Below, piece after piece: positions 1 to 64,000 of a stretch of 64,000 nt of DNA. The notes under the pieces were generated by a model that worked only from the letters and a program-made list of their open reading frames with translations, was not told where the DNA came from and did no database searches. The stretch is from positions 1,248,001 through 1,312,000 of the forward strand of contig CAWGHO010000002.1 in NCBI GenBank assembly GCA_963822445.1, in the 5' to 3' direction. The position numbers were made by a program, and so were the translations under genes. Source of the stretch: an uncultured Acidobacteriota bacterium (GTDB taxonomy: Bacteria; Acidobacteriota; Thermoanaerobaculia; Gp7-AA8). How positions within the stretch are numbered: position 1 is the stretch's first letter; each line of letters begins with the position of its first letter.

Positions 1-1
1 G

Positions 2-532
2 AACGGCCAGTACATCGAGTTCGTCGAAGCCACCGGAGCAAACGCGCCGCACTTTCTGCAGCGCCAGGATGGCCGCTGGTTTCGCAAGGGCATGTTCGCG
101 CTCGAGCCGGTGCCGGAGAACGCCGCGGTCTACGTCACGCATGAAGAAGCGGTGGCGTATGCGTCGTGGAAGGGCATGCGGCTGCCGACCGAGGCGGAGT
201 GGCATCGGGCGGCGGCTGGCGCGTTGGACGGGAACTACGATTTCAAGTCCTGGGATCCGGTCGACGTCGGCCTGTCCGCGCCGAGCGTCTTCGGCGTGTA
301 CGACCTCGCCGGCAACGGCTGGGAGTGGACGGCATCCGTCTTCGCTCCCTTTCCCGGCTTCGAGCCGATGCCCTCGTATCTTCAGTACTCCGCCGACTTC
401 TTCGACGACGCTCACTACATTCTCAAAGGCGCCTCGCCGGTCACACCGCGCGAGCTCGTCCGCCCCAGTTTCCGCAACTGGTTCCGGCCGAATTACCCGT
501 GGGTCTTCGCGACCTTCCGCTGCGCGCGCTGA
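2..532 (+). CDS. C-terminal part of a formylglycine-generating-enzyme-fold (SUMF1) protein, EgtB-like sulfoxide synthase; 5' partial
   Basis: Frame open from the window edge; RLPTEAEW and GNGWEWT motifs; EgtB-like tail SFRNWFRPNYPWVFATFRCA. The N-terminal metal-binding domain is outside the window. Confidence 0.7.
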   Translation, partial: NGQYIEFVEATGANAPHFLQRQDGRWFRKGMFALEPVPENAAVYVTHEEAVAYASWKGMRLPTEAEWHRAAAGALDGNYDFKSWDPVDVGLSAPSVFGVYDLAGNGWEWTASVFAPFPGFEPMPSYLQYSADFFDDAHYILKGASPVTPRELVRPSFRNWFRPNYPWVFATFRCAR

Positions 533-551
533 TCTTGCAGGGCAGTTCCGC

Positions 552-1178
552 ATGGAACTGAAGTCTTACAAGCCCAAGACCTTCAATCTGTCCGGACTGA
601 CCGGGATCTCCGACAAGACGCTGGAGATGCACTTCAAGCTCTACGAGGGTTACGTGACCAACACGAACACCCTCACCGAGAAAATCGCCACGATCCTCTT
701 CGACGGTAAGGTCGACAAGGAGGAAATGCCCGCGTACTCCGAGCTCACCCGCCGTCTCGGCTTCGAGTACAACGGCATGGTCCTGCACGAGTACTACTTC
801 GGAAACATGAAGGCCCAGGGCGGCGACGAAGCGCCGCGCGGCGCGTTCCGCACCGCGGTCGAGCGCAGCTACCCGAACTACGACATCTGGAAGACGGACT
901 TCGTCGGCGTCGGCAAGATGCGCGGCGTGGGCTGGGCGATCTGCTACCTCGATCCGGCCACCGGCGGTGTCTCCAACCACTGGATCACCCTGCACGAGAC
1001 CGGCAACATCACCGGCTTCGTTCCTCTGCTGGTGATGGACGTCTGGGAGCACGCCTTCCTGCTCGACTACGCGCCGTCGGACCGCCCCAAATACATCGAA
1101 GCCTTCCTCGGCAACATCGATTGGGAGGCGGTGGAGAAGCGGATCGGGGCGGTGCAAGTGACGGCTAGCGCCCGCTAG
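552..1178 (+). CDS. Fe/Mn superoxide dismutase family protein
   Basis: EMHFKLYEGYV, LHEYYF and DVWEHAF metal-ligand motifs; true start taken as ATG 552. Confidence 0.9.
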   Translation: MELKSYKPKTFNLSGLTGISDKTLEMHFKLYEGYVTNTNTLTEKIATILFDGKVDKEEMPAYSELTRRLGFEYNGMVLHEYYFGNMKAQGGDEAPRGAFRTAVERSYPNYDIWKTDFVGVGKMRGVGWAICYLDPATGGVSNHWITLHETGNITGFVPLLVMDVWEHAFLLDYAPSDRPKYIEAFLGNIDWEAVEKRIGAVQVTASAR

Positions 1179-1309
1179 CCGTCGAGGCAGGCCAGAGGCG
1201 TACACCACACCGAAGCACATGTTCACTGGACCGGGCTTCTACTTTGCAGTATAAAGTGCTCGACATGACACACCGGCTCCGATCTGTCGCCCTCAGAGGA
1301 ACGCACCGA

Positions 1310-1362
1310 GCGGCAGCCGCACGTGCATCAGCGAAGCAATCAGCGCCGCCGGCCGTGCCGGC
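1310..1362. repeat. REP-like dispersed repeat, family A
   Basis: Reverse complement matches 27001-27053 at 51/53; core CAGCGCCGCCGGCCGTGCCGGC. Confidence 0.85.
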
Positions 1363-1404
1363 CTGCCCGCAACCTTTCCACCACCTGAGACGTATCTTGA
1401 CCCC

Positions 1405-2358
1405 ATGACCGCGATCATTGAGGTCTCCGGCCTCCGCAAACAGTACAAGTCGTCGTTCCGGAAGCCGCCCATCACGGCCCTCGACGGTATCGATTTCACC
1501 GTCGGTGAAGGCGAGCTCTTCGGCCTCCTCGGCCCGAACGGCGCCGGCAAAACCACCACCGTCAAGATCCTGCTCGACCTCACCCGCGCCACGGCCGGGG
1601 CCGCCACCATCGGCGGGCTGCCGGTCAGCGATCCGGAATCCCGCCGCCGTGTCGGCTACCTGCCCGAGGGGCACAAGATCCCGAACTACCTGACGGCTCG
1701 TCAGGCTCTGCGGATCTTCGGGCGCATGTCGGGCATGTCCTCGGCCGAAATCGAGACCCGCATCCCGATGCTGCTGGACAAGGTGCGCATGGGGCAGTGG
1801 GCGGACGTCCGGATCAAGAAGTTCTCGAAGGGCATGACCCAGCGCCTGGGCCTGGCCTGCGCCATGATCCACGCGCCGAAAGTCCTCCTCCTCGACGAGC
1901 CGACCGACGGCGTCGATCCGGTCGGCCGCCGCGAGATTCGCGACCTGCTCGTCGACGAGGCCCGTCAGAACGGCACGACCATCCTCCTCAACTCCCATCT
2001 CCTTTCCGAGATCGAGCTGACCTGCGACCGCGTGGCTGTGCTGCGCAATGGAAAAGTAGCGGCGTTCGGAACGGTCGAAGAGCTGACCCGCACCACGGCG
2101 ACTTACAAGATGGTTGCGACGCCGATCGACGACAACCTCATCGCCGCGTTCCGCCACACCGGCGCGGACGTGCAGCGCGTCAACGGTCATATGGTTCTGT
2201 CGGTCAACGACGTCGAGCATCTCAACGCGCTCGTCGATCAGTTGCGCGCGCGCGGCGGCATGCTCAACGAGCTCACGCCCGTCCGCTCGACGCTCGAGGA
2301 CGTATTCGTCGATCTCATTCGTGCCGATGAGCACTCATCGGTTGGAGCGCACTCATGA
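1405..2358 (+). CDS. ABC transporter ATP-binding protein
   Basis: Walker A GPNGAGKTT, signature FSKGMTQR, Walker B LLLDEP. Confidence 0.95.
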   Translation: MTAIIEVSGLRKQYKSSFRKPPITALDGIDFTVGEGELFGLLGPNGAGKTTTVKILLDLTRATAGAATIGGLPVSDPESRRRVGYLPEGHKIPNYLTARQALRIFGRMSGMSSAEIETRIPMLLDKVRMGQWADVRIKKFSKGMTQRLGLACAMIHAPKVLLLDEPTDGVDPVGRREIRDLLVDEARQNGTTILLNSHLLSEIELTCDRVAVLRNGKVAAFGTVEELTRTTATYKMVATPIDDNLIAAFRHTGADVQRVNGHMVLSVNDVEHLNALVDQLRARGGMLNELTPVRSTLEDVFVDLIRADEHSSVGAHS

Positions 2359-3218
2359 AAGCCCTCGCCGCAAACATCGAAGACGTCTTCCGCGAGGCTG
2401 CCGCGCGCTGGACGCTGCTCGCGTACTTTTTCCTCTCCACGATCTTCATTGTCATCTTCGCCTTCGCCATCAACCTCGACATCGTCGACGGCGCGCTGGC
2501 CGGCGCAAAGCTCTTCGGAAAAGAAGTGGACATGGACGGCGGCAAGGAAATCTCCATCGAGCAGCTGGTCCTCGGATTCGAGACCGGCTTCTCCGGCTTC
2601 CTCTATCTGCTGTGCACGTTCCTGGCGATCTTCGCCACAGCGCATCTCGTGCCGCGCATGCAGGAGAAGGGGACCATCGATCTCTATCTCTCGAGGCCCG
2701 TTGCGCGGGTGAAACTGCTGCTGTCGCGCTATCTCGCGGGACTGCTCCTCGCGGCCAGCAACGTCGTCTACCTGATGGTCTCGGTGTGGGCCATCGTCGC
2801 CTACAAGACCGGCGTGATGAACGCCCGTTTCCTGATCGCCGGCTCGATCATCATGCTGGTCATCGCCACGCTGCTGGCGACGGCCTTTCTGATCGGCGTG
2901 ATCACCTCGTCCACGGCTGTCTCGATCATGACCACGTACGGCATCTTCATCTTCAGCGCCGCACTGGTCGGACATGAGAACTTCGCCGCGGCCGTGTCGA
3001 AAGAGTGGCAGGCCCATCTGATCAACGGCCTGTACTGGATTTTCCCGAAGACCGCCGAGCTTGCACAGGCCGTGGTCGCCTTCGTCGGCGGCCAGGAAAT
3101 GAGCATGCCCGAGCGGATGACCAGCGTTCTCACCCCTGCACCGTTTCTTACCACCGCTGCCTTCGGCATCGGATGTCTCGCGCTCGCCTCATGGCTTTTC
3201 ACTCGAAAGGAGTTTTGA
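2355..3218 (+). CDS. ABC-2 type transporter permease
   Basis: Multiple hydrophobic helices, EKGTIDLYLSRP motif, ATGA overlap with the ATPase gene. Confidence 0.9.
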   Translation: MKALAANIEDVFREAAARWTLLAYFFLSTIFIVIFAFAINLDIVDGALAGAKLFGKEVDMDGGKEISIEQLVLGFETGFSGFLYLLCTFLAIFATAHLVPRMQEKGTIDLYLSRPVARVKLLLSRYLAGLLLAASNVVYLMVSVWAIVAYKTGVMNARFLIAGSIIMLVIATLLATAFLIGVITSSTAVSIMTTYGIFIFSAALVGHENFAAAVSKEWQAHLINGLYWIFPKTAELAQAVVAFVGGQEMSMPERMTSVLTPAPFLTTAAFGIGCLALASWLFTRKEF

Positions 3219-3220
3219 CG

Positions 3221-4204
3221 ATGAACCGCTCCCTGTTTCGTCTTTCCCTCGCACTCACGTTCGTGGCCGCGCTCGCGCTGCCGGTCTTTGCCGCCGATGA
3301 CGCCCTCTCGCTCGTTCCGGCCAATGCCGCGACGGTCGGCATGGTCAAGCTCGGCGAAATGCGCACCAGCCCTCTTTCGGCAGTTCTGTTCGAGCACACG
3401 GACAAAATGTCGAGCGACGGCGAGGCGCTGAAATTCATCACCGAGACCGGGCTCAATCCATTCAAGGACATCGACGTTCTGGTCGTGGCCACCGCTCCGC
3501 GCACCGCGCTCGGCTCTGAAGCCGACGTTCTGGTGATCGCCGAAGGCCGCTTCAACAAAGAGAAGCTGACCGCGGCTCTGACCGCGCGCGGCGCCGTGAA
3601 GAAGGGCGCTTACCTGCTCCTGCCGGAAGAAGACAACGGCAACGACGGCGATCATGACGCCGCGGTCGCCTTCCCGAGCGCATCGCTCGTGATCGCCGGC
3701 AATGAGCGCTCGGTCGCGGCGGCTCTTACCGCGCGCACCAGCGGCGGAACGAGCTTCCGCACCGCCAGCGGACTCGGACTCGACCTGGCCCGTGTCGATC
3801 GCAATGCGACGGCCTGGGCACTCGTCGACGTGACCCGCGCGGCGCGTCTGACCAAGGGCGGCACGATCCACACCGGCAAAGGCCACTCCGGCGACGCCCT
3901 CGGCGCCGCGATCAAGAGCGTTTCCTCGATCGCGGTCTGGGCCACCGACACCGGCGACGCGCTGAAGCTCAACGCGCTCGGCGTCTCGGGTGATGCAGAG
4001 ACCCTTCAGCTGCTCGAAGACACCGTGAAGGGCGCGCTTTCCGCGCTCCGCCTCGCGGTAAAGGACAAGGCGCCGGAGATGGTTTCGGTGCTGCGCACCT
4101 TCGACGTCTCCCGCAAGGATGACCTGATCCGCATCGAAGGCACCATCCCGGCCAGCACGCTTCGCGACCTGATGGCGAAGAAGCGCGCCAGCGTTCAGAA
4201 GTAA
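3221..4204 (+). CDS. Secreted hypothetical protein, probable ABC accessory
   Basis: ATG 3221 after AAGGAG; signal peptide ending VFA-ADD; same operon as the ABC genes. Confidence 0.75.
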   Translation: MNRSLFRLSLALTFVAALALPVFAADDALSLVPANAATVGMVKLGEMRTSPLSAVLFEHTDKMSSDGEALKFITETGLNPFKDIDVLVVATAPRTALGSEADVLVIAEGRFNKEKLTAALTARGAVKKGAYLLLPEEDNGNDGDHDAAVAFPSASLVIAGNERSVAAALTARTSGGTSFRTASGLGLDLARVDRNATAWALVDVTRAARLTKGGTIHTGKGHSGDALGAAIKSVSSIAVWATDTGDALKLNALGVSGDAETLQLLEDTVKGALSALRLAVKDKAPEMVSVLRTFDVSRKDDLIRIEGTIPASTLRDLMAKKRASVQK

Positions 4205-4213
4205 CTAGACCCT

Positions 4214-7200
4214 CTATCTCACGGACCGTCGTCGCGGTGGCGCGGCGACGGTCCCGTTCGAGAACGCCGGCGATTGCGTCCACGTCGCCCGATTCCCTGC
4301 AGCGTCCTCCAGATCGATCCGCAAATCGAAGAGCGCATTCGGCGCCGTTGCAGCGCTGGACAGATCCGCGCGATACAAATCACCGGACGGCGTGTGCCGC
4401 ATCGTGTTGAGGTTGCCCGTCTCCGAGCCTTCGGACACCAGCGACAAAGGACGCCAATCGAGCGTGCCGGTCTGCCGCACCCACGCGCGTGTCGCCTCGG
4501 GCTTCCACACTTTCGTCTCCATCGCTTTCCGATAATCGAAGTCAGCCGCGGAGAAACGGAGCGTCGTCTGGTCGACGATGCGCAGCGAGGTGAGCGTCGG
4601 CGGCTCGAGATCATCGGCATTCGATCCGAACGAGACTTCCAGCACACCGCGTGAAGGATGGCCGGCCGCGACGAGGCCTTCGCGAGTTACGACAAAGGTC
4701 GAGCCATTCGAGACCCAGGTGTTGCCGGGCACGCGCATGTCATCGAGCGCGCCGAAGAATCCTGGCGACGGATGGAATGTGGTCATGCCGCCGGTCGTCC
4801 CCGGAATCGCGTACGGGTACACAGGCCCGGCAGCAATTGTCGCTGTGCCGCCGTTGGGAATGCGCATCGCCGCGGCGGACGGCGTCGCGTTCCAGGTCGC
4901 GACGATGTCTCCCTCGTACACGCGCAAGGCCGGCGTGATCACGTGACCGGTCTGGATCTGAATTCCGGACACGACCAGCGGCTCGACATCCTCGGTCGCA
5001 AAGTAGTCGAGCGTTCCCGACGGCCGCTCGCGCCGCTCGACGCACGGGCCGCGCCTGAAGCTCGATCCGAGCAGGCGCAGATCGCCGGACACCGTGCAGA
5101 CGGCCAGCGAAGTGCCGACCGGCTCGAGCGCGAACCGCGCGTGGGTCATCGACGACGCGTCCCGACGCAACGTCTTCGCCTCGCTGAATCCGCGCAACGT
5201 CTCATGCTGAACGATGTAGGCGTCCATCTCCTCGAGATCGATCAGCGTTTCCAGCGCGGTCAGCGTGAAACGCGTTGATGCGGGCGAGACGAACATGCCG
5301 CCCAGAGTCTCGAAGCTGAACTCGTTCTCATCGACGCGGCCGGCGGACTCGCGCTTCCAGTTCACGGCGGTCCTGCGCAACACGTACGGACCGCGCGGCC
5401 GCGACGCGAGAGGGATGCCGCTCGCGTCGCGACCGTCGAAGTGGATGCGCAGCGGTGCATCCGCCGGGCTGATGGTGATCGATTCGTCGCCGCTCACCGA
5501 GCGATCCTCGAGGAACGTCATCCGAATCACCTCGGCGTTGTCCACGAGATCGAACGACGTGACCGCCAGATCCCATTTGCTGCCCGGTTTGACGAAGAGC
5601 TCCGCCTGCTCCAGCCTGTACATCCGCAGGATGCGGTGGAAAGGCTCCCCCTCGCGGTACGCCTTGACGATCCCGAGAGCCGTGGCGGAGCGGACCGCGA
5701 TCCGGGCGCTGCGGACGATGCCCCAGGGGATCGCGACCGGTGTCGAGCCGGTGAACGCGATCGCGCCGCCGAGGAGACGCTGATGCTGGTCGTCGGCGAA
5801 GGGCACGACCACGTTGTCGAGGACGAGACGAACCTCGACGCTCCGCGACTCTCCCGGCGGCACCGTGAACGTCGCCGGCGTCACGGTAAGCGTGATTCCG
5901 TTCGGAACGGACGGCGCAACGAGCTCGAAGGCCTGCTCCGCGGTCGAGCGATTCTCGATTCTGAACGTACGCGTCGCCTCGAGCGTGCCGGTGCTCGAGG
6001 GCGCGAGACCGAAACTCAGTCCCGCCCCGCGGACGAAAATCTTCGCCTCGTGTGCGCGCTGCGCATCAACGCGCCCCGCGCCACGCACGAACGCGGTGGC
6101 GTCGACCGGCAGCGCCGTCGAAACGAGCGCCGCTTTCACGTCCGCGGGCGTCCAGTCCGGATGCAGCGACCGCAGAAGCGCGCAGATTCCCGCGACATGC
6201 GGCGTCGCCATCGACGTCCCGCCAAACGCGATCAGCCCTCCGCCATGTTTCGCGGAGAAGATTCCCACGCCCGGCGCGACGACGTCTGGCTTGAACGTCA
6301 ACAGGCCGGGCGTCGGACCGCGCGAGCTGAAGTCCGCGACCACGCCATCGGCATCATGCGCACCGACGGTGATCGCGTCGCGAGCAGTTCCCGGCGTTCC
6401 GATGGAGACGATCGAGCCGCCCTCGTTGCCCGCACCTGCGACGACGATGACGCCCGCCGCGCTGGCGTTGTCCACGGCGCGCGAAAGCGGGTCGTCGGCC
6501 ATGCCGGGTGCGCCGAGGCTGAGGTTGGCGACGTCGTGGTGATCGGAGAAGTCGCCGTCGCCATTCGGATCCGCGCTCCGCTCGATCGCCGCCAGAACGG
6601 TGGCCTCCGAACCACCGCCACCCGCCGAGAGCGACTTGTAGGCGATGAGCGTCGCATCCGGCGCGACTCCGAGCAGCTCCGGCCCGTTCGCCGCGGCGAT
6701 GCCGGCGACGTGTGTGCCGTGTCCATGGTCATCCATCGGGTCGGCGTCGCCGTTCACGAAGTCGTACCCGCCGGCGACTTTGAATCCCGGACCGAATCCG
6801 CGGCCGAGGTCGGCGTGCATGTAGTCGATGCCGGTGTCGATGATGGCGATGGTGATGTCTTTGCCGCGCGTCGGCAGGTTGACGGCGTTCACGCGCGTGC
6901 GGGCGTCGATCACCTGAGTGGCGCTGCCGAGCGTCCGGACCTCGCGATCGCGATGCACGGCGCACACGTACGGCAGCTCGCGGATTCGCGCGATGTCCGC
7001 GGGCTCGAGATCGACCGCGGCACCGAAGAACACGACCGAATACTCGTGGCGGATCTGCGGCCGCGGCGCGGCGCTGTTCGACTGCGAGACGATCGCGCGG
7101 CGGAGATCGCGACGGAACCGTTCATGCGTCTCGCGTTGCGCCGCGGCTATGCGCGGGCCGGCAATCGCGGCCGGCGCACCGTGAAACTCGACGATGACGC

Positions 7201-7261
7201 GCGTGGCCGCCTCCGCACTCGCGAGCGGTACCGCAATCAGCAGGAGGAGCAGCTTTTTCAC
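4214..7261 (-). CDS. Secreted S8 (subtilisin/Vpr-like) serine peptidase
   Basis: Signal peptide; catalytic motifs IDTGID, HGTHVAG, GTSMATPHVAG. Confidence 0.92.
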   Translation of the reverse strand: MKKLLLLLIAVPLASAEAATRVIVEFHGAPAAIAGPRIAAAQRETHERFRRDLRRAIVSQSNSAAPRPQIRHEYSVVFFGAAVDLEPADIARIRELPYVCAVHRDREVRTLGSATQVIDARTRVNAVNLPTRGKDITIAIIDTGIDYMHADLGRGFGPGFKVAGGYDFVNGDADPMDDHGHGTHVAGIAAANGPELLGVAPDATLIAYKSLSAGGGGSEATVLAAIERSADPNGDGDFSDHHDVANLSLGAPGMADDPLSRAVDNASAAGVIVVAGAGNEGGSIVSIGTPGTARDAITVGAHDADGVVADFSSRGPTPGLLTFKPDVVAPGVGIFSAKHGGGLIAFGGTSMATPHVAGICALLRSLHPDWTPADVKAALVSTALPVDATAFVRGAGRVDAQRAHEAKIFVRGAGLSFGLAPSSTGTLEATRTFRIENRSTAEQAFELVAPSVPNGITLTVTPATFTVPPGESRSVEVRLVLDNVVVPFADDQHQRLLGGAIAFTGSTPVAIPWGIVRSARIAVRSATALGIVKAYREGEPFHRILRMYRLEQAELFVKPGSKWDLAVTSFDLVDNAEVIRMTFLEDRSVSGDESITISPADAPLRIHFDGRDASGIPLASRPRGPYVLRRTAVNWKRESAGRVDENEFSFETLGGMFVSPASTRFTLTALETLIDLEEMDAYIVQHETLRGFSEAKTLRRDASSMTHARFALEPVGTSLAVCTVSGDLRLLGSSFRRGPCVERRERPSGTLDYFATEDVEPLVVSGIQIQTGHVITPALRVYEGDIVATWNATPSAAAMRIPNGGTATIAAGPVYPYAIPGTTGGMTTFHPSPGFFGALDDMRVPGNTWVSNGSTFVVTREGLVAAGHPSRGVLEVSFGSNADDLEPPTLTSLRIVDQTTLRFSAADFDYRKAMETKVWKPEATRAWVRQTGTLDWRPLSLVSEGSETGNLNTMRHTPSGDLYRADLSSAATAPNALFDLRIDLEDAAGNRATWTQSPAFSNGTVAAPPRRRSVR

Positions 7262-7265
7262 GAGC

Positions 7266-7973
7266 TCAGAGGAAACGGCGGAGATGTTCGCGCCACCACG
7301 GCCAGTCGTGTCCGAAGACGCCCGGCCAGGACTCGAAGTGGTTGCCCACCCCTTTCGACCAGAGCAGCGCCGAGAACTCGCCGTTCTCGCGAATCAGCGA
7401 GTCGTATTCGCCGGTGGCAATCACCCACTGCACGCGCGACAGCTTGCCCGCCCATTCTGCGTCCATGTTCGGGATGTACGACACCGGGCAGTGGAAGTAG
7501 CAGTTCTCGTCCCAGTAGCCGTCGGTGAAGGAATGGATGTCGTACACGCCGGAGAAGCAGATGGCGCGGCTGACGACGTCCGGGTAACGCGCGGCGAAGT
7601 TCGAAGCGTGATACGCGCCGAAGCTCGCGCCGTACACGACCAGATCGCCGCGCTGGGCGCGGTTGTAGATGTAGGGAACGAGCTCGTGGCGGAGGTACGA
7701 GTCGTACTGCGCGTGCCGAGCGGCGCGCACGGCGGGGTGAATGGTCTTGTTGTACCAGCTCTCTTCGTTGACGGTGTCGACGAGGATCAGCTGGATCTCG
7801 CCGGCGTCGACCTTGTCCGCGACGGAGCTGGCCAGGTGGAAGTCCTCGTTCTCGTAGTAGCGGCCGGCCGAGGTGGGGAAGAGGATGACCGGGCGGCCGA
7901 ACTTCCCGAACCACAGGAACTCCATGTCCTTGCCCAGCGATGGTGAATACCATCTAACATGTTCACGATACAT
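7266..7973 (-). CDS. Alpha/beta hydrolase, putative esterase family
   Basis: GASFG nucleophile elbow, C-terminal GHDWPWW, N-terminal YSPSLGKDM. Confidence 0.85.
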   Translation of the reverse strand: MYREHVRWYSPSLGKDMEFLWFGKFGRPVILFPTSAGRYYENEDFHLASSVADKVDAGEIQLILVDTVNEESWYNKTIHPAVRAARHAQYDSYLRHELVPYIYNRAQRGDLVVYGASFGAYHASNFAARYPDVVSRAICFSGVYDIHSFTDGYWDENCYFHCPVSYIPNMDAEWAGKLSRVQWVIATGEYDSLIRENGEFSALLWSKGVGNHFESWPGVFGHDWPWWREHLRRFL

Positions 7974-8048
7974 TTTCGTGCTCGATTTCCGTACACATTG
8001 CTGCGACGGGCGGCGATTCTATACGATGCCGCCCCTCACGGAGGCGGC

Positions 8049-9014
8049 ATGGCTAAAAAACGCATCGGCATCATCTTCGGCATGGAAGACACCTTCCCCT
8101 GGGCCCTGATCGACGCCATCAATCAGCGCGGGGGCACCGACGTCGAGGCCGGTCCCGCGGAGATCTCGTACCTCAAGGACGACGGCGTCTTCCCCTACGA
8201 TCTGCTCCTCGACCGCATCAGCCACGAGGTGCCGTTCTACCGGACCTACCTCAAGTGCGCCGCGGCCTCGGGCGTCCGCATCGTCAACAACCCCATCTGG
8301 TGGTCGGCCGACGACAAGTTCTTCGACAACCTCGTCGCCAAAGCCGCGGATGTCGCCGTTCCGAAGACGGTGCTGCTGCCGCACAAGCAGTACCCGCCCA
8401 ACACCGAGGCGAAGTCGTTCCGCAACATGAAGTGGGTGAACTGGGACGAGGTCTTCAACTACCTCGGCTGGCCGATCTTCATGAAACCAGCCTACGGCGG
8501 CGGCTGGAAGGACGTGTACAAGTGCGACAACCCCGAGGAGTTTTTCAGCGCGTATGACCAGACCCGCGACCTGACCATGATGGCCCAGGAAGCGATCGAG
8601 TTCGAGCTCTACTACCGCTGCTACGTCCTCGGCCGCAAGCGCGTGCGGATCATGGCCTACGATCCTAAGGCGCCGTTCCACGAGCGTTACGTGAAGAACC
8701 CGCCGCCGATGGAGCCCGCGTTCGAAGCGCGGATCGTTCGCGACGCTCTCGCCCTCTGCGATGGACTCGGCTACGACATGAACACGGTGGAGTTCGCGGT
8801 GCGCGATGGGATCCCGTACGCGATCGACTTCATGAACTGCGCGCCGGATGCGGACCTCAATTCCGTCGGCCGGGAGAACTTCGACTGGATGGTCGAGAAC
8901 ATGGCCGACACGCTGATCGAGATGGTGCGCGGCGAGAAGAAATTCGAGCTCACCGGCAACTGGCCCACGGTCATGGACGTCACGAAGGACGTCAGTAAGC
9001 CCGTCGCGTCGTAA
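8049..9014 (+). CDS. ATP-grasp amide ligase (RimK/glutathione synthetase-like)
   Basis: PIFMKPAYGGGWKDVYK, QEAIEF, VEFAVRDGIPYAIDFMN; RBS GGAGG before ATG 8049. Confidence 0.8.
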   Translation: MAKKRIGIIFGMEDTFPWALIDAINQRGGTDVEAGPAEISYLKDDGVFPYDLLLDRISHEVPFYRTYLKCAAASGVRIVNNPIWWSADDKFFDNLVAKAADVAVPKTVLLPHKQYPPNTEAKSFRNMKWVNWDEVFNYLGWPIFMKPAYGGGWKDVYKCDNPEEFFSAYDQTRDLTMMAQEAIEFELYYRCYVLGRKRVRIMAYDPKAPFHERYVKNPPPMEPAFEARIVRDALALCDGLGYDMNTVEFAVRDGIPYAIDFMNCAPDADLNSVGRENFDWMVENMADTLIEMVRGEKKFELTGNWPTVMDVTKDVSKPVAS

Positions 9015-9023
9015 ACTGCGCGC

Positions 9024-10130
9024 ATGGCCCATCCAACCTTCACGCTCGGGATCGAAGAAGAGTTTCAGGTCGTCGATCCCGAGACGCGCGAGCTGAAGTC
9101 GCACATCCAGGAGATGTTCGCGGAGGGGGAGAAGCGGCTCAAGGACGAGATCAAGCGGGAGATGCACGACCCGGTGATCGAGGTCGGAACGCCCATCTGC
9201 ACCGACATCAAGCACGCGCGGCGCGAGATCACCAGACTGCGGAAGGACATCTGCACGCTCGTGCGCGAGAACGGATTGCGCATCGCCGCCGCGGGCACTC
9301 ATCCGATCTCGCACTGGGCCAGCGTGCCGATCACCTCGAACGAGCGGTACGACAAGATCGTGTACGAGCTGCAGATGCTCGCCCGTGCGAATCTGATCTT
9401 CGGTCTGCACGTGCACGTCGCGGTCGAAGACAACGAGACGCGCATCCAGATCATGAACGCGGCGCGCTACTTCCTGCCGCACGTGTTCGCGCTGTCGGTG
9501 AACTCGCCGTTCTGGTGCGCGCAGAACACGGGCTGGAAGAGCTACCGCTCGAAGGTGTTCGAGCGCTTCCCGCGCACCGGCCTGCCCGACTACTTCCGCG
9601 CCTGGGGCGACTACGAGGAGTACGTCGGCATCCTGGTGAAGACGAACTGCATCGACAACCCGAAGAAGATCTGGTGGGACGTCCGCCCGCATCCGTTCTT
9701 CCCGACGCTTGAGTACCGCATCTGCGACGTGCCGATGCGCGTGGACGAGACGATCTGCTTCGCCGCGCTCTTCCAGGCCATCACCGTGAAGCTCTACAAG
9801 CTCTACAAACAGAACATGGGCTGGCGTCTGTACCGGAAGTCGTGGCTGAACGAGAACAAGCAGCGCGCGGCGCGCTTCGGCGTCGGCGGGAAGCTGATCG
9901 ACTTCGGGAAACGCGCCGAGGTCCCGTTCGGCGAGCTGCTGGACGAGCTGCTGGAGTTCGTGGATGACGTCGTGGACGAGCTCGGCTCACGCGAGGAGGT
10001 CTACTACGCCCGCGAGATCCTCAAGAACGGCACCGGCGCCGACCGCCAACTGGCAGCGTACGCGCAAAGAAACGACCTCCGTGACGTCGTGGACTACATC
10101 GTTAAGGAGACTGAGCACGGGGTGATGTAG
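9024..10130 (+). CDS. Carboxylate-amine ligase, GCS2/YbdK family
   Basis: TLGIEEEFQ, FGLHVHV, WWDVRPHPFFPTLEYRICD. Confidence 0.92.
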   Translation: MAHPTFTLGIEEEFQVVDPETRELKSHIQEMFAEGEKRLKDEIKREMHDPVIEVGTPICTDIKHARREITRLRKDICTLVRENGLRIAAAGTHPISHWASVPITSNERYDKIVYELQMLARANLIFGLHVHVAVEDNETRIQIMNAARYFLPHVFALSVNSPFWCAQNTGWKSYRSKVFERFPRTGLPDYFRAWGDYEEYVGILVKTNCIDNPKKIWWDVRPHPFFPTLEYRICDVPMRVDETICFAALFQAITVKLYKLYKQNMGWRLYRKSWLNENKQRAARFGVGGKLIDFGKRAEVPFGELLDELLEFVDDVVDELGSREEVYYAREILKNGTGADRQLAAYAQRNDLRDVVDYIVKETEHGVM

Positions 10131-10139
10131 AGGCGCCAA

Positions 10140-10171
10140 GGCTCAAAGTCGCAAAGGCTCAAAGTCTCAAA
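10140..10171. repeat. Tandem 8-mer repeat, 4 copies
   Basis: GGCTCAAA-GTCGCAAA-GGCTCAAA-GTCTCAAA. Confidence 0.85.
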
Positions 10172-10265
10172 GCGAACCGCCGTCGACGGCAACCGCACCT
10201 TCAGTTTGCACCGTTTAAGAAAGCGGCTCACCATCAACAGGCGCTTGCGTGAACGCTAGGAACCA

Positions 10266-10487
10266 ATGACCGATTACCAAATCAACATCTTCCACGGCGA
10301 GGAGGATGGCGGTTATATCGCCGACATTCCTGATCTCGACGCTTGCTCTGCGTTCGGTGCAACTCCGGACCAGGCTCTCGCCGAGGTAGAACGCGACAAA
10401 TCGGCCTGGCTCGCAGCGGCGCGCGACGGCGGCAAGCCAATCCCGGAACCTCGATACAGGCCCGTTATTTACCAGGTCCGAAGCTGA
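10266..10487 (+). CDS. HicB-family antitoxin, short orphan
   Basis: EEDGGYIADIPDLDACSAFGATPDQAL...GKPIPEP is the HicB N-terminal signature. Confidence 0.85.
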   Translation: MTDYQINIFHGEEDGGYIADIPDLDACSAFGATPDQALAEVERDKSAWLAAARDGGKPIPEPRYRPVIYQVRS

Positions 10488-11461
10488 TGCACAGTTCCCC
10501 CATCCCCGAATCCCACCCCTGCTTCGAGTACATCCGCCTCACGGACTCCGTGCCCGCCTCGCAACGCGACTGCATCGACATCGCGCTGCTGGACATGAAT
10601 CACTCCTGGCCGAATGTCGGGCACCACGCGCTGGTGCACGCGGTTCAGAAGACGGCCCAGGAGCTGCGCGAGGAGCTGGGGAAGATCAACGCGAAGGTTC
10701 GCGTGCTGTCGTACGACGTGCGCCGGCAGAACCTGATCCCGGAATCGCCGAACGGCCGCTTTCAGATTTACATCGGCACGGGCGGGCCGGGGCATCTCGA
10801 CCCGCGCCTGAACGACGGCATCAGCGAGACCAGTCAGGGCGTCGACGAAACGGATGCGTGGGAGAAGCCGCTGTTCCGCCTGTTCGACGACATCCTCGCC
10901 TCACGCACCGCGGCGATGCTCGCGATCTGCCACTCGTTCGGACTGGTATGCCGCTGGTCCGAGATCGCCCGCCCTGAGTTACGCCCCGAGAAGAGCTCGG
11001 GGATGCCGCTCAATCGCCTGTCACGCGAAGCACTGAATCATCCCTGGTTCGAGCAGTTCGCGCGCGAGCTTCCCGATCATCAGCATTTCCGCGTGGTGGA
11101 CAATCGTCTGTTCGATCTGATGCTGGAAAGCCCCGGCAAGAGCGCGCCGATCGCGTTCGAAGCCGCGGGCAGCACGGCGTTGACGATGGTGGAACTGGCC
11201 CGCGACCCGGAAGGCACGATGCCCCGGTTTCTCGGCGTGAATCATCATCCGGAGATCATCGACCGCGATCACATCATGCAGGTCCTCGACGCGAAACGCG
11301 CCCAGGGCGAGGTGAGCGATCAGTGGTACGAGGAACGCGCGGTGACGATGCGCGATCTGTTTCACGGGGAGCCGGAACGCCAGAGCCGCCTGACGTCGCA
11401 GTTCACGCTGCTGGCGCCTTTGCGCTTCCATCTCGAACGCGTGATTCGCGAGCGTTCCTAG
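10487..11461 (+). CDS. Class I glutamine amidotransferase-like protein
   Basis: GGPG oxyanion loop, AICHSFG nucleophile Cys, NHHPE His-Glu; TGATG overlap with hicB. Confidence 0.7.
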   Translation: MHSSPIPESHPCFEYIRLTDSVPASQRDCIDIALLDMNHSWPNVGHHALVHAVQKTAQELREELGKINAKVRVLSYDVRRQNLIPESPNGRFQIYIGTGGPGHLDPRLNDGISETSQGVDETDAWEKPLFRLFDDILASRTAAMLAICHSFGLVCRWSEIARPELRPEKSSGMPLNRLSREALNHPWFEQFARELPDHQHFRVVDNRLFDLMLESPGKSAPIAFEAAGSTALTMVELARDPEGTMPRFLGVNHHPEIIDRDHIMQVLDAKRAQGEVSDQWYEERAVTMRDLFHGEPERQSRLTSQFTLLAPLRFHLERVIRERS

Positions 11462-11602
11462 TTGCAACAGGGAACGACCGGGAGGCCTCCGGCGGGCCGG
11501 CACGGCCGGCAGCGCTGATGTTTGCGTAAACGCGATTCGCGCTAGATACCGTGAGCACGGCAGAAGGGACAACCAGCGCTGCCGGCCCGTGGCCGGCCCG
11601 CC
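11461..11602. repeat. REP-like inverted repeat (family A): left arm plus start of right arm, interrupted by IS110
   Basis: 11461-11517 is nearly the reverse complement of 11574-11602 joined to 13144-13172. Confidence 0.88.
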
Positions 11603-11609
11603 TATAGCT

Positions 11610-11865
11610 TGTCCGGCCGTCTCTCCGCTTCTCCCTCAGCCCTCAGAGAAGTACCCGTTGGGTGGCAATCGGGAGAATCGGGTTCAGGCGGCGCGATACT
11701 GAGAAGAAGGGTTCGTCCCGCTACGAATTCCGCCCGTGTTCGGATCGACGAATCCCTCCGGACTTTCGAGCGGGACGAAGTGCTTTGGCCCGAAACGCAT
11801 TCTCAGATGCTGTCGGAGCACGACTCGACTATAGGCCTTGCGCGCGGCCAAAGCCAACCCGAAGG
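11610..11865 (+). ncRNA. Putative IS110 bridge RNA (target- and donor-binding loops); ends approximate
   Basis: Stems 11712-22/11769-79 and 11782-90/11846-54 enclose segments matching the target and donor junction sequences. Confidence 0.8.
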
Positions 11866-11874
11866 GAGGGTGTG

Positions 11875-13119
11875 ATGAGCGAGTTCGAGTTTGGGGCGTT
11901 GGTGGGACTGGATTGGGGTGACACATCGCACGAGGTGGCTCTTTGGGACGAGCAGCAGCAGACGTGCACGAACGAGCGCATCGAGCACACGCCTGCGGCT
12001 CTGCGCGCATGGATCGAAGCGCTGCAGGCGCGCTTCGGCGGGGCACCGATCGCCGTGGCCATCGAGCAGTCCCGCGGCGCGGTCTTCGACGCGCTCAGCG
12101 GCTATCCGTTCGTCACGTTGTATCCGATCAACCCACGCAGTGCAGCCCGGTATCGTGAGGCGTTTCATCCGAGCCTTTCGAAAGACGATCCGACCGACGC
12201 GGCGTCCTTGCTCGACCTGCTCCGTAAGCACCGCAACGAGCTGCGCCCGTTCATCGCCGACGACGCTTCTACGCGGCTGCTGCGGCTTCTGACCGAGGAT
12301 CGGCGGGAGCTCGTCGATCAGAGGACGCAACACGTCCAACGCATGACCGATCGGCTCAAGACGTACTACCCGCAGGCGCTCCGGTGGGCCGGCGCGTTGA
12401 TTACGGCCCAGGCCTGTGACTTCCTCGAACGCTGGCCGACGCTCGAGGCCATCCAAAGGGCTCGGCCGTCCGCGATACGGAGGTTCTATGCGGGTCATCA
12501 TCACGCGGCCGCGTGGATCGACCAGAGGCTCGCCGAGATCCGTTCAGAGGTCGCGTTCCACGACGACCAGGTCACCACTGACGCTGCCGTGCTGCTGATC
12601 GGAAGCGAGGTTGCGCAGATCCGGGCCCTCAACACGAGCATCGCCACGTACGACCAGAAGATCTCGGCGGCGTTCGCCGCCCACCAGGACGCGTCGATCT
12701 TCGCGAGCTTCCCTGGCGCCGGCCAACAGCTCGCGCCGCGGCTCGCCGCCGCCTTCGGGACCGATCGCAAGCGCTTCGGCAGCGCCGTCAACGTCGCCAC
12801 CCGAAGCGGCATCGCCCCGGTTCTCCGCCGGAGCGGCAAAACGGCGGTCGTGCACATGCGCTGGGCCTGTCCGAAGTTCCTGCGTCAGACGTTCCATGAG
12901 TACGCCCGCGTGTCGATCGGTCAGTCCGAATGGGCTCGAGCCTTCTACAAGCAGCAACGCGCGCGCGGACACAGCCACCACGAGGCTATCCGCACGCTCG
13001 CTTACCGCTGGATCCGCGTCCTTTACGCCTGCTGGAACAATCGCACCGTCTACGACGAAGCTCTCTATCTGCGGCAGCTCGCCACCCGAGGCTCAACCCT
13101 CGCCACAGCTGCTCCCTGA
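11875..13119 (+). CDS. IS110-family recombinase (DEDD RuvC-like domain plus Tnp domain)
   Basis: GLDW, AIEQ and KDDPTDA give the DEDD residues; APVLRRSGK carries the candidate catalytic Ser; RBS GGAGG before ATG 11875. Confidence 0.95.
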   Translation: MSEFEFGALVGLDWGDTSHEVALWDEQQQTCTNERIEHTPAALRAWIEALQARFGGAPIAVAIEQSRGAVFDALSGYPFVTLYPINPRSAARYREAFHPSLSKDDPTDAASLLDLLRKHRNELRPFIADDASTRLLRLLTEDRRELVDQRTQHVQRMTDRLKTYYPQALRWAGALITAQACDFLERWPTLEAIQRARPSAIRRFYAGHHHAAAWIDQRLAEIRSEVAFHDDQVTTDAAVLLIGSEVAQIRALNTSIATYDQKISAAFAAHQDASIFASFPGAGQQLAPRLAAAFGTDRKRFGSAVNVATRSGIAPVLRRSGKTAVVHMRWACPKFLRQTFHEYARVSIGQSEWARAFYKQQRARGHSHHEAIRTLAYRWIRVLYACWNNRTVYDEALYLRQLATRGSTLATAAP

Positions 13120-13120
13120 C

Positions 13121-13126
13121 TTGACA
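13121..13126 (+). promoter_or_regulatory. -35 hexamer at the IS right end; completes a promoter with TATAGC (11603-11608) in the circular form
   Basis: TTGACA followed by exactly 17 nt to the end of the CC core. Confidence 0.75.
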
Positions 13127-13143
13127 GGAAGGCTCAGATGTCC

Positions 13144-13172
13144 GGAGGCCTCCCGTCGGTCCCTGTCGCAAC
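13144..13172. repeat. Remainder of the REP right arm displaced by IS110
   Basis: GGAGGCCTCCCGTCGGTCCCTGTCGCAAC is nearly the reverse complement of 11461-11490. Confidence 0.85.
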
Positions 13173-13209
13173 CAGGAACAATCAGCAACGACACGCGTCA
13201 ATTGGACAT

Positions 13210-14376
13210 ATGCGCAGATGGACACTGGCACTTCTCCTTCTCGTCGCTTGCGCCTCCGGCACGACCCAGCCGGCGACGACCACCGCTGACATCGTCGGAA
13301 CGCGTGTCCACATCCCTGTCTCCGTCAATGGCGCCGCGCCGGCGACGTTCATCCTCGATACCGGTGCGGTCAAATCGCCCGTCGATCCGAAGTACGCCGA
13401 AACGTTGGGCATCAAGTCGCGCGGGAGCGTGACGGCGCAGGGCGCCGGCGGATCGGTGAAAGTCGGTCTCGCTTCTGACCTGCGGATGTCCTTCGCCGGC
13501 CTCAACGCCAAGGTCGAAAAGAGCCCGATGACGCCTCTTGGTGCGATCAGCCTTCGCATCGGCCAGCCCGTCCATGGCGTTCTCGGCTACGACGTCATGC
13601 GCAAGTACGTCACCGAGATCGACTACGCGAACGAGCGCGTCACCTTCCATCCGCCGTCCTTCAGGCCGCCGGCCGAGGCCGTGCGTCTGCCGATCAGGTT
13701 CGATGGACATCTGCCGCTCGTCGACGCGCGCATCACCCTGCCCGATGGCCGCGAATTACATCCGCGGCTTCTCATCGATACCGGCGCGGGCAACGGGTTG
13801 ATCCTCACACGCGCTTACGTTGCGAAGTCGAAGATCGAGATCGAGCCGACCCTCGAGATCACCGGCGGTCTTGGGGTGGGGGGCGAGACCCGCACCCGCC
13901 TCGGGCGCATCGGCAGCCTTCAACTGGCCGGGTTCACGTTCGACAACCCGCTCGCTTCCATGTCGCGCGACACACGCGGCGTGCTCGCGAGCTCAGACTT
14001 CGATGGTCTGATCGGTGGTCCGATCCTGCGGCGATTCACGCTCTACGTCGACTACCCGCGCAAAGAATTCGCGTTCCTTCCCAATGCCGCGTTCCATACG
14101 CCGATCGAAGCCGACGGCAGCGGACTCGGACTCGCGTCGCGCGACCACAAGTTCGACACGGTGGTGATCCGCGAAGTGCTTTCGAACACGCCTGCGTCCG
14201 AGGCGGATCTGCGCGTGGGAGATGAGGTCGTTGCGGTCGATGGCAAAGCGGCCGTTCCGAAGGACCTCGACGAGATCCGCGAAGCATTCAGGGAGCACGG
14301 TCGGAGCTTCAGCCTCACCATCCGCCGCGACGGATCGCAATCGACGGTGACGCTCGTCACCCGCCGGCTCATCTGA
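13210..14376 (+). CDS. Lipoprotein aspartyl protease (two retropepsin-like domains) with C-terminal PDZ
   Basis: LVAC lipobox; FILDTGA and LLIDTGA; PDZ-like TPASEADLRVGDEVVAVDG. Confidence 0.85.
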   Translation: MRRWTLALLLLVACASGTTQPATTTADIVGTRVHIPVSVNGAAPATFILDTGAVKSPVDPKYAETLGIKSRGSVTAQGAGGSVKVGLASDLRMSFAGLNAKVEKSPMTPLGAISLRIGQPVHGVLGYDVMRKYVTEIDYANERVTFHPPSFRPPAEAVRLPIRFDGHLPLVDARITLPDGRELHPRLLIDTGAGNGLILTRAYVAKSKIEIEPTLEITGGLGVGGETRTRLGRIGSLQLAGFTFDNPLASMSRDTRGVLASSDFDGLIGGPILRRFTLYVDYPRKEFAFLPNAAFHTPIEADGSGLGLASRDHKFDTVVIREVLSNTPASEADLRVGDEVVAVDGKAAVPKDLDEIREAFREHGRSFSLTIRRDGSQSTVTLVTRRLI

Positions 14377-14400
14377 CGGCGCGGATAGAATCCGCCGCGA

Positions 14401-15450
14401 ATGCCCTCTCGCGGCCTGAACATCGTCGCCATCGGCGGCGGCACCGGACTGTCGACGCTCCTGCGCGGCCTCAAGCGCTACGTCGACGCCGAGGACGGCG
14501 CGTGGAACATCGCCAACCTCGGCGCAATCGTCACCGTCACCGACGAAGGAGGCAGCTCGGGCGTTCTGCGCAACGAGTTCGCGATGCTGCCGCCGGGCGA
14601 CATCCGCAATTGCATCGTTGCGCTGGCCGAGGAAGAGCAGCTTCTCTCGAAGCTCTTCTCGTATCGCTTCGACACCGACTCCGCCCTCAAAGGCCACTCC
14701 CTCGGCAACATCCTGCTGACGGCGATGACCCACATCACCGGCAGCTTCGACAACGCCATTCTTGCGGCGGCGGAAGTTCTGGCGATCCGCGGGGAGATCT
14801 ATCCGTCGACGCTATCGGATGTTCGCATCCGCGCGACGCTCGAAGACGGGACGGAGCTCGTGGGCGAGGTGGCGATCAGCGGATCCCACATCGGCGAGCA
14901 GCCGCGGACGACCATCCGCCACTCGCGCATCACGAGGCTGGCCATCGAGCCGGCCGATGCGCGACCGACCGATCGCGCGCTGGAAGCGCTCGCGTCCGCG
15001 GACCTGATCATCATCGGCCCGGGATCGCTCTACACCTCGGTGCTGCCGAATCTCGTCATTCAGCCGCTTGCCGAAGCGTTACGCCAGGCGAAGGCGTTGC
15101 GCGTGTACATCTGCAACGTGATGACCCAGCCGAACGAGACCGACTATTACGCGGCCGAGGATCACCTGGAGGCGATCGTGGAGCACGCCGGGCTCGCGGT
15201 CGACGTCATGGTCATCAACGGGCGGCGGCCGTCGGACACGATCCTGCAGACCTACGCGGCGATGAACCAGCAACCGGTGCAGTTCGATCTCGAGAAAATC
15301 CGCGATCTCGGCGTCACCCCGTTCTTCGGCGACATCATTGCAGAGGGCGACTTCGTGCGGCACGACCCGACGGCGCTCGCGCAGACGGTGTTCCGGCTGT
15401 ACGACCGCTACGGGCGCGGGCTCGAGCGCATGAGGAGGAGTGAAGGGTGA
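14401..15450 (+). CDS. yvcK: YvcK/GlmR family UDP-GlcNAc-binding gluconeogenesis factor
   Basis: IGGGTGLS, DEGGSSG, PPGDIRNC, GPGSLYTS. Confidence 0.9.
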   Translation: MPSRGLNIVAIGGGTGLSTLLRGLKRYVDAEDGAWNIANLGAIVTVTDEGGSSGVLRNEFAMLPPGDIRNCIVALAEEEQLLSKLFSYRFDTDSALKGHSLGNILLTAMTHITGSFDNAILAAAEVLAIRGEIYPSTLSDVRIRATLEDGTELVGEVAISGSHIGEQPRTTIRHSRITRLAIEPADARPTDRALEALASADLIIIGPGSLYTSVLPNLVIQPLAEALRQAKALRVYICNVMTQPNETDYYAAEDHLEAIVEHAGLAVDVMVINGRRPSDTILQTYAAMNQQPVQFDLEKIRDLGVTPFFGDIIAEGDFVRHDPTALAQTVFRLYDRYGRGLERMRRSEG

Positions 15451-16841
15451 ACGACAACCTCGAAGTGATCATCCTGGCCGCGGGCCTCGGCACGCGCATG
15501 AAGTCAGCGACCATCAAGATCCTTCATCGCGCCGCCGGCCGGCCGATCATCGATTACGTCCTCGATCTCGCCGGCGATCTGAGCGCGGTTCCGCCGGTGA
15601 TGGTGATCGGCCATCAGCGCGAGGCCGTCCAAGGCGTGGTCGGCGATCGCGCGCGTTTCGCGGTTCAGGAAGAGCAACTCGGAACGGGACACGCGGTGTT
15701 ACAGGCCGCTTCGGTACTCGAAGCATCAGGGATCGCAGGAAAACGCATTCTCATTCTGTCCGGCGATGTCCCGCTGACGCGACCGGAGACACTGCGCCGC
15801 CTTCTCGACGAGCACGAGAGCGGCGGCAACGCGCTGACGCTTCTGACCATGCGCCTTTCCGAGCCGGCGATGTATGGGCGCATCATTCGCGACGCGAACG
15901 GCACCGTGCTGCGCATCGTCGAGGCGAAAGACGCGAATGACGACGAGAAACGAATCGACGAAGTGAACGCCGGCATTTACGTCTTCAACGGCGAGCACCT
16001 CTTCGACAACCTCCGAAACCTCGGCAATCAGAACGCGCAGGGCGAGTACTACCTCACCGATCTTCTGGCTGTTCTGCGCGAGGGCGGTCATCGCGTCGGC
16101 GCTGTGATCGCGGACGATCCCGTCGAAGCGCTGGGCGTGAACTCGCGAGCAGATCTCGCCGAAGTCGACAACGAGATTCAGCGGCGCGTCGTGCAGAAAC
16201 TGATGCGCGAGGGAGTCACGTTTCGCAATCCCTCGACCGTGGTCATCGACTCGACGGTGAAGATCGCCGCGGACACGGTGGTCTATCCGTTCGTCACGCT
16301 CGAAGGAGCGACGGAGATCGGCAAGGACTGCGTGATCGAGCCCGGCTCGCATCTCGTGAACGTTCGCATCGGCAACGGTGTACATGTGAAGACGGGCACC
16401 GTGGCCGAGGACGCGATCATCGAAGACGAGGCGAGCGTCGGACCGTATGCGCACCTGCGGCCGGGGACGCAGCTCGGGCGGAAAGTGAAGGTCGGCAATT
16501 TCGTCGAGACGAAGAAAGCGGTGTTCGGCGCGGGTGCGAAGGCATCGCATCTGTCGTACATCGGCGACGCTGAAGTCGGCGCGGACGTGAACATCGGCGC
16601 GGGCACGATCACCTGCAACTACGACGGCAAGAAGAAGTACAAGACCGTGCTCGAGGACGGCGTGTTCATCGGATCGGACACGCAGCTCGTGGCGCCGGTG
16701 CGCGTGGGCAAAGGCGCGTATGTCGGTGCGGGGTCGACGATCACCAAGGATGTGCCGGCGGGATCGCTCGCGCTGAGCAGAACGCCGCAGCGGGTGGTGG
16801 AGGGCTGGGTGGCGCGGAAGAACGAGAAGGACAAGAAGTAA
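15447..16841 (+). CDS. glmU: Bifunctional UDP-GlcNAc pyrophosphorylase / GlcN-1-P acetyltransferase
   Basis: LAAGLGTRMKS, GEYYLTD, GNFVETKK, HLSYIGDA, hexapeptide repeats. Confidence 0.97.
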   Translation: MNDNLEVIILAAGLGTRMKSATIKILHRAAGRPIIDYVLDLAGDLSAVPPVMVIGHQREAVQGVVGDRARFAVQEEQLGTGHAVLQAASVLEASGIAGKRILILSGDVPLTRPETLRRLLDEHESGGNALTLLTMRLSEPAMYGRIIRDANGTVLRIVEAKDANDDEKRIDEVNAGIYVFNGEHLFDNLRNLGNQNAQGEYYLTDLLAVLREGGHRVGAVIADDPVEALGVNSRADLAEVDNEIQRRVVQKLMREGVTFRNPSTVVIDSTVKIAADTVVYPFVTLEGATEIGKDCVIEPGSHLVNVRIGNGVHVKTGTVAEDAIIEDEASVGPYAHLRPGTQLGRKVKVGNFVETKKAVFGAGAKASHLSYIGDAEVGADVNIGAGTITCNYDGKKKYKTVLEDGVFIGSDTQLVAPVRVGKGAYVGAGSTITKDVPAGSLALSRTPQRVVEGWVARKNEKDKK

Positions 16842-16848
16842 AACGCGC

Positions 16849-18156
16849 CTACCGGCGCTCGAGCTCCACGGTCATCTTCCCGAAGTCGATCACCACGTTG
16901 AAGTTCTTGAGGAAGTTCTGGCCGATGATGCCGACGGCGTACTCCTTGTCGGCGGACGAATACATCGGCAACGTCTTGAACTTCCCGCCCCAGCGGGCGA
17001 TGCCCACTTCGATGTTCTCGATCTTCGCGCCGCGCTTCATCGTGCCGCCGAGACCCTGCAGCATGGCGTTGTGCGCACCGTAGTCGGGTTGAATCGGCAG
17101 CATGCGCAGCCGCGCTTCGTTGAGGAAGGTGATCTCCGATCCGGTGTCGAGCACGAACAGATACCAGGCCTTGCGATTCACGGCACCGTGCACGTACGGG
17201 CGGAAGTTGTAGAAGAACATGTTCTGGTCGGCGACGGGCTGGCGATCGGCTGCAGCGAGCACCTTGAAGGTCGCGCGATGTCTGTCGAAGTTGAGCTCGA
17301 GACGGAACTCCTTGAGCAGGTTCGAGCCGAGGAGGAAGTCCATGTGGAACTCGCGGCCGTCGCGCTTGCTGATCAGGAAGCGCATTTTCTCGTCGGGCAT
17401 GATCGCCACCGGCACGTTGGCGATGTGGATGCCGCCGATCTGCACCGTGTCCAGCATGCCGAAGCGGACCGGAATGGGCTCGCCCAGCAGGCCGAGAAAC
17501 GTCCCCTCGAATTTTCCGAGCGAACGGACGCGCAGCGATGAGGCGAGGCGCTCGGAGAGGATCGAAAGAACCGCGCCGGAATCGATGATCGCGTCGACGT
17601 CGTGCACGCCATTGAGCTTCACGCCGACGCGGGGAACGTCGGGGCGGCCGAAACGGAACGGAACGCGCGCGGACGTCTCTCCGCTGAATTCGTACGCGCG
17701 CGTCTGCTGCAGCGCTTCGAGGTAATTGAGATGCCAGGGGCGGATGACCAGGTCGTGCTCCCGCGCGATCTTCGCCCAGTCGAAGGCCGCTTCGAAGTTG
17801 TTGGCCATGTACTCGACCTGCGAAAGGTCCCAGGCGATCTGCGCGTACGCCGCCCGTGACCTTTCGATGTCGAGGGCCGCGCGCAGCCTCGTCCGCGCGT
17901 CGTCGAAACGCCCGGCGGCGAGATACGCTGCGCCGAGGGCGGCCAGATCGGTGGCGCTCTTGCGTTCGCGGCTGTCGACCGTCGCGGCCATTTCCATCGC
18001 CCGCAGGAAGTCGGCCTTGCGGACCATCGACGGGAGGTCGGTACCCCGATCGACGTTTGAGGGAAGGATCCGAAGCGGCGTGACGTCGACGTCGCTGTAC
18101 AGCGTGCACCCGGTCAGCGCCAGAAGCGCCGCCGCAACAGCGATCGTTTTGAGCAT
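16849..18156 (-). CDS. Lipoprotein with TPR-like region and two retropepsin-like aspartyl protease domains
   Basis: LTGC lipobox; IIDSGA and VLDTGS; GIIGQNFL. Confidence 0.8.
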   Translation of the reverse strand: MLKTIAVAAALLALTGCTLYSDVDVTPLRILPSNVDRGTDLPSMVRKADFLRAMEMAATVDSRERKSATDLAALGAAYLAAGRFDDARTRLRAALDIERSRAAYAQIAWDLSQVEYMANNFEAAFDWAKIAREHDLVIRPWHLNYLEALQQTRAYEFSGETSARVPFRFGRPDVPRVGVKLNGVHDVDAIIDSGAVLSILSERLASSLRVRSLGKFEGTFLGLLGEPIPVRFGMLDTVQIGGIHIANVPVAIMPDEKMRFLISKRDGREFHMDFLLGSNLLKEFRLELNFDRHRATFKVLAAADRQPVADQNMFFYNFRPYVHGAVNRKAWYLFVLDTGSEITFLNEARLRMLPIQPDYGAHNAMLQGLGGTMKRGAKIENIEVGIARWGGKFKTLPMYSSADKEYAVGIIGQNFLKNFNVVIDFGKMTVELERR

Positions 18157-18195
18157 GACTGTCGCGGATTCTATGGGCGCCCCGAAGGGCCGGAA

Positions 18196-18277
18196 GTCGC
18201 AAAGTCGCAAAGTCTCAGAGTCTCAAAGGTGTCGAACGGCACTGCTTTGAGACTTTGAGACTCTGCGACTCTGAGAC
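18196..18277. repeat. Inverted pair of 4x 8-mer tandem arrays
   Basis: GTCGCAAA-GTCGCAAA-GTCTCAGA-GTCTCAAA facing TTTGAGAC-TTTGAGAC-TCTGCGAC-TCTGAGAC. Confidence 0.85.
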
Positions 18278-21200
18278 CTCCCAACCATGATCCCCAGCTC
18301 GCGAATCTGGTACGAGAGGGCCTGGCGGGAGATCTTCAGCATGGCCGCGGCGCGGTTCTGGTTGCCGTTCACCTGCACCAGCGAGCGCTCGATGAGGTCG
18401 CGGCGGAAGCGGACGACCGCGTCCTGATACGACCCGGCGGTGGTCCGTGCGGGACTGACGTTGCGGAGCCGTTCCGGCAAGTGCTCCAGGTCGATTTCCT
18501 TCGACTCGCCGGCCATGGCGTGCGCGGCGCGGATCGTGTTCTGCAGCTCGCGGACGTTCCCTGGCCAGTTGTACGCACTGAAGATGGCCTCGACGTCGTG
18601 GGAGAGTTTCGCGGGACCGGAGCGGTGGCGGTCGCGCTCCGCGATCAGGAAGTGATTCGCAAGCAGCGCGATGTCGCCCGCTCGCTCGCGCAGCGCCGGC
18701 AGCAGGACTTCGACGCCGCGAATCCGGTAGTAGAGATCTTCGCGGAAGCGTCCTTCCTCGACGGCCGTCTCGAGCTTGCGATTGGTGGCGCTGACGATAC
18801 GCACGTCCGCGGAGCGGTTGACGGTGTCGCCGACGCGGCGGAACTCGCCCTCCTGCAGAAAGCGCAGAAGTTTCGCTTGCGCCCCGAGTGGCATCTCGCC
18901 GATCTCGTCGAGGAAGAGCGTGCCGCCGTCGGTGGTCTCGATCAGGCCGGCGCGATCGCGATCCGCACCGGTGAATGCGCCGCGAACGTGTCCGAACAGC
19001 TCACTTTCGATGAGTGTTTCGGGCAGCGCCGCACAGTTGAGTGGCGTGAAGATTTTCTGGCGGCGCGGCGACTGGCGATGAATGGCGCGGGCCACGAGCT
19101 CTTTGCCGGTGCCCGATTCGCCGAGGATGCAGACCGGGACGTCGCGGCGGGCTATGCGGGGGATGAGCGCGTAGGTCTCGCACATGGCCGGCGACTCGCC
19201 GACGATCCCTTCGACCATACCCGGCTTCGACGAATGGACCTGTTCCTCCTGCTCGACGATCCGCTTGAGGCGTTGATTCTCGGCGCGCAAGCGGAAGACG
19301 GCGGCGATGGCCTCGCGCCCTTCCGTGCTCCAGCGCGAAGAGCCTTCGAAGAACAGCAGCTCCCGCTCGCTACAGGCGATGGCGTCGGGATTCTCCGCTT
19401 CGATCGGTCGTGGACCGATCGAGTGCCAGTGGCCGAGGCGGTTGCGGGTGGCGAAGGACCAGGCCAGGTCGAAGTCCGTGTCGGCGTAAGGAAAGTCGCG
19501 AATGGCGGCAGTGCGCAGGACGCGCTGCTCGACGTCGGCCGGCGCGGGCGCGGCGTCGAAGACGAGATCGAATTTCGCCGCGAGCTCGCGGGCCGTGGCG
19601 TGGTCGCCTGTCGCGATCGCGGTGCGGAATGCGAAGAGTTGGTCTGGGATGGAGTGCGGCGGCTCTGCCGCCGCTTTTGAGGCCAACCGCTGATGCCTCC
19701 TCGTCAGCTCGACGTTTCCCGATTTCCCCGTCGACCGCAGCTTCGTCTTCTTCCCCTCCACGCGATCGGTCTCATCGAGGATCAGCGCGGCCGCCTCCTT
19801 GATCTGTCCTCCGGCAGACTCAAGAACTACCGAGGCCGCGCGGCGGGCGTCGGCGAAGCGTCCGCGAGAGAAATCGAGATGGGCGGAGAGCAGCTGCAAC
19901 TCGCCAAGGCGAAGGCCGTCGCCGGTGCCGGCGTAGTAATGCTTCAGACGGGCGATGCGGTGCGCGGCCTGCGCCCACTGCGCCTGATCGGCCGACAGGT
20001 AAGCGAGCGTGAAGAGGATGCCGCCGGCGGCGCGATCGCCTTGTGTTTCTTCCACCTCCTGGAGGGCCTGCACGCCGCACAGTCTGGCTTCGTCCCAATC
20101 GCCGGCGGTGAAGGCTGCGAAGACGCCGTCGAGTGATGCATCGATCCGTTCGGCGGTACAACGCGCGCGGTCGTGCGCTTCGCGGGCATGTCTCGATGCG
20201 GCCGCGTAATCGCCGCGATCGAGTGCAACGTAGGTCGCGAAGCGCGAGGCGAGGTAGTGCGGCTGCATCCAGGACTCGTCGACCTTGCCGTGCGCGTCGA
20301 AGGCGAGAATGGCCCGCTCGTAGGCGACGGTGAGGTCGTCGCCGCACGCATCGAGCACGCGCGCGGCCTCGTCGTAACGCTGAAGCACGCGCAGGATCTC
20401 CGCGTGCAGCACGTGCGGCTCGTTCATCCGCTCGAGGCGCGCCAGCGCCGTGGCGTAGTCGCCGGTGCGGCGCTCGGCGCGGGCCAGCACGAGCTCGTCG
20501 CTCGAGACGTCGCGCGCGTCGCGGTACCGGCCGCAGTCGATGAGGGCGTGCGCGTAGCGGAGCGTCAACGCCGGCGAGAGCGCCGGCACGCGACGCAATG
20601 CGGCCACCGTTTCTTCCGCGGTCGCCCATTCGGTCTTCTCGAGCACCGCCTCCGCGTGCTTCGACGCGAGTGTCGCGATCGCCGCGCGCGAGCCTTCGGG
20701 AATCAGACGCGCGGCTTCATCGCGAACGGCATCGCTGGCGAACGTGAAGTGGCGGTCATCGAGCGTCGTCACCGATTCGAAGACGAGGTCGTCGAGCGGT
20801 GCCGTGTAGTGAAACTCGCCGAGGAACTCCGTGGCCAGCTCGCGCGGAATGCGCGTTCCGAGATGCGCGAGCGCGCCGATGTACGAACGCGCCGGCTCGA
20901 GAAGCGTAGGCAACAGCGCGGGCGGCGGCGGAACGTCGCCGTGCTTCAGATACGCGCGGAATGACGGCGACTCGACGAACTGCTCGAGCCACGCGCGTGA
21001 CGCGATGCGCGACTCCAGCTCCCGCCGCGCGGCAAGCCGCGGTGCAACAAGGAACGGACGCCAATCCGGCAATGGATCGCCATCGTGCGGAAACAGCCAT
21101 GCGCCATGCCGCGCGCCGGCGACGATCTCCACCACCTGCCGCGATCCCTCGTCGAATGCGTCCCAGTCCGCCACGGCGAAGATCCCCGGCGGCATGGCCA

Positions 21201-21888
21201 GGATCCGTTCGGCCGCGGCGGTGACGCTCAGTTTCGGATCGGCGCCGATCGCGGAATAGCGCGCCAGCGGCGACACGCCGCGGAACACCGTCACGTTCGC
21301 GAATCGCTGCACCGCTTCGAGGTCCGCACAGGCGAACCGTCCATGCTCGACGGTGAGCATGTGCAGGCCTTCCGGCGCCGGCGCCGCAATCTCGCCGCAA
21401 GCCGCGGCGCGGGTCCAACGCAAATCGGCAACCGCACCATCGACCAGCCGCTCGAACGCCTCGGCATACACCGCATCCGCGCGAGCCCAGGAATGCTTCA
21501 GGATCGCCAGCTCCGCGCCGATGACCTCCGCGAACTGTTGCGCGAGCGTCAGTGCCGGAGGCGCGACCGCCGGATCCGCGGCGCGTGCGCCAACGCGAAT
21601 CAGCCGCACGTCGCAACCGCGCTTCGACACGACCATCCACTCGGCCGGATCGAGCTCTCCGTCCGCGACACCGGCGAAATGCAGCAGTGCCTGATGCGCC
21701 GCGAACTGCGCGAGCAGCGAGATCTGATCGCGGCTGCCGAGTCCGCGGGCCAGCGGCGCGGCGGCGAAGGACTCGTTCCAGGGGAGCGTGGAGTGGCGGA
21801 TGGTCGCGATGAGCGCGCGATCCCAGTCGAAGGCCGTGGACGACACCATCGTCGTCTCACGACCCGGCCGGCTGCGCCGCATAGTCAT
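18223..21888 (-). CDS. Large sigma-54-dependent transcriptional activator with TPR-like N-terminal region; start uncertain (21888, 21882 or 21849)
   Basis: GESGTGKE, intact [23 protein letters not shown]-terminal Fis-type HTH. Confidence 0.88.
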
Positions 21889-21987
21889 AACGAGGGAGGA
21901 AAAGAGTAACGGAAAGGCGTCTTTGGTGGCAACCGTTCGTGCACGGAGAGATCCCCGCGTCTTCGCGCGGGGATAGACTGAAATCGC

Positions 21988-22818
21988 ATGCACGACCTGG
22001 AAATCGCCACCGAAGCCGCCCGCCGCGGCGCGGCCATCCTCCTTCGCTACTGGGAACAGCTCGGGAAGGACGACGCCGACCTGAAGGCGCGCAACGACTG
22101 GGTCTCGACCGCCGATCGCGAGAGCGAGGCGGCAATCGTCGAAGCCATCCGCCAGCACAAACCAGCCGACGCATTCCTCGGCGAGGAAAGCGGCATGAGC
22201 ACCGACGGATCGAGCGCCGATCGCATCTGGATCATCGACCCGCTCGACGGCACGTCGAACTACCTGCAGCACTTCCCGTTCTGGTCGGTCTCCATCGCTC
22301 TGCGCGAAAAAGGGGAGATGGTCTGCGGCCTGATTTACGAGCCGTTGCGCGATCTCTTCTTCACCGCCGAGCGCGGGTCCGGCGCGTTTCGCGACGGGCA
22401 GCGCATGCGCGTCTCGACACAGGACCGCGTCGAAGGCTCCTTCCTCGCGACCGGCTTTCCGTTCCGCGCGCAGGAGTACGTCGCGCCGTACGTGGGGATC
22501 TTCACCGACGTGATCCGCACGTCGAAAGGCGTCCGCCGCGCGGGCTCGGCGGCGCTCGATCTCGCCTACACGGCCGCGGGTATCTTCGACGGTTTCTTCG
22601 AGATGCACCTCGCCGCGTGGGACGTGGCCGCGGGCTCACTGCTCGTCACGGAAGCGGGCGGCGTGGTCACCGATTTCTCCGGCGGACAGCGCTGGCTCGA
22701 CCGCGGCAACATCGTCGGCGCCTCTCCCGGCGTGCACGGGGAACTGCTGGAGATCATCGGACGACACGTCACGGAGGACGCGCTCGATCACCGCAAGGGC
22801 GCGCGGCTTTTCGCGTGA
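21988..22818 (+). CDS. suhB: Inositol monophosphatase family protein
   Basis: GEE, WIIDPLDGTSNY, GSAALDL, WDVAAG. Confidence 0.88.
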   Translation: MHDLEIATEAARRGAAILLRYWEQLGKDDADLKARNDWVSTADRESEAAIVEAIRQHKPADAFLGEESGMSTDGSSADRIWIIDPLDGTSNYLQHFPFWSVSIALREKGEMVCGLIYEPLRDLFFTAERGSGAFRDGQRMRVSTQDRVEGSFLATGFPFRAQEYVAPYVGIFTDVIRTSKGVRRAGSAALDLAYTAAGIFDGFFEMHLAAWDVAAGSLLVTEAGGVVTDFSGGQRWLDRGNIVGASPGVHGELLEIIGRHVTEDALDHRKGARLFA

Positions 22819-23423
22819 AGAAGCTTCCCCGCAAGTTCTACTTCCACGACACCATCACCGTCGCCCGCGCCCTCCTCGGATGTGTGCTGTGGCGCCGTCT
22901 GGACGATGGAGAGCTGCTCGCGGCGCGCATCGTCGAATGCGAGGCGTACCTCGGCGCGAATGACATGGCCAGCCACGCCCGTCGCGGATTGCGATCGCCG
23001 CGCAACGAGTCGATGTACCTCGAGGGCGGCCACGCCTACGTCTACTTCACCTACGGAATGCACTGGTGCATGAACGTCGTGACGCAGGAGGAAGGACTCG
23101 CCGAAGCCGTGCTGCTGCGCGGCGCGGAGCCGCTGCGCGGAATCGAGTCGATGCGCGAGCGGCGTCCGAAAGCGAAACGCGACTTCGAGCTGATGAACGG
23201 CCCGGGCAAGATCTGTCAGGCCCTCGACATCGACAAGCGGCTCGACGGCGAGAGCTTGTCCGGCGACACGCTCTGGCTCACCGGCCGCGACGTCAAAGTC
23301 AGCAATGCGGACATCGCCGTCAGTCCGCGCATCGGTGTCGACAACGCGGGCGAGGCCGCGAGCTGGCCGCTCCGCTTTTTCCTGCGCGGCAACCGCAACG
23401 TGTCCGCGTACAGAAATGTCTGA
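22815..23423 (+). CDS. DNA-3-methyladenine glycosylase (MPG/Aag family)
   Basis: RIVECEAY, YVYFTYGMHWCMN, NGPGKIC, PRIGV; GTG start overlapping the suhB stop. Confidence 0.92.
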   Translation: MKKLPRKFYFHDTITVARALLGCVLWRRLDDGELLAARIVECEAYLGANDMASHARRGLRSPRNESMYLEGGHAYVYFTYGMHWCMNVVTQEEGLAEAVLLRGAEPLRGIESMRERRPKAKRDFELMNGPGKICQALDIDKRLDGESLSGDTLWLTGRDVKVSNADIAVSPRIGVDNAGEAASWPLRFFLRGNRNVSAYRNV

Positions 23424-24006
23424 TCACTTCCGCACGCTCGCCGAGCGGGTCGAGTTCCGCCACAAGATCGAGCGCTCCGAGTTCCTCGGCATCGCCATTC
23501 CGATCACCACCGACGAAGAGTTCTTCGCCGAGCTCACGAGCGCGCAGAAACGCCATTTCGACGCAACCCATCACTGCTGGGCTTTTCGCTTGTTTGCGGA
23601 GTCGCGGTCGCGAAGCTCCGACGCGGGTGAGCCATCCGGCACGGCGGGCAAACCGATCCTCGCCGCGATCGAGGGCGCACAGTTTCACGACATCGGCGTG
23701 ATCGTCGTGCGCTGGTACGGCGGCGTGAAGCTCGGCACCGGCGGGCTGTCGCGCGCGTATCGCGACACCGCCGCAGAGACGCTGAAGATGGCGAAGCCGC
23801 TCGATCGTTACGTGTACACGCGCTTTCGCGTGCTGGTTCCGTTCGAAGCGCTCAATCAGGTCTATCGACTGATCGATCCGCCGAACGTGTTGCTGGCCGA
23901 GGAGCGGTTCGGCGAGCAGAACGAGTTCCTGTTCGACGTGCGCATGTCGGCGGCGGAGTTGTTCGCGGCGCGGCTGCGCGAGCTCAGGCTCGCTACTCTT
24001 CCGTGA
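23416..24006 (+). CDS. YigZ/IMPACT family protein
   Basis: ATHHCWA, DAGEPSGTAGKP, RWYGGVKLGTGGL. Confidence 0.9.
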   Translation: MSDHFRTLAERVEFRHKIERSEFLGIAIPITTDEEFFAELTSAQKRHFDATHHCWAFRLFAESRSRSSDAGEPSGTAGKPILAAIEGAQFHDIGVIVVRWYGGVKLGTGGLSRAYRDTAAETLKMAKPLDRYVYTRFRVLVPFEALNQVYRLIDPPNVLLAEERFGEQNEFLFDVRMSAAELFAARLRELRLATLP

Positions 24007-24394
24007 CGTACGTCCGGGCGATGCGATCGCCGGTGCGCGGTTTGCCGGCCAGCACGAGGAGCACTTCCAGCAGATTCCAGACGGGCAGGATCAGCGGAAT
24101 GTTGCGAACCAGCGATCGGCCGTAGCCGCAACCGTCGCCCCGAGGGGTCACCAGACGCAGGCCGAGGAGCTGCTTGCCGATGGAACGGCCTCGAAAGCCG
24201 TCGCGAAACAGCATGGCGATCACCAGGATGCCCAAGGCGATCCACCAGACCAGCTGGATGGCCCGCGGCTGGGAAGCCCAGGTCATGCCGTAACTTACGG
24301 CCGACGCGGGCAGAACCAGGACGATGGAAATCGAAAGCGCGTCGACGAGAAAAGCCGCCACGCGCAGCAGTTTGGTCTGGGAGGTATCGCTCAT
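23993..24394 (-). CDS. RDD family membrane protein
   Basis: RVAAFLVD, GRSIGKQLLGLRLV, GDRIART. Confidence 0.85.
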   Translation of the reverse strand: MSDTSQTKLLRVAAFLVDALSISIVLVLPASAVSYGMTWASQPRAIQLVWWIALGILVIAMLFRDGFRGRSIGKQLLGLRLVTPRGDGCGYGRSLVRNIPLILPVWNLLEVLLVLAGKPRTGDRIARTYVTEE

Positions 24395-24419
24395 GAAACC
24401 GTACCGGTGGATTGTCGTA
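24394..24419 (+). promoter_or_regulatory. Candidate ECF (SigW-like) promoter
   Basis: TGAAAC-N16-CGTA, 22 nt upstream of the DUF4097 gene. Confidence 0.5.
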
Positions 24420-24441
24420 CAACCTTTGAGCAGGTGTCGTC

Positions 24442-25260
24442 ATGAAGAACACGTTCGCAACGCTTTGTTTGCTCTCCGGGCTTCTGATCAGCTCGGCGTG
24501 CGACCACTCCCACGCGAGAGTCGCGAAGTCGAAAAACGAAAAGAGCGTCACGGTCAACCGGACGTGGCCGGCGGCCGAGATCCAGCACCTGCGCATCTTC
24601 GAGATCGACGGCAGCATCGACATCGAAGCGGCGGACACGAACGAAATCACCCTCGTCGCGGTAGCCACGGGCAGCGATCTGCAGCTCAAGGCGGAGAAGG
24701 AAAATCAGGGTCTTTTCGAGACCGCAGTCGACGGCAACACGCTCCGCATCGGCCGGAAGGAAGACAACCGCCGCAGGAAGTTCCGCATCAGAATGCTCTG
24801 GGGCGGCGATCGCCTGCGCATCGCGTACACGCTGAAAGTGCCGCGCACGATGGAGCTGGACATGACCACCGTGAACGGCAAGATCGCCACGCGCGGTATC
24901 GATGGCGAAACCGAAGCCACCACGGTGAACGGCTCCATCGACGTGGAAGTGACCGGCGCGAACGAGCTCGAAGCGGAGTCGGTGAACGGCCGGGTGAAGG
25001 CGAAGTTCCTGACCTCGTTCCAGGGCGCGAAGTTCAGCACCGTGAATGGCGGCGTGGAAGCGATCCTGCCTCAGAACGCATCGTTCAGCGTCGACCTGGC
25101 GCAGGTGAACGGCGACTTCGAGGCTTCGTTCCCGCTGAGCATCAACTCCAATCCCGGACGCCGTCGCGTGTCGGGTGAGGTGAACGGCGGGCAGCACGAG
25201 CTGAAGATCACCACCGTGAACGGCGACGTGGAATTGGCGCGGTTGGGCGAGCCAAGGTAG
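24442..25260 (+). CDS. DUF4097-type beta-strand repeat lipoprotein
   Basis: SSAC lipobox; repeated TVNG-x-I/V motifs. Confidence 0.85.
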   Translation: MKNTFATLCLLSGLLISSACDHSHARVAKSKNEKSVTVNRTWPAAEIQHLRIFEIDGSIDIEAADTNEITLVAVATGSDLQLKAEKENQGLFETAVDGNTLRIGRKEDNRRRKFRIRMLWGGDRLRIAYTLKVPRTMELDMTTVNGKIATRGIDGETEATTVNGSIDVEVTGANELEAESVNGRVKAKFLTSFQGAKFSTVNGGVEAILPQNASFSVDLAQVNGDFEASFPLSINSNPGRRRVSGEVNGGQHELKITTVNGDVELARLGEPR

Positions 25261-25276
25261 CGACTATCATCCGCGC

Positions 25277-26656
25277 GTGACGAAGTCGCGGCTGATCCCC
25301 GTCCTCCTCTTCGTCATTCTTTCGCTCGCCGCGATCGCGCCGATTCGCAGCTACGACCTGTTCTGGCACCTCGCCACCGGACGTTGGATCGTCGAGCATC
25401 GCGCCATTCCTCTCAATGATCCCTTCGCGGTCGGCAGCGATCGCGAATCGTGGATCAATGGCTCCTGGCTCATCGACGTCTTCGCGTACGGCCTTCATGA
25501 GCTGGTCGGACTCGTTGGCCTGTCGGTCATTCGCGGTCTCGGCGCGGGACTGTTGTTCACGCTCGTGTATTTCCTGGCCGCGCGTGAATCGCGGCCCCAC
25601 ATTGCGCTCGCTCTTGCCGCACTCGGGTTCGCGGGGGCGATGCCGTTGCTCGACGTTCGTCCGTCGTCAGTGGCGGCGCTGTTCGTGGTGCTGGCCATCA
25701 CGTTTCGGAAGACGATCGCGCACGCGGTGCTTGCGGCGATCTGGATCAATGTGCATCCGTCGGCGCTTCTCGCACCGATCATCGCCGCGTTCTCGACGCG
25801 TCGCGCGCTGCCTGTCATTGCCAGCGCGCTTGCGTTGCTGCTCAATCCGTACGGCTACAAGGCGATCACCGCGCCGGTCGCGCTGATGTCGTACGTCAGC
25901 GGCGGTGCATTCGTGAATGCGGAATGGCTTCCCAGCTCACCGGCCGTGTTTCCGCTGCTGTACATCGCGCTCACTGTCGCTGTGATCGTGTTCATTGCCG
26001 CGGAAGACCATCGCGAGCATTGGTGGCGCGTCGCGTTGTTCGTGATGTTCGCGTATCTGGCGATTCGTCACGCGCGACACCAGTCCTTGTTCTTTGCGTC
26101 GTTTCCGTTGCTGGTCGCGCCGGCGGTGCGTCGTGCGCACGAGAGGCTCGCGTATGTGCTCGCCGCGGCGTGCATCGTCTTCGCCATTGCAACGAATGAA
26201 CATGGCATTGGTCTGATGCGCGATCGTTTTCCCGTCGATGCTGTGGCGCGGCTGAAGGCGAGCGGCCTGCGCGGAAACATCTACAACGCCGATCAATTCG
26301 GCGGCTACGCGATGTGGATGTTCTATCCGGAGCGGCGCGTCTTGAGCGACGGCCGCAATGAGCTGTACCACCAGCTCATTCCCGAAGAAATCAAAGCACG
26401 CGGCGACCAGCGCGCGTGGCGGGCGTTGCTGCGCAGGTACAGGATCGATCTCGCGCTGGATGAATATCGTCCGCCGCTGAACGTAATCGACGCCGTGACG
26501 GGCAAGCAGACGAAGATGCCGGCCTCACTCGCTTACTGGCCGCGTCGCGACTGGGCGCTCATCGCCTATGACGACGTGGCCATGGTCTACGCGCGACGCA
26601 AGGCGTATCCGGCGGACGTCATCCGCAGGCTGGAGATTCGACGGGTCGTGGATTAG
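25277..26656 (+). CDS. Multi-pass membrane protein, possible GT-C-type glycosyltransferase
   Basis: DLFWHLATGRWI, WINVHPS, GGY..W, DGRNELY; many TM segments. Confidence 0.65.
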   Translation: MTKSRLIPVLLFVILSLAAIAPIRSYDLFWHLATGRWIVEHRAIPLNDPFAVGSDRESWINGSWLIDVFAYGLHELVGLVGLSVIRGLGAGLLFTLVYFLAARESRPHIALALAALGFAGAMPLLDVRPSSVAALFVVLAITFRKTIAHAVLAAIWINVHPSALLAPIIAAFSTRRALPVIASALALLLNPYGYKAITAPVALMSYVSGGAFVNAEWLPSSPAVFPLLYIALTVAVIVFIAAEDHREHWWRVALFVMFAYLAIRHARHQSLFFASFPLLVAPAVRRAHERLAYVLAAACIVFAIATNEHGIGLMRDRFPVDAVARLKASGLRGNIYNADQFGGYAMWMFYPERRVLSDGRNELYHQLIPEEIKARGDQRAWRALLRRYRIDLALDEYRPPLNVIDAVTGKQTKMPASLAYWPRRDWALIAYDDVAMVYARRKAYPADVIRRLEIRRVVD

Positions 26657-26955
26657 TTGACGAGTTCGTGAGGACTCGTATAGCGGATCTCTTCATCCGG
26701 CCAGCGCTGCTGCAACACGCGCTGAAAGTGCGGCTGCACGATCCGCTCGTAACGCATCTCGAATCCGGGGAAGAGCTCGAGGATGGCCTTGCGCGCGCAC
26801 TCGACGAGGCAGCGGGCCTCGCGATGGGAGACCGTGCGGTCACTGCTGATGAGATTCAGCGTGAGCTCGACGATCATCCGGACACGACGGAGCCGCCTGC
26901 GCTCGAAGAATGCGGAGTTGTCCTCCGTCTGCGGCTCGTATTCGAATTTCGGCAT
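26653..26955 (-). CDS. Small helical hypothetical protein
   Basis: 100-aa ORF from ATG 26955 with normal codon usage; the longer ORF start runs through a REP. Confidence 0.7.
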   Translation of the reverse strand: MPKFEYEPQTEDNSAFFERRRLRRVRMIVELTLNLISSDRTVSHREARCLVECARKAILELFPGFEMRYERIVQPHFQRVLQQRWPDEEIRYTSPHELVN

Positions 26956-27000
26956 CGTGTTGTCACCGGCGCAAACCGGCCTCGATAGACCGGCATTCCA

Positions 27001-27053
27001 GCCGGCACGGCCGGCAGCGCTGGTTGCTTCGCTGATGCACGTGCGGCTGCCGC
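27001..27053. repeat. REP-like dispersed repeat, family A
   Basis: Inverted copy of 1310-1362. Confidence 0.85.
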
Positions 27054-27064
27054 ACTGCTTCGTC

Positions 27065-27095
27065 CTGCCTACTGCCCACTGCCCACTGCCTACTG
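27065..27095. repeat. Tandem heptamer (CTGCCYA)x4
   Basis: CTGCCTA-CTGCCCA-CTGCCCA-CTGCCTA. Confidence 0.85.
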
Positions 27096-27097
27096 TT

Positions 27098-27679
27098 TCA
27101 GGCGTGTTCCCGGTCGCCCTCGCTCCAGATCTCGTCGGCCAGCGACGGATCGATGCGCGACTCGTAATACCGAATGGCTGTTCGGGCAACGGCCTGCACG
27201 GAAACGTAATTGAGCGCGCCGCCGGAGAATGCGCCGACGAACGGAATCATGCGCGCGGTGCGCTCTTTCATCAGTGCGGCAATGCCCTGTTTCCCCGCAC
27301 CGACGCCGCCGATGAAGGCCAGGCAGGACATGGCTTCGGTGAAACGCTCGCGGCCCGAGGGCTCGTGGCCGTAGATCGTGGCGATGGCCAGGACCAGGCG
27401 GAACTGCTGGTGCATCAGATAGGCGAGGTCGGCGCCGATCGTGGCGATCGCGGCGATACCCAGCGGCAATCCCGTAACCGCACCGGCAGCCGCGCAACGG
27501 ATGGCCGTGCGGCGCGCGACGACGCGCGCGTGATCGTGCTGGCTGTAGTCGGGCGCCTTGCTGCGAAGCTCGTCGATTTCCTTCTTGAGCTTCTCCGTGT
27601 CGATCTCTTCGAAGAGCGCGCGGAAGACATCCTCGAGCACCGAATCAGCGCGTCGCTTGAGGTCTTTCGCTCTGGCCAT
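27098..27679 (-). CDS. EcsC-like protein
   Basis: AAAGAVTGLP, ADL, IATIYG, IPFVGAFSGGALN. Confidence 0.7.
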   Translation of the reverse strand: MARAKDLKRRADSVLEDVFRALFEEIDTEKLKKEIDELRSKAPDYSQHDHARVVARRTAIRCAAAGAVTGLPLGIAAIATIGADLAYLMHQQFRLVLAIATIYGHEPSGRERFTEAMSCLAFIGGVGAGKQGIAALMKERTARMIPFVGAFSGGALNYVSVQAVARTAIRYYESRIDPSLADEIWSEGDREHA

Positions 27680-27687
27680 GGGAAGGT

Positions 27688-27987
27688 TCACTCGCTGGTC
27701 TTCGCTTCGCTTTTCGTTTCGGCTTTGGTCTCGCTCTTGGTTTCCGTCTTCGTGTCGGAAGCCGACTCCGTTTTCGTTTCCGAGCTCGTCGACGACGACG
27801 CTGCCGGCTTGGCCGCGTAATCCGTCTTGTACCAACCCGAACCCTTGAACTGGATCGCGGGCGCGGACATGAGCTTCTTCATCTCCCCGCCGCAATTCGC
27901 GCATTCGGTATGAGGAGGATCGGACAGGCGCTGGATGATCTCCACACGCTCGCCGCACTGCACGCACTGATATTCGTAGAGGGGCAT
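27688..27987 (-). CDS. FmdB family zinc-ribbon protein
   Basis: MPLYEYQCVQCG...CANCGG...FKGSGWYKTDY with an S/T/K/E-rich tail. Confidence 0.92.
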   Translation of the reverse strand: MPLYEYQCVQCGERVEIIQRLSDPPHTECANCGGEMKKLMSAPAIQFKGSGWYKTDYAAKPAASSSTSSETKTESASDTKTETKSETKAETKSEAKTSE

Positions 27988-28027
27988 AAGTGTCGGGAAC
28001 TCTAACGCGGGCCGGCTGAGGCCGATT

Positions 28028-28651
28028 TCACGATCCGAGCCTGCCGTGCAACGCATTCGATGCTTCTTCAGCGGCGAACACTTTTCCGCGGCGGAAGTAG
28101 ACCGCGGCGATGCCGCCGCTGCGGGTGCGGTAGTACCAGGCTTCGATGGTCGCCTCGCGCCGGCGCTTCTCGGCGGTCCAGCCGGGAACGGGCTTGCCGA
28201 GGATGTTCGCCACTTCGCGATGGGACATCCCTTTTTCGATGCTGAGCAGTTTCTCGCGCGTCACGGCGAGCCGGTCCGCGGCGAGCGCCAGACCGCGACG
28301 CGCCTCTTCGTTCTGCGCGTCGTGAGTGAGCACCGCGCGGTAGATGCGGATCGCATCCTGATGGCGCCCCAGCTCGGCGAGCTCCCCAGCGAACTCGAGC
28401 TGCATCCGCTGCCAGACCTCGCGGGCGCGGCCGTGGTTGGGGTGCTTGATGACGAAGGCGCGGACCGAGTCGGCGTAGACCTGCTTCTGCTCCGCGGGCG
28501 CGTTCGGGGCGGCGGCAGCCTGTTTCTGTTCGAGGACACCCCGCCACTCGGCCTGGTGATCGTCGGCTTGGACCTCGCGCTCGCGGCAGCCGCTCGCGGA
28601 TATGAATAGCGGCAGGACGATCACCATCGAAACAAGCGCGAAAACTCGCAT
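28028..28651 (-). CDS. Lipoprotein with TPR-like and BamE/SmpA-like segments
   Basis: ASGC lipobox; IEKGMSHREVANILGKP...EAWYY. Confidence 0.65.
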   Translation of the reverse strand: MRVFALVSMVIVLPLFISASGCREREVQADDHQAEWRGVLEQKQAAAAPNAPAEQKQVYADSVRAFVIKHPNHGRAREVWQRMQLEFAGELAELGRHQDAIRIYRAVLTHDAQNEEARRGLALAADRLAVTREKLLSIEKGMSHREVANILGKPVPGWTAEKRRREATIEAWYYRTRSGGIAAVYFRRGKVFAAEEASNALHGRLGS

Positions 28652-28681
28652 TTCACACAACTTAGCACGACGCCCGCTTCC

Positions 28682-28711
28682 TTGACAGCATGAGAGAGCG
28701 GGACTGATAAT
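28682..28711 (+). promoter_or_regulatory. Candidate sigma-70 promoter
   Basis: TTGACA-N18-GATAAT upstream of ATG 28780 (RBS GGAGG). Confidence 0.55.
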
Positions 28712-28779
28712 CGCCCAGTTTTCCGCAGCCCGGCCGCTTCCCGGTCAGGGCAGGTCAACTCACAGAGACCGGAGGCTTT

Positions 28780-30246
28780 ATGGCCGTGAGGGGCGAGGAA
28801 GTCGCGAGCTCGATCGATGCCCGCGTGCGGGAGTCCGTCGAGAAGATGGTGGATGAGATCCGTTCGTCCATCGAGGACGTTCGCGCAGCCGTCGACTCAC
28901 AGCTGAAGGCCGCCCTCCAGAGCGTTCAGGCCGACGTCAACTCGATTCAGTTCCTGCCGCACATCCAGAAATCGATCGCCGAGCTGCACGAATCGATGGA
29001 CGCGGGCAAGCCCGCCGCCGCGGCGTCCACGGGCGCCGGATCCACCCGGGTCAAAGCAGCCATCCAGAACATCGAGAGCGGCCGTTCGCAGGTCGACGTG
29101 CTCAACGCGCTGCTGGAGCAGGCCGTAACCTTCGGCTCGCGCGCGGCGCTGATGATCCTCCGCGGCGAGACCTTCGGCGGCTGGAAGGGTGTCGGCTTCT
29201 CCGCGCACGGCGGCGATGACGAGAAGGTCAAGCGCTTCAACGCCGCGCCCGGTTTGATCCCCGAGTTCGACCGCCTGCTGAAAAACGAGCAGGTCGTGAT
29301 CTGGGACGGCGCCAACCTGGCCACCCGCCTCGGCGTCGCCGCAGGTGAACGGGCCATCCTCGTTCCGATGGTGATCAAGGACAAGGTCGCCGCGGCCGTC
29401 TTCGTCGATGTCCTCCCCGCCGACTCCGCGAAGTTCGATGTCGCCGCCCTGGAGCTCCTGGTCTTCACCACCGGGCTTCTGGTCGACACGCTGGCCATCC
29501 GCCGCAAGATCCCTTCGCCGAGCCTTCAGGAAGAGGGAGACGCGTCCGCCGGCTCGAACGTTTTCGCAGCGCCGCCCGTGGCCGCGCCGGCTCCTCGGCC
29601 CGCAGCACCTCCGGCTGCTCCCGCCGCCCCTCCGCGCCCTGTCGCGGCCGCTCCGGCACCAGCGCCCGCTCCGAAACCGGCACCGGCCGCACCCGCCGCA
29701 CCGCCGGCTCCATCGCCGACGCGCACCGAATCGGGCACCGTGGCCATCAACGCCCAGCAACTGCGCGAGATGATGGCCGCGCAACGGCCGTCCTTCAACG
29801 TTCCCGGCGCCGAGGAGTTCAGCGGTGCCACGGCGAAGGTCCCGGCGATCGAGTCGAAACCGGCCGCCGCCCCGCCGCCCGCTGCACCGGCCTCTCCAAT
29901 CACCGGCGGCGACGACAAACCGTCCACGCAATACATCCCGCCGGCGAACATCGCCCGCGGCGGCGTTCTCGCGGGAGGCGCTCAGCCCGAGGACACGAAG
30001 AAACACGATGAAGCCCGCCGCTTCGCGCGTCTGCTGGTCTCCGAGATCAAGCTCTACAACGAGTCGAAGGTCGAGCAGGGCCGCAAGAATCACGACCTCT
30101 ACGAGCGCCTGAAGGAAGACATCGACCGCAGCCGCCAGATGTACGACGAGCGCATCGCCGACGACGTGCGCAAGGTCTCGAACTACTTCTACGACGAGCT
30201 CGTGCGCATCCTGGCCGACGGCAAGGCCGAGTCGCTGGGGCTGTAA
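28780..30246 (+). CDS. Hypothetical protein: coiled coil, GAF-like domain, Pro/Ala linker, helical C-terminal domain
   Basis: ILVPMVIKDKVAAAVFVD (GAF-like), long P/A-rich linker, ARRFARLLVSEIKLYN. Confidence 0.75.
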   Translation: MAVRGEEVASSIDARVRESVEKMVDEIRSSIEDVRAAVDSQLKAALQSVQADVNSIQFLPHIQKSIAELHESMDAGKPAAAASTGAGSTRVKAAIQNIESGRSQVDVLNALLEQAVTFGSRAALMILRGETFGGWKGVGFSAHGGDDEKVKRFNAAPGLIPEFDRLLKNEQVVIWDGANLATRLGVAAGERAILVPMVIKDKVAAAVFVDVLPADSAKFDVAALELLVFTTGLLVDTLAIRRKIPSPSLQEEGDASAGSNVFAAPPVAAPAPRPAAPPAAPAAPPRPVAAAPAPAPAPKPAPAAPAAPPAPSPTRTESGTVAINAQQLREMMAAQRPSFNVPGAEEFSGATAKVPAIESKPAAAPPPAAPASPITGGDDKPSTQYIPPANIARGGVLAGGAQPEDTKKHDEARRFARLLVSEIKLYNESKVEQGRKNHDLYERLKEDIDRSRQMYDERIADDVRKVSNYFYDELVRILADGKAESLGL

Positions 30247-30272
30247 ATCCCTTTCTGGCAACTGTCTAGCAG

Positions 30273-32549
30273 TTGTCCACCCGCGTGTTGCAGTGGTTGC
30301 GTAAGCGGTGGTGGGTGGTTGCGGTCGTCGCGGTGCTCGTCAGCGCCGCGATTGTCGTGGTTACGTTCCGCGATCGCATCCTGCCCGGTTCCGAGACCGA
30401 CGTCGAACCGGACGTTCCGCTCAAGGCCGAGGCTCCTCCCGATCTGCAGAAGTACCGGGAGGCCTACGTCGCCGCAACGTCGGCCCTGGCCCGCGACGAT
30501 GCCGCGGAGGCGGTGAAGCAACTCTCGTCCTTCTCCTTCGGCCCGCGCGCCGTGGAGGAGTACCGCCTCTACTACCTCGCCAAAGCCTACGAGAAGGCCG
30601 GAAACGCTCGCGGCGCGCAGCTGACGCTGGCCAGGCTCTGGCGGCGCAAACCGCAACTGGTCCACGCCTCCGAAGCCTCGAACACGCTCGGCACCCTGTA
30701 CACGAAAGCCGGCGATTGGGAACGCGCGGCGGAGGTCTTCGCGTCGACGTCGCATCAGTGGAGCACAGTCAACGCGCGTCTGTACGCGGGCGACATTCCC
30801 GCGGCGCTCTTCGCCGCGCGATCGATCGTCATTCACAACCCGGCGTCGAAGGAAGCCGACGACGCGATCGCATTCGTGCGGGCGGTGACCGGCCTCGCGG
30901 AGACAGCCGCGCTTCCGTTGACGCCGAGCGAACGGCTCGAGCGCGCCACGGCCCTCATCGCCGCAGGCTCCGGCCAGAAAGCGTTGGATGAATTGACGGC
31001 TCTCGAGCGCGCCGCGCCGGCGTCGATGAAGCCGGCCATTCAACTGCAGCGCGGCCTCGCTCTCCATCAACTGAAGCGATTCGAAGACTCGAACAAGGTG
31101 CTCGAGCCTCTGACCTCCGGCTATCTCAAATACGCGGTGCCGGCGCTGCGCACGACGTCGAAGAACTACGCGATCGTGTCGGCATCCATCGATCCGACGG
31201 TCTACAAGACCGTCAAGGAGAAGAAGCAAACCGGCACGAAGAAAGTACGCGTAGGCAAGGGCAAGAAGCGGCGCACGGTGAAGAGGCCTGTGTACAAGAC
31301 CGTCTCGCGCCAGGTGAAGCTCATCGATCTGGCGAAGAAGAACAAGAAGGACGAATACGCGCGTTTGTCGAGCGAACGGCTCAAGGACCTGCTGCTCCTG
31401 GAGCTCGACGCCGATACGCGCTACGAGGTTCTGAACGCGCTGATCGCGCGCGCAACGGCGAAGAATCAGGACGCGTACGTCCAGGAGCTGGTCGCGGAAG
31501 TGGTCAAGCTCGAGCCGGCGGCCGATCCCGCGCTGCAGCATTTCTGGGACAAGGGCTGGGCCGCGTACGCGCGAGGCGATCTCGCGGGCGCACGGACGCT
31601 GTTCCGCTTCATCGCCGACACGTACTCGCATCCGAATGTGAAACGGCAATCGGAGTACTGGTACGCGCGCACGATCCAGCGTCTGGGGCAGAAAGAGGAG
31701 GCCGCGGCGATCTATCAGAAGCTGGCCTCCGCGCCGTACGCGGATATTTACGCGCTGCATTCGGTGTCCCGAGGGGCAAAGCGGCAGGAGAACAAGACCA
31801 ATCCGCTGAAGAAGCAGGCCGCGGACTGGGCGGAGATCGCCGAAAAATCGATGCCGCGGGAGTTGCAGCTCGCCTACGAACTGACCGCGCTGTCGGCGAT
31901 GCGCGACGCGTTCAACGAAGTGCGCAAGAACATGCGCCGCGGGAACGCGCGCTTCGCCGAGGCGCTGCTTGCCGATGTGTACAACGCGCAGGGTGCCAAG
32001 GTGCTGATGTACCGCGCCATTCGCAAAGCGTGGCCGCAACTGGCGACGGTGGAGCAGGACTCGACGCCGTCGTACTTCATCGAGATGTATTACCCGCGCC
32101 GCTATGCGGAGCACATCGACGAATATTCGAAAGAACGCAATCTCGATCCGAACCTCGTCCGCGCGCTGATCCTGCAGGAGAGTTACTACAACCCCAAAGC
32201 GCGATCCTCGGTCGGCGCCACCGGCCTGATGCAGCTCATGCCGCCGACCGCGAAGGAGCACGCAAGGAAGCTCGGGATCACCTTCGCCACGTCACGACTG
32301 GAGAACCCGGAGGTGAATGTCCGCCTCGGCACGTTCCACCTGCGCATGCTGCTCGACATGTTCAAGGGAAACACGTACCTGGCCGTCGCCTCGTACAACG
32401 CCGGCCAGGGGAACGTGCTCAAGTGGCGCCGCGCCGCGCCATCGAAGCCGATGGACGAGTTCCTCGAATCGATTCCGTTCTCCGAGACGAGGAACTACGT
32501 GAAGCGGGTGACGATGCTCAGGAGCTCGTACGAACGGCTGGCGCTGTAG
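30273..32549 (+). CDS. Soluble lytic transglycosylase (SLT) with TPR-like repeats
   Basis: LILQESYYNP, GLMQLMP, SYNAG, ETRNYV; N-terminal membrane anchor. Confidence 0.92.
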   Translation: MSTRVLQWLRKRWWVVAVVAVLVSAAIVVVTFRDRILPGSETDVEPDVPLKAEAPPDLQKYREAYVAATSALARDDAAEAVKQLSSFSFGPRAVEEYRLYYLAKAYEKAGNARGAQLTLARLWRRKPQLVHASEASNTLGTLYTKAGDWERAAEVFASTSHQWSTVNARLYAGDIPAALFAARSIVIHNPASKEADDAIAFVRAVTGLAETAALPLTPSERLERATALIAAGSGQKALDELTALERAAPASMKPAIQLQRGLALHQLKRFEDSNKVLEPLTSGYLKYAVPALRTTSKNYAIVSASIDPTVYKTVKEKKQTGTKKVRVGKGKKRRTVKRPVYKTVSRQVKLIDLAKKNKKDEYARLSSERLKDLLLLELDADTRYEVLNALIARATAKNQDAYVQELVAEVVKLEPAADPALQHFWDKGWAAYARGDLAGARTLFRFIADTYSHPNVKRQSEYWYARTIQRLGQKEEAAAIYQKLASAPYADIYALHSVSRGAKRQENKTNPLKKQAADWAEIAEKSMPRELQLAYELTALSAMRDAFNEVRKNMRRGNARFAEALLADVYNAQGAKVLMYRAIRKAWPQLATVEQDSTPSYFIEMYYPRRYAEHIDEYSKERNLDPNLVRALILQESYYNPKARSSVGATGLMQLMPPTAKEHARKLGITFATSRLENPEVNVRLGTFHLRMLLDMFKGNTYLAVASYNAGQGNVLKWRRAAPSKPMDEFLESIPFSETRNYVKRVTMLRSSYERLAL

Positions 32550-32555
32550 GGCGCT

Positions 32556-32975
32556 CTACTTCTTTCTACTCGCCCGCACGCCTCTCACGCGCAAGGCGCT
32601 CGTCAGTTTGCGCGGCCTCCTGATCTCTGGTGCGTCAGCCCTATCGAAACGCGGGACCGCGCCAAGCTCTGCGCTGATCCGCTCGCGCTCGACGTCGAGG
32701 TCATGATCCATCTGCAAACCGAGCCAGAATCGCTCGGAGGTTCCAAAGTATCGCGCCAGGCGGAGAGCGGTATCAGCAGTTATGGCGCGTTTGCCGAGAA
32801 GGATGTCATTGATGCGCGGGGGAGAAACGCCGATGTCCACGGCGACCCGGTAAGCAGAGAGTCCCATGGGAACGAGAAACTCCTGTTCGAGGATCTCGCC
32901 GGGGTGTACCGGTGCGAGCCGGTTGGCCGGCTTCGCCCCGTCAGTGATAGTCAACGATTTCGACGTTGTACGCAT
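32556..32975 (-). CDS. HigA-family antitoxin (HTH), orphan
   Basis: PVHPGEILEQEFL, ITADTALRLARYFGTSERFWLGLQ. Confidence 0.9.
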   Translation of the reverse strand: MRTTSKSLTITDGAKPANRLAPVHPGEILEQEFLVPMGLSAYRVAVDIGVSPPRINDILLGKRAITADTALRLARYFGTSERFWLGLQMDHDLDVERERISAELGAVPRFDRADAPEIRRPRKLTSALRVRGVRASRKK

Positions 32976-32994
32976 GGCCTTCTTGTTGCGGCTT

Positions 32995-33072
32995 GGAGCG
33001 CAGGCGTCCCGCGCCTGCGCCGGGGGGGCCGGCGGGACGCCGGCGCACCAGCCGCCGGAACGGCGGCGCTCC
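32995..33072. repeat. REP-like palindrome, family B
   Basis: GCCGGCGGGACGCCGGCGC shared with 40936-40954. Confidence 0.75.
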
Positions 33073-33076
33073 GCCG

Positions 33077-33664
33077 CTACGTCTTCCACTTGATCGTGCA
33101 ACCGAACGCGCGCGTCTCCGTCAGGGCGACCTCGCGGCCGTCCAGCAACGAGCCCAGCGCGTCGCTCAGACCGGTCGTCTTCCGCTCTTCCGGTTTCGCC
33201 GAATCGTCGACGTAGCCGCGGTAGCGAACGACACCGCCGCCGTCGACGACGAACACATGCGGCGTCACGCGCGCGCCGTACGCGCGGGCGGTCTTGCTGT
33301 CGCCGTCCTTCAGATACGGGAACGGATATCCCTTCTCTTCCGCGCGCGCCTTCATGTTCGCGAGCGTCTCTTCGGCGTACTTCGCGTCGTCGTTCGGGTT
33401 GACGGCGTAGAACGTCACGCCCTTCGGGCCGAAGCGCTTGGCCAGATCCATGATGCGCGTCTCGAACGCCTTCGCGTACGGGCACTGATTGCAGGTGAAG
33501 ACGACCACCTTCAGTCTTCCGTCATCCGCTTTGAGCGTAACGGTTTCGCCGTCGACCGCGTTCACCAGCGAAAACTCCGGTGCCCTCGCGCCAACGGCAA
33601 GCTCCTCCGCGCCGGCGACGGTGGCCAGCATTACCAATGCTCCGATCAACAAATGCTTCTTCAT
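33077..33664 (-). CDS. Exported thioredoxin-fold (AhpC/TSA-like) protein
   Basis: FTCNQCPY, TPHVFV, GCTIKW. Confidence 0.88.
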   Translation of the reverse strand: MKKHLLIGALVMLATVAGAEELAVGARAPEFSLVNAVDGETVTLKADDGRLKVVVFTCNQCPYAKAFETRIMDLAKRFGPKGVTFYAVNPNDDAKYAEETLANMKARAEEKGYPFPYLKDGDSKTARAYGARVTPHVFVVDGGGVVRYRGYVDDSAKPEERKTTGLSDALGSLLDGREVALTETRAFGCTIKWKT

Positions 33665-34155
33665 CGAGTCCTCCCGAGTAATTTGCGCAACTGCGCAATG
33701 GTCTTGTCGCGATCAATCCGTCCCTGATGGCGCCAGAGCTCTTTCCCGCGCGCGTCGTAGACGATGGTCACCGGCATCTCGCCGGAGAAATTCAGGTACT
33801 CGCCGAGGTCATCGGCGTTGCCGGTGTAGTAGATGTTGGGAAAGGCGATCTTCTGCTTGTCGAGAAACGCCGCGACCTGCGCCGACTTCGCGCCGGGGAT
33901 CATGTCGTCGAGCGACACGCCGGCGAGCATCACCTCGTCGCCGAAGGTCTGATCGATCAGCCGCAGGTCGGGCATCTCCGCGACGCACGGCGCACACCAC
34001 GTCGCCCAGACGTTCACCACGCGCAGCTTCGCGGTCTTCGGGAACACCGCGGCGATCTTCGCCGGCTCTTTCAGCGGACGGAGATCGGCGCCGAGCGCCG
34101 GAAGCGCGAGCAGCGCGCTAAGGGATAAAGCCGCGAATCGTGCGGACTCTCGCAT
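33661..34155 (-). CDS. TlpA-family disulfide reductase; start approximate
   Basis: NVWATWCAPCVAEMP. Confidence 0.88.
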   Translation of the reverse strand: MRESARFAALSLSALLALPALGADLRPLKEPAKIAAVFPKTAKLRVVNVWATWCAPCVAEMPDLRLIDQTFGDEVMLAGVSLDDMIPGAKSAQVAAFLDKQKIAFPNIYYTGNADDLGEYLNFSGEMPVTIVYDARGKELWRHQGRIDRDKTIAQLRKLLGRTR

Positions 34156-35905
34156 CGGGTTTGTCGACCTTCACTTCAATGGTTCGGTACGCGGTGTCGT
34201 TCTTCGAGCTCTCGGTGCGATACGTCAGAAGGTATTGCGAGCGGAGATCGGCTTCGAGTTTTCTGTACGTCTCGGGAAGCTGTTTCACGTTTCCGATGAT
34301 GTACGCGACGCCGCCCGTCTCGGCCGCCAGCGATTTCATCCGGCCTGCGCCGCCGAAATCACCGAACGTGAATCCGATTCCGATGAAGTAAAGCGGCACG
34401 CGCGACGCCCGCGCGTAGCCGAGCATGTCGTCGTACGAAAGCCGCGAGGACGTGTCTTCGCCGTCGGTGATGACGACCAGCGCCTTGCGGCCCTGCACGG
34501 TTCGGAAGCGATAGAGCCCGGTGACGATCGCGTCGTACAGCGCGGTCGCGCCGGCCGGGTCGGCGATCGCCTTCACTTGCTCCTCGAGAATGCCGGCGTC
34601 GTTCACGAACGGCGTGCTTCTCTCCGGGCCGCTCGAGAAACCGGCGATGAACGCGCGATCGCTCTTGCGGACGATGCTCCGGAAGAACTCCGCCGCGGCT
34701 TCCTTCGCCGTCTCCATCCGCTCCTTCATGCTGCCGGAGTGGTCGAGCAGCACGCCGAGGGTCAGCGGAAGATTCGCGGCGAAATTGAAATCGGAAATGG
34801 GCTTCGGCTTGCCGCTCTCGAAGATCTTGAAGTTCTCGCGTTTCAGATCGGGAACAGGCATTCCGCCGGCGTCGGTGACGATGACCGGCAGCTCGACGAC
34901 GTTCACTTCGATCTCTTCGATGTAACGGTCGCCGCTGAGGAACATCAGATCGCTGGCTTCGTAGCCCGTTGAATCGATGACCGAGGCGCGAACGAACTCG
35001 AAGCCCTGCAGCCGCGAGGTGGGGATGTCGAACGCGTACGGCGGCCGCGCCCAGGAATGCAGTTTCTTGTCGCCGGCGAAGAGCTCCGCGGAGGTGATGA
35101 GCGTGTTCTTCGGATTCATCACGCTGAGCTTGAAGCGGGAGAGTCCGTCCGGCGTGACCGTGCGGGTGATCTTCACTTCCAGCGGCGTCTCGCGCTCGTT
35201 GACGACGAACGCGTCGGCATCGACGTAACGCCCCTGCGCGTCGTAGCCGACGGCCCGCACCTCGACACGCTTCGGCAGCTTGCCGAGGTCGAGCTCCGCC
35301 GTGTAAGGCGGTGCGTTGCGGGCCATGATTTTCTTGCCTTCGACCCAGAACTCGACGCGCTTGACCGGCGCCAGCGTTTCGACTTCGACGATGAAGAGGT
35401 TGATCGCGACGTCGCGCCGCGGCGGACGGATCTTCACCGCGCCGGGAACATCCGGAACCGCCCCTTCGGCAAGCATCGCCTCGGCGCCATCCTCGGCGCT
35501 GGCAACGTAGACCGTGTTCGTCTTCGCGACGGTGTAGGTGTCGATGGTCTTTCCGAGCAGCAGCGGCGTCGTGTCCTCGGTCTCGGCGATCAGCCGCGTT
35601 TCGACCTCGATCGGTCCTTCCTGAAAAGCCTGCACGGTGCTCATCGCGCCGCCGTGGTCCGTGACCACGACGTATCGGAAATTGCGTACGACCTGGCCGC
35701 CCTGCATCAGCGATCCCTGCAGGACCATCGCACTTCCCTGCATCACCTCGGGCGGCAGGGCGAAGCGGAAAGAGATCCGCACGACCACGCCGGCGTCGCT
35801 GTCGCCGAGTGGGGTGAAGCTGACGCTGACCGGCTTGTTGTCCTCAGCCGCCGCAAACGGCGCGAGAAACATGACGAGCACAACCGGGAGCAGCCGTTTC
35901 AGCAT
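34118..35905 (-). CDS. Secreted VWA-domain protein (acidobacterial VWFA type) with Ig-like N-terminal domains
   Basis: MIDAS DHSGSM, TALYDA, ITDGED, LAAETGG, LRSQYLLTY. Confidence 0.88.
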   Translation of the reverse strand: MLKRLLPVVLVMFLAPFAAAEDNKPVSVSFTPLGDSDAGVVVRISFRFALPPEVMQGSAMVLQGSLMQGGQVVRNFRYVVVTDHGGAMSTVQAFQEGPIEVETRLIAETEDTTPLLLGKTIDTYTVAKTNTVYVASAEDGAEAMLAEGAVPDVPGAVKIRPPRRDVAINLFIVEVETLAPVKRVEFWVEGKKIMARNAPPYTAELDLGKLPKRVEVRAVGYDAQGRYVDADAFVVNERETPLEVKITRTVTPDGLSRFKLSVMNPKNTLITSAELFAGDKKLHSWARPPYAFDIPTSRLQGFEFVRASVIDSTGYEASDLMFLSGDRYIEEIEVNVVELPVIVTDAGGMPVPDLKRENFKIFESGKPKPISDFNFAANLPLTLGVLLDHSGSMKERMETAKEAAAEFFRSIVRKSDRAFIAGFSSGPERSTPFVNDAGILEEQVKAIADPAGATALYDAIVTGLYRFRTVQGRKALVVITDGEDTSSRLSYDDMLGYARASRVPLYFIGIGFTFGDFGGAGRMKSLAAETGGVAYIIGNVKQLPETYRKLEADLRSQYLLTYRTESSKNDTAYRTIEVKVDKPDARVRTIRGFIP

Positions 35906-35990
35906 GGGTAAGAGAAGCGAGCATAAGGGCACGGCATTTCGTCAGCCGTTTCAAAACACCAAATGCTGCGGGCGTACAATCTGCGCCCTC

Positions 35991-36656
35991 ATGACCACGG
36001 CCCTTCGTTACCGGGCGGTGTTGTTCGATCTCGACGGCACACTCGTCGACTCCTATACCGCGCTCGCGGAAGCGGTGAATCACGCGCGGCGGACGCACGG
36101 ACTGCATGACCTGAGCTCCGCGCGCATCCGCGAGTTCGTGGGAGACGGCATCGAGCGTCTGCTTCAGCGCGCGTTCGAGCGCACCGATGTCCCCCGGTCG
36201 GTTCTGACGGCGTTCGAGTCGCGCTACGACGAGGTCTGCTGCGGTGAATCGAAGGTGCTGGCCGACGTCGAAGCCACGCTCGAGTCCCTCGCCGAGCTCG
36301 GCGTCCGGATGGCCGTCTGCACGAACAAGCCGACGATTTTCTCGAAGAAAATCCTCGATTTTCTCGGACTTTCACGCCACCTGCGATCGATCGTCGGCCC
36401 CGATCTCGCCGGAGCCCGGAAGCCGGAAGCGAAGCATCTTCTCTACACGCTCGACACGGTGGATTGCGCGCCAGCCGAGGCGCTGTTCGTCGGCGACATG
36501 CCCATCGACGTTCGCACGGCCCGGAACAGCGGCATCGACATCGCCGTCGTCCCCACCGGCTCCTCGACGCGCGAACAACTCGTGGCCTCGGAGCCCGATC
36601 ATTTTCTGGAGCGGTTCGGGGATCTGGTGAAGATCGTGCGCCGGGAAGCGGCGTGA
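35991..36656 (+). CDS. gph: HAD phosphatase, phosphoglycolate phosphatase-like
   Basis: FDLDGTLVDS, CTNKP, RKP, VGD. Confidence 0.78.
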   Translation: MTTALRYRAVLFDLDGTLVDSYTALAEAVNHARRTHGLHDLSSARIREFVGDGIERLLQRAFERTDVPRSVLTAFESRYDEVCCGESKVLADVEATLESLAELGVRMAVCTNKPTIFSKKILDFLGLSRHLRSIVGPDLAGARKPEAKHLLYTLDTVDCAPAEALFVGDMPIDVRTARNSGIDIAVVPTGSSTREQLVASEPDHFLERFGDLVKIVRREAA

Positions 36657-37294
36657 GAGCGAAATACCGCTTCGTCTTCTTCGACGTCGACTCCACGCTC
36701 GTCACCATCGAGGGGATCGACGTGCTCGCGCGAGGGAACCCTGAGATCGTGCGGCTCACCGAGGCGGCCATGAACGGGGAGATCCCGCTCGACGAGGTCT
36801 ACGGGCGGCGGCTGGAGATCATCAGGCCGACGCGCGAGGAGATCGAAGCGCTCGGCGCGCAGTACGTCGCCTCAATGGTCGATGGTGCCGAAGAGACGAT
36901 CTCGACCTTGCGCGAGGCCGGTGCGCATATCCATCTCGTCACGGCCGGCGTGGCGCAGGCCATCGCCCCGCTCGCAGAACGTCTGGGCATCCGCAGAGTG
37001 CATGCGGTTCCGCTGCAGTTCGATGCGGACGGCCGATACGCGGGCTTCGATCGGACCTGTCTGCTGGCCCGCTCCGGAGGCAAAGAGCTTGTGGTGCGCG
37101 ACGTGCTCTCACGATCGAAAGGAACATCCGCATTCGTGGGCGACGGCGTGACCGATCTCGAGGCCAAACCGGTCGTCGATCTCTTCATCGGCTTCGGAGG
37201 AGTTCACGAGCGGGCGAGAGTCAGGGACAATGCAGAGGTGTACGTGACCGAGCCGACATTGAGGGCCGTGTTGCCGTACCTCATCGAATCATGA
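36653..37294 (+). CDS. serB: Phosphoserine phosphatase (HAD IB)
   Basis: FFDVDSTL, AMNG, GDGVTDL; same operon as serA. Confidence 0.82.
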   Translation: MRAKYRFVFFDVDSTLVTIEGIDVLARGNPEIVRLTEAAMNGEIPLDEVYGRRLEIIRPTREEIEALGAQYVASMVDGAEETISTLREAGAHIHLVTAGVAQAIAPLAERLGIRRVHAVPLQFDADGRYAGFDRTCLLARSGGKELVVRDVLSRSKGTSAFVGDGVTDLEAKPVVDLFIGFGGVHERARVRDNAEVYVTEPTLRAVLPYLIES

Positions 37295-38365
37295 CCGCAA
37301 AATTTTTCGTCCCCGGCCCCACCTGGGTTCGCCCCGAGATTTTGAGCGAGCTGACCCGGCCGATGATCGGCCACCGCAGCGTCGAGTTCAAAGAGCTCTT
37401 CCGGCGGATCAACGGCGATCTGAAAACGCTCTTCGACACCGGCCAGCCGACGTTCGTCATGACCTGCTCGGGCACCGGCGTGATGGAGGCGGCGCTGCAG
37501 AACTGCGTCGCGCGGCGGGTCCTCGTTACGACCTGCGGCGCCTTCAGCGAGCGCTGGTACAACATCGCCGAGTCCCTCGGCTACGAGGTCGATCGCCTCG
37601 ACGCCGGCTGGGGCAACGTCGTCGACCCCCAGGCGCTGGCCGATCATCTCGCCCGTCATCAGCGCGCGCATTACGACGCTGTCACGATCACGCACAACGA
37701 AACCTCGACCGGCGTGACCAACGACGTGGCCGCGCTGACCGCTGTCGTTCGCGAGGAAGCGCCCGACGCGCTCGTCCTCGTCGACTCGGTCTCCTCACTC
37801 GGCGGCGTTCCGGTGCAGTTCGACGCGTGGAACATCGACGTCTGTTTCGCGAGCGTACAGAAATGCATCGCCCTGCCGCCGGGCATCAGCGTCGTGGCCG
37901 TTTCGAATGCGGCGCTCGCCCGCGCGAAGAAACATCCCTACCGCGGCACGTACTTCGACTTCATCGCCTACAAAGACAAAGCCGATGAGGACAGCGTGCC
38001 GTCGACGCCGTCCGTTCCGCACTTTTACGCACTGGCCGCGCAGCTCGAGCACATCGTGCGCGGCGAAGGGCTGCAAGCGCGTTTCGCACGCCACGCGCGC
38101 ATGCGCGAGCTGGTCCACGAGCGTACGGCGAACTTCGCGCGGCTCGCGTCGAATCGCGAATTCGCGTCGGCGACCGTGACCGCGCTCTCGCCGGTGCTTC
38201 CACCCGAAAAAATCCGCGACGACATGAAGAAGCGCGGCTACACGCTGGGCGGCGGCTATGGCGTGTGGAAGGACAGCACGTTCCGCATCGGGCACATGGG
38301 GGACATCTCCCCTCGCCGACCTCGAGGCGATGCTCGCGGAGCTCGCCGAGGTGGCTCGCGGATGA
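37291..38365 (+). CDS. Class V PLP aminotransferase, probable phosphoserine aminotransferase; apparent +1 frameshift at 38309-38312
   Basis: PGP, HNETSTG, DSVSS, SVQK, FRIGHMG; removing one C gives the ending ISLADLEAMLAELAEVARG* whose TGA overlaps the serA ATG. Confidence 0.82.
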
Positions 38366-39948
38366 CCAAACACCGCGTGCTGGTGACGGACACCCTCGCC
38401 GATTCCGGGCTGGAGATTCTCCGCGCCGCGGATGACGTCGAGCTGGATTACCGCGCTGGACTCAAAGGCGAAGACCTCCTGCGCGCGGTCCGTGAATCGG
38501 ACGCGCTCATCACCCGCAGCGGCACGGCGGTCACGCCGGAGCTGGTGAACGCCGGAACGCGCTTGCGGATCGTCGGACGCGCCGGCGTAGGTCTCGATAA
38601 CGTCGACGTCGATGCCGCGACGACGCGTGGGATCCTGGTCATCAACGCGCCGACGGCCAACATCATGTCGGCCACCGAGCACACGATGGCCATGCTCCTG
38701 GCGCTGTGCCGCAACATCCCCGAGGCTCATGCGAGCGTGAAGCGCGGCGAGTGGACGCGCTCGAAGTTCATGGGCATCGAGCTGAACGGCAAGACCCTCG
38801 GCATCATCGGTCTGGGCCGCATCGGCACACGCGTCACCGTGCGCGCCCGCGCGTTCGGCATGACCGTCATCGCTTACGACCCGTACGTCACCGATGCGGC
38901 CTTCGAGAAAGTCGGCGCGGAGAAAGTGTCGCTGGAGCGGCTGCTCGAGCAGGCGGACATCATCACCGTGCACACGCCGTCGACGGATGAGACGCGGGGA
39001 ATGATCGGTGCGCGTGAGATCGAGCGGATGAAGGACGGCGTGATCGTCCTCAACATCGCCCGCGGCGGAATCTACGACGAACAGGCTCTCGCCGATGGAC
39101 TGAACAGCGGCAAGATCGCTGGCGCGGCTGTCGATGTGTACGAGGCCGAACCGCCGGCGAAAGATCATCCGCTGCTGACGGCGAAAAACATCATCCTCTC
39201 GCCGCACATCGGCGCGAACACCATCGAAGCGCAGGACCGCGTGGCCGTCCAGACTGCGGAGATGGTGATCGAGGCCTTGCGCGGCTCGATTTTCGTGTCG
39301 GCGGTGAACCTTCCGTTCGAGGGAGTATCGGATGCCGACGCCGCGCCGCTGATCCGCATGGCCGAGAAGCTCGGCCTGTTCGCCGCGCAAACGATCGGCG
39401 GCGCCGTCGATCGCGCGGCGATCGAGCTGTGGGGCATTGAAGAGCGTTTGACGAAGATCGTTTCCGTGGCCGCGCTCAAGGGCCTGCTCACGCCGCATCT
39501 GTCGGAGTCGGTGAACTTCGTGAACGCCGAGCAGATCGCGCAGACGCGCGGCATCGCCATCAGCTCCACCACCCATCCGGTGCCGCGCGATTACGCGAAC
39601 CTCATCACCTTCCGCGTCTCATCGGCGACGGAAGAGATGTGCGTGTCGGGCACGGTGTTCCACGAGAAGAACCAGCGCATCGTGTCGGTGAACAGCTTCC
39701 GGGTGGAGTTCAAGCCGGAAGGGCATCTGATCTACATCATCAATCGCGACGTTCCCGGAGTCGTCGGCAAAGTCGGCACGCTCCTCGGCGACCGCGAGAT
39801 CAACATCGCCGAGTACAACCTCGCGCGCAGCGGCAGCGGCGGCCGCGCGATGGCCATCATCACCGTCGACTCGCCGCTCGATCCGGATACGCTCAGCTTT
39901 CTGCGGTCGTACCGGGAGATGATCGAGGTCCGACAGGTGAAACTCTGA
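38362..39948 (+). CDS. serA: D-3-phosphoglycerate dehydrogenase
   Basis: GRAGVGLDNVD, GLGRIG, NIARGG, PHIGA, C-terminal ACT domain. Confidence 0.95.
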   Translation: MTKHRVLVTDTLADSGLEILRAADDVELDYRAGLKGEDLLRAVRESDALITRSGTAVTPELVNAGTRLRIVGRAGVGLDNVDVDAATTRGILVINAPTANIMSATEHTMAMLLALCRNIPEAHASVKRGEWTRSKFMGIELNGKTLGIIGLGRIGTRVTVRARAFGMTVIAYDPYVTDAAFEKVGAEKVSLERLLEQADIITVHTPSTDETRGMIGAREIERMKDGVIVLNIARGGIYDEQALADGLNSGKIAGAAVDVYEAEPPAKDHPLLTAKNIILSPHIGANTIEAQDRVAVQTAEMVIEALRGSIFVSAVNLPFEGVSDADAAPLIRMAEKLGLFAAQTIGGAVDRAAIELWGIEERLTKIVSVAALKGLLTPHLSESVNFVNAEQIAQTRGIAISSTTHPVPRDYANLITFRVSSATEEMCVSGTVFHEKNQRIVSVNSFRVEFKPEGHLIYIINRDVPGVVGKVGTLLGDREINIAEYNLARSGSGGRAMAIITVDSPLDPDTLSFLRSYREMIEVRQVKL

Positions 39949-40935
39949 ATGCACTACCGCAAGCTCGGCAACACGAACATCAGCGTCTCCGAGATCGGCT
40001 TCGGTGGCTGGGCCATCGGCGGACTGGCGGACGCCGCGGGAACGCCGCTCGGATGGGGACGGACCAGCGATGACGAGTCGCTTGCCGCGATCCGGCGGGC
40101 GCGCGAGTTGGGTGTCACGTTCTTCGACACCGCCGACTCGTACGGATTCGGCCGCAGTGAGTCGCTTCTCGGGATCGTGTTGTCGCGGCATCGCAACGAC
40201 GTCGTCATCGCGACGAAAGTCGGCGTTGCGCGCGACACGAACGGGAAAGTGCAGAAGGACTTTTCGCGCAAACACATCTCCCATGCCGTCGACGGCTCGC
40301 TGAAGCGTCTGCGCACGGACTACATCGATCTCTATCAGCTGCACAATCCGACGCTCGATGAACTGAAGCGCGACGATCTGCACGAGGCCATGGACCGGCT
40401 GCAGGAAGTCGGAAAGATCCGTTTCTGGGGTGTGTCGGTGACGACGCCCGAGGAAGGGATCGAGATCGTCAATCGCGGCTGGGGTTATGCGCTGCAGGTG
40501 CTCTACAACGTGCTCAATCAGGCGCCGGCGCAGGAGCTCTTTCCGCTGGCGAAGGAAAAGGGCTACGGCATCATCGCGCGCGTGCCGCTCGCGTCAGGAT
40601 TGCTGACCGGCAAGTACAGGCCCGACACCGTGTTCGCGCAGACCGACGTGCGCCAGAACTTCCTCACGCCGAAACGGCTCGAGGAAGCGATCGCGCGCGT
40701 GGATGAAGCGCGCTCGATCATCGGCGGGACCGCGCGTTCGCTTGCCGAGGGTGCATTGCGTTTCGTGCTGGCGAACGATGCTGTGTCGACGGTGATCCCC
40801 GGCGCGAAGAACGTGCGCCAGGTGGAGATGAACGTGGCCGCGGATGAAGTGCGGATCCCGCAGGAGGTCGTCGAAAAGCTCCAGCAGCGGCTCGGCGATT
40901 ACAACTTCTACCATCGGCACGGCATACGGATCTGA
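39949..40935 (+). CDS. Aldo/keto reductase
   Basis: FFDTADSYG, SLKRLRTDYIDLYQLH, PLASGLLTGKY, IPG. Confidence 0.93.
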   Translation: MHYRKLGNTNISVSEIGFGGWAIGGLADAAGTPLGWGRTSDDESLAAIRRARELGVTFFDTADSYGFGRSESLLGIVLSRHRNDVVIATKVGVARDTNGKVQKDFSRKHISHAVDGSLKRLRTDYIDLYQLHNPTLDELKRDDLHEAMDRLQEVGKIRFWGVSVTTPEEGIEIVNRGWGYALQVLYNVLNQAPAQELFPLAKEKGYGIIARVPLASGLLTGKYRPDTVFAQTDVRQNFLTPKRLEEAIARVDEARSIIGGTARSLAEGALRFVLANDAVSTVIPGAKNVRQVEMNVAADEVRIPQEVVEKLQQRLGDYNFYHRHGIRI

Positions 40936-41026
40936 GCCGGCGGGACGCCGGCGCAACAGCCGGCGAAGACGCCAGCGCTCCGGAGCGCCGCCGGCCCGGC
41001 GGCTGTACCGCCGGCGTCCCGCCGGC
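40936..41026. repeat. REP-like inverted pair, family B
   Basis: GCCGGCGGGACGCCGGCG ... CGCCGGCGTCCCGCCGGC. Confidence 0.8.
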
Positions 41027-41056
41027 AAAAAAACGGGGCGCCGAAGCGCCCCGTTT
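41027..41056 (-). terminator. Rho-independent terminator of the M6 protease gene, possibly bidirectional
   Basis: A7-CGGGGCGC-CGAA-GCGCCCCG-TTT between convergent genes. Confidence 0.8.
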
Positions 41057-41078
41057 CTCGTACTGCGATAACTGCGTT

Positions 41079-44000
41079 TTAGTGCCGGTACGTGAACGGA
41101 CCAGCCTGCGAGGTGTTGCCGGCGGCGTCGGTCGAGCTGACGTAGTAGGTATAGGTCGTGTTCCGCTTCGCGCCGCTGAACGAGCGGACGTGGCTCGTGA
41201 CCATGGCCGGATCGGAATCCGCGTACGTCGTGCTGCCGATGATGACGTCGCTGGTCGCCCCTTCGTTGGTGGTCCAGCGGATCTCGAACGCACTGCCGTT
41301 GATCTTCACCGCCGTGACGCCGGAGATGACCGGCGGCGTGGTGTCGGCGCCACCGTTGTTCACGTTGACGCTGATCGTGCTCGACGTACCGGAGTTGCCG
41401 GCCGCGTCGTACGCCTTCGAGCTCAGCGAATGCGAGCCGTTGGCGACAGAAGTCGTGTTCCAGGAGAACGAGTACGGCGCGCTGCTGTCCGTCGCGGCGA
41501 GAACGCCATCGACGTAGAACTCGACGCTGGTCACGCCGACGTTGTCCGTCGCCGAAGCGCTGACCGTGGTCGTGCCGGAGACCGTCGCGCCGTTGGACGG
41601 CGAGGTGATCGACGTCGTCGGAGCGGTGGTGTCGGCCGGAACGGAGTTGTCGACCGTCACCGAGATCGATGCGGACGATCCGCTGTTGCCCGCGGCGTCG
41701 TACGCCGTCGAGCTAAGCGAATGCGAACCGTCGGCGACCGCGCTGGTGTTCCATGAGAACGAGTACGGCGCGCTGCTGTCCGTCGCGGCAAGAACGCCGT
41801 CGACATAGAACTCAACGCTCGTCACGCCGACGTTATCGCTCGCGGAAGCCGAGACCGTCGTATTGCCGGAAACCGTCGCGCCGTCGGACGGCGAGGTGAT
41901 CGACGTCGTCGGAGCGGTCGTGTCAGGCGCCGGCGGAGTGGTCTGCGCGACCACGAGGCCGATGTTGTCGACGTACATGCCGCGCGTCGCCGTGCAACCG
42001 GTCTGGCAGGTGTAGGTGTAGATCGCGAACATGAGCTTGACCTGCGTCGCACCAGCCAGGCTGCTCAGGTTGACCTTGATCTCTTCCCACGAGAGATCGC
42101 CGCCGTCCTTGTAGAAGTCCTCGTTGCGCGTCCAGGACGCGCCGTTGTCGGTCGAGGTCCAGAGACGTCCGCGCGAGTAGTTGACGCACGGCAGCTCGGC
42201 CGCGAGCGAGAAGCGAAGCTCCTGCACGTTGGTGCCGGCGGGAATGAGGATGTTCGGGCTGACCCAGACTTCATCCGGGTTGGCGTACGTCACGCCGCCG
42301 GTGGTGACCGGAGCGCGGTAGCTGTTGCCACGCGCGGCGGTCGGGTGCGCCACGAGCGACCAGTCGCCGTGACGGACTGCCGAGGTGCACGCGCTGGGAA
42401 CGAAGCTCGTCGCGGACGTCCAGCCGGCCTTCGCCTGCGCGTCGCCGTCGTCGAACCAGAGGTAGTTGCGGTTGGTCGGCTTGTCGAACGAGCCGCTGGT
42501 CAGGTTCACGCCGCCGACGGAGATCACGTAGTTGAACGACGCGCTCTGGCAGGTGTTGCAGTTCAGCGTCACCGGGAAGCTGAACTCCGCGGTCTGACCC
42601 GGCGCGAGCGAGGCAACCGTCGCCGGCGACGAACCGCCGACAACCGCGTTCGCGGACGCGAGGGTGACGGCGATGTTGCTGGCCGCTGCGCCGGCGCAGG
42701 TGGAGTTGGTTACGCTGACGGTGATCGTGGCGTTCTCGCCATAGTCGATCCACTCGTCGCCGTCGCCACCGGCAGTGCTGGCGCCGGCATAGCTGACGTG
42801 CGCGGTGGTGGCCGTGCCGTAGACGAACGACATCGACGACGATTCAGCGCTGATGCAGCGAACGTCCTTGATGCCCGAGGCGCCGCCGGCGTTGAGCTTG
42901 TTGTGCGGATCGGTCGTCGCGGTGAAGGAAGCCTGGTTGTCGTCGGCCGACAGCGCGGCGCCCGAAACCGGCGCGTTCAGGCCGGTGGTCGTGTTCGCCC
43001 AGCCCTTGCGGAGGACGTTGGCCTGGTACGGATACGTGCTGTTGCCGCCGCCGGAAACGGAACGGTCGCGGTGCCAGATGACCAGGCCGAACTCGGGGAG
43101 GAACTTCTCGTAGTAGCCGACCGCGGCACGGTTCTCGACCATGAACCACTCGTCGACGTCGTTCGGCGACTTCACGCGATGGAGAACGTTGACCGGCGAC
43201 AGGCCACCCATCGGCGCGACGTTGTAGACGCCGTCGGTCGGATGAACGTCCTTGATCTCCGACTCGAGCAGGAAGCCGTAGCTGTTCGCGTCGGTGTCGG
43301 CGTTCAGCTTGATGTCCTGCTTGAGCGGCGTGCCCATGTGCGCCGGGTGCGTGCCCGACTTCGCGCCGTTGTAGCTGCCGCTGTCCATCAGGTCCCACTC
43401 GCCGGCCGGGACGGACTCACCGCCGGTGTCGTAGATGTCCGGGGCGCCGAGGGTGTGCAGGGCTTCGTGCGCGTAGACGCCGACGCCGAAGAACTTCTCG
43501 GTAATGGTCGGGGGATTGGTCGCATAGTTCAGGCCCGGATTGAACTCGGGCTCGATGGCGTAGATGTGACCGGCCGGGATGGTCTTGCCGTCGACGGCCA
43601 CGTTCACGCGCATGTTCCACTTGTGCGACCAGATGTGCATGTTGCCCGGATCGCTGCCGTCGCAGCCGGAGCCGTAGTACTCCTGTCCTTCGCGGGCGTG
43701 CACGACGAAGATCATCAGCTCGGCGTCGGAGATCGTGCCGTTGCCGTCGGTGTCGTACACCGAGAAATCGACGTCGGCGTTGGCCTGCTGCACCGCCCAG
43801 GTGATCAGGTCTTTGATGCCGCCGGTGCTGGTGCCCTTGTCTTCATCGCACTGGCCCATGGTCGTACCGGATTTGCCCCAGTAGGCCATCGTCTGCGGGT
43901 TGGTGTACCAGCCGTCATTGACGAGCGTGCCCGTGCCGGCCTGGCCGACACCGCGCTGCGCTACTTTGACGTTCCACTGGAAGCGGCCGTACGAGGCTTC

Positions 44001-44660
44001 CTTGTAGAAGTGATTGAGGCCACCCTCGACGGTCGGGTCGCCGAGGAGCTTCTGCCAGGTCGGGGCGGAGTTGTTCATGCCCGGGATCGGCTCGAAGCCG
44101 GGCTCGCCGGGGATGTTCGTGCCGTTGGTGTGCTTCCAGTCGGAGAACTCGACCAGGACCACCAGGACGGGAACGGTGGTCGGGGTGAGGTTCACAGCGT
44201 CGCTGCCGGCAGTGAAGCGGCCGGTGCTGCGGACGTTCTTCTTGGAGTTGCGGAAAAGCTCTCCGATCGAGCCGTCGTCCTGCTGCTCGAACGGCGGGCC
44301 GGGGAGCTGGGAGGCGTCGATGGCGGGACGAACGTGCTTGCGCCACGCCGACGGCGCCTTCTCTTTTCCGGGCTTGTACTTCGAGGGTTTGAGCTGATTG
44401 GTTTTGTGGGAGGCCGGGTCGGCGTACACGTACCAGCCGGTGGACTCATCACGGACGACGGTGTGTCCTTCGGCGTCCTCGACGAAGACGATGCGCTCGT
44501 CGCCGATCATCTTTGCCACGAACGGCGTGCCGTCGGGCTGGTAGTAGATGACCGGTTTCGGATTGGCTTTGACGGCGAACGCCTGCTGGGCGCCCGCAAG
44601 AGCGAAAACTACCGCCAACGCGACTGTCGCCAGCCGCGCGGTGCGCGAGATACCTGTCAT
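41079..44660 (-). CDS. Secreted M6 (immune inhibitor A-like) metalloprotease with Ig-like repeats
   Basis: Signal peptide, QPDG propeptide, IWSH, HEALHTLGAPDIYD, WDLMDSGSYNG. Confidence 0.9.
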   Translation of the reverse strand: MTGISRTARLATVALAVVFALAGAQQAFAVKANPKPVIYYQPDGTPFVAKMIGDERIVFVEDAEGHTVVRDESTGWYVYADPASHKTNQLKPSKYKPGKEKAPSAWRKHVRPAIDASQLPGPPFEQQDDGSIGELFRNSKKNVRSTGRFTAGSDAVNLTPTTVPVLVVLVEFSDWKHTNGTNIPGEPGFEPIPGMNNSAPTWQKLLGDPTVEGGLNHFYKEASYGRFQWNVKVAQRGVGQAGTGTLVNDGWYTNPQTMAYWGKSGTTMGQCDEDKGTSTGGIKDLITWAVQQANADVDFSVYDTDGNGTISDAELMIFVVHAREGQEYYGSGCDGSDPGNMHIWSHKWNMRVNVAVDGKTIPAGHIYAIEPEFNPGLNYATNPPTITEKFFGVGVYAHEALHTLGAPDIYDTGGESVPAGEWDLMDSGSYNGAKSGTHPAHMGTPLKQDIKLNADTDANSYGFLLESEIKDVHPTDGVYNVAPMGGLSPVNVLHRVKSPNDVDEWFMVENRAAVGYYEKFLPEFGLVIWHRDRSVSGGGNSTYPYQANVLRKGWANTTTGLNAPVSGAALSADDNQASFTATTDPHNKLNAGGASGIKDVRCISAESSSMSFVYGTATTAHVSYAGASTAGGDGDEWIDYGENATITVSVTNSTCAGAAASNIAVTLASANAVVGGSSPATVASLAPGQTAEFSFPVTLNCNTCQSASFNYVISVGGVNLTSGSFDKPTNRNYLWFDDGDAQAKAGWTSATSFVPSACTSAVRHGDWSLVAHPTAARGNSYRAPVTTGGVTYANPDEVWVSPNILIPAGTNVQELRFSLAAELPCVNYSRGRLWTSTDNGASWTRNEDFYKDGGDLSWEEIKVNLSSLAGATQVKLMFAIYTYTCQTGCTATRGMYVDNIGLVVAQTTPPAPDTTAPTTSITSPSDGATVSGNTTVSASASDNVGVTSVEFYVDGVLAATDSSAPYSFSWNTSAVADGSHSLSSTAYDAAGNSGSSASISVTVDNSVPADTTAPTTSITSPSNGATVSGTTTVSASATDNVGVTSVEFYVDGVLAATDSSAPYSFSWNTTSVANGSHSLSSKAYDAAGNSGTSSTISVNVNNGGADTTPPVISGVTAVKINGSAFEIRWTTNEGATSDVIIGSTTYADSDPAMVTSHVRSFSGAKRNTTYTYYVSSTDAAGNTSQAGPFTYRH
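41346..41924 (-). repeat. Intragenic tandem duplication (~291-bp period) encoding two bacterial Ig-like domains
   Basis: Two near-identical DTTAPTTSITSPS...AYDAAGN units. Confidence 0.9.
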
Positions 44661-44712
44661 TGATCCCCCTCGGAGTTGTGTTGATTGCTGAAGCTGAAGG
44701 GACGCCTACAAG

Positions 44713-44727
44713 GCAACCGGCGCGCCA
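44713..44727 (-). promoter_or_regulatory. Candidate sigma-54 -24/-12 promoter of the M6 protease gene
   Basis: TGGCGCGCCGGTTGC versus consensus TGGCACG-N4-TTGC. Confidence 0.65.
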
Positions 44728-44860
44728 GCTCTGCGCAGAAAGTTAAGTCATTGCCTGGGAGTGACTTAGCTTTTCGGCCACAAACCGATGGGGATCAAAA
44801 CTTAATCACAGACCTCCAAGGACGGGTCAAAGACCGGCCACAAGGATCAGAAATTGATCC

Positions 44861-46630
44861 TCAGTCCAGACGCACGTCGTCGACTTGTAACTGAAACGCG
44901 CCCGGCTTCGGCCCGCCGGCGATGATGATCGCGGTCATGTCCTTGCCGTCGATGCCATCGAAGCTGGCGATGGGGAACTCGTGCTCGGCCCATTCGCTGC
45001 CGGCCACGAACGACTTCATGAGCGGCGTGTAGCCCTTGCTCTGCGTGAAGATCATCACGCGGTAGGTCTGGCCGTCGCCTTTCGCGCGGAAGCGGATGGT
45101 CTTCTTCGAGGAGAGATCGGCGGGCTGGAACATCTGCTTGCCGGGCGTGAACATCGCTCCTGCCCACGCGTACGGAAGCGGCCCGACGATCTCGCCGGTG
45201 ATGGAAAGCGCGCCGTCGACGACCTTGATGTCCGCTTTCGACGTACCGCCGGCGACGGCGTCGGTGGTGACGATCCAGCCCAGGCCGAAGGTCGAATTCG
45301 TAGTGCCGTCGTTGAAGTCGCTGATCATTCCGCCTTCGACGCCCGCCGGTTTCGCGCCGTAATTCGCATTCGCCTCGGCGACGGTTTTCGCGTACGCCGC
45401 GCGATCGAAGGGAACGCCGCTCTTCCAGATGCCGGCGATGTCGCGCGTCGCGGTGATGTCTTTCGTCGGGTCGCCGTTGACGAGGAGGAGATCGGCGCGG
45501 CGGCCGATCTCGATCCGCCCGCGATCGTCGAGGTTGAACGCCCGCGCCGGAGCGCTGGTCGCCGCAATCAACGCTTCGGTCGGCGTCAGACCGGCTTCGA
45601 CCAGCAACTCCAGCTCGCGATGCAGCGCGCTGCCGTGCGAGGTTCCTGGATTTCCCGCGTCGGTGCCTGCGAGGATCGGCACCTTCGCCGCACGAAGCTG
45701 TTTGATCGCGTTGACCGCCGGCGAGTACTCGGGCGGCTTGCGCATCCGGAAGCCGGCCTTGAGCTGCTCGATCTCCGGCTTCGTCAAATACGGCACGACC
45801 CGCTTGTCCTCGACGAGCGGCGCCGCGCCGCCGGTTCCGCCCATGCTTTTCAGCACCGTGAGTGTCGGGATGACGAAGATTCCGCGCTTCTTCGCGTCGA
45901 AGCCGAACGCGGCGTCGGGTTGCTGGTCGACAGTCAGGTGAACGAGCGCGTCCGCACCGGCGTCGATCGCCGCGCGCATGCCGGCCAGCGTCCCCGGATG
46001 CACGACCGCGAGCTTCTTCCGCGCGTGCGCCGCATCGATGACCGCCTTCAGCGTTTCCTTGCTGATCGTCGCAAAGGAGGTTCCGTACGCGCTGCCGTCA
46101 TCGAGCACGATCTTGATGAAGTCCGATCCTTCCGCGATCCGCGCGTCGACGAACGCCTGGGCCTCTTCCGGCTTTGTGATCGTGGGAATGGGCATCCCGT
46201 ACTCGGTGCCATGTCCACCCGGCGCGGTGACGAGAATCCCCGCGGAGACGAGATCGGCGCGGTTCGTGGCCTTGCCCGCGGCCTGCTCCGCTTTCATCGT
46301 CTTCAGCAGATCGACGGTCGTGAACATGTCCAGCTCGGTGGTGACACCGAAGGCCAGCGCGGTCTTCAACGCGTCGCCCCAGGTATGGGTGTGCGAGTCG
46401 ATCAGCCCGGGCAGCAGAGTCTTACCGGTGCCATCGACGACTGTCGCGCCGGTGACCTTCAGCTTGCCGATCCCGGCGATCTTCCCGTCCTTCACCAGGA
46501 CGTCGCGCGTGCCGACGACCTTCTGTCCGTCGAAGAGGCGGACGTTCCGGAAAAGGGTGGTCTGACCCTGGGCGGCGAGGCTGGCGAGGAGAGCCATGCT
46601 GAAAGAAAGGCTGAAGAGCATCTTGCGCAT
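44861..46630 (-). CDS. Secreted amidohydrolase with C-terminal CIA30-like domain
   Basis: PGLIDSHTH, AGTDAG, GRRADLLLV; WIVTTDAVAGGTS. Confidence 0.85.
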   Translation of the reverse strand: MRKMLFSLSFSMALLASLAAQGQTTLFRNVRLFDGQKVVGTRDVLVKDGKIAGIGKLKVTGATVVDGTGKTLLPGLIDSHTHTWGDALKTALAFGVTTELDMFTTVDLLKTMKAEQAAGKATNRADLVSAGILVTAPGGHGTEYGMPIPTITKPEEAQAFVDARIAEGSDFIKIVLDDGSAYGTSFATISKETLKAVIDAAHARKKLAVVHPGTLAGMRAAIDAGADALVHLTVDQQPDAAFGFDAKKRGIFVIPTLTVLKSMGGTGGAAPLVEDKRVVPYLTKPEIEQLKAGFRMRKPPEYSPAVNAIKQLRAAKVPILAGTDAGNPGTSHGSALHRELELLVEAGLTPTEALIAATSAPARAFNLDDRGRIEIGRRADLLLVNGDPTKDITATRDIAGIWKSGVPFDRAAYAKTVAEANANYGAKPAGVEGGMISDFNDGTTNSTFGLGWIVTTDAVAGGTSKADIKVVDGALSITGEIVGPLPYAWAGAMFTPGKQMFQPADLSSKKTIRFRAKGDGQTYRVMIFTQSKGYTPLMKSFVAGSEWAEHEFPIASFDGIDGKDMTAIIIAGGPKPGAFQLQVDDVRLD

Positions 46631-46723
46631 GGATGGCAATGTAAGAGAGGTCGGGCGGAGGCGGGAGAAAGAAACGTCAGGGATTCGGGATGACAAAGGT
46701 AACGAGCAACGTTCTCCAACCGA

Positions 46724-49490
46724 ATGCCCTCTCGCACAATCTCCATCCGCGGGGCGCGGACGCACAATCTCAAGAACGTATCGGTCGACATTCCCCAGCG
46801 CCAACTGACGGTCATCACCGGTCCGTCCGGCTCGGGAAAGTCGTCGCTGGCCTTCAATACTCTCTATGCCGAGGGGCAGCGGCGGTTCGTCGAGTCGATG
46901 TCGACGTACGTGCGGCAGTTCCTGGAGCGGATCGACCGCCCCGACGTCGATGAGATCGACGGAATCCTCCCCGCCATCGCCATCGAGCAGAAGAACTCGG
47001 TCAAGAACGCGCGCTCCACGGTTGCGACCGCCACCGAGCTTGCCGATCACATCCGCCTCTTCATGACCTACTGCGGCGAGACCTGGTGCCCCGACTGCCG
47101 GGTGAACGTGCGCAAGGAGAGTCCCGAGTCGATCGCCAGCACGATCCTGGAAACGCTCGCCGGCAAGCGCGTGGTCGTGCTCGCCCCGGTATTCTTCGAT
47201 CCCGCCCATCGCGAAGTGGTCGTCGAGCAGCTCGTGAAAGCGGGCTTTTTCCGCGCCTGGCTGAACAACGCCGTCGTCGATCTCAATGAGCTCGATACCT
47301 CGAAGTTCACCTCGCTGGAGATCGTGATCAATCGCCTCCGCGTCGAGGAAGAACGACGGACGCAGATCACCGAGGCGCTGGAGCAGGCGTTCGAGGTCTC
47401 GAAAGGGACTGTCAATGTCCTCGAGGAATCAGAGGAAGGCTGGCTCAGTCACCGATTCACGTCGCACTTCGCCTGCAACAAATGCGGCCTCGAGTTCATC
47501 GAGCCGACCCCGCACATGTTCTCGTTCAACTCGCCGCTCGGCGCGTGCACGAACTGCCAGGGCTACGGCCGGATCATCGGCATCGACATGGAGAAAGTGA
47601 TTCCCGAACCGCGACCTGCGGCTCGACGAGCTGCCCATCGCACCGTGGAACTCGGCCGGTTACGAAGACTGCTACGAAGATCTGGAGAAGGCCGCGGCGA
47701 AGTACAAGCTGCGCCTCGACGTCCCCATCAAAGACCTGTCCGCGGCCGAATGGGAGCTGCTCTACAACGGCCGCAGCAAGTGGTACGGCATCAAGGGCTT
47801 CTTCGAGTGGCTGGAAACGAAAAAGTACAAGATCCACGTGCGGGTGAAGCTCGCCAAGTACCGCAGCTACGAGCCCTGCCCGCAATGCCACGGCTCGCGG
47901 CTCAAGAGCGTGGTGAACAACGTGAAGTTCCGCGAGCTCACCGTCGGCGAGCTCTTCGCGATGAACGTGAAGACCGCGCGGCGCTTCTGGGAGTTCCTTC
48001 CGATGACGAAGCACGAGGAAGGGCTGGCCGGACATCTGCGGCGGGAGATCGTCAATCGCCTGGTTTATCTCGATGAAGTCGGTCTCTCATACCTCACGCT
48101 CGATCGCCAGACCCGCACCCTCTCCGGCGGCGAGTCCCAGCGCATCAATCTCGCGGCGGCACTCGGCAGCTCGTTGACGGAGACGATGTACGTGATCGAC
48201 GAGCCGACGGTCGGACTGCACGCGCGCGACAGCGAGCGCCTGCTGGCCGTGTTGCGGCGATTGAAGAACGCCGGGAACACGGTGATCGTGGTGGAGCACG
48301 ATCCGACGATCATTGCCGGGGCGGATTATTCGGTTGAACTTGGACCGGGAGCAGGCGAGTACGGTGGTGAGGTGATGTATTCGGGGCCGGTGCGCGTGTC
48401 GGAAGTGCCCGTCCCGCCCAGGTCCCTCGACTCCGCTCGGGATGACATGGGCAAGCTCAAGATCGTCAACGCGCGCGAGCACAACCTCAAGAACGTCACC
48501 GTCGACATCCCCCTCGGCAAGCTCGTCGCGGTGACCGGTGTCTCCGGCTCCGGCAAGTCGACGCTCATCCGCAACTGCCTGTACAACCGCTACCAGCGCG
48601 ATGTGCGCGGCACGGCCGGACTGGAAACGGGCAAGGTCGACGCGATTCTCGGCGTCGACCGGATTTACGACATGGAGCTCGTCGACCAGTCGCCGATCGG
48701 ACGCTCGTCGCGTTCGAATCCCGCGACGTACATCAAGGCCTGGGACGAGATCCGCAAACTGCTCGCCGAAACGACGACCGCGAAACTGAACGGCGTCACG
48801 CCGGGCATGTTCTCGTTCAACACGGAAGGCGGGCGTTGCGAGGTCTGCCAGGGCGCCGGGACGGTGACCATCGACATGCAGTTCCTCGCGGACGTGGAAG
48901 TGGTCTGCGACAAATGCGACGGCCGCCGCTTCGGCGAGCAGGTGATGAAGGTGACGTTCAAAGGGAAGAACGTGAACGACATCCTCAACCTCACTGTCGA
49001 TGAAGCAGCGAAGTTCTTCGTCGCGAAACGCGCGCTGCTCAAGCGGCTCGACGCCCTCCGCTCCGTAGGCCTCGGCTATCTCCGCCTCGGCCAATCCACC
49101 GATTCGCTCTCCGGCGGCGAGGCCCAGCGCCTGAAGCTCGCGTCGTTCCTCTCCGAAGCCGCGAACATCGACAAGCCGCGCCTCTTCCTCTTCGACGAGC
49201 CGACCACCGGCCTTCATCACACCGACGTGCAGGTGCTGATCAAGACCTTCCGCGATCTGCTCGAGCGCGGGAACTCCGTCCTCGTGATCGAGCACAACAC
49301 GCAGCTCATCGAGCAATCGGACTGGGTCATCGACCTCGGCCCCGAGGGTGGGGACGGGGGCGGGGAGGTGGTGGCGGTTGGAACGCCGGAGGAGATCGCG
49401 GGGAATGAGCGGTCGATTACGGGTAGGTATTTGTTTAGGAGTGCGGTGGCGGAAGCCACCGCTTTGGCAGGCAGCGCCGCCGCTCTGTAG
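46724..49490 (+). CDS. uvrA: Excinuclease ABC subunit A; apparent +1 frameshift at 47603-47605
   Basis: Two ABC modules ([23 protein letters not shown] twice) and zinc fingers; removing one C joins the two ORF halves ([16 protein letters not shown]). Confidence 0.9.
48421..48448. repeat. REP family C copy inside uvrA
   Basis: GGTCCCTCGACTCCGCTCGGGATGACAT, 28/28 identical to 55799-55826. Confidence 0.9.
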
Positions 49491-49528
49491 CGATACCAGA
49501 GCGGCGGCTTTGCCGCCGCACTCCTAAA
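49434..49528. repeat. REP-like inverted pair (family D) overlapping the uvrA 3' end
   Basis: TTTAGGAGTGCGGTGGCGGAAGCCACCGCTTTGG ... CCAGAGCGGCGGCTTTGCCGCCGCACTCCTAAA. Confidence 0.85.
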
Positions 49529-50158
49529 TTACCTCCGCGAATCCAGCGCGTCGATGCGATTCGCCTGGAACACGTTCCCGCGCACCCACTCCCCCTCGAG
49601 CTCCACGTAATCGCCGCGGCGGACGTCGGAGATGTCGATGCCGTAACGGCGGCGATCGGCGCGACGCGCGTCCACGGTGATTTGCCGGCCGCTCCGCTGA
49701 TCGCGGATCTCCATCACGTCGCGGCGGTAATCGATCCGCTGCACCACGCCGGAGACATAACCGTTTCCACCACGGCCACGGCCGCTGTTGTCGTCGTAGA
49801 TGTCGGCGTTGGAGACGTAGATGTATCCGCGGTCGTCGTAGTAGCCGCCGCCGAGGCGGATGTTGATACCGATCGAGAGGCCGCGATTGTGGCCGCGCCA
49901 CGCGGATGACGGCACGTAGTACCACTGGCTGCCGCGATCGAGCTGCACGCGATAGCCATCGCGCTCCCGATGAAGATTGGTCACGCGACCCTGCGCCGAA
50001 AGATTGCGTCGATCATCACGCCGATCTTCGCGACGCTCCTCGCGTCGCTCCGAGCGACGCCAGTCCGCCTCGTTTTGAGGACGCGATTCCGCGAACGTGG
50101 ACGTGGCGAGCAACGTTGAAACTGCGAGAACTGCACTTAACTGCTTGAATTTCTTCAT
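49529..50158 (-). CDS. Secreted Arg/Asp-rich hypothetical protein
   Basis: RBS GGAGG, signal peptide, C-terminal DUF5666-like beta domain. Confidence 0.75.
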   Translation of the reverse strand: MKKFKQLSAVLAVSTLLATSTFAESRPQNEADWRRSERREERREDRRDDRRNLSAQGRVTNLHRERDGYRVQLDRGSQWYYVPSSAWRGHNRGLSIGINIRLGGGYYDDRGYIYVSNADIYDDNSGRGRGGNGYVSGVVQRIDYRRDVMEIRDQRSGRQITVDARRADRRRYGIDISDVRRGDYVELEGEWVRGNVFQANRIDALDSRR

Positions 50159-50245
50159 GGTCCCTCCTAGGACGATCACTGCTGCCGGGACCGTTTCGCA
50201 ATCGATTGACCAGAATCAGTGCAGCGCTGCTACGGAGCTGTCACG

Positions 50246-50260
50246 TGGCAAAACGGTTGC
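50246..50260 (+). promoter_or_regulatory. Candidate sigma-54 promoter of the OPT gene
   Basis: TGGCAAAACGGTTGC with correct GG-N10-GC spacing. Confidence 0.5.
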
Positions 50261-50308
50261 TGTCGCTAAAGTACAATTCATCCACTTTTCGAGAGCAGGA
50301 GCGACGCA

Positions 50309-52705
50309 ATGAGTGTTGTCCCGCCACAAGACCATCCGGACCGTGTCGGGTGGAAGCCAGACGGACCCGCGCCATTTACGCCCTACATCGCGGCCGACAC
50401 GACCCTTCGCGAGCTCACGCCGCGCGCGGTGATCGTCGGCACGATCCTGGGCATGATCTTCGGTGCGTCGTCTCTCTACCTCGTGCTGAAGGTCGGACTG
50501 ACGGTGAGCGCGTCGATCCCCGTCGCGGTCATCTCCATCACCCTCTTCCGGATTCTCTCGAAGATGGGCGCGCGCAACGCGACGATCCTCGAGAACAACA
50601 TCGTGCAGACCGCCGGGTCGGCCGGCGAGTCGATCGCGTTCGGCGTCGGCGTGACCATGCCGGCCATCCTCATCCTCGGCTTCGACCTCGAGATCACCCG
50701 GGTCATGCTCGTCGCCATCCTCGGCGGCCTGCTCGGCATCCTGATGATGATTCCGCTGCGGCGCGCGCTCATCGTCGCGCAGCACGGCATCCTCAAGTAT
50801 CCCGAAGGCACGGCCTGCGCCGAAGTGCTCAAGGCCGGCGCGAGCGATGAATCCCGCGCGGCCGCGTCCGAAGCAGGCCCGCCGCGAACAGGAAGCGCTG
50901 GGCGGCGCGGGCACGAGCGCGAAAACGATCTTCACCGGCTTCGGCATCGGGCTGGTCTACAAGACCGTCGATGGTCGCATTCCACGGATGGAAGGACGTG
51001 CCGGACGAAAGTCTTCGGCGCGCCGTTCCGAACGCCGCATCCGTTTCCGTCGAGATCTCGCCGGAGCTCCTCGGCGTCGGCTACATCATCGGACCGCGCA
51101 TCGCCGCGATCATGTGCGCCGGCGGCGTGCTCGCGTACCTCGTGCTCATTCCGATGATCAAGTTACTTCGGCGACGGCGCTGACCGAGCCGCTCGCTCCG
51201 GAGACGACGACGCTGATCAGGGACATGGGCCCGGGCGCGATCCGCAACGCATACATCCTCTACATCGGCGCAGGCGCCGTCGCCGCGGGCGGAATCATCA
51301 GCGTCTTCCGCTCGCTGCCGATGATCTGGCACGGCATCAAGGGCGGCCTCGCCGACTCTCGACACGGCGAACGCAGCGGAACGGTCGATTCCGCGGCCGT
51401 GCCGCGCACCGATCGCGATCTCTCGATGAAGGTCGTGCTCCTCGGCATCATCGCCCTCATCGTGGTCATCGCCTTCTGCGAACCCGCTGTACGTCGGCGG
51501 AACGGGCATCGCGGCGCGCATCGCCGCGGCGATCCTGATCATCATCTTCGGATTCCTGTTCGTGACCGTCTCCTCGCGGCTCACCGGCGAGATCGGCTCG
51601 TCGTCGAATCCGATCTCCGGCATGACCGTGGCGACGCTGCTGCTGACCTGTCTCTGCTTCGTGGTTCTCGGCTGGACCGGCAGCAACTACTACGTCACCG
51701 CGCTGTCGATCGGCGCGATCGTCTGCATCGCCTCCTCGAACGGCGGCACGACCTCGCAGGATCTGAAGACCGGGTTTCCTCGTCGGCGGCACGCCGAAGT
51801 ATCAGCAGATCGCGATTCTCATCGGCGCCCTGGCCTCGGCCCTCGATCCTCGGACCGATCCTCCTCAAGCTCAACGACGCCTACTCGGTGTACGTGCCCG
51901 TCGGCAGCGCACTCTCGCCGGAATCACCGCCGGCTCGGCGACGCCGAGCGAAGTCGCGCCGTCGAATCAGTACCACGGCCGCGAGGCGGTGAAAGGCGTG
52001 CTGGCGCAGGGCGGCCGCCGACACGAAGGAGTACAACGTCTGGTTCCGTCACGATCCGTCGGGCGGCAACGCCGAGAAGTACCTCGTCGACGACGCGGGC
52101 AAGCCGGTTTACTTCGTCGATCCCGGCATCAACGGCGCGATCCGCAAACTGCCCGAACGGCGCAGGACGTGCCGAAGTTCGACGCGCCGAAAGCCACGCT
52201 GATGTCGTACATCATCAAGGGCATCCTCGGCGGCGAGCTGCCGTGGGGCCTGGTGCTCCTCGGCGTGATGATCGCGGTCGTGCTCGAGCTGTCGGGCATT
52301 CCCTCGCTCGCATTCGCGGTCGGCGTCTACCTCCCGTTGTCGTCATCGTCGCCGATTCTCATCGGCGGCCTGATTCGCTGGGCGGTCGACAAGTGGATCG
52401 CCAAGAAGCACGCCGGCAAGAACCTGACCGAAGAGCAGCTCGTGGCCGAAGGCGACAAGAGCCCGGGCGTGCTGATGGCCTCCGGTTACATCGCCGGCGG
52501 CGCGATCGCCGGAATCATCATCGCCTTCCTCGCCGGCGTGCCGGGCATGGAAGGCTTCAACGCGGCGATCAACGCGTGGGGCGAGCGGAACCCGCTGCAT
52601 ACCGGTCCGATGTCGGATCTGTTGTCGCTGATCCCCTTCGCGATCCTGATCATCCTGCTCTACCTGACCGGCCGCGAGAAGTTGCTGGCGCACCGCGAAG
52701 TGTAG
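50309..52705 (+). CDS. OPT-family oligopeptide transporter with multiple frameshifts (sequencing errors or pseudogene)
   Basis: [48 protein letters not shown] and APKATLM fall in different frames. Confidence 0.85.
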
Positions 52706-52727
52706 GAACCCAGAATCGAGGGACAAT

Positions 52728-52756
52728 GGCCGGACCCAAAAGGTCCGGCCTTTTTT
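52728..52756 (+). terminator. Rho-independent terminator after the OPT gene
   Basis: GGCCGGACC-CAAAA-GGTCCGGCC-T6. Confidence 0.8.
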
Positions 52757-55354
52757 ATGTTCCTCACGTTCGTGGCCATCGTCATCGCCGTCATCGCGCT
52801 GATCGTCGCGCGATCGGCGAACCGCCGCGTCGATGAGCTGGAGCGCCGGCTCGCGCCGCGGGTTGACGTGCCCGTTCCACCGCCAGCACCGGTCGCCGAG
52901 CCCGAGATCCCGATCTATCAACCCGAACCCGAGATCCCGATCTACGCGCCGCCACCATCAACTCCACCCCCTCCGCCTCCCCCGCCTACCGCGCCTACCG
53001 TCCAGCAAGCGCCTACCGCCTACCCTCAAGCGACAGCGCCGCGCGCCTGGGCCTTCGATTGGGAGAGCTTCGTCGGAATCCGGCTCTTCTCCTGGATCGG
53101 CGGCATCGCCTTCGTGCTCGCGGCGGTCTTTCTCTTCAAGGAAGCGGTCGAGCATGGCTGGCTGCGACCGTCGTTCCGCGCGGCGATGGGGCTGATCGTG
53201 GGAATCGGGCTGCTGGTCGGATGCGAATTGAAGGTCGCGCGGAACTACGTCTTCACCGCGAACGCGATGGAGGGCGCGGGCATCGCCATCCTCTACGCGA
53301 CGCTCTTCGCGATGCATGCGCAATGGCAGCTCGTGCCGTCGGCGGTGGCCTTCGTGGGCATGCTGCTCGTGACCGCGGTTGCCGTCTTTCTCTCCACGCG
53401 CCGCGACTCCGTCTTCATCGCTCTTCTCGGATTGATCGGCGGCTTCGCGACGCCGGCGTTGCTCTCATCCGGTGAAAACCGGCCCATCGCGCTGTTCTCC
53501 TATCTGCTACTGCTCAACGGCGGGATCTCGTGGATCGCGTACCGCAAACGCTGGCCGCTGCTCACCGCGCTCAGCATCGCCCTGACCGTGTTCTATCAAT
53601 GGTCGTGGGTCGATCGGTTCCTGACCGCGGATCAGTTGCCGCTGGCTACCGTGATCTTTGCGTTGTTCGCGGCGGTGGGTGCGAGCGCTCTCTGGCCGCG
53701 CGGCGGGGACGACGACGTCCGTCCGCTGTTTCGTCGCATCGCCGCGGCCGCGGCGGTCGTGCCGCTGATCTTCGCGTTTTTCACAGCGGTCGTGCCGGAG
53801 TACGGCGCGCAGTACTGGCTGCTCTTCGGATTCCTGTTGCTGATGACCGCCGGCCTGACCGCGATCGCAATCCTGCGCGGCCCGGAGTGGCTGCACAACG
53901 TCGGCGCGGTGGCCACGCTGGTGACCTGGTTCATCTGGCTGACGGTCTCCTACACACACGCCTCGTGGCCCTGGTCGCTGGTCTGGCTGGCGGTGTTCGT
54001 CGCGCTCTATCTCGCAGCCGGTCTGCGGCTGCGCATGATCGCCACATACACGGCGGGACTGTTGTTCTTCGTCTTCATCGCTCTCGCCGATCAGGAGCCC
54101 GCGCGCTCGCTGACGACGATCGGGGCGATGCTGGCGCTGCTGGCGATCGTGATGGTCTTCGCGATCGTGAGGGCGATGCCGATGCTCGCCGCGATCGCCC
54201 TCGGTCTGTCCTCGATCGCGACGATGGTCATGAATCCCGGCCTGCGCATCGAGTTGGTCACACAACTCATCCTCGTAACCGCGTTGCTGGCCATCGCGTG
54301 GATCTCCGGCCGGCACTTCCTGGCAGTGCTGGCCGTGCCGTTTTACGGCGCAGCAATCCTCGCGGCATCGCTGCCGACCGGCGATTCGCAACTGATGTTC
54401 GCCGCCATTCTCTACGCGCCGTTCATCCTTTACCCGCTGTTCCTCGGACGGCGCGTGAAGCAGTCGATGGCGCCGCATTTCGCCGCGGCACTGGCCAGCG
54501 CGGTCTTCTTCATCGCCGCGTACGACTCGCTCGAGCGGATGCGCCTCGCCGACTGGCACGGCGTGATGGCGGTGGGCATCGGGCTGGTGATGGTCGTGCT
54601 TTTGTGGCGGCTCCTGCGCATCGACGAGAACACGTCGCGACTCGCGCTCGTCGCCGGAACCGCACTGGCCTTCTTCACCGCCGCGATCCCGTTGCAGTTC
54701 GAGAACGAGTGGTTGACCGTGGCCCTCGCCCTCGAAGCCGCGGCTCTGGCGTGGCTGTTCAGCAGAATCCCGCATCGCGGTCTGCTTCTGTGGAGCGGTG
54801 GATTGGCGATCGCCGTTCTGATCCGCCTCGTCTTCAATCCGGCCGTTTTCGAATATCACCCGAAAGCGGGGACGCCGGTCTTCAACTGGTACCTCTACAC
54901 GTATCTGATCTGCGCCGCGGCGATGTTCATCGCCGCCTGGATCGCACCGCGCGACGAGCCGAACCTGCGCCGTTTCTACGCTGCCGCGGGGACGATCGAG
55001 CTGTTCTTCCTGCTGAACATCGAGATCGCCGACTACTACTCGGTCGGCGACATGCTCACCTTCAACTTCATGGGCTCATCGCTCGCGCAGGACCTGACGT
55101 ACACCATGTCCTGGGCGCTGTTCGCCATGGCCATGCTCATCACCGGCATCGCTCTGCACTCCCGAGGTGCGCGAGTGGCCGCGCTGGGACTCCTGCTGAT
55201 CACGATCCTGAAGTGCTTCCTCCACGACCTGGCCCGCCTCGGCGGCCTCTATCGCGTGGCTTCGCTCTTCGGCCTCGCGGTGTCGCTCGTGGCCGTGGGG
55301 CTGATGCTGCAGAAGTTCGTGATGATGAAGCGGGAGTCGCAGCCTACAGCGTGA
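52757..55354 (+). CDS. DUF2339-like large membrane protein
   Basis: Pro-rich linker, DWESFVG..LFSWIGG, GGFATP, C-terminal [14 protein letters not shown]; many TM helices. Confidence 0.8.
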
Positions 55355-55682
55355 AGCGCCGCTGTTCAGCGCGCGACCAGGTCGCGGCGATCCGCTTCGC
55401 CGTCCACCGCGGCAGGATCACCCGCGCCCACCAGAAGTGCAGGGCGATCGCGGCGTTCGTCGCCTCGAGAAGCGTCAGCGACTGATCGCGGTCGAGAAAC
55501 GGCATCCGCATGTCCGGCCAGCGGAGGAAGAGGTAGTCGACGGCGATGATCAACGCGATCTGCGCGACGTCCCGCGCGATCGTCCGGCGCCGGGCTTTGC
55601 GAATCGCGGCCTTGGCGTCGCAGGTCACGGCAGGCGGACAGGCAGCGGTTTTGACTCCCGGGAGCAGCTCGTCTTTTGGCAT
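55344..55682 (-). CDS. Small membrane hypothetical protein
   Basis: 112-aa ORF from ATG 55682 with two hydrophobic segments. Confidence 0.55.
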   Translation of the reverse strand: MPKDELLPGVKTAACPPAVTCDAKAAIRKARRRTIARDVAQIALIIAVDYLFLRWPDMRMPFLDRDQSLTLLEATNAAIALHFWWARVILPRWTAKRIAATWSRAEQRRFTL

Positions 55683-55725
55683 CGTGGGATGTTTAAAAAG
55701 GAGGTGTGAATAACTATTCCGCACC

Positions 55726-55826
55726 GTGCCATCCCGAGCACCAGTCGAGGGATCTGGCGGGCTCGTGTGCACGATCGGGGCGACCCCCGCTCCGGCCGGG
55801 TCCCTCGACTCCGCTCGGGATGACAT
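55726..55826. repeat. REP family C inverted pair
   Basis: GTGCCATCCCGAGCACCAGTCGAGGGATC ... GGTCCCTCGACTCCGCTCGGGATGACAT. Confidence 0.85.
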
Positions 55827-57100
55827 CAACGGTTCCTCAATCGAATCGTCTGCGCGATCAGATTCCCGCGCGTATCCGTAAATGCTTTGATGACAACGGT
55901 ATCGCCGACTTTCAACCCTTCGGCATTCGTGTAAGTGGCGCCTTTCGTCCGCACCGCAAAATCTTCGGACACCCAGACCCGGACCGTGCGATTCAGGTCC
56001 TTGTCCAGCACCGCGATGGTCGCCGCGTCCTCCAGGGTCTCCCGGACCGTACCCGTGAACGTCACCGTGCTGAACCGGACGAACTCGTCGTCCTCGACAG
56101 CCGGCGAGGTGGTCCGCGGCGCGATGCTTCTGTCCCCGGTCGTGAAACGGACCGTCGAGGCCTGGAACATGTCGCCGGCGCGGTTGTAACTGCCGCTGAT
56201 GTCGACCATGTCTCCGGGGCGCATGTCTCGGGCGTGAATCCGCTCGCCGCGCGCGTCCTCGGCATTGCCCATGTCGACGCGGATCTCGCCGCGGGCACCT
56301 TCGACGTACGCGTAGTCGAGCGCGGTGTCGACGCGCAGCACGCGACCGGCGATCGCGGTGATCGTTCCGCCCTCACCGCCGCGGACTTCCTGCACCGACT
56401 GCAGCACTTCGATGCGCCGCGCGGTGATCTCATCGGCCTGCGCGGTGCGCGGGTCGGCTTCGACGCGGATGCGGTCGCCGATCTCGAGATTGGTGATGCT
56501 GAACTGCTCGCCGCGGAACATCACCGGGGTGTTGCGGTAGGTGTTCACGGTGATCATCCGCCGCTGCGCGGTCTGAATCATGATCCGGTTCTCGTCGACG
56601 TTGATCTGCCGCACCGTACCTTCCGCACTCCCCGCAGTCGGTGCGGCGGTCCCCGTCGTGCGGTCATCGGTTGGCGTCGCTGCGCTGTTCGGGGACCGGG
56701 TCTGGCCGACGCCGACCTGTCCGGCCGGAATCGAGCGGCCGAGGAGCGTGATCGTTTCCGCGCGGATGACGTTGTCGCCGCGCGGCGTGCCGCGGATGGA
56801 GATGCGGTCGCCGAGGCGGATGTTGGAGAAGCCTTTGGAGCCGGTGAAGATCTCCGGCTTGCCGGCGATCATCGTCCCAAATCCGAGGTATTGCGTGGAG
56901 ACCGCGTCGGTCTCGATGGAGCTGCGGGCGTAGCGGTCGTCATCGGGCTCGATCGCGAGCCGCCCGCGGCCGTTCTCGATGTCGATGACCGTGCCGGTCA
57001 GCGCGCCTGTCCCCGACTGGGAACCCGATTGCGCGAAAGTGGACACCGCCGCCAGGAGAAAAATCGCGTAAACCATTGAAAAACGGGTGGTTCGTCTCAT
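55826..57100 (-). CDS. Secreted protein with about four DUF5666-like repeats
   Basis: Signal peptide; repeated GTV...(L/I)xxGDx(I/V)x(I/V) units. Confidence 0.7.
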   Translation of the reverse strand: MRRTTRFSMVYAIFLLAAVSTFAQSGSQSGTGALTGTVIDIENGRGRLAIEPDDDRYARSSIETDAVSTQYLGFGTMIAGKPEIFTGSKGFSNIRLGDRISIRGTPRGDNVIRAETITLLGRSIPAGQVGVGQTRSPNSAATPTDDRTTGTAAPTAGSAEGTVRQINVDENRIMIQTAQRRMITVNTYRNTPVMFRGEQFSITNLEIGDRIRVEADPRTAQADEITARRIEVLQSVQEVRGGEGGTITAIAGRVLRVDTALDYAYVEGARGEIRVDMGNAEDARGERIHARDMRPGDMVDISGSYNRAGDMFQASTVRFTTGDRSIAPRTTSPAVEDDEFVRFSTVTFTGTVRETLEDAATIAVLDKDLNRTVRVWVSEDFAVRTKGATYTNAEGLKVGDTVVIKAFTDTRGNLIAQTIRLRNR

Positions 57101-57154
57101 GAAGCCTCCAGGTTGAAAGGAGATGAGCGCAAGCCTTGGGCCTATCTCACGTCC

Positions 57155-58441
57155 CTATCTGCGTTCTGAGACGATCGAGCCGGCAATAACGCTTCGCAGG
57201 ATGGCGCGGTCATCGCCCATGAAGATCAGCCCGGCCAGGAGATCCTCGAGCGACGAAGCCCGTTGCGTCCGCATGGACAGGAGCGGCGTGGCGTTGAGAT
57301 CGATGATCAGGAAGTCGGCCGATTTGCCCGGCTCCAGGCTGCCGGTCTCGACCGCAAGGGACAGCGTTTTCGCGCCGCCGAGCGTGGCCAGGTACCAGAG
57401 GTGGAACGGGCTCAGTGACACGCCCTGAACCTGCTGGACTTTGTACGCGTCAGCCATGGCGTTGAAGAGCGACGGGGTCGTCCCCGCACCGATGTCGCTC
57501 CCCAGCCCCACGATCACCTCGGCCTCGAGCACACGATGCAAGGGAAAGAGTCCGCTGCCGAGGAAGAGGTTCGAGTTGGGGCAATGGGAAATGCGTGCGC
57601 CGCGGCGCGACAGGAGGTCGAGCTCCTCCGGCGTCAGCCAGACGCCATGCGCGAGCACGGTCTTGTCGTCGAGCAGGCCATAGCGGTCGTAAACATCCGC
57701 GTATTCGGCCTCCGGGAAGAGCTCCTGGACCCAGCGCACTTCGGCCTTGTTCTCGGAGATGTGCGAGTGCACCCAGGCGCCGGGAAACTCTCGTTTCAAC
57801 GATCCGGCCGCGTCGAGGAGCTCCGGCGTCGACGTCGGTGCGAAGCGCGGCGAGATCGAGTACCGAAGCAAACCGCGGCCGTGCCATTTGCGCAGCAACG
57901 CGCGGCTGTCGTCGTACGACTTCTGCACCGAGGTGTCGAGCAGATACTCCGGCGCGTGACGATCCATCATCGTCTTGCCGATGATTCCGCGGAACCCGCG
58001 GCGCTCCGCTTCCTCGAAAAAGATGTCGGTCGCTTCGAAGTGGATCGTGGAGAAGATCAGCGCCGTCAGCGTGCCGTTGCGAAGCAGTTCGTCGTAGAAC
58101 GCTTTCGCGACTTTCCGCGCGTGAACCGGATCTTCGAACTGCTTCTCGGTGGGGAAGGTGTAGCGATTGAGCCACTCCAGCAGATGACCGCCGTACGAAC
58201 CGATCATCTCGATCTGCGGCGCGTGCAGGTGGGTGTCGATGAAGCCGGGCGTGATCAGCGCCGTGGAACCTAGCTCGAAGATCTCGCCGTCGGGATGTTC
58301 GGACCACTCGCCGATCGATCGAATGCGGCCCATGTCGTCGACGGCGAGATAGCCGTCTTCGAAATAGCGGTAGGACGAGGTGATCTCGTTCGAGAACGGA
58401 TCGGACAGCGGGGTGAAGATCCGGGCGCGGTAGATCTGCAC
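57155..58441 (-). CDS. guaD: Guanine deaminase
   Basis: PGFIDTHLHAPQ, LLEWLNRYTFP, PRFAPT, HISEN, HCPNSNLFLGSG, GSDIGAGT. Confidence 0.93.
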   Translation of the reverse strand: MQIYRARIFTPLSDPFSNEITSSYRYFEDGYLAVDDMGRIRSIGEWSEHPDGEIFELGSTALITPGFIDTHLHAPQIEMIGSYGGHLLEWLNRYTFPTEKQFEDPVHARKVAKAFYDELLRNGTLTALIFSTIHFEATDIFFEEAERRGFRGIIGKTMMDRHAPEYLLDTSVQKSYDDSRALLRKWHGRGLLRYSISPRFAPTSTPELLDAAGSLKREFPGAWVHSHISENKAEVRWVQELFPEAEYADVYDRYGLLDDKTVLAHGVWLTPEELDLLSRRGARISHCPNSNLFLGSGLFPLHRVLEAEVIVGLGSDIGAGTTPSLFNAMADAYKVQQVQGVSLSPFHLWYLATLGGAKTLSLAVETGSLEPGKSADFLIIDLNATPLLSMRTQRASSLEDLLAGLIFMGDDRAILRSVIAGSIVSERR

Positions 58442-58467
58442 TGGGTCGATTGTACGTGCCGCGCGGC

Positions 58468-59403
58468 CTATAAGCCGGGGATCTCTTCTTCCGGCTTGCT
58501 GGAGTGCGTGAGCTTCTCCAGGACCATGGCCTTCGTCGTGACGACCACTACGTCATCGGGATTGCCGAGCTGCTCGAGGGCGTCGCTGAGGGTCATGGAA
58601 GACTTCGTGACCGACTCCATGAACGTCGGCTCGGCGGGCGGCTCCGGCGGAAGCATCGACATCTGCTCGACCGGCGGTCGGCGCCGCGCGAGGCGCTCTT
58701 CGGCCTCGCGGAAATTTGGCTCGAACTGCAAGAGCGTCGGCTCGAGCTTGTTGTAAAGCTCGCAGGTCGCGCGCACGTCCTCGAGGCAGTAAATGGCGAT
58801 ATCCTCGTGACGGCCCGCGCGGTACATCGTCTCCACCGAACGGCCGTCCATGCCTTCCGTCTTCGAGCTGACCACGCCGAACGACTTGCAGGCCAGGTCG
58901 AGATTGAAGCGCATCTGCCGCGGATTGATCGTGCCGTTGAAATTCAGCACTTCGCGGATGTCGCAGTTGGGATGGAAGCGATAGCGGTTTCCAATGAGAT
59001 CGCGCGTCGGCGGCACGCCGTTGATCGCGGACCGGATCATCAGAAAGGGTCCGTCGAACTGGCGGCCATTGAAGGAAATGAAGCGGTCCTCGCGATCGAG
59101 GTAATCCCAGAATTTCTCGAGGATCTGTTTCTCGCTGCCGGAGATCAGCGTGCGGTTGCCGTCCTTCCGCGTGATCACCTCGTTCTGCCCCGGAACCTCG
59201 TACATCGCACAGGAGCGGCCGGTTTCCGCATTGACGACGCCGATGGCCACGATTTTTCCGGTGAAGGGGGACAGAGCGCCGCGGCGCTTCTCTTCCTCCG
59301 CTTCGGCCTCATTCATTCCTTTGATGAGGTATTCGCGGACATAAGGGTCGTGCTCTTCCCACGGAGTCCCGACGGTCTCGATATCGATGACGAGTTTTTT
59401 CAT
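58468..59403 (-). CDS. PolB-like 3'-5' exonuclease (RNase H-like)
   Basis: DIET, FNGRQFDGPF, YCLEDV (DEDDy). Confidence 0.88.
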   Translation of the reverse strand: MKKLVIDIETVGTPWEEHDPYVREYLIKGMNEAEAEEEKRRGALSPFTGKIVAIGVVNAETGRSCAMYEVPGQNEVITRKDGNRTLISGSEKQILEKFWDYLDREDRFISFNGRQFDGPFLMIRSAINGVPPTRDLIGNRYRFHPNCDIREVLNFNGTINPRQMRFNLDLACKSFGVVSSKTEGMDGRSVETMYRAGRHEDIAIYCLEDVRATCELYNKLEPTLLQFEPNFREAEERLARRRPPVEQMSMLPPEPPAEPTFMESVTKSSMTLSDALEQLGNPDDVVVVTTKAMVLEKLTHSSKPEEEIPGL

Positions 59404-59419
59404 TGGGGAGGGGGCTATT

Positions 59420-60349
59420 TTACGCCGGGGTCTTCAACTTCTCGAACAACTCCAGCACCGCGTTTGCCGAGTTCTGCAGTGCGGCCGCTTCTTCCTGGGT
59501 GAGTGTGATCTCGATGATCTGCTCGATGCCGTTGCGTCCAAGCTTCACCGGAACGCCCACATACAGATCATTGAAGCCGTACTCCCCCTGTAAGAACGCC
59601 GCGCAGGGGAGAATCTTCCGCTTGTCCTTGAGAATCGCTTCGACCATCTCCACTGAAGACGCACCGGGCGCGTACCAGGCGGAGGTCTTGAGGAGGTTGA
59701 CGATCTCCGCGCCGCCGTTGCGGGTTCGATCGACGATCGCGTCAATGCGCTCTTTCGAAATGAGCTCGGTGATGGGGATTCCGGCGACCGTCGAGTAACG
59801 TGGAAGTGGAACCATGGTGTCGCCGTGGCCGCCGAGGACGAAGGCGTGGGTGTTCTCGACGGAGACGTTCAGCTCCATGGCGATGAACGCGCGCATGCGG
59901 GCCGAGTCGAGCACGCCGGCCATGCCGATCACGCGCTCGCGGGGGAACTTCGAAACGCGGCGCGCGACTTCGCACATGGCGTCGAGCGGATTGGAGACGA
60001 CGATGAGGATCGCGTTCGGCGAGCGCTTCGCGACCTCGCTGGTCACGCCGGCGACGATCTCTTCGTTCTTCCAGAGAAGATCGTCGCGGCTCATGCCCGG
60101 CTTCCGCGGCAGGCCCGCGGTAATGACCACGACGTCCGAGTCCTCGGTGCCGTCGTAGTTGTTCGTGCCGCGCAGGATGGAGTCGTATTTCTCGACAGGC
60201 GCGGTCTCCATCATGTCGAGCGATTTGCCCTGCGGCACGCCCTCCACGATGTCGACCAGGACGACGTCGGCAAGTTCTTTGAGTGCGATGCCCTGAGCTA
60301 CAGTCGCGCCGACATTTCCGGCGCCAACGACGGTGACTTTCGTTTTCAT
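59420..60349 (-). CDS. mdh: Malate dehydrogenase (LDH-like)
   Basis: [29 protein letters not shown]. Confidence 0.96.
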
Positions 60350-60367
60350 GGCGGCGGATTCTATCTG

Positions 60368-61993
60368 ATGCTCAGCAAGTTCACCGTGACGGCCAACGCC
60401 ATCGCAAGTACCACGAAAAAGAGCGAAAAAGAGCGGATTCTGGCCGACTTCCTGCGCTCGCTCGACGACGCTTCGCTGGAGCGGGCGGTGGTGTTTTTCT
60501 CGGGCTCGCCGTTCCCGCGGCGCGAGGAGCGGGTGACCGGCGTCGGCGGCGCGACGATCGGCGACGCGGTGGTCGAAGCGACAGGCCGCACTCACGAGGA
60601 AGTGTGGGAAGCGTGGCCGAAGTACGCCGACCCGGGCGACACCATCGCCGAGTCGTTTCCCATCGATCCGTCGCGGGACATCACGCTGTCCGAAGTCGCT
60701 GAGTATTTCGAGCGGCTGGCGGCGACTCAAGGAGCAACAGCCAAGAAGGACCTGCTCGCGGAGCTCCTTCGCAAAGTCGATTCGCAGGGCGCGCGGTACG
60801 TCGTAAAGATCCTCACGCGCGAGCTGCGCATCGGACTGGTCGAAGGTCTGGTGGAGTCGTCGATCGCCAAGGCCTTTGGACGAAAACTGGCCGCGGTGCG
60901 GCAGGCGAACATGTTCACCGGCGACATCGGTGCGACCGCTCTCCTGGCGAAGAGCGACGCGCTGGAGTCGGTGAAGATGGCGCTCTTCACGCCGTTCGCG
61001 TTCATGCTCGCGCAGCCGGAAGAGGATCCGGCGGAGATCGTCGCCGCCCTCGGCGCCGACGCGCTGGCCGACGACAAGTACGACGGCATCCGCGCGCAGA
61101 TTCACACCGACGGCAACGAGGTCCGCATCTACTCGCGGACGCTCGACAACGTCACTCATCGCTTTCCCGAGCTGGAGACGGCGGCCAAGGCGATCGGCCG
61201 CAGCGCGATTCTCGACGGCGAGATCGTGGCGTTCAGCGATCGCATCCTTCCATTCGCGATCATCCAGAAACGGCTCGGGCGGCGGCAGGTCGGGGAGAAG
61301 CTGCTCAAGGACGCGCCGGTCGTCTACTTTGCGTTCGACCTGCTGTATCTCGATGGGGAGCCGTTGTTCGAGGTGCCGTTGCGCGATCGACTGGAGAAGC
61401 TGCGCGATTTAGTCGGCGGCGGTGCAATTCGCCCTTCCGATCAATCACCCATCAGAGACGCCCAACACGTCGACGAGCTTTTCGACGCCGCCCGCGCACG
61501 CGCCAACGAGGGCCTGGTCGTCAAAGACCCCAATTCGATCTACACGCCGGGGCGCCGGGGCAAATCCTGGCTGAAGTACAAAAAAGCGCTGGCCACGCTC
61601 GATTGCGTGGTCACGTACGCGCAGTGGGGCAACGGCAAGCGCCGCGCGGTGCTGTCCGATCTCACCTTTGGCGTCCTCCGGGACAGCGAGATCGTGAACA
61701 TCGGCAAGGCCTACTCCGGCCTGACCGACGTCGAGATCGCCGAGATGACGGAGCATTTCAAGAAGACGACGATCGAGGTGCACGGGCCGGTGCACCAGGT
61801 CCAGCCGACAGTCGTCCTGGAGATCGCCTTCGACCGGATCCAGGAGTCGAAACGCCACAAAGCGGGCTACGCGCTGCGGTTTCCGCGGATCGTCCGCATC
61901 CGCGACGACAAGTCCGTGGACCAGATCTCAACAATTGACGAAGTTCGCCGTATCTACGAGGGCCAGTTGATTCGCGAAGGCCAGAAGGACTGA
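60368..61993 (+). CDS. ATP-dependent DNA ligase
   Basis: KYDGIRAQ adenylation motif, LDGE, FDLLY, EGLVVK, LRFPR. Confidence 0.93.
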
Positions 61994-62001
61994 AAACGAC
62001 C

Positions 62002-62193
62002 ATGCCCCTGTATCGCTCTCGTCGCTATCGAATGCTCGCCGGAGTCTGCGGCGGACTCGCCGAATGGCTCGGCTGGAGCCCGACCTGGGTCCGCATTCTG
62101 TTCGTGCTGATCTCGATCCTCTCGGTCGCGTTCCCGGGGATCATCGTTTACATCATTCTGTGGGTGGTGATGCCGAACGCGCCGAGGCAGTAG
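62002..62193 (+). CDS. PspC-domain protein
   Basis: LYRSR..MLAGVCGGLAE...YIILWVVMP. Confidence 0.92.
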   Translation: MPLYRSRRYRMLAGVCGGLAEWLGWSPTWVRILFVLISILSVAFPGIIVYIILWVVMPNAPRQ

Positions 62194-62223
62194 GCGGTAC
62201 GCGCGCCTGCGGCGCGCTCGCGG

Positions 62224-62295
<72 letters not shown>

Positions 62296-62317
62296 ATTTC
62301 GTTATGCTGCGCGGCTC

Positions 62318-63412
62318 ATGGCCGCGGAGACGTTCATCGCCGAGCCCCCGAAAGAGCTGGTGCTCGCCGACGGCTTTCGCTTCACGCACGGCCAGACCAT
62401 CGCCCCATTCACGCTCGTCTACGAGACGTTCGGTGAGCTGAACCCCGATCGCTCGAACGCGATCATGGTCTGCCACGCGCTTTCCGCGAGCGCGCATTGC
62501 GCGGGCAGGTACTCCGAGGATCCGGATGAGAAGCCGGGGTGGTGGGATGGGCTGGTCGGATACGGGAAGCCGATCGATCTGAATCGCTACTTCGTCGTCT
62601 GCGTGAACCTTCCCGGCTCACCGTTTGGCACGACGGCACCGAAGTCGGTCGATCCCGCGACGGGCAAGCCGTATGGCTCGCGCTATCCCTGGCCGACCAT
62701 CGAGGACATGGTCCAGTCCCAGAAAGCAGTCCTCGACCACCTCGGCATCAAGCATCTGGTCGCGATCGCCGGCGGCTCCCTCGGCGGCATGCAGGTGCTG
62801 ATGTGGTGCGCGATGTATCCCGAGTTCGCGGACGCGATCATCGCCATGGCCACCGGCGCCGCCGTCCCCGTCCACGGCATCGCCTGGCACATCCTCGGCC
62901 GCAAGATCATCGAAGCCGATCACTCCTTCAACGGCGGCGATTACTACGATCACGACGATCCGCTGCGCGGCCTGCAGGTCGCTCGGATGCTCGGGCACAT
63001 GACCTACCTCTCCGCGCAATCGCTGCAGCGGAAATTCGGGCGCCGCCGCCGCGGCGAGACGCGGCAGTTCGAGATCGATTCGTACTTCGAATATCAGGGC
63101 CGCAAGTTCGCGACGGCGTACGACGCGAATTCCTACATCCGCGTGCAGGCAGCGATGGACGAGATGGATCTCGAGGAACAGTACGGAACGCTGGAATCGG
63201 CGTTCTCGCGCTGGCGGGGGCGCACGCTCCTGGTGTCGTTCGATACGGACTGGCTCTTTCCGGTCTCGGAAACGGAGCGCGTCGCGGCAGCCATGCGCAA
63301 GCTCGACATCGACGTGCATCACGAGATGCTCTCGTCGCCGAACGGCCACGACACGTTTCTGCTGGATTACGACCTGATCTCGCCGCGGGTGCGGGAGTTT
63401 CTGGGCACTTAG
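62318..63412 (+). CDS. metX: Homoserine O-acyltransferase (MetX family)
   Basis: CHALS, GWWDGLVG, GGSLGGMQ, TDWLFP, GHDTFL. Confidence 0.88.
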   Translation: MAAETFIAEPPKELVLADGFRFTHGQTIAPFTLVYETFGELNPDRSNAIMVCHALSASAHCAGRYSEDPDEKPGWWDGLVGYGKPIDLNRYFVVCVNLPGSPFGTTAPKSVDPATGKPYGSRYPWPTIEDMVQSQKAVLDHLGIKHLVAIAGGSLGGMQVLMWCAMYPEFADAIIAMATGAAVPVHGIAWHILGRKIIEADHSFNGGDYYDHDDPLRGLQVARMLGHMTYLSAQSLQRKFGRRRRGETRQFEIDSYFEYQGRKFATAYDANSYIRVQAAMDEMDLEEQYGTLESAFSRWRGRTLLVSFDTDWLFPVSETERVAAAMRKLDIDVHHEMLSSPNGHDTFLLDYDLISPRVREFLGT

Positions 63413-63440
63413 GGCCTCGCGCGACAGAAACCCACGGAGG

Positions 63441-63490
63441 AGCCGCACGTGCACCGGCCTTGGGCAACCAGCGCCGCCGGCCGTGCCGGC
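63441..63490. repeat. REP-like dispersed repeat, family A
   Basis: AGCCGCACGTGCA...CAACCAGCGCCGCCGGCCGTGCCGGC, similar to 1315-1362. Confidence 0.8.
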
Positions 63491-63804
63491 TAGCGGAAGC
63501 GCTGGTCGGGCTCGCTCAGGAACTCGACGTCTTCGAAGTCCGCGATCCCCGATTCGCCGTCCAGCAATCGAAAGCCCACGGCGATCGTGCCGTCCTCGAT
63601 GCGCTCGGCCTGGATGACGACGACCGGCGTCGGCTCGCCCACTCCTTCTTCGCGCACGATCGCGCAGGCGGGGAGGTCGATCTCGATCGGTTCTCCGCCG
63701 ACCGCGAACACCGCGCGTCCCGCATTCACATCCATTTCCGTGGCGGCGCGGCCTTCGATCGCCGGAGTGTTACGCCACCGTTTCATGTCGATCGGTTCGT
63801 CCAT
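63490..63804 (-). CDS. Hypothetical acidic protein
   Basis: 104-aa ORF filling the gap, typical codon usage. Confidence 0.65.
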   Translation of the reverse strand: MDEPIDMKRWRNTPAIEGRAATEMDVNAGRAVFAVGGEPIEIDLPACAIVREEGVGEPTPVVVIQAERIEDGTIAVGFRLLDGESGIADFEDVEFLSEPDQRFR

Positions 63805-63829
63805 TGCGTTGTGAGTTTAAATGCCGCGG

Positions 63830-64000
63830 ATGCGATTCCTGCTCCTCGTGCTCGCGCTCGTGCTCGTTCGTCCCGCCGCATCGCAGACATGGAATCAGTG
63901 GGCCGGCGGCCCGGCGCACAACGGCACGCTCGACGTCACCGGCCAGCGGCTGACGCGGGAGCTGGCGAACATCATCGTCGACCCGTTCGTGCCGCAGGAG
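63830..64000 (+). CDS. Secreted protein, 3' partial
   Basis: MRFLLLVLALVLVRPAASQTWNQWAGGPAHNG: signal peptide plus a W-x-Q-W-x-G start like PQQ-type propeller proteins. Confidence 0.6.
   Translation, partial: MRFLLLVLALVLVRPAASQTWNQWAGGPAHNGTLDVTGQRLTRELANIIVDPFVPQE

What the first reader, a model, noticed from the sequence alone, without database searches (positions are those of the whole stretch)
11461..13172. IS110 sits in one arm of a REP hairpin whose other arm preserves the empty target
Seen: deleting 11603-13143 rebuilds a ~170-bp inverted repeat. The right arm reads CCGGCCCG-CC-GGAGGCCTCCC, and the left arm (11480-11500, minus strand) has the same sequence unoccupied. This fixes the IS boundaries and a 2-nt CC core with no longer duplication. 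Known: IS621 and related IS110 elements target REP sequences. Inference: this IS is programmed against a lineage-specific REP family that offers many neutral landing sites.
Basis: partly seen in the sequence, partly recalled or inferred. Interest (0 to 1): 0.7.

Follow-up and report, generated by a model that had tools for sequence, protein, structure and literature searches.

The report
IS110 element in a REP-like hairpin
A 1.5-kb RNA-guided IS110-family insertion sequence sits in one arm of a repeated hairpin whose other arm still shows the empty target, which is a clear but ordinary example of a known habit of this IS family.

Summary
Removing window 11603-13143 rebuilds a 170-nt hairpin (-80.1 kcal/mol, z -13.6). 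The left arm carries the same target, CCGGCCCG-CC-GGAGGCCTCCC, uninterrupted.

The insert is an intact IS110-group element. It has a DEDD plus Tnp transposase, a 272-nt left end and a 24-nt right end. A CC core is the only duplication.

The genome holds 9 full-length copies and 2 rearranged ones. All 10 left junctions follow CCCGCC and all 12 right junctions precede GGAGGC. Of 42 empty CCCGCCGGAGGC sites, 41 lie in one family of about 27 REP-like doublets. The 14-mer motif occurs in 29 of 35 genomes of the genus.

The left end encodes a bridge RNA with two stem/internal-loop modules. Their guide positions match the target and the IS ends. In relatives with other targets the guides covary with each element's own flanks, and the fold shows covariation.

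REP targeting by IS110 elements, bridge RNAs and target stem-loops are all published, so this is a new member of a known kind.

The parts
11462..11519 (.). Left arm of the REP-like doublet. It starts 1 nt after the TAG stop of the upstream ORF.
   Evidence: Aligns with the rebuilt right arm at 53 of 61 identical columns.
11484..11497 (-). Unoccupied target in the left arm: GCCCG-CC-GGAGGCC on the minus strand, with the core at 11491-11492.
   Evidence: site C2:1259485, minus strand.
11520..11572 (.). Conserved asymmetric spacer, the apical part of the hairpin.
   Evidence: Alignment of 15 intact doublets and fold.
11573..11602 (+). Loop-proximal part of the right arm. It holds a small GC-rich stem-loop (GCCGGCC-CGT-GGCCGGC), the left target (LT) CGGCCCG, and the flank copy of the CC core (11601-11602).
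   Evidence: A stem-loop abutting the core was predicted at 50 of 51 sites.
11603..13143 (+). IS110-group insertion sequence, 1541 bp, no terminal inverted repeats.
   Evidence: 9 copies aligning over 1-1541; flanks.
11603..11608 (+). TATAGC, the candidate -10 hexamer of a promoter that forms only on the circular RE-LE junction.
   Evidence: TTGACA, 17 nt, TATAGC across the joined ends. No plus-strand promoter-like site was found in the integrated left end.
11603..11709 (+). 5' domain of the non-coding left end, a long stem-loop.
   Evidence: Based on minimum-free-energy and alifold predictions only, so weakly supported.
11712..11779 (+). Target-binding module (TBL): a basal stem, an internal loop and a distal hairpin.
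   Evidence: Helix 1 is 91% paired with 9 of 15 pairs changed on both sides. Helix 2 has 3 of 4 pairs changed on both sides.
11730..11738 (+). Left target guide (LTG) CCGCCCG plus two core positions UG. It is same-sense as the LT. It matches 7 of 7 at GCCGCCCG-type sites and 6 of 7 at this site.
   Evidence: In sister L010 the same positions read GGCCCGCC, including the core.
11755..11763 (+). Right target guide (RTG) CCUCC plus GG, the reverse complement of core + GGAGG. It is followed by handshake positions AC, which are complementary to the donor GT next to the core.
   Evidence: The handshake concept comes from the passages read.
11782..11854 (+). Donor-binding module (DBL): a basal stem, a second stem, an internal loop and a distal hairpin.
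   Evidence: Helix 3 has 7 of 11 pairs changed on both sides. Helix 4 is 100% paired, with an AU/CG swap in 8 of 18 sequences.
11804..11812 (+). Left donor guide (LDG) CAGAUGC plus UG. It is same-sense as the right-end (RE) tip CAGATGT-CC and matches 6 of 7. The match extends upstream as CTCAGATG.
11829..11837 (+). Right donor guide (RDG) CUAUA plus GG, the reverse complement of core + TATAG. It is followed by CC, whose first C can pair with target position 7 (G).
11875..13119 (+). Transposase/recombinase CDS, 414 aa. A GGGAGG ribosome-binding site lies at 11864-11869.
   Evidence: The ORF is intact in all 9 full copies.
13120..13143 (+). Right end, 24 nt. It holds TTGACA at 13121-13126 (candidate -35) and the IS-end copy of the CC core at 13142-13143.
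13144..13172 (+). Distal part of the right arm: right target (RT) GGAGGCC, then ...CGTCGGTCCCTGTCGCAAC.

Best explanation
Window 11603-13143 is an intact, probably still mobile IS110-group insertion sequence. Its DEDD/Ser recombinase is guided by a bridge RNA encoded in the 272-nt left end.

The target-binding loop pairs with GCCCG-CC-GGAGG. This motif occurs almost only in the arms of a genus-wide family of roughly 150-170-nt REP-like doublets. Each doublet has two convergent GC-rich hairpin units around a conserved spacer, so each offers two target sites on opposite strands. Here the right arm was hit and the left arm was not. That is why the left arm displays the empty site and fixes the breakpoints at the CC core.

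The donor-binding loop pairs with the joined IS ends (CAGATGT-CC-TATAG). The same junction would create a TTGACA-17-TATAGC promoter on the excised circle.

Shown here: the anatomy, the boundaries, the site specificity of all copies, guide complementarity, guide/flank covariation in relatives, and structural covariation.

Inferred: transcription of the RNA, circle formation, present-day activity, and any role of the target stem-loop.
For: Protein. Pfam DEDD_Tnp_IS110 scores 99.9 bits and Transposase_20 scores 45.1 bits. NCBIfam NF033542 'IS110 family RNA-guided transposase' scores 143.2 bits against a cut-off of 140. D13, E64, D105, D108 and S320-G321 are invariant in an 11-sequence alignment spanning 41-89% identity. 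The IS621 catalytic set is D11/E60/D102/D105/S241 (passages read). D105/D108 and the S-G motif align to the IS621 chain. The 414-aa ORF is intact in 9 of 9 full copies.

Site specificity. 10 of 10 left junctions follow CCCGCC and 12 of 12 right junctions precede GGAGGC in this genome. Insertions occur in either arm: 4 in one, 4 in the other, and 1 in a single-hairpin form. In related genomes all 16 distinct right junctions read GGAGGC, and 6 of 12 distinct left junctions read CCCGCC. 41 of 42 empty 12-mer sites lie in the repeat family.

Guides. RTG CCUCCGG is the reverse complement of core + RT. LTG CCGCCCG is same-sense as the LT. RDG CUAUAGG is the reverse complement of core + RD (the right donor half, the TATAG start of the left end). 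LDG CUCAGAUG is same-sense as LD (the left donor half, the right-end tip). Each sits on the strand and loop side described for IS621 (model from passages read). Handshake positions fit the published scheme.

Covariation of guides. A Vicinamibacterales relative with a 52% identical protein has the target ACCTCCC-CC-ATGCC. At the homologous loop positions it carries ACCUCCCC and CGGCAUGG. Of 19 loci examined, 12 have a loop k-mer abutting the TATAG left-end start and 14 have the 3'-loop complement at the RE junction. The mean longest shared run between each element's loop and its own (cognate) flanks, against other elements' (non-cognate) flanks, is 6.6 vs 4.24 for LT and 8.5 vs 4.69 for RT.

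Structure. Over 18 relatives, 86.8% of cells are paired, against 29.7-44.5% when partners are slid. 22 of 37 pairs change on both sides. The covariation score is 0.412 against 0.160 +/- 0.014 for shuffles, with 0 of 500 shuffles reaching it.

Ends. The long left end and short right end fit the IS110 group. The junction promoter geometry was measured.
Against: Guides. The window copy's LTG matches its own LT at only 6 of 7 positions. The two LTG and the two LDG 'core' positions read UG against a CC core, which allows one possible G-U wobble and one mismatch. For IS621, pairing with both strands of the core is reported as strongly preferred.

Structure. The DBL fold from RNAalifold on six close relatives differed from the model used here. 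The model rests on a constrained MFE plus the 18-sequence covariation count. That alignment includes the sequence the structure was derived from.

Relatedness to solved structures. Similarity to the solved IS621 and ISCro4 recombinases is weak (E 3e-4 and 1.8e-5, C-terminal domain only). The equivalence of D13 and E64 with IS621 residues therefore rests on invariance and position, not on an alignment.

Missing evidence. Rfam has no matching family.

Degenerate sites. In genome G036 the 7 recovered left flanks are degenerate: 1 reads CCCGCC, 5 read other xCCGCC, and 1 reads CGACC. Left-side pairing alone therefore does not define the sites.
Confidence: 0.9

Rival explanations
1. The copies did not arrive by targeted transposition. 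An IS-bearing repeat was instead spread by segmental duplication, or by homologous recombination or gene conversion between REP-like elements.
For: The copies are very similar (96.4-100%). The repeat elements provide about 150 nt of homology around each copy.
Against: Sequence beyond the repeat differs at every copy. Copies sit in either arm relative to the asymmetric spacer, and one sits in a single-hairpin variant. Related elements in other species use the same junction, and more distant relatives use different junctions that match their own loops.
Confidence: 0.03
2. Target choice is made mainly by the recombinase reading the DNA hairpin of the repeat. The apparent RNA guides play little part.
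For: A 7-10-bp GC-rich stem-loop abuts the core at 50 of 51 sites, with compensating changes between variants and species. A preprint reports that such a stem-loop acts as a specificity determinant for ISPpu10 (abstract and sections 3 and 7 read). LTG pairing is imperfect here and the G036 left flanks are degenerate.
Against: The loop sequences change together with the flanks in relatives that target non-hairpin sequence. The right guide matches 7 of 7, plus 2 handshake positions, in every copy. As an added layer on top of RNA pairing this idea is plausible, at about 0.35. As the sole mechanism it is unlikely.
Confidence: 0.05
3. The hairpin is not a REP-type repeat. It is a MITE or a structured-RNA gene, and the IS has disrupted a functional element rather than landing in a neutral site.
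For: A size of 150-170 nt with long inverted arms and a conserved asymmetric spacer is typical of a MITE. No RAYT gene lies near any copy. The element sits 1 nt after a stop codon, where it could act as a terminator or a stabiliser.
Against: No target-site duplication is evident in the 15-copy alignment, though this was not formally tested. Rfam gave no hit above threshold. REP dimers with conserved 20-100-bp spacers that fold as one large stem-loop are described (passages read). This rival concerns the nature of the target only. It leaves the IS mechanism unchanged.
Confidence: 0.15

Closest known systems
IS621 (E. coli; IS110 group), the bridge-RNA prototype (PMC11208160 and PMC11208158, passages read)
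   Same: It has a DEDD plus Ser recombinase, a long left end encoding an RNA with target- and donor-binding internal loops, and a 2-nt core shared by target and donor. The left guides are same-sense and the right guides antisense. Handshake positions lie 3' of the right guides. A -35/-10 promoter is split across the circle junction. It inserts naturally into REP sequences.
   Different: The core here is CC, not CT. The protein is only distantly related (phmmer E 3e-4, C-terminal domain only) and is 414 aa against 326 aa. The left end is 272 nt, with a roughly 100-nt 5' domain, against a 177-nt bridge RNA. The left guides carry UG at the core positions. The host is an acidobacterial lineage.
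ISPpu10 and ISPpu9 of Pseudomonas putida (bioRxiv 10.64898/2026.03.19.712850, abstract and sections 3 and 7 read; PMC12288879, abstract read)
   Same: All copies sit in one conserved REP sequence. The target has a GC-rich 5' stem-loop whose 3' half overlaps the left target. Many targets occur as convergent pairs less than 200 bp apart. A hybrid promoter forms on ISPpu10 circles.
   Different: The phylum and the repeat family differ. Here the convergent pair plus spacer is itself the conserved unit.
REP dimers / BIME-like elements (PMC3733652, passages read)
   Same: They are short GC-rich palindromic units, mostly in inverted pairs with conserved 20-100-bp spacers that can fold into one large stem-loop. 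Their abundance varies widely between related genomes.
   Different: There is no GTAG tag. A CGTC or GGTC motif occurs 10-14 nt outside the core in 35 of 41 arms, but the stem and loop dimensions do not fit the described CGTC families. No RAYT association was found.

Membership tests
IS110 family, IS110 group (bridge-RNA-guided recombinase elements) | Recombinase with an N-terminal RuvC-like DEDD domain and a C-terminal Tnp domain | tested here: met
   PF01548 scores 99.9 bits (cut-off 29) over residues 10-166. PF02371 scores 45.1 bits (cut-off 21.3) over residues 274-359. NF033542 scores 143.2 bits against a cut-off of 140.
IS110 family, IS110 group (bridge-RNA-guided recombinase elements) | Catalytic D-E-D-D plus Ser (followed by Gly) | tested here: met
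   D13, E64, D105, D108, S320 and G321 are invariant in 11 sequences. D105/D108 and S320-G321 align with the IS621 chain. The IS621 residues come from the passages read. The equivalence of D13 and E64 rests on position and invariance only.
IS110 family, IS110 group (bridge-RNA-guided recombinase elements) | No terminal inverted repeats; a 2-nt core shared by flank and IS end; no longer target duplication | tested here: met
   Only CC is shared, at all 9 full copies.
IS110 family, IS110 group (bridge-RNA-guided recombinase elements) | Long non-coding left end and short right end (the reverse holds in the IS1111 group) | tested here: met
   The left end is 272 nt and the right end 24 nt.
IS110 family, IS110 group (bridge-RNA-guided recombinase elements) | Left-end RNA with two internal loops whose sides pair with LT (bottom strand), RT (top strand), LD and RD | tested here: met
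   The RNA itself was not observed.
IS110 family, IS110 group (bridge-RNA-guided recombinase elements) | Promoter reconstituted across the RE-LE junction of the excised circle | tested here: met
   Sequence level only: TTGACA, 17 nt, TATAGC. No plus-strand promoter-like site was found in the integrated left end.
IS110 family, IS110 group (bridge-RNA-guided recombinase elements) | Circular intermediate and precise excision | not testable with these tools
REP / REPtron (RAYT-associated repetitive extragenic palindromes) | Short imperfect palindrome repeated many times | tested here: met
   The 14-mer occurs 34 times against 0.86 expected. There are 27 doublets plus 6 of a second subfamily. Relatives carry up to 292 motif copies. 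A hairpin is predicted at 50 of 51 sites.
REP / REPtron (RAYT-associated repetitive extragenic palindromes) | Conserved GTAG (or CGTC) tetranucleotide at one end of the palindrome | tested here: inconclusive
   GTAG or CTAC occurs in 4 of 41 arms, CGTC in 22 of 41, GGTC in 13 of 41, and neither CGTC nor GGTC in 6 of 41. The stem and loop dimensions do not fit the described CGTC families.
REP / REPtron (RAYT-associated repetitive extragenic palindromes) | A RAYT (Y1 transposase) gene flanked by the repeats | tested here: not met
   There are 4 Y1_Tnp matches (23.6-37.4 bits). None has a target-like site within 3 kb.
REP / REPtron (RAYT-associated repetitive extragenic palindromes) | Extragenic location | tested here: inconclusive
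   The window copy lies between a stop codon (11459-11461) and the next gene. The genome-wide open-frame test was uninformative in this GC-rich genome: 11 of 15 elements, against 92% of random windows, were covered by an open frame of at least 200 codons.
MITE | Terminal inverted repeats plus a target-site duplication, with a related autonomous transposon | tested here: inconclusive
   Long inverted arms are present. No consistent flanking duplication is visible in the 15-copy alignment. No formal TSD scan was made and no search for a parent element.
ISPpu10-type 'dual-match' targets | Target-encoded 5' stem-loop whose 3' half overlaps the left target | tested here: met
   50 of 51 sites fold into a 7-10-bp stem ending 0-3 nt from the core. 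Compensating variants occur within the genome and in relatives. A functional role is not testable here.

The most novel reading that the evidence does not exclude
These REP-like doublets have no RAYT partner in this genome. They may not be merely a passive landing pad. They could be propagated, or kept homogeneous, by the IS110 recombinase and bridge-RNA machinery itself. For example, each arm could be used as a pseudo-donor or half-match substrate, so that IS and repeat would form a mutualistic pair.

A milder version is that the conserved stem-loop abutting the core is a general second specificity layer of IS110 targeting. In that case it would be ancestral, not a Pseudomonas peculiarity. 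I put the milder version at about 0.35.
Probability: 0.04. Interest if true: 0.7.

Novelty: new member of a known kind. Interest (0 to 1): 0.25.

Why it matters
This case extends the known pattern, an IS110 element with a bridge RNA that targets a host REP-like hairpin, to a lineage whose nearest named relatives are Thermoanaerobaculia MAGs (Acidobacteriota).

It also supplies a clean natural data set:
- 53 target arms in one genome, of which 12 were hit.
- Sister elements in at least 7 other genomes of the genus.
- A conserved RNA scaffold (GCUACGAA...UUCGAGC) found in 34 of 72 related loci, in which only the guide positions vary.

That scaffold could help in mining CC-core and CT-core bridge recombinases.

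The paired-arm logic is a useful annotation trick. The unhit arm of a convergent repeat shows the empty site, which fixes the boundaries of elements that have no inverted repeats.

Nothing here changes the current understanding of the family.

Tried and rejected
Rfam. A search of 11300-13400 at E up to 1 gave only a microRNA-precursor model (24.1 bits against a gathering score of 150) and BTH_s19 (14.9 against 153). Both are chance matches to hairpins.

RNAalifold. On six close relatives it gave a different DBL pairing and only 3 compensated pairs, because these sequences barely vary there. I replaced it with an 18-sequence alignment of more distant relatives.

Guide assignment. I first considered GGCCCG at 11787-11792 as the left target guide. 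I rejected it because it lies in the basal stem of the DBL and is invariant in relatives with other targets. I also considered reading the LTG as UCCGCC including the core. I rejected that because sister elements read GGCCCG-CC, GGCCCG-CA and AGCCCG-CA at the same columns.

Intergenic location. The genome-wide open-frame test was uninformative.

First boundary script. The first automatic boundary script was too strict and returned only 1 locus. The repaired one still mis-anchors L011, whose left end is truncated. Its non-cognate set also contains sister elements that share targets, which narrows the contrast.

Conspecific empty allele. None was found. Genus genomes are at most about 81% identical at the flanking gene. 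The best metagenome contigs are at most 79% aa identical.

Subfamily and arm preference. 0 of 12 arms of the GCCGCC subfamily are occupied, against 10 of 51 arms of the main family. No element has both arms carrying intact copies. The numbers are too small to conclude anything from either point.

Supplements of the papers were closed. The guide coordinates and bridge-RNA tables there may bear on the exact guide lengths.


Full report
OBSERVATION

The sequence reads ...GTGGCCGGCCCGCC | TATAGCTTGTCC ... GCTCAGATGTCC | GGAGGCCTCCCGTCGG..., with the bars after 11602 and after 13143. The reverse complement of 11480-11500 is CCGGCCCGCCGGAGGCCTCCC.

The repeat finder reports a perfect 14-nt inverted repeat spanning the insert (11479-11492 with 13142-13155), plus inner arm pairs. 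After removing 11603-13143, the two arms align with 53 identical columns of 61. The 170-nt element then folds into one long hairpin of -80.1 kcal/mol, against -38.0 +/- 3.1 for 200 shuffles (z -13.6). Only CC is shared between the flank and the IS end.

THE INSERT

The ORF 11875-13119 encodes 414 aa.
- Pfam DEDD_Tnp_IS110: 1.6e-28, covering the whole model.
- Pfam Transposase_20: 1.3e-11.
- NCBIfam NF033542 'IS110 family RNA-guided transposase': 143.2 bits against a cut-off of 140.
- D13, E64, D105, D108 and S320-G321 are invariant in an alignment of 11 relatives at 41-89% identity.

The IS621 catalytic set is D11/E60/D102/D105/S241, with a conserved G242 (passages read). The D..D and S-G motifs align to the IS621 chain. 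Overall similarity to the solved IS621 and ISCro4 proteins is weak (E 3e-4 and 1.8e-5).

The element has a 272-nt left end and a 24-nt right end. That is the IS110-group arrangement, not the IS1111 one.

COPIES AND FLANKS

The genome has 3 contigs, 6.0 Mb and 64% G+C, and the window is C2:1248001-1312000. It holds 9 copies that align over exactly 1-1541 at 96.4-100% identity. All 9 have an intact 414-aa ORF.

There are two further, rearranged copies:
- C3:469301-470841 has IS positions 415-575 inverted.
- C1:940357-941431 is a palindromic remnant with two right ends facing outward.

Every left junction (10 of 10) follows CCCGCC. Every right junction (12 of 12) precedes GGAGGC. Beyond the repeat element the flanks are unrelated, so these are independent insertions. 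Relative to the asymmetric spacer, 4 full copies lie in one arm and 4 in the other. One lies in a short single-hairpin form of the repeat.

THE TARGET FAMILY

- GCCCGCCGGAGGCC occurs 34 times against 0.86 expected from base composition.
- Of 42 exact CCCGCCGGAGGC sites, 41 lie in one repeat family.
- Grouping gives 15 doublets with both arms empty (one arm of one doublet has a mismatch), 10 doublets with one arm occupied and the partner empty, and 2 with one degenerate arm. That makes 27 elements.
- A second subfamily reads GCCGCC|GGAGGC. It has 6 doublets and none is occupied.

The consensus runs about 150 nt, from GGGAACGACG to CGTCGTTCCC, around a conserved spacer of about 66 nt.

Each arm contains a small GC-rich stem-loop directly 5' of the core. 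At 50 of 51 sites a 7-10-bp stem ends 0-3 nt from the core. Variants differ by compensating changes, such as GCCGGCC/GGCCGGC, GCGGCC/GGCCGC and GCCGGC/GCCGGC.

No GTAG tag is present. CGTC or GGTC lies 10-14 nt outside the core in 35 of 41 arms. The genome has four weak Y1-transposase matches, and none lies within 3 kb of a site. The family is therefore REP-like in form: inverted dimers with a conserved spacer, as described in the passages read. It is not a demonstrated RAYT-type REP.

DISTRIBUTION

The closest transposase relatives (83-89% aa) are on contigs titled Thermoanaerobaculia bacterium MAGs.

The 14-mer occurs in 29 of 35 genomes of the genus, including this one and the unpublished G002 and G032 (27 of 33 without those two). 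Counts reach 292, 239, 179 and 148. The reversed-pattern control gives 0-1 per genome.

DNA of the IS matches at E <= 0.001 in 14 of 35 genomes. Near-full-length copies (79-87% identity) occur only in G043, G038, G035, G036 and G009. End fragments at contig ends occur in G036, G039 and G041.

In these relatives all 16 distinct right junctions read GGAGGC. Left junctions read CCCGCC in 5 of 5 distinct cases outside G036. In G036 only 1 of 7 reads CCCGCC, 5 read other xCCGCC and 1 reads CGACC. G036 has no copy of the 14-mer.

G008 has 292 motif copies and no IS match. The repeat therefore does not depend on the IS.

THE LOCUS IN RELATIVES

In five related species the upstream gene is followed directly by the YvcK-like gene, with no repeat. 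These are L002, L003, L004, L008 and L007, the last from the unpublished G002. In G007 an unoccupied doublet sits there.

Among the 19 closest metagenome loci (74-79% aa), 2 have an unoccupied doublet directly after the gene.

No conspecific record was found. The empty allele of this exact locus was therefore not seen. The evidence for the breakpoints is the partner arm, the 41 paralogous empty sites and these orthologous-position doublets.

BRIDGE RNA

The published model (passages read) is this. [quoted passage not shown] The donor guides follow the same scheme. The core is included in each pairing.

In the left end I find two stem/internal-loop/hairpin modules.

Target-binding module, 11712-11779:
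- CCGCCCG then UG lies on the 5' side (11730-11738).
- CCUCC-GG lies on the 3' side (11755-11761). It is the exact complement of CC+GGAGG.
- AC follows (11762-11763). It is complementary to the donor GT next to the core, where the handshake positions of IS621 lie.

Donor-binding module, 11782-11854:
- CAGAUGC then UG lies at 11804-11812. The donor reads CAGATGT-CC, and the match extends upstream as CTCAGATG.
- CUAUA-GG lies at 11829-11835. It is the complement of CC+TATAG.
- C follows, and can pair with target position 7 (G).

The left target guide matches GCCGCCCG-type sites at 7 of 7 and this site at 6 of 7. The UG at the core positions of both left guides is a departure from full core pairing. 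Sister elements read CC, CA or UG there.

The distal TBL stem shows a compensated U-A to C-G change among close relatives.

COVARIATION WITH OTHER TARGETS

34 of 72 related loci keep the frame GCTACGAA...TTCGAGC with variable sequence inside.

A multi-copy Vicinamibacterales element (52% aa identity) inserts at ACCTCCC-CC|ATGCC. It carries ACCUCCCC and CGGCAUGG at the homologous loop positions. In its donor loop it carries CUCAGAUGUC and ACUAUAGG.

Of 19 loci examined, 12 have a 5'-loop k-mer of 6-9 nt ending at or 1 nt before the TATAG left-end start. 14 have the complement of the 3' loop (6-10 nt) at the RE junction. Several of these elements use a CT core.

In a cognate versus non-cognate control on 10 distinct elements, the mean longest shared run was 6.6 vs 4.24 for the left side and 8.5 vs 4.69 for the right side. 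This holds despite one mis-anchored locus and despite sister elements sharing targets.

On an 18-sequence alignment, the two-module structure has 86.8% of cells paired, against 29.7-44.5% with slid partners. 22 of 37 pairs change on both sides. The covariation score is 0.412 against 0.160 +/- 0.014, with 0 of 500 shuffles reaching it. The structure was derived from one of the aligned sequences, which favours it somewhat.

EXPRESSION LOGIC (INFERRED)

Joining the right end to the left end gives TTGACA, 17 nt, TATAGC. In the integrated state the scan finds no plus-strand promoter-like site in the left end. This is the arrangement reported for IS621 and ISPpu10.

COMPARISON AND VERDICT

All of the following are in print:
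- REP targeting by IS110 elements (reference lists).
- Bridge RNAs.
- Handshake guides.
- Circle-junction promoters.
- A target-encoded 5' stem-loop, with convergent REP pairs less than 200 bp apart.

One literature search for REPs in Acidobacteria found no description of this repeat family (listing only, plus passages of one paper). I ran no search on IS110 elements in this lineage.

The finding is real and its interpretation is right, but it is a new member of a known kind. 

Noticed in passing
window 13210-14376 (ORF listed from 13138): The aspartyl-protease/PDZ gene downstream of the IS (Pfam Asp_protease_2 and PDZ_6) is absent from the orthologous position in six related species. There the upstream gene is followed directly by the YvcK-like gene found at window 14401-15450. 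The ORF's first ATG at 13138 lies inside the IS right end. The likely true start is the ATG at 13210, ahead of a lipoprotein-like signal (LLLLVAC).
   Followed up: partly
genome C1:940357-941431 (outside the window): A palindromic IS remnant. IS positions 1541 to 847 (reversed) are joined to 1161 to 1541. Both outer ends are right ends flanked by GGAGGCCTCCCGGTGTG in inverted orientation. It looks like a doublet that was occupied in both arms and then lost the two left ends and the spacer.
   Followed up: partly
genome C3:469301-470841 (outside the window): An IS copy in the usual target with IS positions 415-575 inverted. The inversion is bounded by short inverted TCGAA repeats and breaks the transposase ORF. 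It could also be an assembly artefact.
   Followed up: partly
G036 loci L105-L113: A sister IS (about 85-89% identical) is multi-copy in a genome that has no copy of the 14-mer target. Its 7 recovered left flanks are degenerate (mostly xCCGCC), while the right flanks keep GGAGGCC. This is a natural case of relaxed left-side matching.
   Followed up: partly
genome, 6 doublets (e.g. C1:1042500-1042630, C2:996109-996237, C3:607757-607884): A second doublet subfamily has GCCGCC|GGAGGC in both arms, with the arms 82-131 nt apart. None of its 12 arms carries the IS.
   Followed up: no
loci L012-L018, L021 (Vicinamibacterales MAG contigs): A related CC-core IS110 element is present in at least 8 copies. 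All are inserted in another repeated sequence...ACCTCCCCC|ATGCCGCCTTCGCCGATC..., which does not look like a hairpin repeat. The nature of that target was not examined.
   Followed up: no
window 11478-11617: Rfam's best match here is a plant microRNA-precursor model (24.1 bits against a gathering score of 150, E 0.11). It is a generic long-hairpin match, not a real family assignment.
   Followed up: yes

Follow-up and report, generated by a model that had tools for sequence, protein, structure and literature searches.

Positions 11603-13141 of the 64,000-nt stretch of acidobacterial DNA analysed here (the window) very probably constitute, as judged from sequence comparison, an IS110-group element with an IS621-type bridge RNA encoded in its left end. 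According to the available text of PMC11208160, the description of bridge RNAs in IS110 elements dates from 2024, and orthologs of these RNAs have been predicted in the thousands. The predicted bridge RNA of the window is genuine and belongs to a class already established since 2024, and its interest is modest; its family may already be listed among the published bridge-RNA predictions. It can be read directly from the raw sequence, and it adds a recently active, multi-copy acidobacterial IS110-group element with a defined target, donor, core, guides and candidate junction promoter. Its incremental value lies in a CC-core system, in 7-nt right guides, and in naturally occurring left guides that leave the core unpaired, the element having evidently transposed recently.

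Ends, copies and genomic target

Nine full-length copies of the element, at 96-100% identity, are present in its own genome (3 contigs, 6.0 Mb), three of them 100% identical over all 1539 bp. The nine copies share the same exact ends and the same junctions, ...GCCCGCC / TATAGC...CAGATGT / CCGGAGGC (slashes mark the ends of the element), with the same CC dinucleotide flanking both sides, whilst the vacant target 13-mer GCCCGCCGGAGGC occurs 41 times in the genome, each time with a single CC. Together, the identical junctions and the vacant sites place the element at 11603-13141 on the plus strand and identify CC as its 2-nt core, the left copy of which lies at 11601-02 and the right copy at 13142-43. 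The preliminary description had taken 13133-40 as the right end of the element; the 8-nt match that it saw there is present, but the copies and vacant sites put the last base one position further, at 13141. No inverted repeat is formed by the ends, TATAGC... and ...CAGATGT, and the element is devoid of long terminal inverted repeats; its left end measures 272 bp versus 22 bp for the right. The left donor end (LD, CTCAGATGT), set from the junctions of copies and homologs, occupies 13133-13141 on the plus strand, and the right donor end (RD, TATAG) lies at 11603-11608 on the same strand, where it would also serve as the -10-like hexamer (TATAGC) of the putative circle-junction promoter discussed below.

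The recombinase gene (11875-13119, plus strand) encodes 414 aa and has a ribosome-binding site, GGGAGG, at 11864-69. Its product matches the Pfam families PF01548 (DEDD_Tnp_IS110; 1.6e-28) and PF02371 (Transposase_20; 1.3e-11). Across 24 recombinase homologs, D13, E64, D104/D105 and D108 are invariant and S320, which aligns to the SG of ISCro4, is kept in 23; we take these to be the catalytic motif residues of a DEDD/Tnp recombinase. A search of PDB sequences returned weak similarity to IS621 (E = 3e-4) and ISCro4 (1.8e-5), in the Tnp domain only. The 414-aa ORF is intact in 9/9 full copies, so that the intact 414-aa recombinase with a CC core proposed in the preliminary description is borne out by the Pfam domains, the nine ORFs, the nine junctions and the 41 vacant sites. 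A longer frame of 485 aa, starting at 11662, is disfavoured, as a 1-bp indel occurs among the copies at 11858, ahead of the start codon of the 414-aa frame.

Among the nine copies, the left end has 11 variable sites, nine at 11661-11705 and the other two at 11844 and 11858, with none at 11706-11843; from 11875 to the end of the element there are 72, with none in the 22-bp right end. This pattern points to selection on the bridge RNA, whose guide region is invariant as against the 72 variable sites from 11875 onward. With three identical copies and all nine ORFs intact, the element has evidently been active recently. Two additional copies, at C1:940345-941443 and C3:469171-470863, are rearranged: one of the pair is made up of two 3' portions arranged head to head, and the other carries an internal inversion of ~160 bp (query positions 412-579).

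The element sits in a long hairpin repeat of the host. The left part of this repeat (11469-11602) ends with the seven left target bases (LT7, CGGCCCG, 11594-11600) and the left CC core, and the remainder (13142-13175) begins with the right CC core and the right target GGAGG (13144-48). Without the element, the left part (~134 bp) is found at 24 genomic places, and for an intact example of the repeat, of about 175 bp, an almost perfect hairpin is predicted (-161 kcal/mol). Each arm of the hairpin contains the target, most repeat copies therefore offering two sites, and the insertion point within the target is the same in all nine full copies. Sites with a perfect LT7 are not occupied significantly more often (3/11 versus 6/38; Fisher p = 0.40). 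In the repeat copy of the window, a second, vacant target lies on the minus strand near 11483-11500. The element interrupts neither of its neighbours, an upstream ORF (10484-11458) without a Pfam match and a downstream gene (13207-14373) for a protein with aspartyl-protease (PF13650) and PDZ domains, between which the hairpin repeat is located.

Fold, guides and covariation of the bridge RNA

The bridge RNA core, comprising a target-loop and a donor-loop module, spans 11708-11864 on the plus strand, as do all the RNA features below, and is matched with 166 bits by a covariance model, CM R1, that was built from eight left ends. Upstream of the guide loops, the minimum free energy (MFE) fold shows a 5' hairpin region (11612-11700), which is variable both among the copies, as seen in the nine sites at 11661-11705, and in length among homologs (dL 48-200). 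The two closed stems of the preliminary description, 11712-22/11769-79 and 11782-90/11846-54, were recovered in full, together with its four loop segments: CCGCC (11730-34), CCTCCGG (11755-61), CTCAGATG (11802-09) and CTATAGG (11829-35). The DNA counterparts of the last three are CCGGAGG (13142-48), CTCAGATG (13133-40) and CCTATAG (11601-07), respectively.

The target-binding loop module (11712-11779) is closed by the first of these stems plus 11724-27/11765-68, and has an apical stem-loop at 11739-52. Its left target guide (LTG, 11730-11738) consists of CCGCCCG (11730-36), corresponding to LT7, and UG (11737-38), which stands opposite the core CC and is not complementary to it. This 5' strand of the loop (11730-36) represents the seven bases left of the insertion point and would pair with the bottom strand; it matches the left flank at 7/7 positions at three of the nine insertion sites and at 6/7 at the other six, including that of the window copy. 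Complementarity of the 3' strand (11755-61) extends over the CC core and the five bases to its right: within the right target guide (RTG, 11755-11763), 11755-59 would pair with GGAGG and 11760-61 with the core CC, so that the pairing of CCTCCGG with core and right target reported in the preliminary description is complete (7/7). The two bases that follow each right guide would fit the partner DNA, as handshake guides do. In the target loop, where a 9-nt reverse complement of 13140-48 is present (11755-63), the handshake AC (11762-63) is complementary to the last bases of the element, GT, and not to the CG of the target.

The donor-binding loop module (11782-11854) has the second closing stem, an inner stem at 11796-99/11839-42 and an apical stem-loop at 11812-24. 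Its 5' strand corresponds to the right end of the element, and the core and the first five bases of the left end find their complement in its 3' strand. In the left donor guide (LDG, 11802-11811), CUCAGAUG (11802-09) equals 13133-40, and the following CU (11810-11) lies opposite the last base of the element, T, and the first core C, to which it is not Watson-Crick complementary; in all, three positions beside and in the core are non-complementary, including U 11811 and the stem base G 11812. In the right donor guide (RDG, 11829-11837), 11829-33 would pair with RD TATAG and 11834-35 with the core CC, in agreement with the 7-nt match between CTATAGG and core plus left end (11601-07) first read from the raw sequence, and one of the two handshake positions (11836-37, CC) fits the last left bases of the target.

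A scan of 11300-13400 against Rfam 15 returned no bridge-RNA family, the best match reaching 24.1 bits versus a gathering score of 150; the below-threshold matches were miRNA- or sRNA-like noise, on the host hairpin. Chance expectation within the window was assessed by 5,000 dinucleotide shuffles of 11708-11864, from which the longest matches to the junctions were taken. Equal matches were found for the LDG-like 8 nt in 303/5,000 shuffles, for the RTG-like 9 nt in 81/5,000 and for the RDG-like 8 nt in 246/5,000, and the summed match length was reached in 33/5,000. For the left target, the match seen in the window does not exceed chance expectation, having been equalled or exceeded in 3,204/5,000 shuffles, and the best left-target 6-mer in the window lies in stem 2 and not in the target loop. 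Taken within the window, the matches are only moderately above chance; it is the comparison with homologs that makes the observation convincing.

A protein-guided scan identified 72 homologous loci in Thermoanaerobaculia (83-89% identity), Vicinamibacterales (~52%), other Acidobacteriota, Planctomycetota, Gammaproteobacteria and other hosts. Their upstream regions align with the left end in the window, and the RNAalifold consensus is the same fold. Over the window and the 72 loci, CM R1 gave 68 matches (E <= 0.01), of which 62 are on the plus strand and lie just upstream of the recombinase wherever its start falls within the locus, whilst six weak minus-strand matches overlap the plus-strand ones. 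In an alignment that is fitted to the model and thereby favours structure, pairs are formed in 93.4% of cells (35 matches, E <= 0.001), versus 29-41% with partners slid, and 25 of the 31 base pairs show changes on both sides; none of 500 shuffles reaches any of these measures. Both-side changes occur in 10/11 pairs of helix 1, the target closing stem, and in 9/9 pairs of helix 3, the donor closing stem.

For the comparison of loops with their flanks, left ends of homologs were set by a TATAG-type motif matching the donor loop and right ends by a CTCAG motif matching the other strand of that loop, and one representative was taken per distinct target loop, giving 30 elements from the 62 plus-strand matches. 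A TATAG-type left end is invariant in 30/30 of these aligned elements, and the same dinucleotide at both assumed junction positions is absent in 12/30. Left ends were not found automatically for L018, L023, L036, L058, L078 and L050, the right end of L051 is doubtful, and L029 and L087 have different dinucleotides at their two junctions; problem rows with both flanks were kept in the 30-element counts and left out of the counts on 18 same-core elements given in the next section. A gammaproteobacterial group (L039, L040, L042, L052, L061, L067-L076) has CT at its left junction, before TATAG, TG at the assumed right core and a right target guide that expects CT+TGTTA; its right end may be one base longer, or its core rule may be different.

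Averaged over the 30 different target loops, the 5' strand of the loop and the left flank of its own element share a longest match of 5.97 nt, versus 2.83 nt for the flanks of other elements; for the reverse complement of the 3' strand and its own right flank, the average is 5.6 nt, versus 2.64 nt. The observed fit was reached in 0/10,000 permutations on either side, a test that overstates independence because related homologs share loops and targets; the number of different targets is nevertheless large. The distinct targets tracked include CC+ATGCC, CC+GGAGG, CT+GCCAG, CT+ACGTT, CT+CTATT, AT+GTTCG and GT+TGTTA, and even single-base differences are followed, ACCTCGC, ACCTCCC and GCTTCGC being matched by ACCTCGC, ACCTCCC and aCTTCGC. 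The LDG follows five LD variants (CAGATG, CAGAC, CAGAG, CAGGT and CAGGG) and the RDG follows the core in 26/30 elements, the covariation of the donor loop being weaker than that of the target loop because donor ends are conserved. Aligning homologous left ends, the check that the preliminary description had suggested, has thus revealed loops that covary with flanking target and donor. Its assignment of the IS621-type order LTG, RTG, LDG, RDG stands likewise, as all parts of this layout that sequence can test are present and covary across homologs.

In two Vicinamibacterales loci, L024 (2117-2306) and L021 (2086-2290), an additional palindrome of ~140-150 bp is inserted downstream of the TATAG end and ahead of the bridge RNA, and the distance from one to the other is 185-200 nt, versus 48-56 nt in sister copies. 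A class-wide CM search matched the RNA in 4/150 other genomes of the class and added one close relative, L085 (CT core), but no new left flank. L085 (G139:C277) has the same closing stem as the RNA of the window and AG instead of GG in its right guides; its right target guide fits its own flank with one G-T wobble, and its contig ends inside the left end.

Guide register and core pairing

The preliminary description had read the left target guide as CCGCC, that is, flank plus core. This register was not upheld: homology sets 11730-36 against the flank, with 11737-38 opposite the core. In the best alignment of the homologs, the core-opposed LTG bases lie directly 5' of the apical stem in 13/18 same-core elements, and at the same columns the closest relatives have TGGCCCG-CC, TGGCCCG-CA and CGGCCCG-TG. 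In the relatives for which a left flank is available, L012 and L011, 6 and 5 of the 7 left-target positions match, and the register set by homology is also the one that gives the 7/7 matches at three insertion sites. A genuine bridge RNA with its LTG in the other register, where CCGCC (11730-34) would represent three flank bases plus the CC core and four unpaired bases would precede the apical stem, is unlikely, although CCGCC is literally identical to 11598-11602 and this register would pair the core, as IS621 prefers according to the available text of PMC11208160. The literal match is due to a repeat inside the target, CCG-CCCG-CC, which lets both registers fit (5/9 versus 6/9 in the window copy).

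With the guide in the register set by homology, the statement of the preliminary description that the left guides match less fully than the right ones proved correct, and is a family-wide trait across the 18 same-core elements, whose cores are CC (7), CT (7), AT (2), GT (1) and TG (1); the guide alignments are offset-optimised, which inflates the match counts that follow. The RTG pairs both core bases in 17/18 elements and, beyond the core, 5/5 bases in 15/18, with positions 6-7 unmatched in 14/18, and the RDG pairs both core bases in 16/18; core covariation of the right guides spans CC, CT, AT and GT. The LTG fits the core at 2/2 positions in 6/18, and the second core position of the LDG fits in 1/18. 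As for the handshakes, that of the target loop fits the last two LD bases at 2/2 in 13/18 and switches from GT to AT with the right end, and position 7 of the donor-loop handshake fits in 16/18.

In IS621, each of the four guides pairs with the core as part of its match, and there is a strong preference for core pairing on both strands (PMC11208160, available text). In the window element, this does not hold for all four guides, as UG stands opposite CC at 11737-38 and U 11811 and G 11812 are likewise non-complementary. This mismatch of the left guides lowers the case for rules identical to those of IS621, and not the case for a bridge RNA. The UG in the LTG and the three terminal LDG positions that lack complementarity, along with the two rearranged partial copies in the genome, might also be taken to indicate a decaying relic, whose RNA-guided insertion is inefficient and whose copies have spread by recombination between host repeats or by duplication. 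We consider this highly improbable: 9/9 full copies lie at exactly the same target position with exact ends, three are identical, all ORFs are intact and the guide region is invariant. Moreover, incomplete core pairing of the left guides is common to many homologs that are multi-copy in one genome, such as Vicinamibacterales L014-L020, whose LDG does not pair with the second core base.

That the left end is a structured 5' leader regulating translation of the transposase, its flank matches being chance or a by-product of a palindromic target, is scarcely credible: significance within the window is modest, and the target contains CCGG, which allows the strands of the target loop to pair with each other in the MFE fold, but loop/target covariation contradicts it, since the loops change with unrelated, non-palindromic targets (none of the permutations reaching the observed fit) and the right guides change in step with the core dinucleotide (CC, CT, AT and GT).

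Returning to a bridge RNA whose left guides leave the core unpaired, we tentatively raise the idea, about which we remain doubtful, that this acidobacterial lineage and its relatives in Vicinamibacterales, Planctomycetota and other groups form a bridge-recombinase subtype with pairing rules of its own. In such a subtype, the identity of the core (CC, CT, AT or GT) would be recognised solely by the two right guides, with 5+2 nt and a 2-nt handshake; the left guides would recognise 7-8 bases of the flank without pairing to the core on the bottom strand, and C would be tolerated by the enzyme as the second core base. If true, this would provide an orthogonal programmable recombinase with a target grammar unlike that of IS621/IS622, as well as a natural test of whether core pairing by the left guides is dispensable. 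Left guides leaving the core unpaired also bear on how strict the core rule of IS621 is elsewhere, and on which orthologs to choose for genome engineering.

Known systems and the circle junction

As far as the available text of PMC11208160 and PMC11208158 describes IS621 and IS622 (ISCro4), the element resembles them in several respects. It shares with them a recombinase combining a DEDD RuvC-like domain with a Tnp serine recombinase domain, and a long left end encoding an RNA with the target loop followed by the donor loop, in the order LTG, RTG, LDG, RDG. The 5' strands of the loops read the bottom strand and the 3' strands the top strand; a 2-nt core is present at both junctions, the left target arm is 7 nt long and handshake dinucleotides follow the right guides. 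Common to them also are a promoter split across the circle junction, which in the present element is a prediction, and insertion into a repeated palindromic host element. Handshake guides have been described for IS621 (PMC11208158, available text) and for IS622.

The differences are equally specific. The core is CC here and CT in IS621 and its close relatives, in which the second T is almost invariant (PMC11208158, available text). The right target guide has 7 nt (5 plus the core) versus 4 in IS621, longer RTGs being reported for some orthologs (PMC11208160, available text), and the left guides lack complementarity to the core, unlike those described for IS621. At 414 aa versus 326-341 aa in IS621/IS622, the enzyme is about 80 aa longer and weakly similar, and the RNA is extended by a 5' hairpin region of ~95 nt. 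The host is acidobacterial, unlike those of IS621/IS622, and the nearest relatives are labelled Thermoanaerobaculia.

ISPpu9 and ISPpu10 of Pseudomonas putida (PMC12288879; bioRxiv 10.64898/2026.03.19.712850) are likewise multi-copy IS110-family elements, all of whose copies occupy a single position in a repeated extragenic palindrome (REP). Going by the descriptions in the available text, however, the small RNA of ISPpu9 lies downstream of the transposase gene, versus upstream here, and hosts and targets differ. Elements of the IS1111 group, with a guide RNA in the right end (seekRNA; PMC13604230, PMC11208160, available text), have a recombinase of the same family and share the RNA-guided principle, but combine a long right end with a short left end and longer subterminal inverted repeats, whereas here the right end measures 22 bp and the RNA is in the left end.

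A promoter at the circle junction has been reported for IS110 elements (PMC11208160, available text). In the 22-bp right end of the window element we recognised, from sequence only, a -35 hexamer, TTGACA (13121-13126, plus strand), which after circularisation would be separated from TATAGC (11603-08) by 17 nt, made up of 15 nt of right end and the CC core. A TTGAC-type hexamer (at least 4/6 matches) is present at the same spacing in 18/33 distinct homolog junctions, and in several others the hexamer is shifted by one base. No consensus plus-strand promoter was found upstream of the integrated copy in the window. By analogy with the published IS621 mechanism, the element would excise as a circle, and its joined ends would form a sigma-70 promoter from which the RNA and the recombinase are transcribed. 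A recombinase tetramer would then hold the two loops and align the circle junction with CGGCCCG/CCGCCCG-CC-GGAGG in the host hairpin repeat, and strands would be exchanged at the CC core. On the minus strand, inside the donor loop, a further promoter-like arrangement (11857-11828; TTGGCT, 18 nt, TATAGT) can be discerned, which is probably due to chance, as CTATAG is its own reverse complement.
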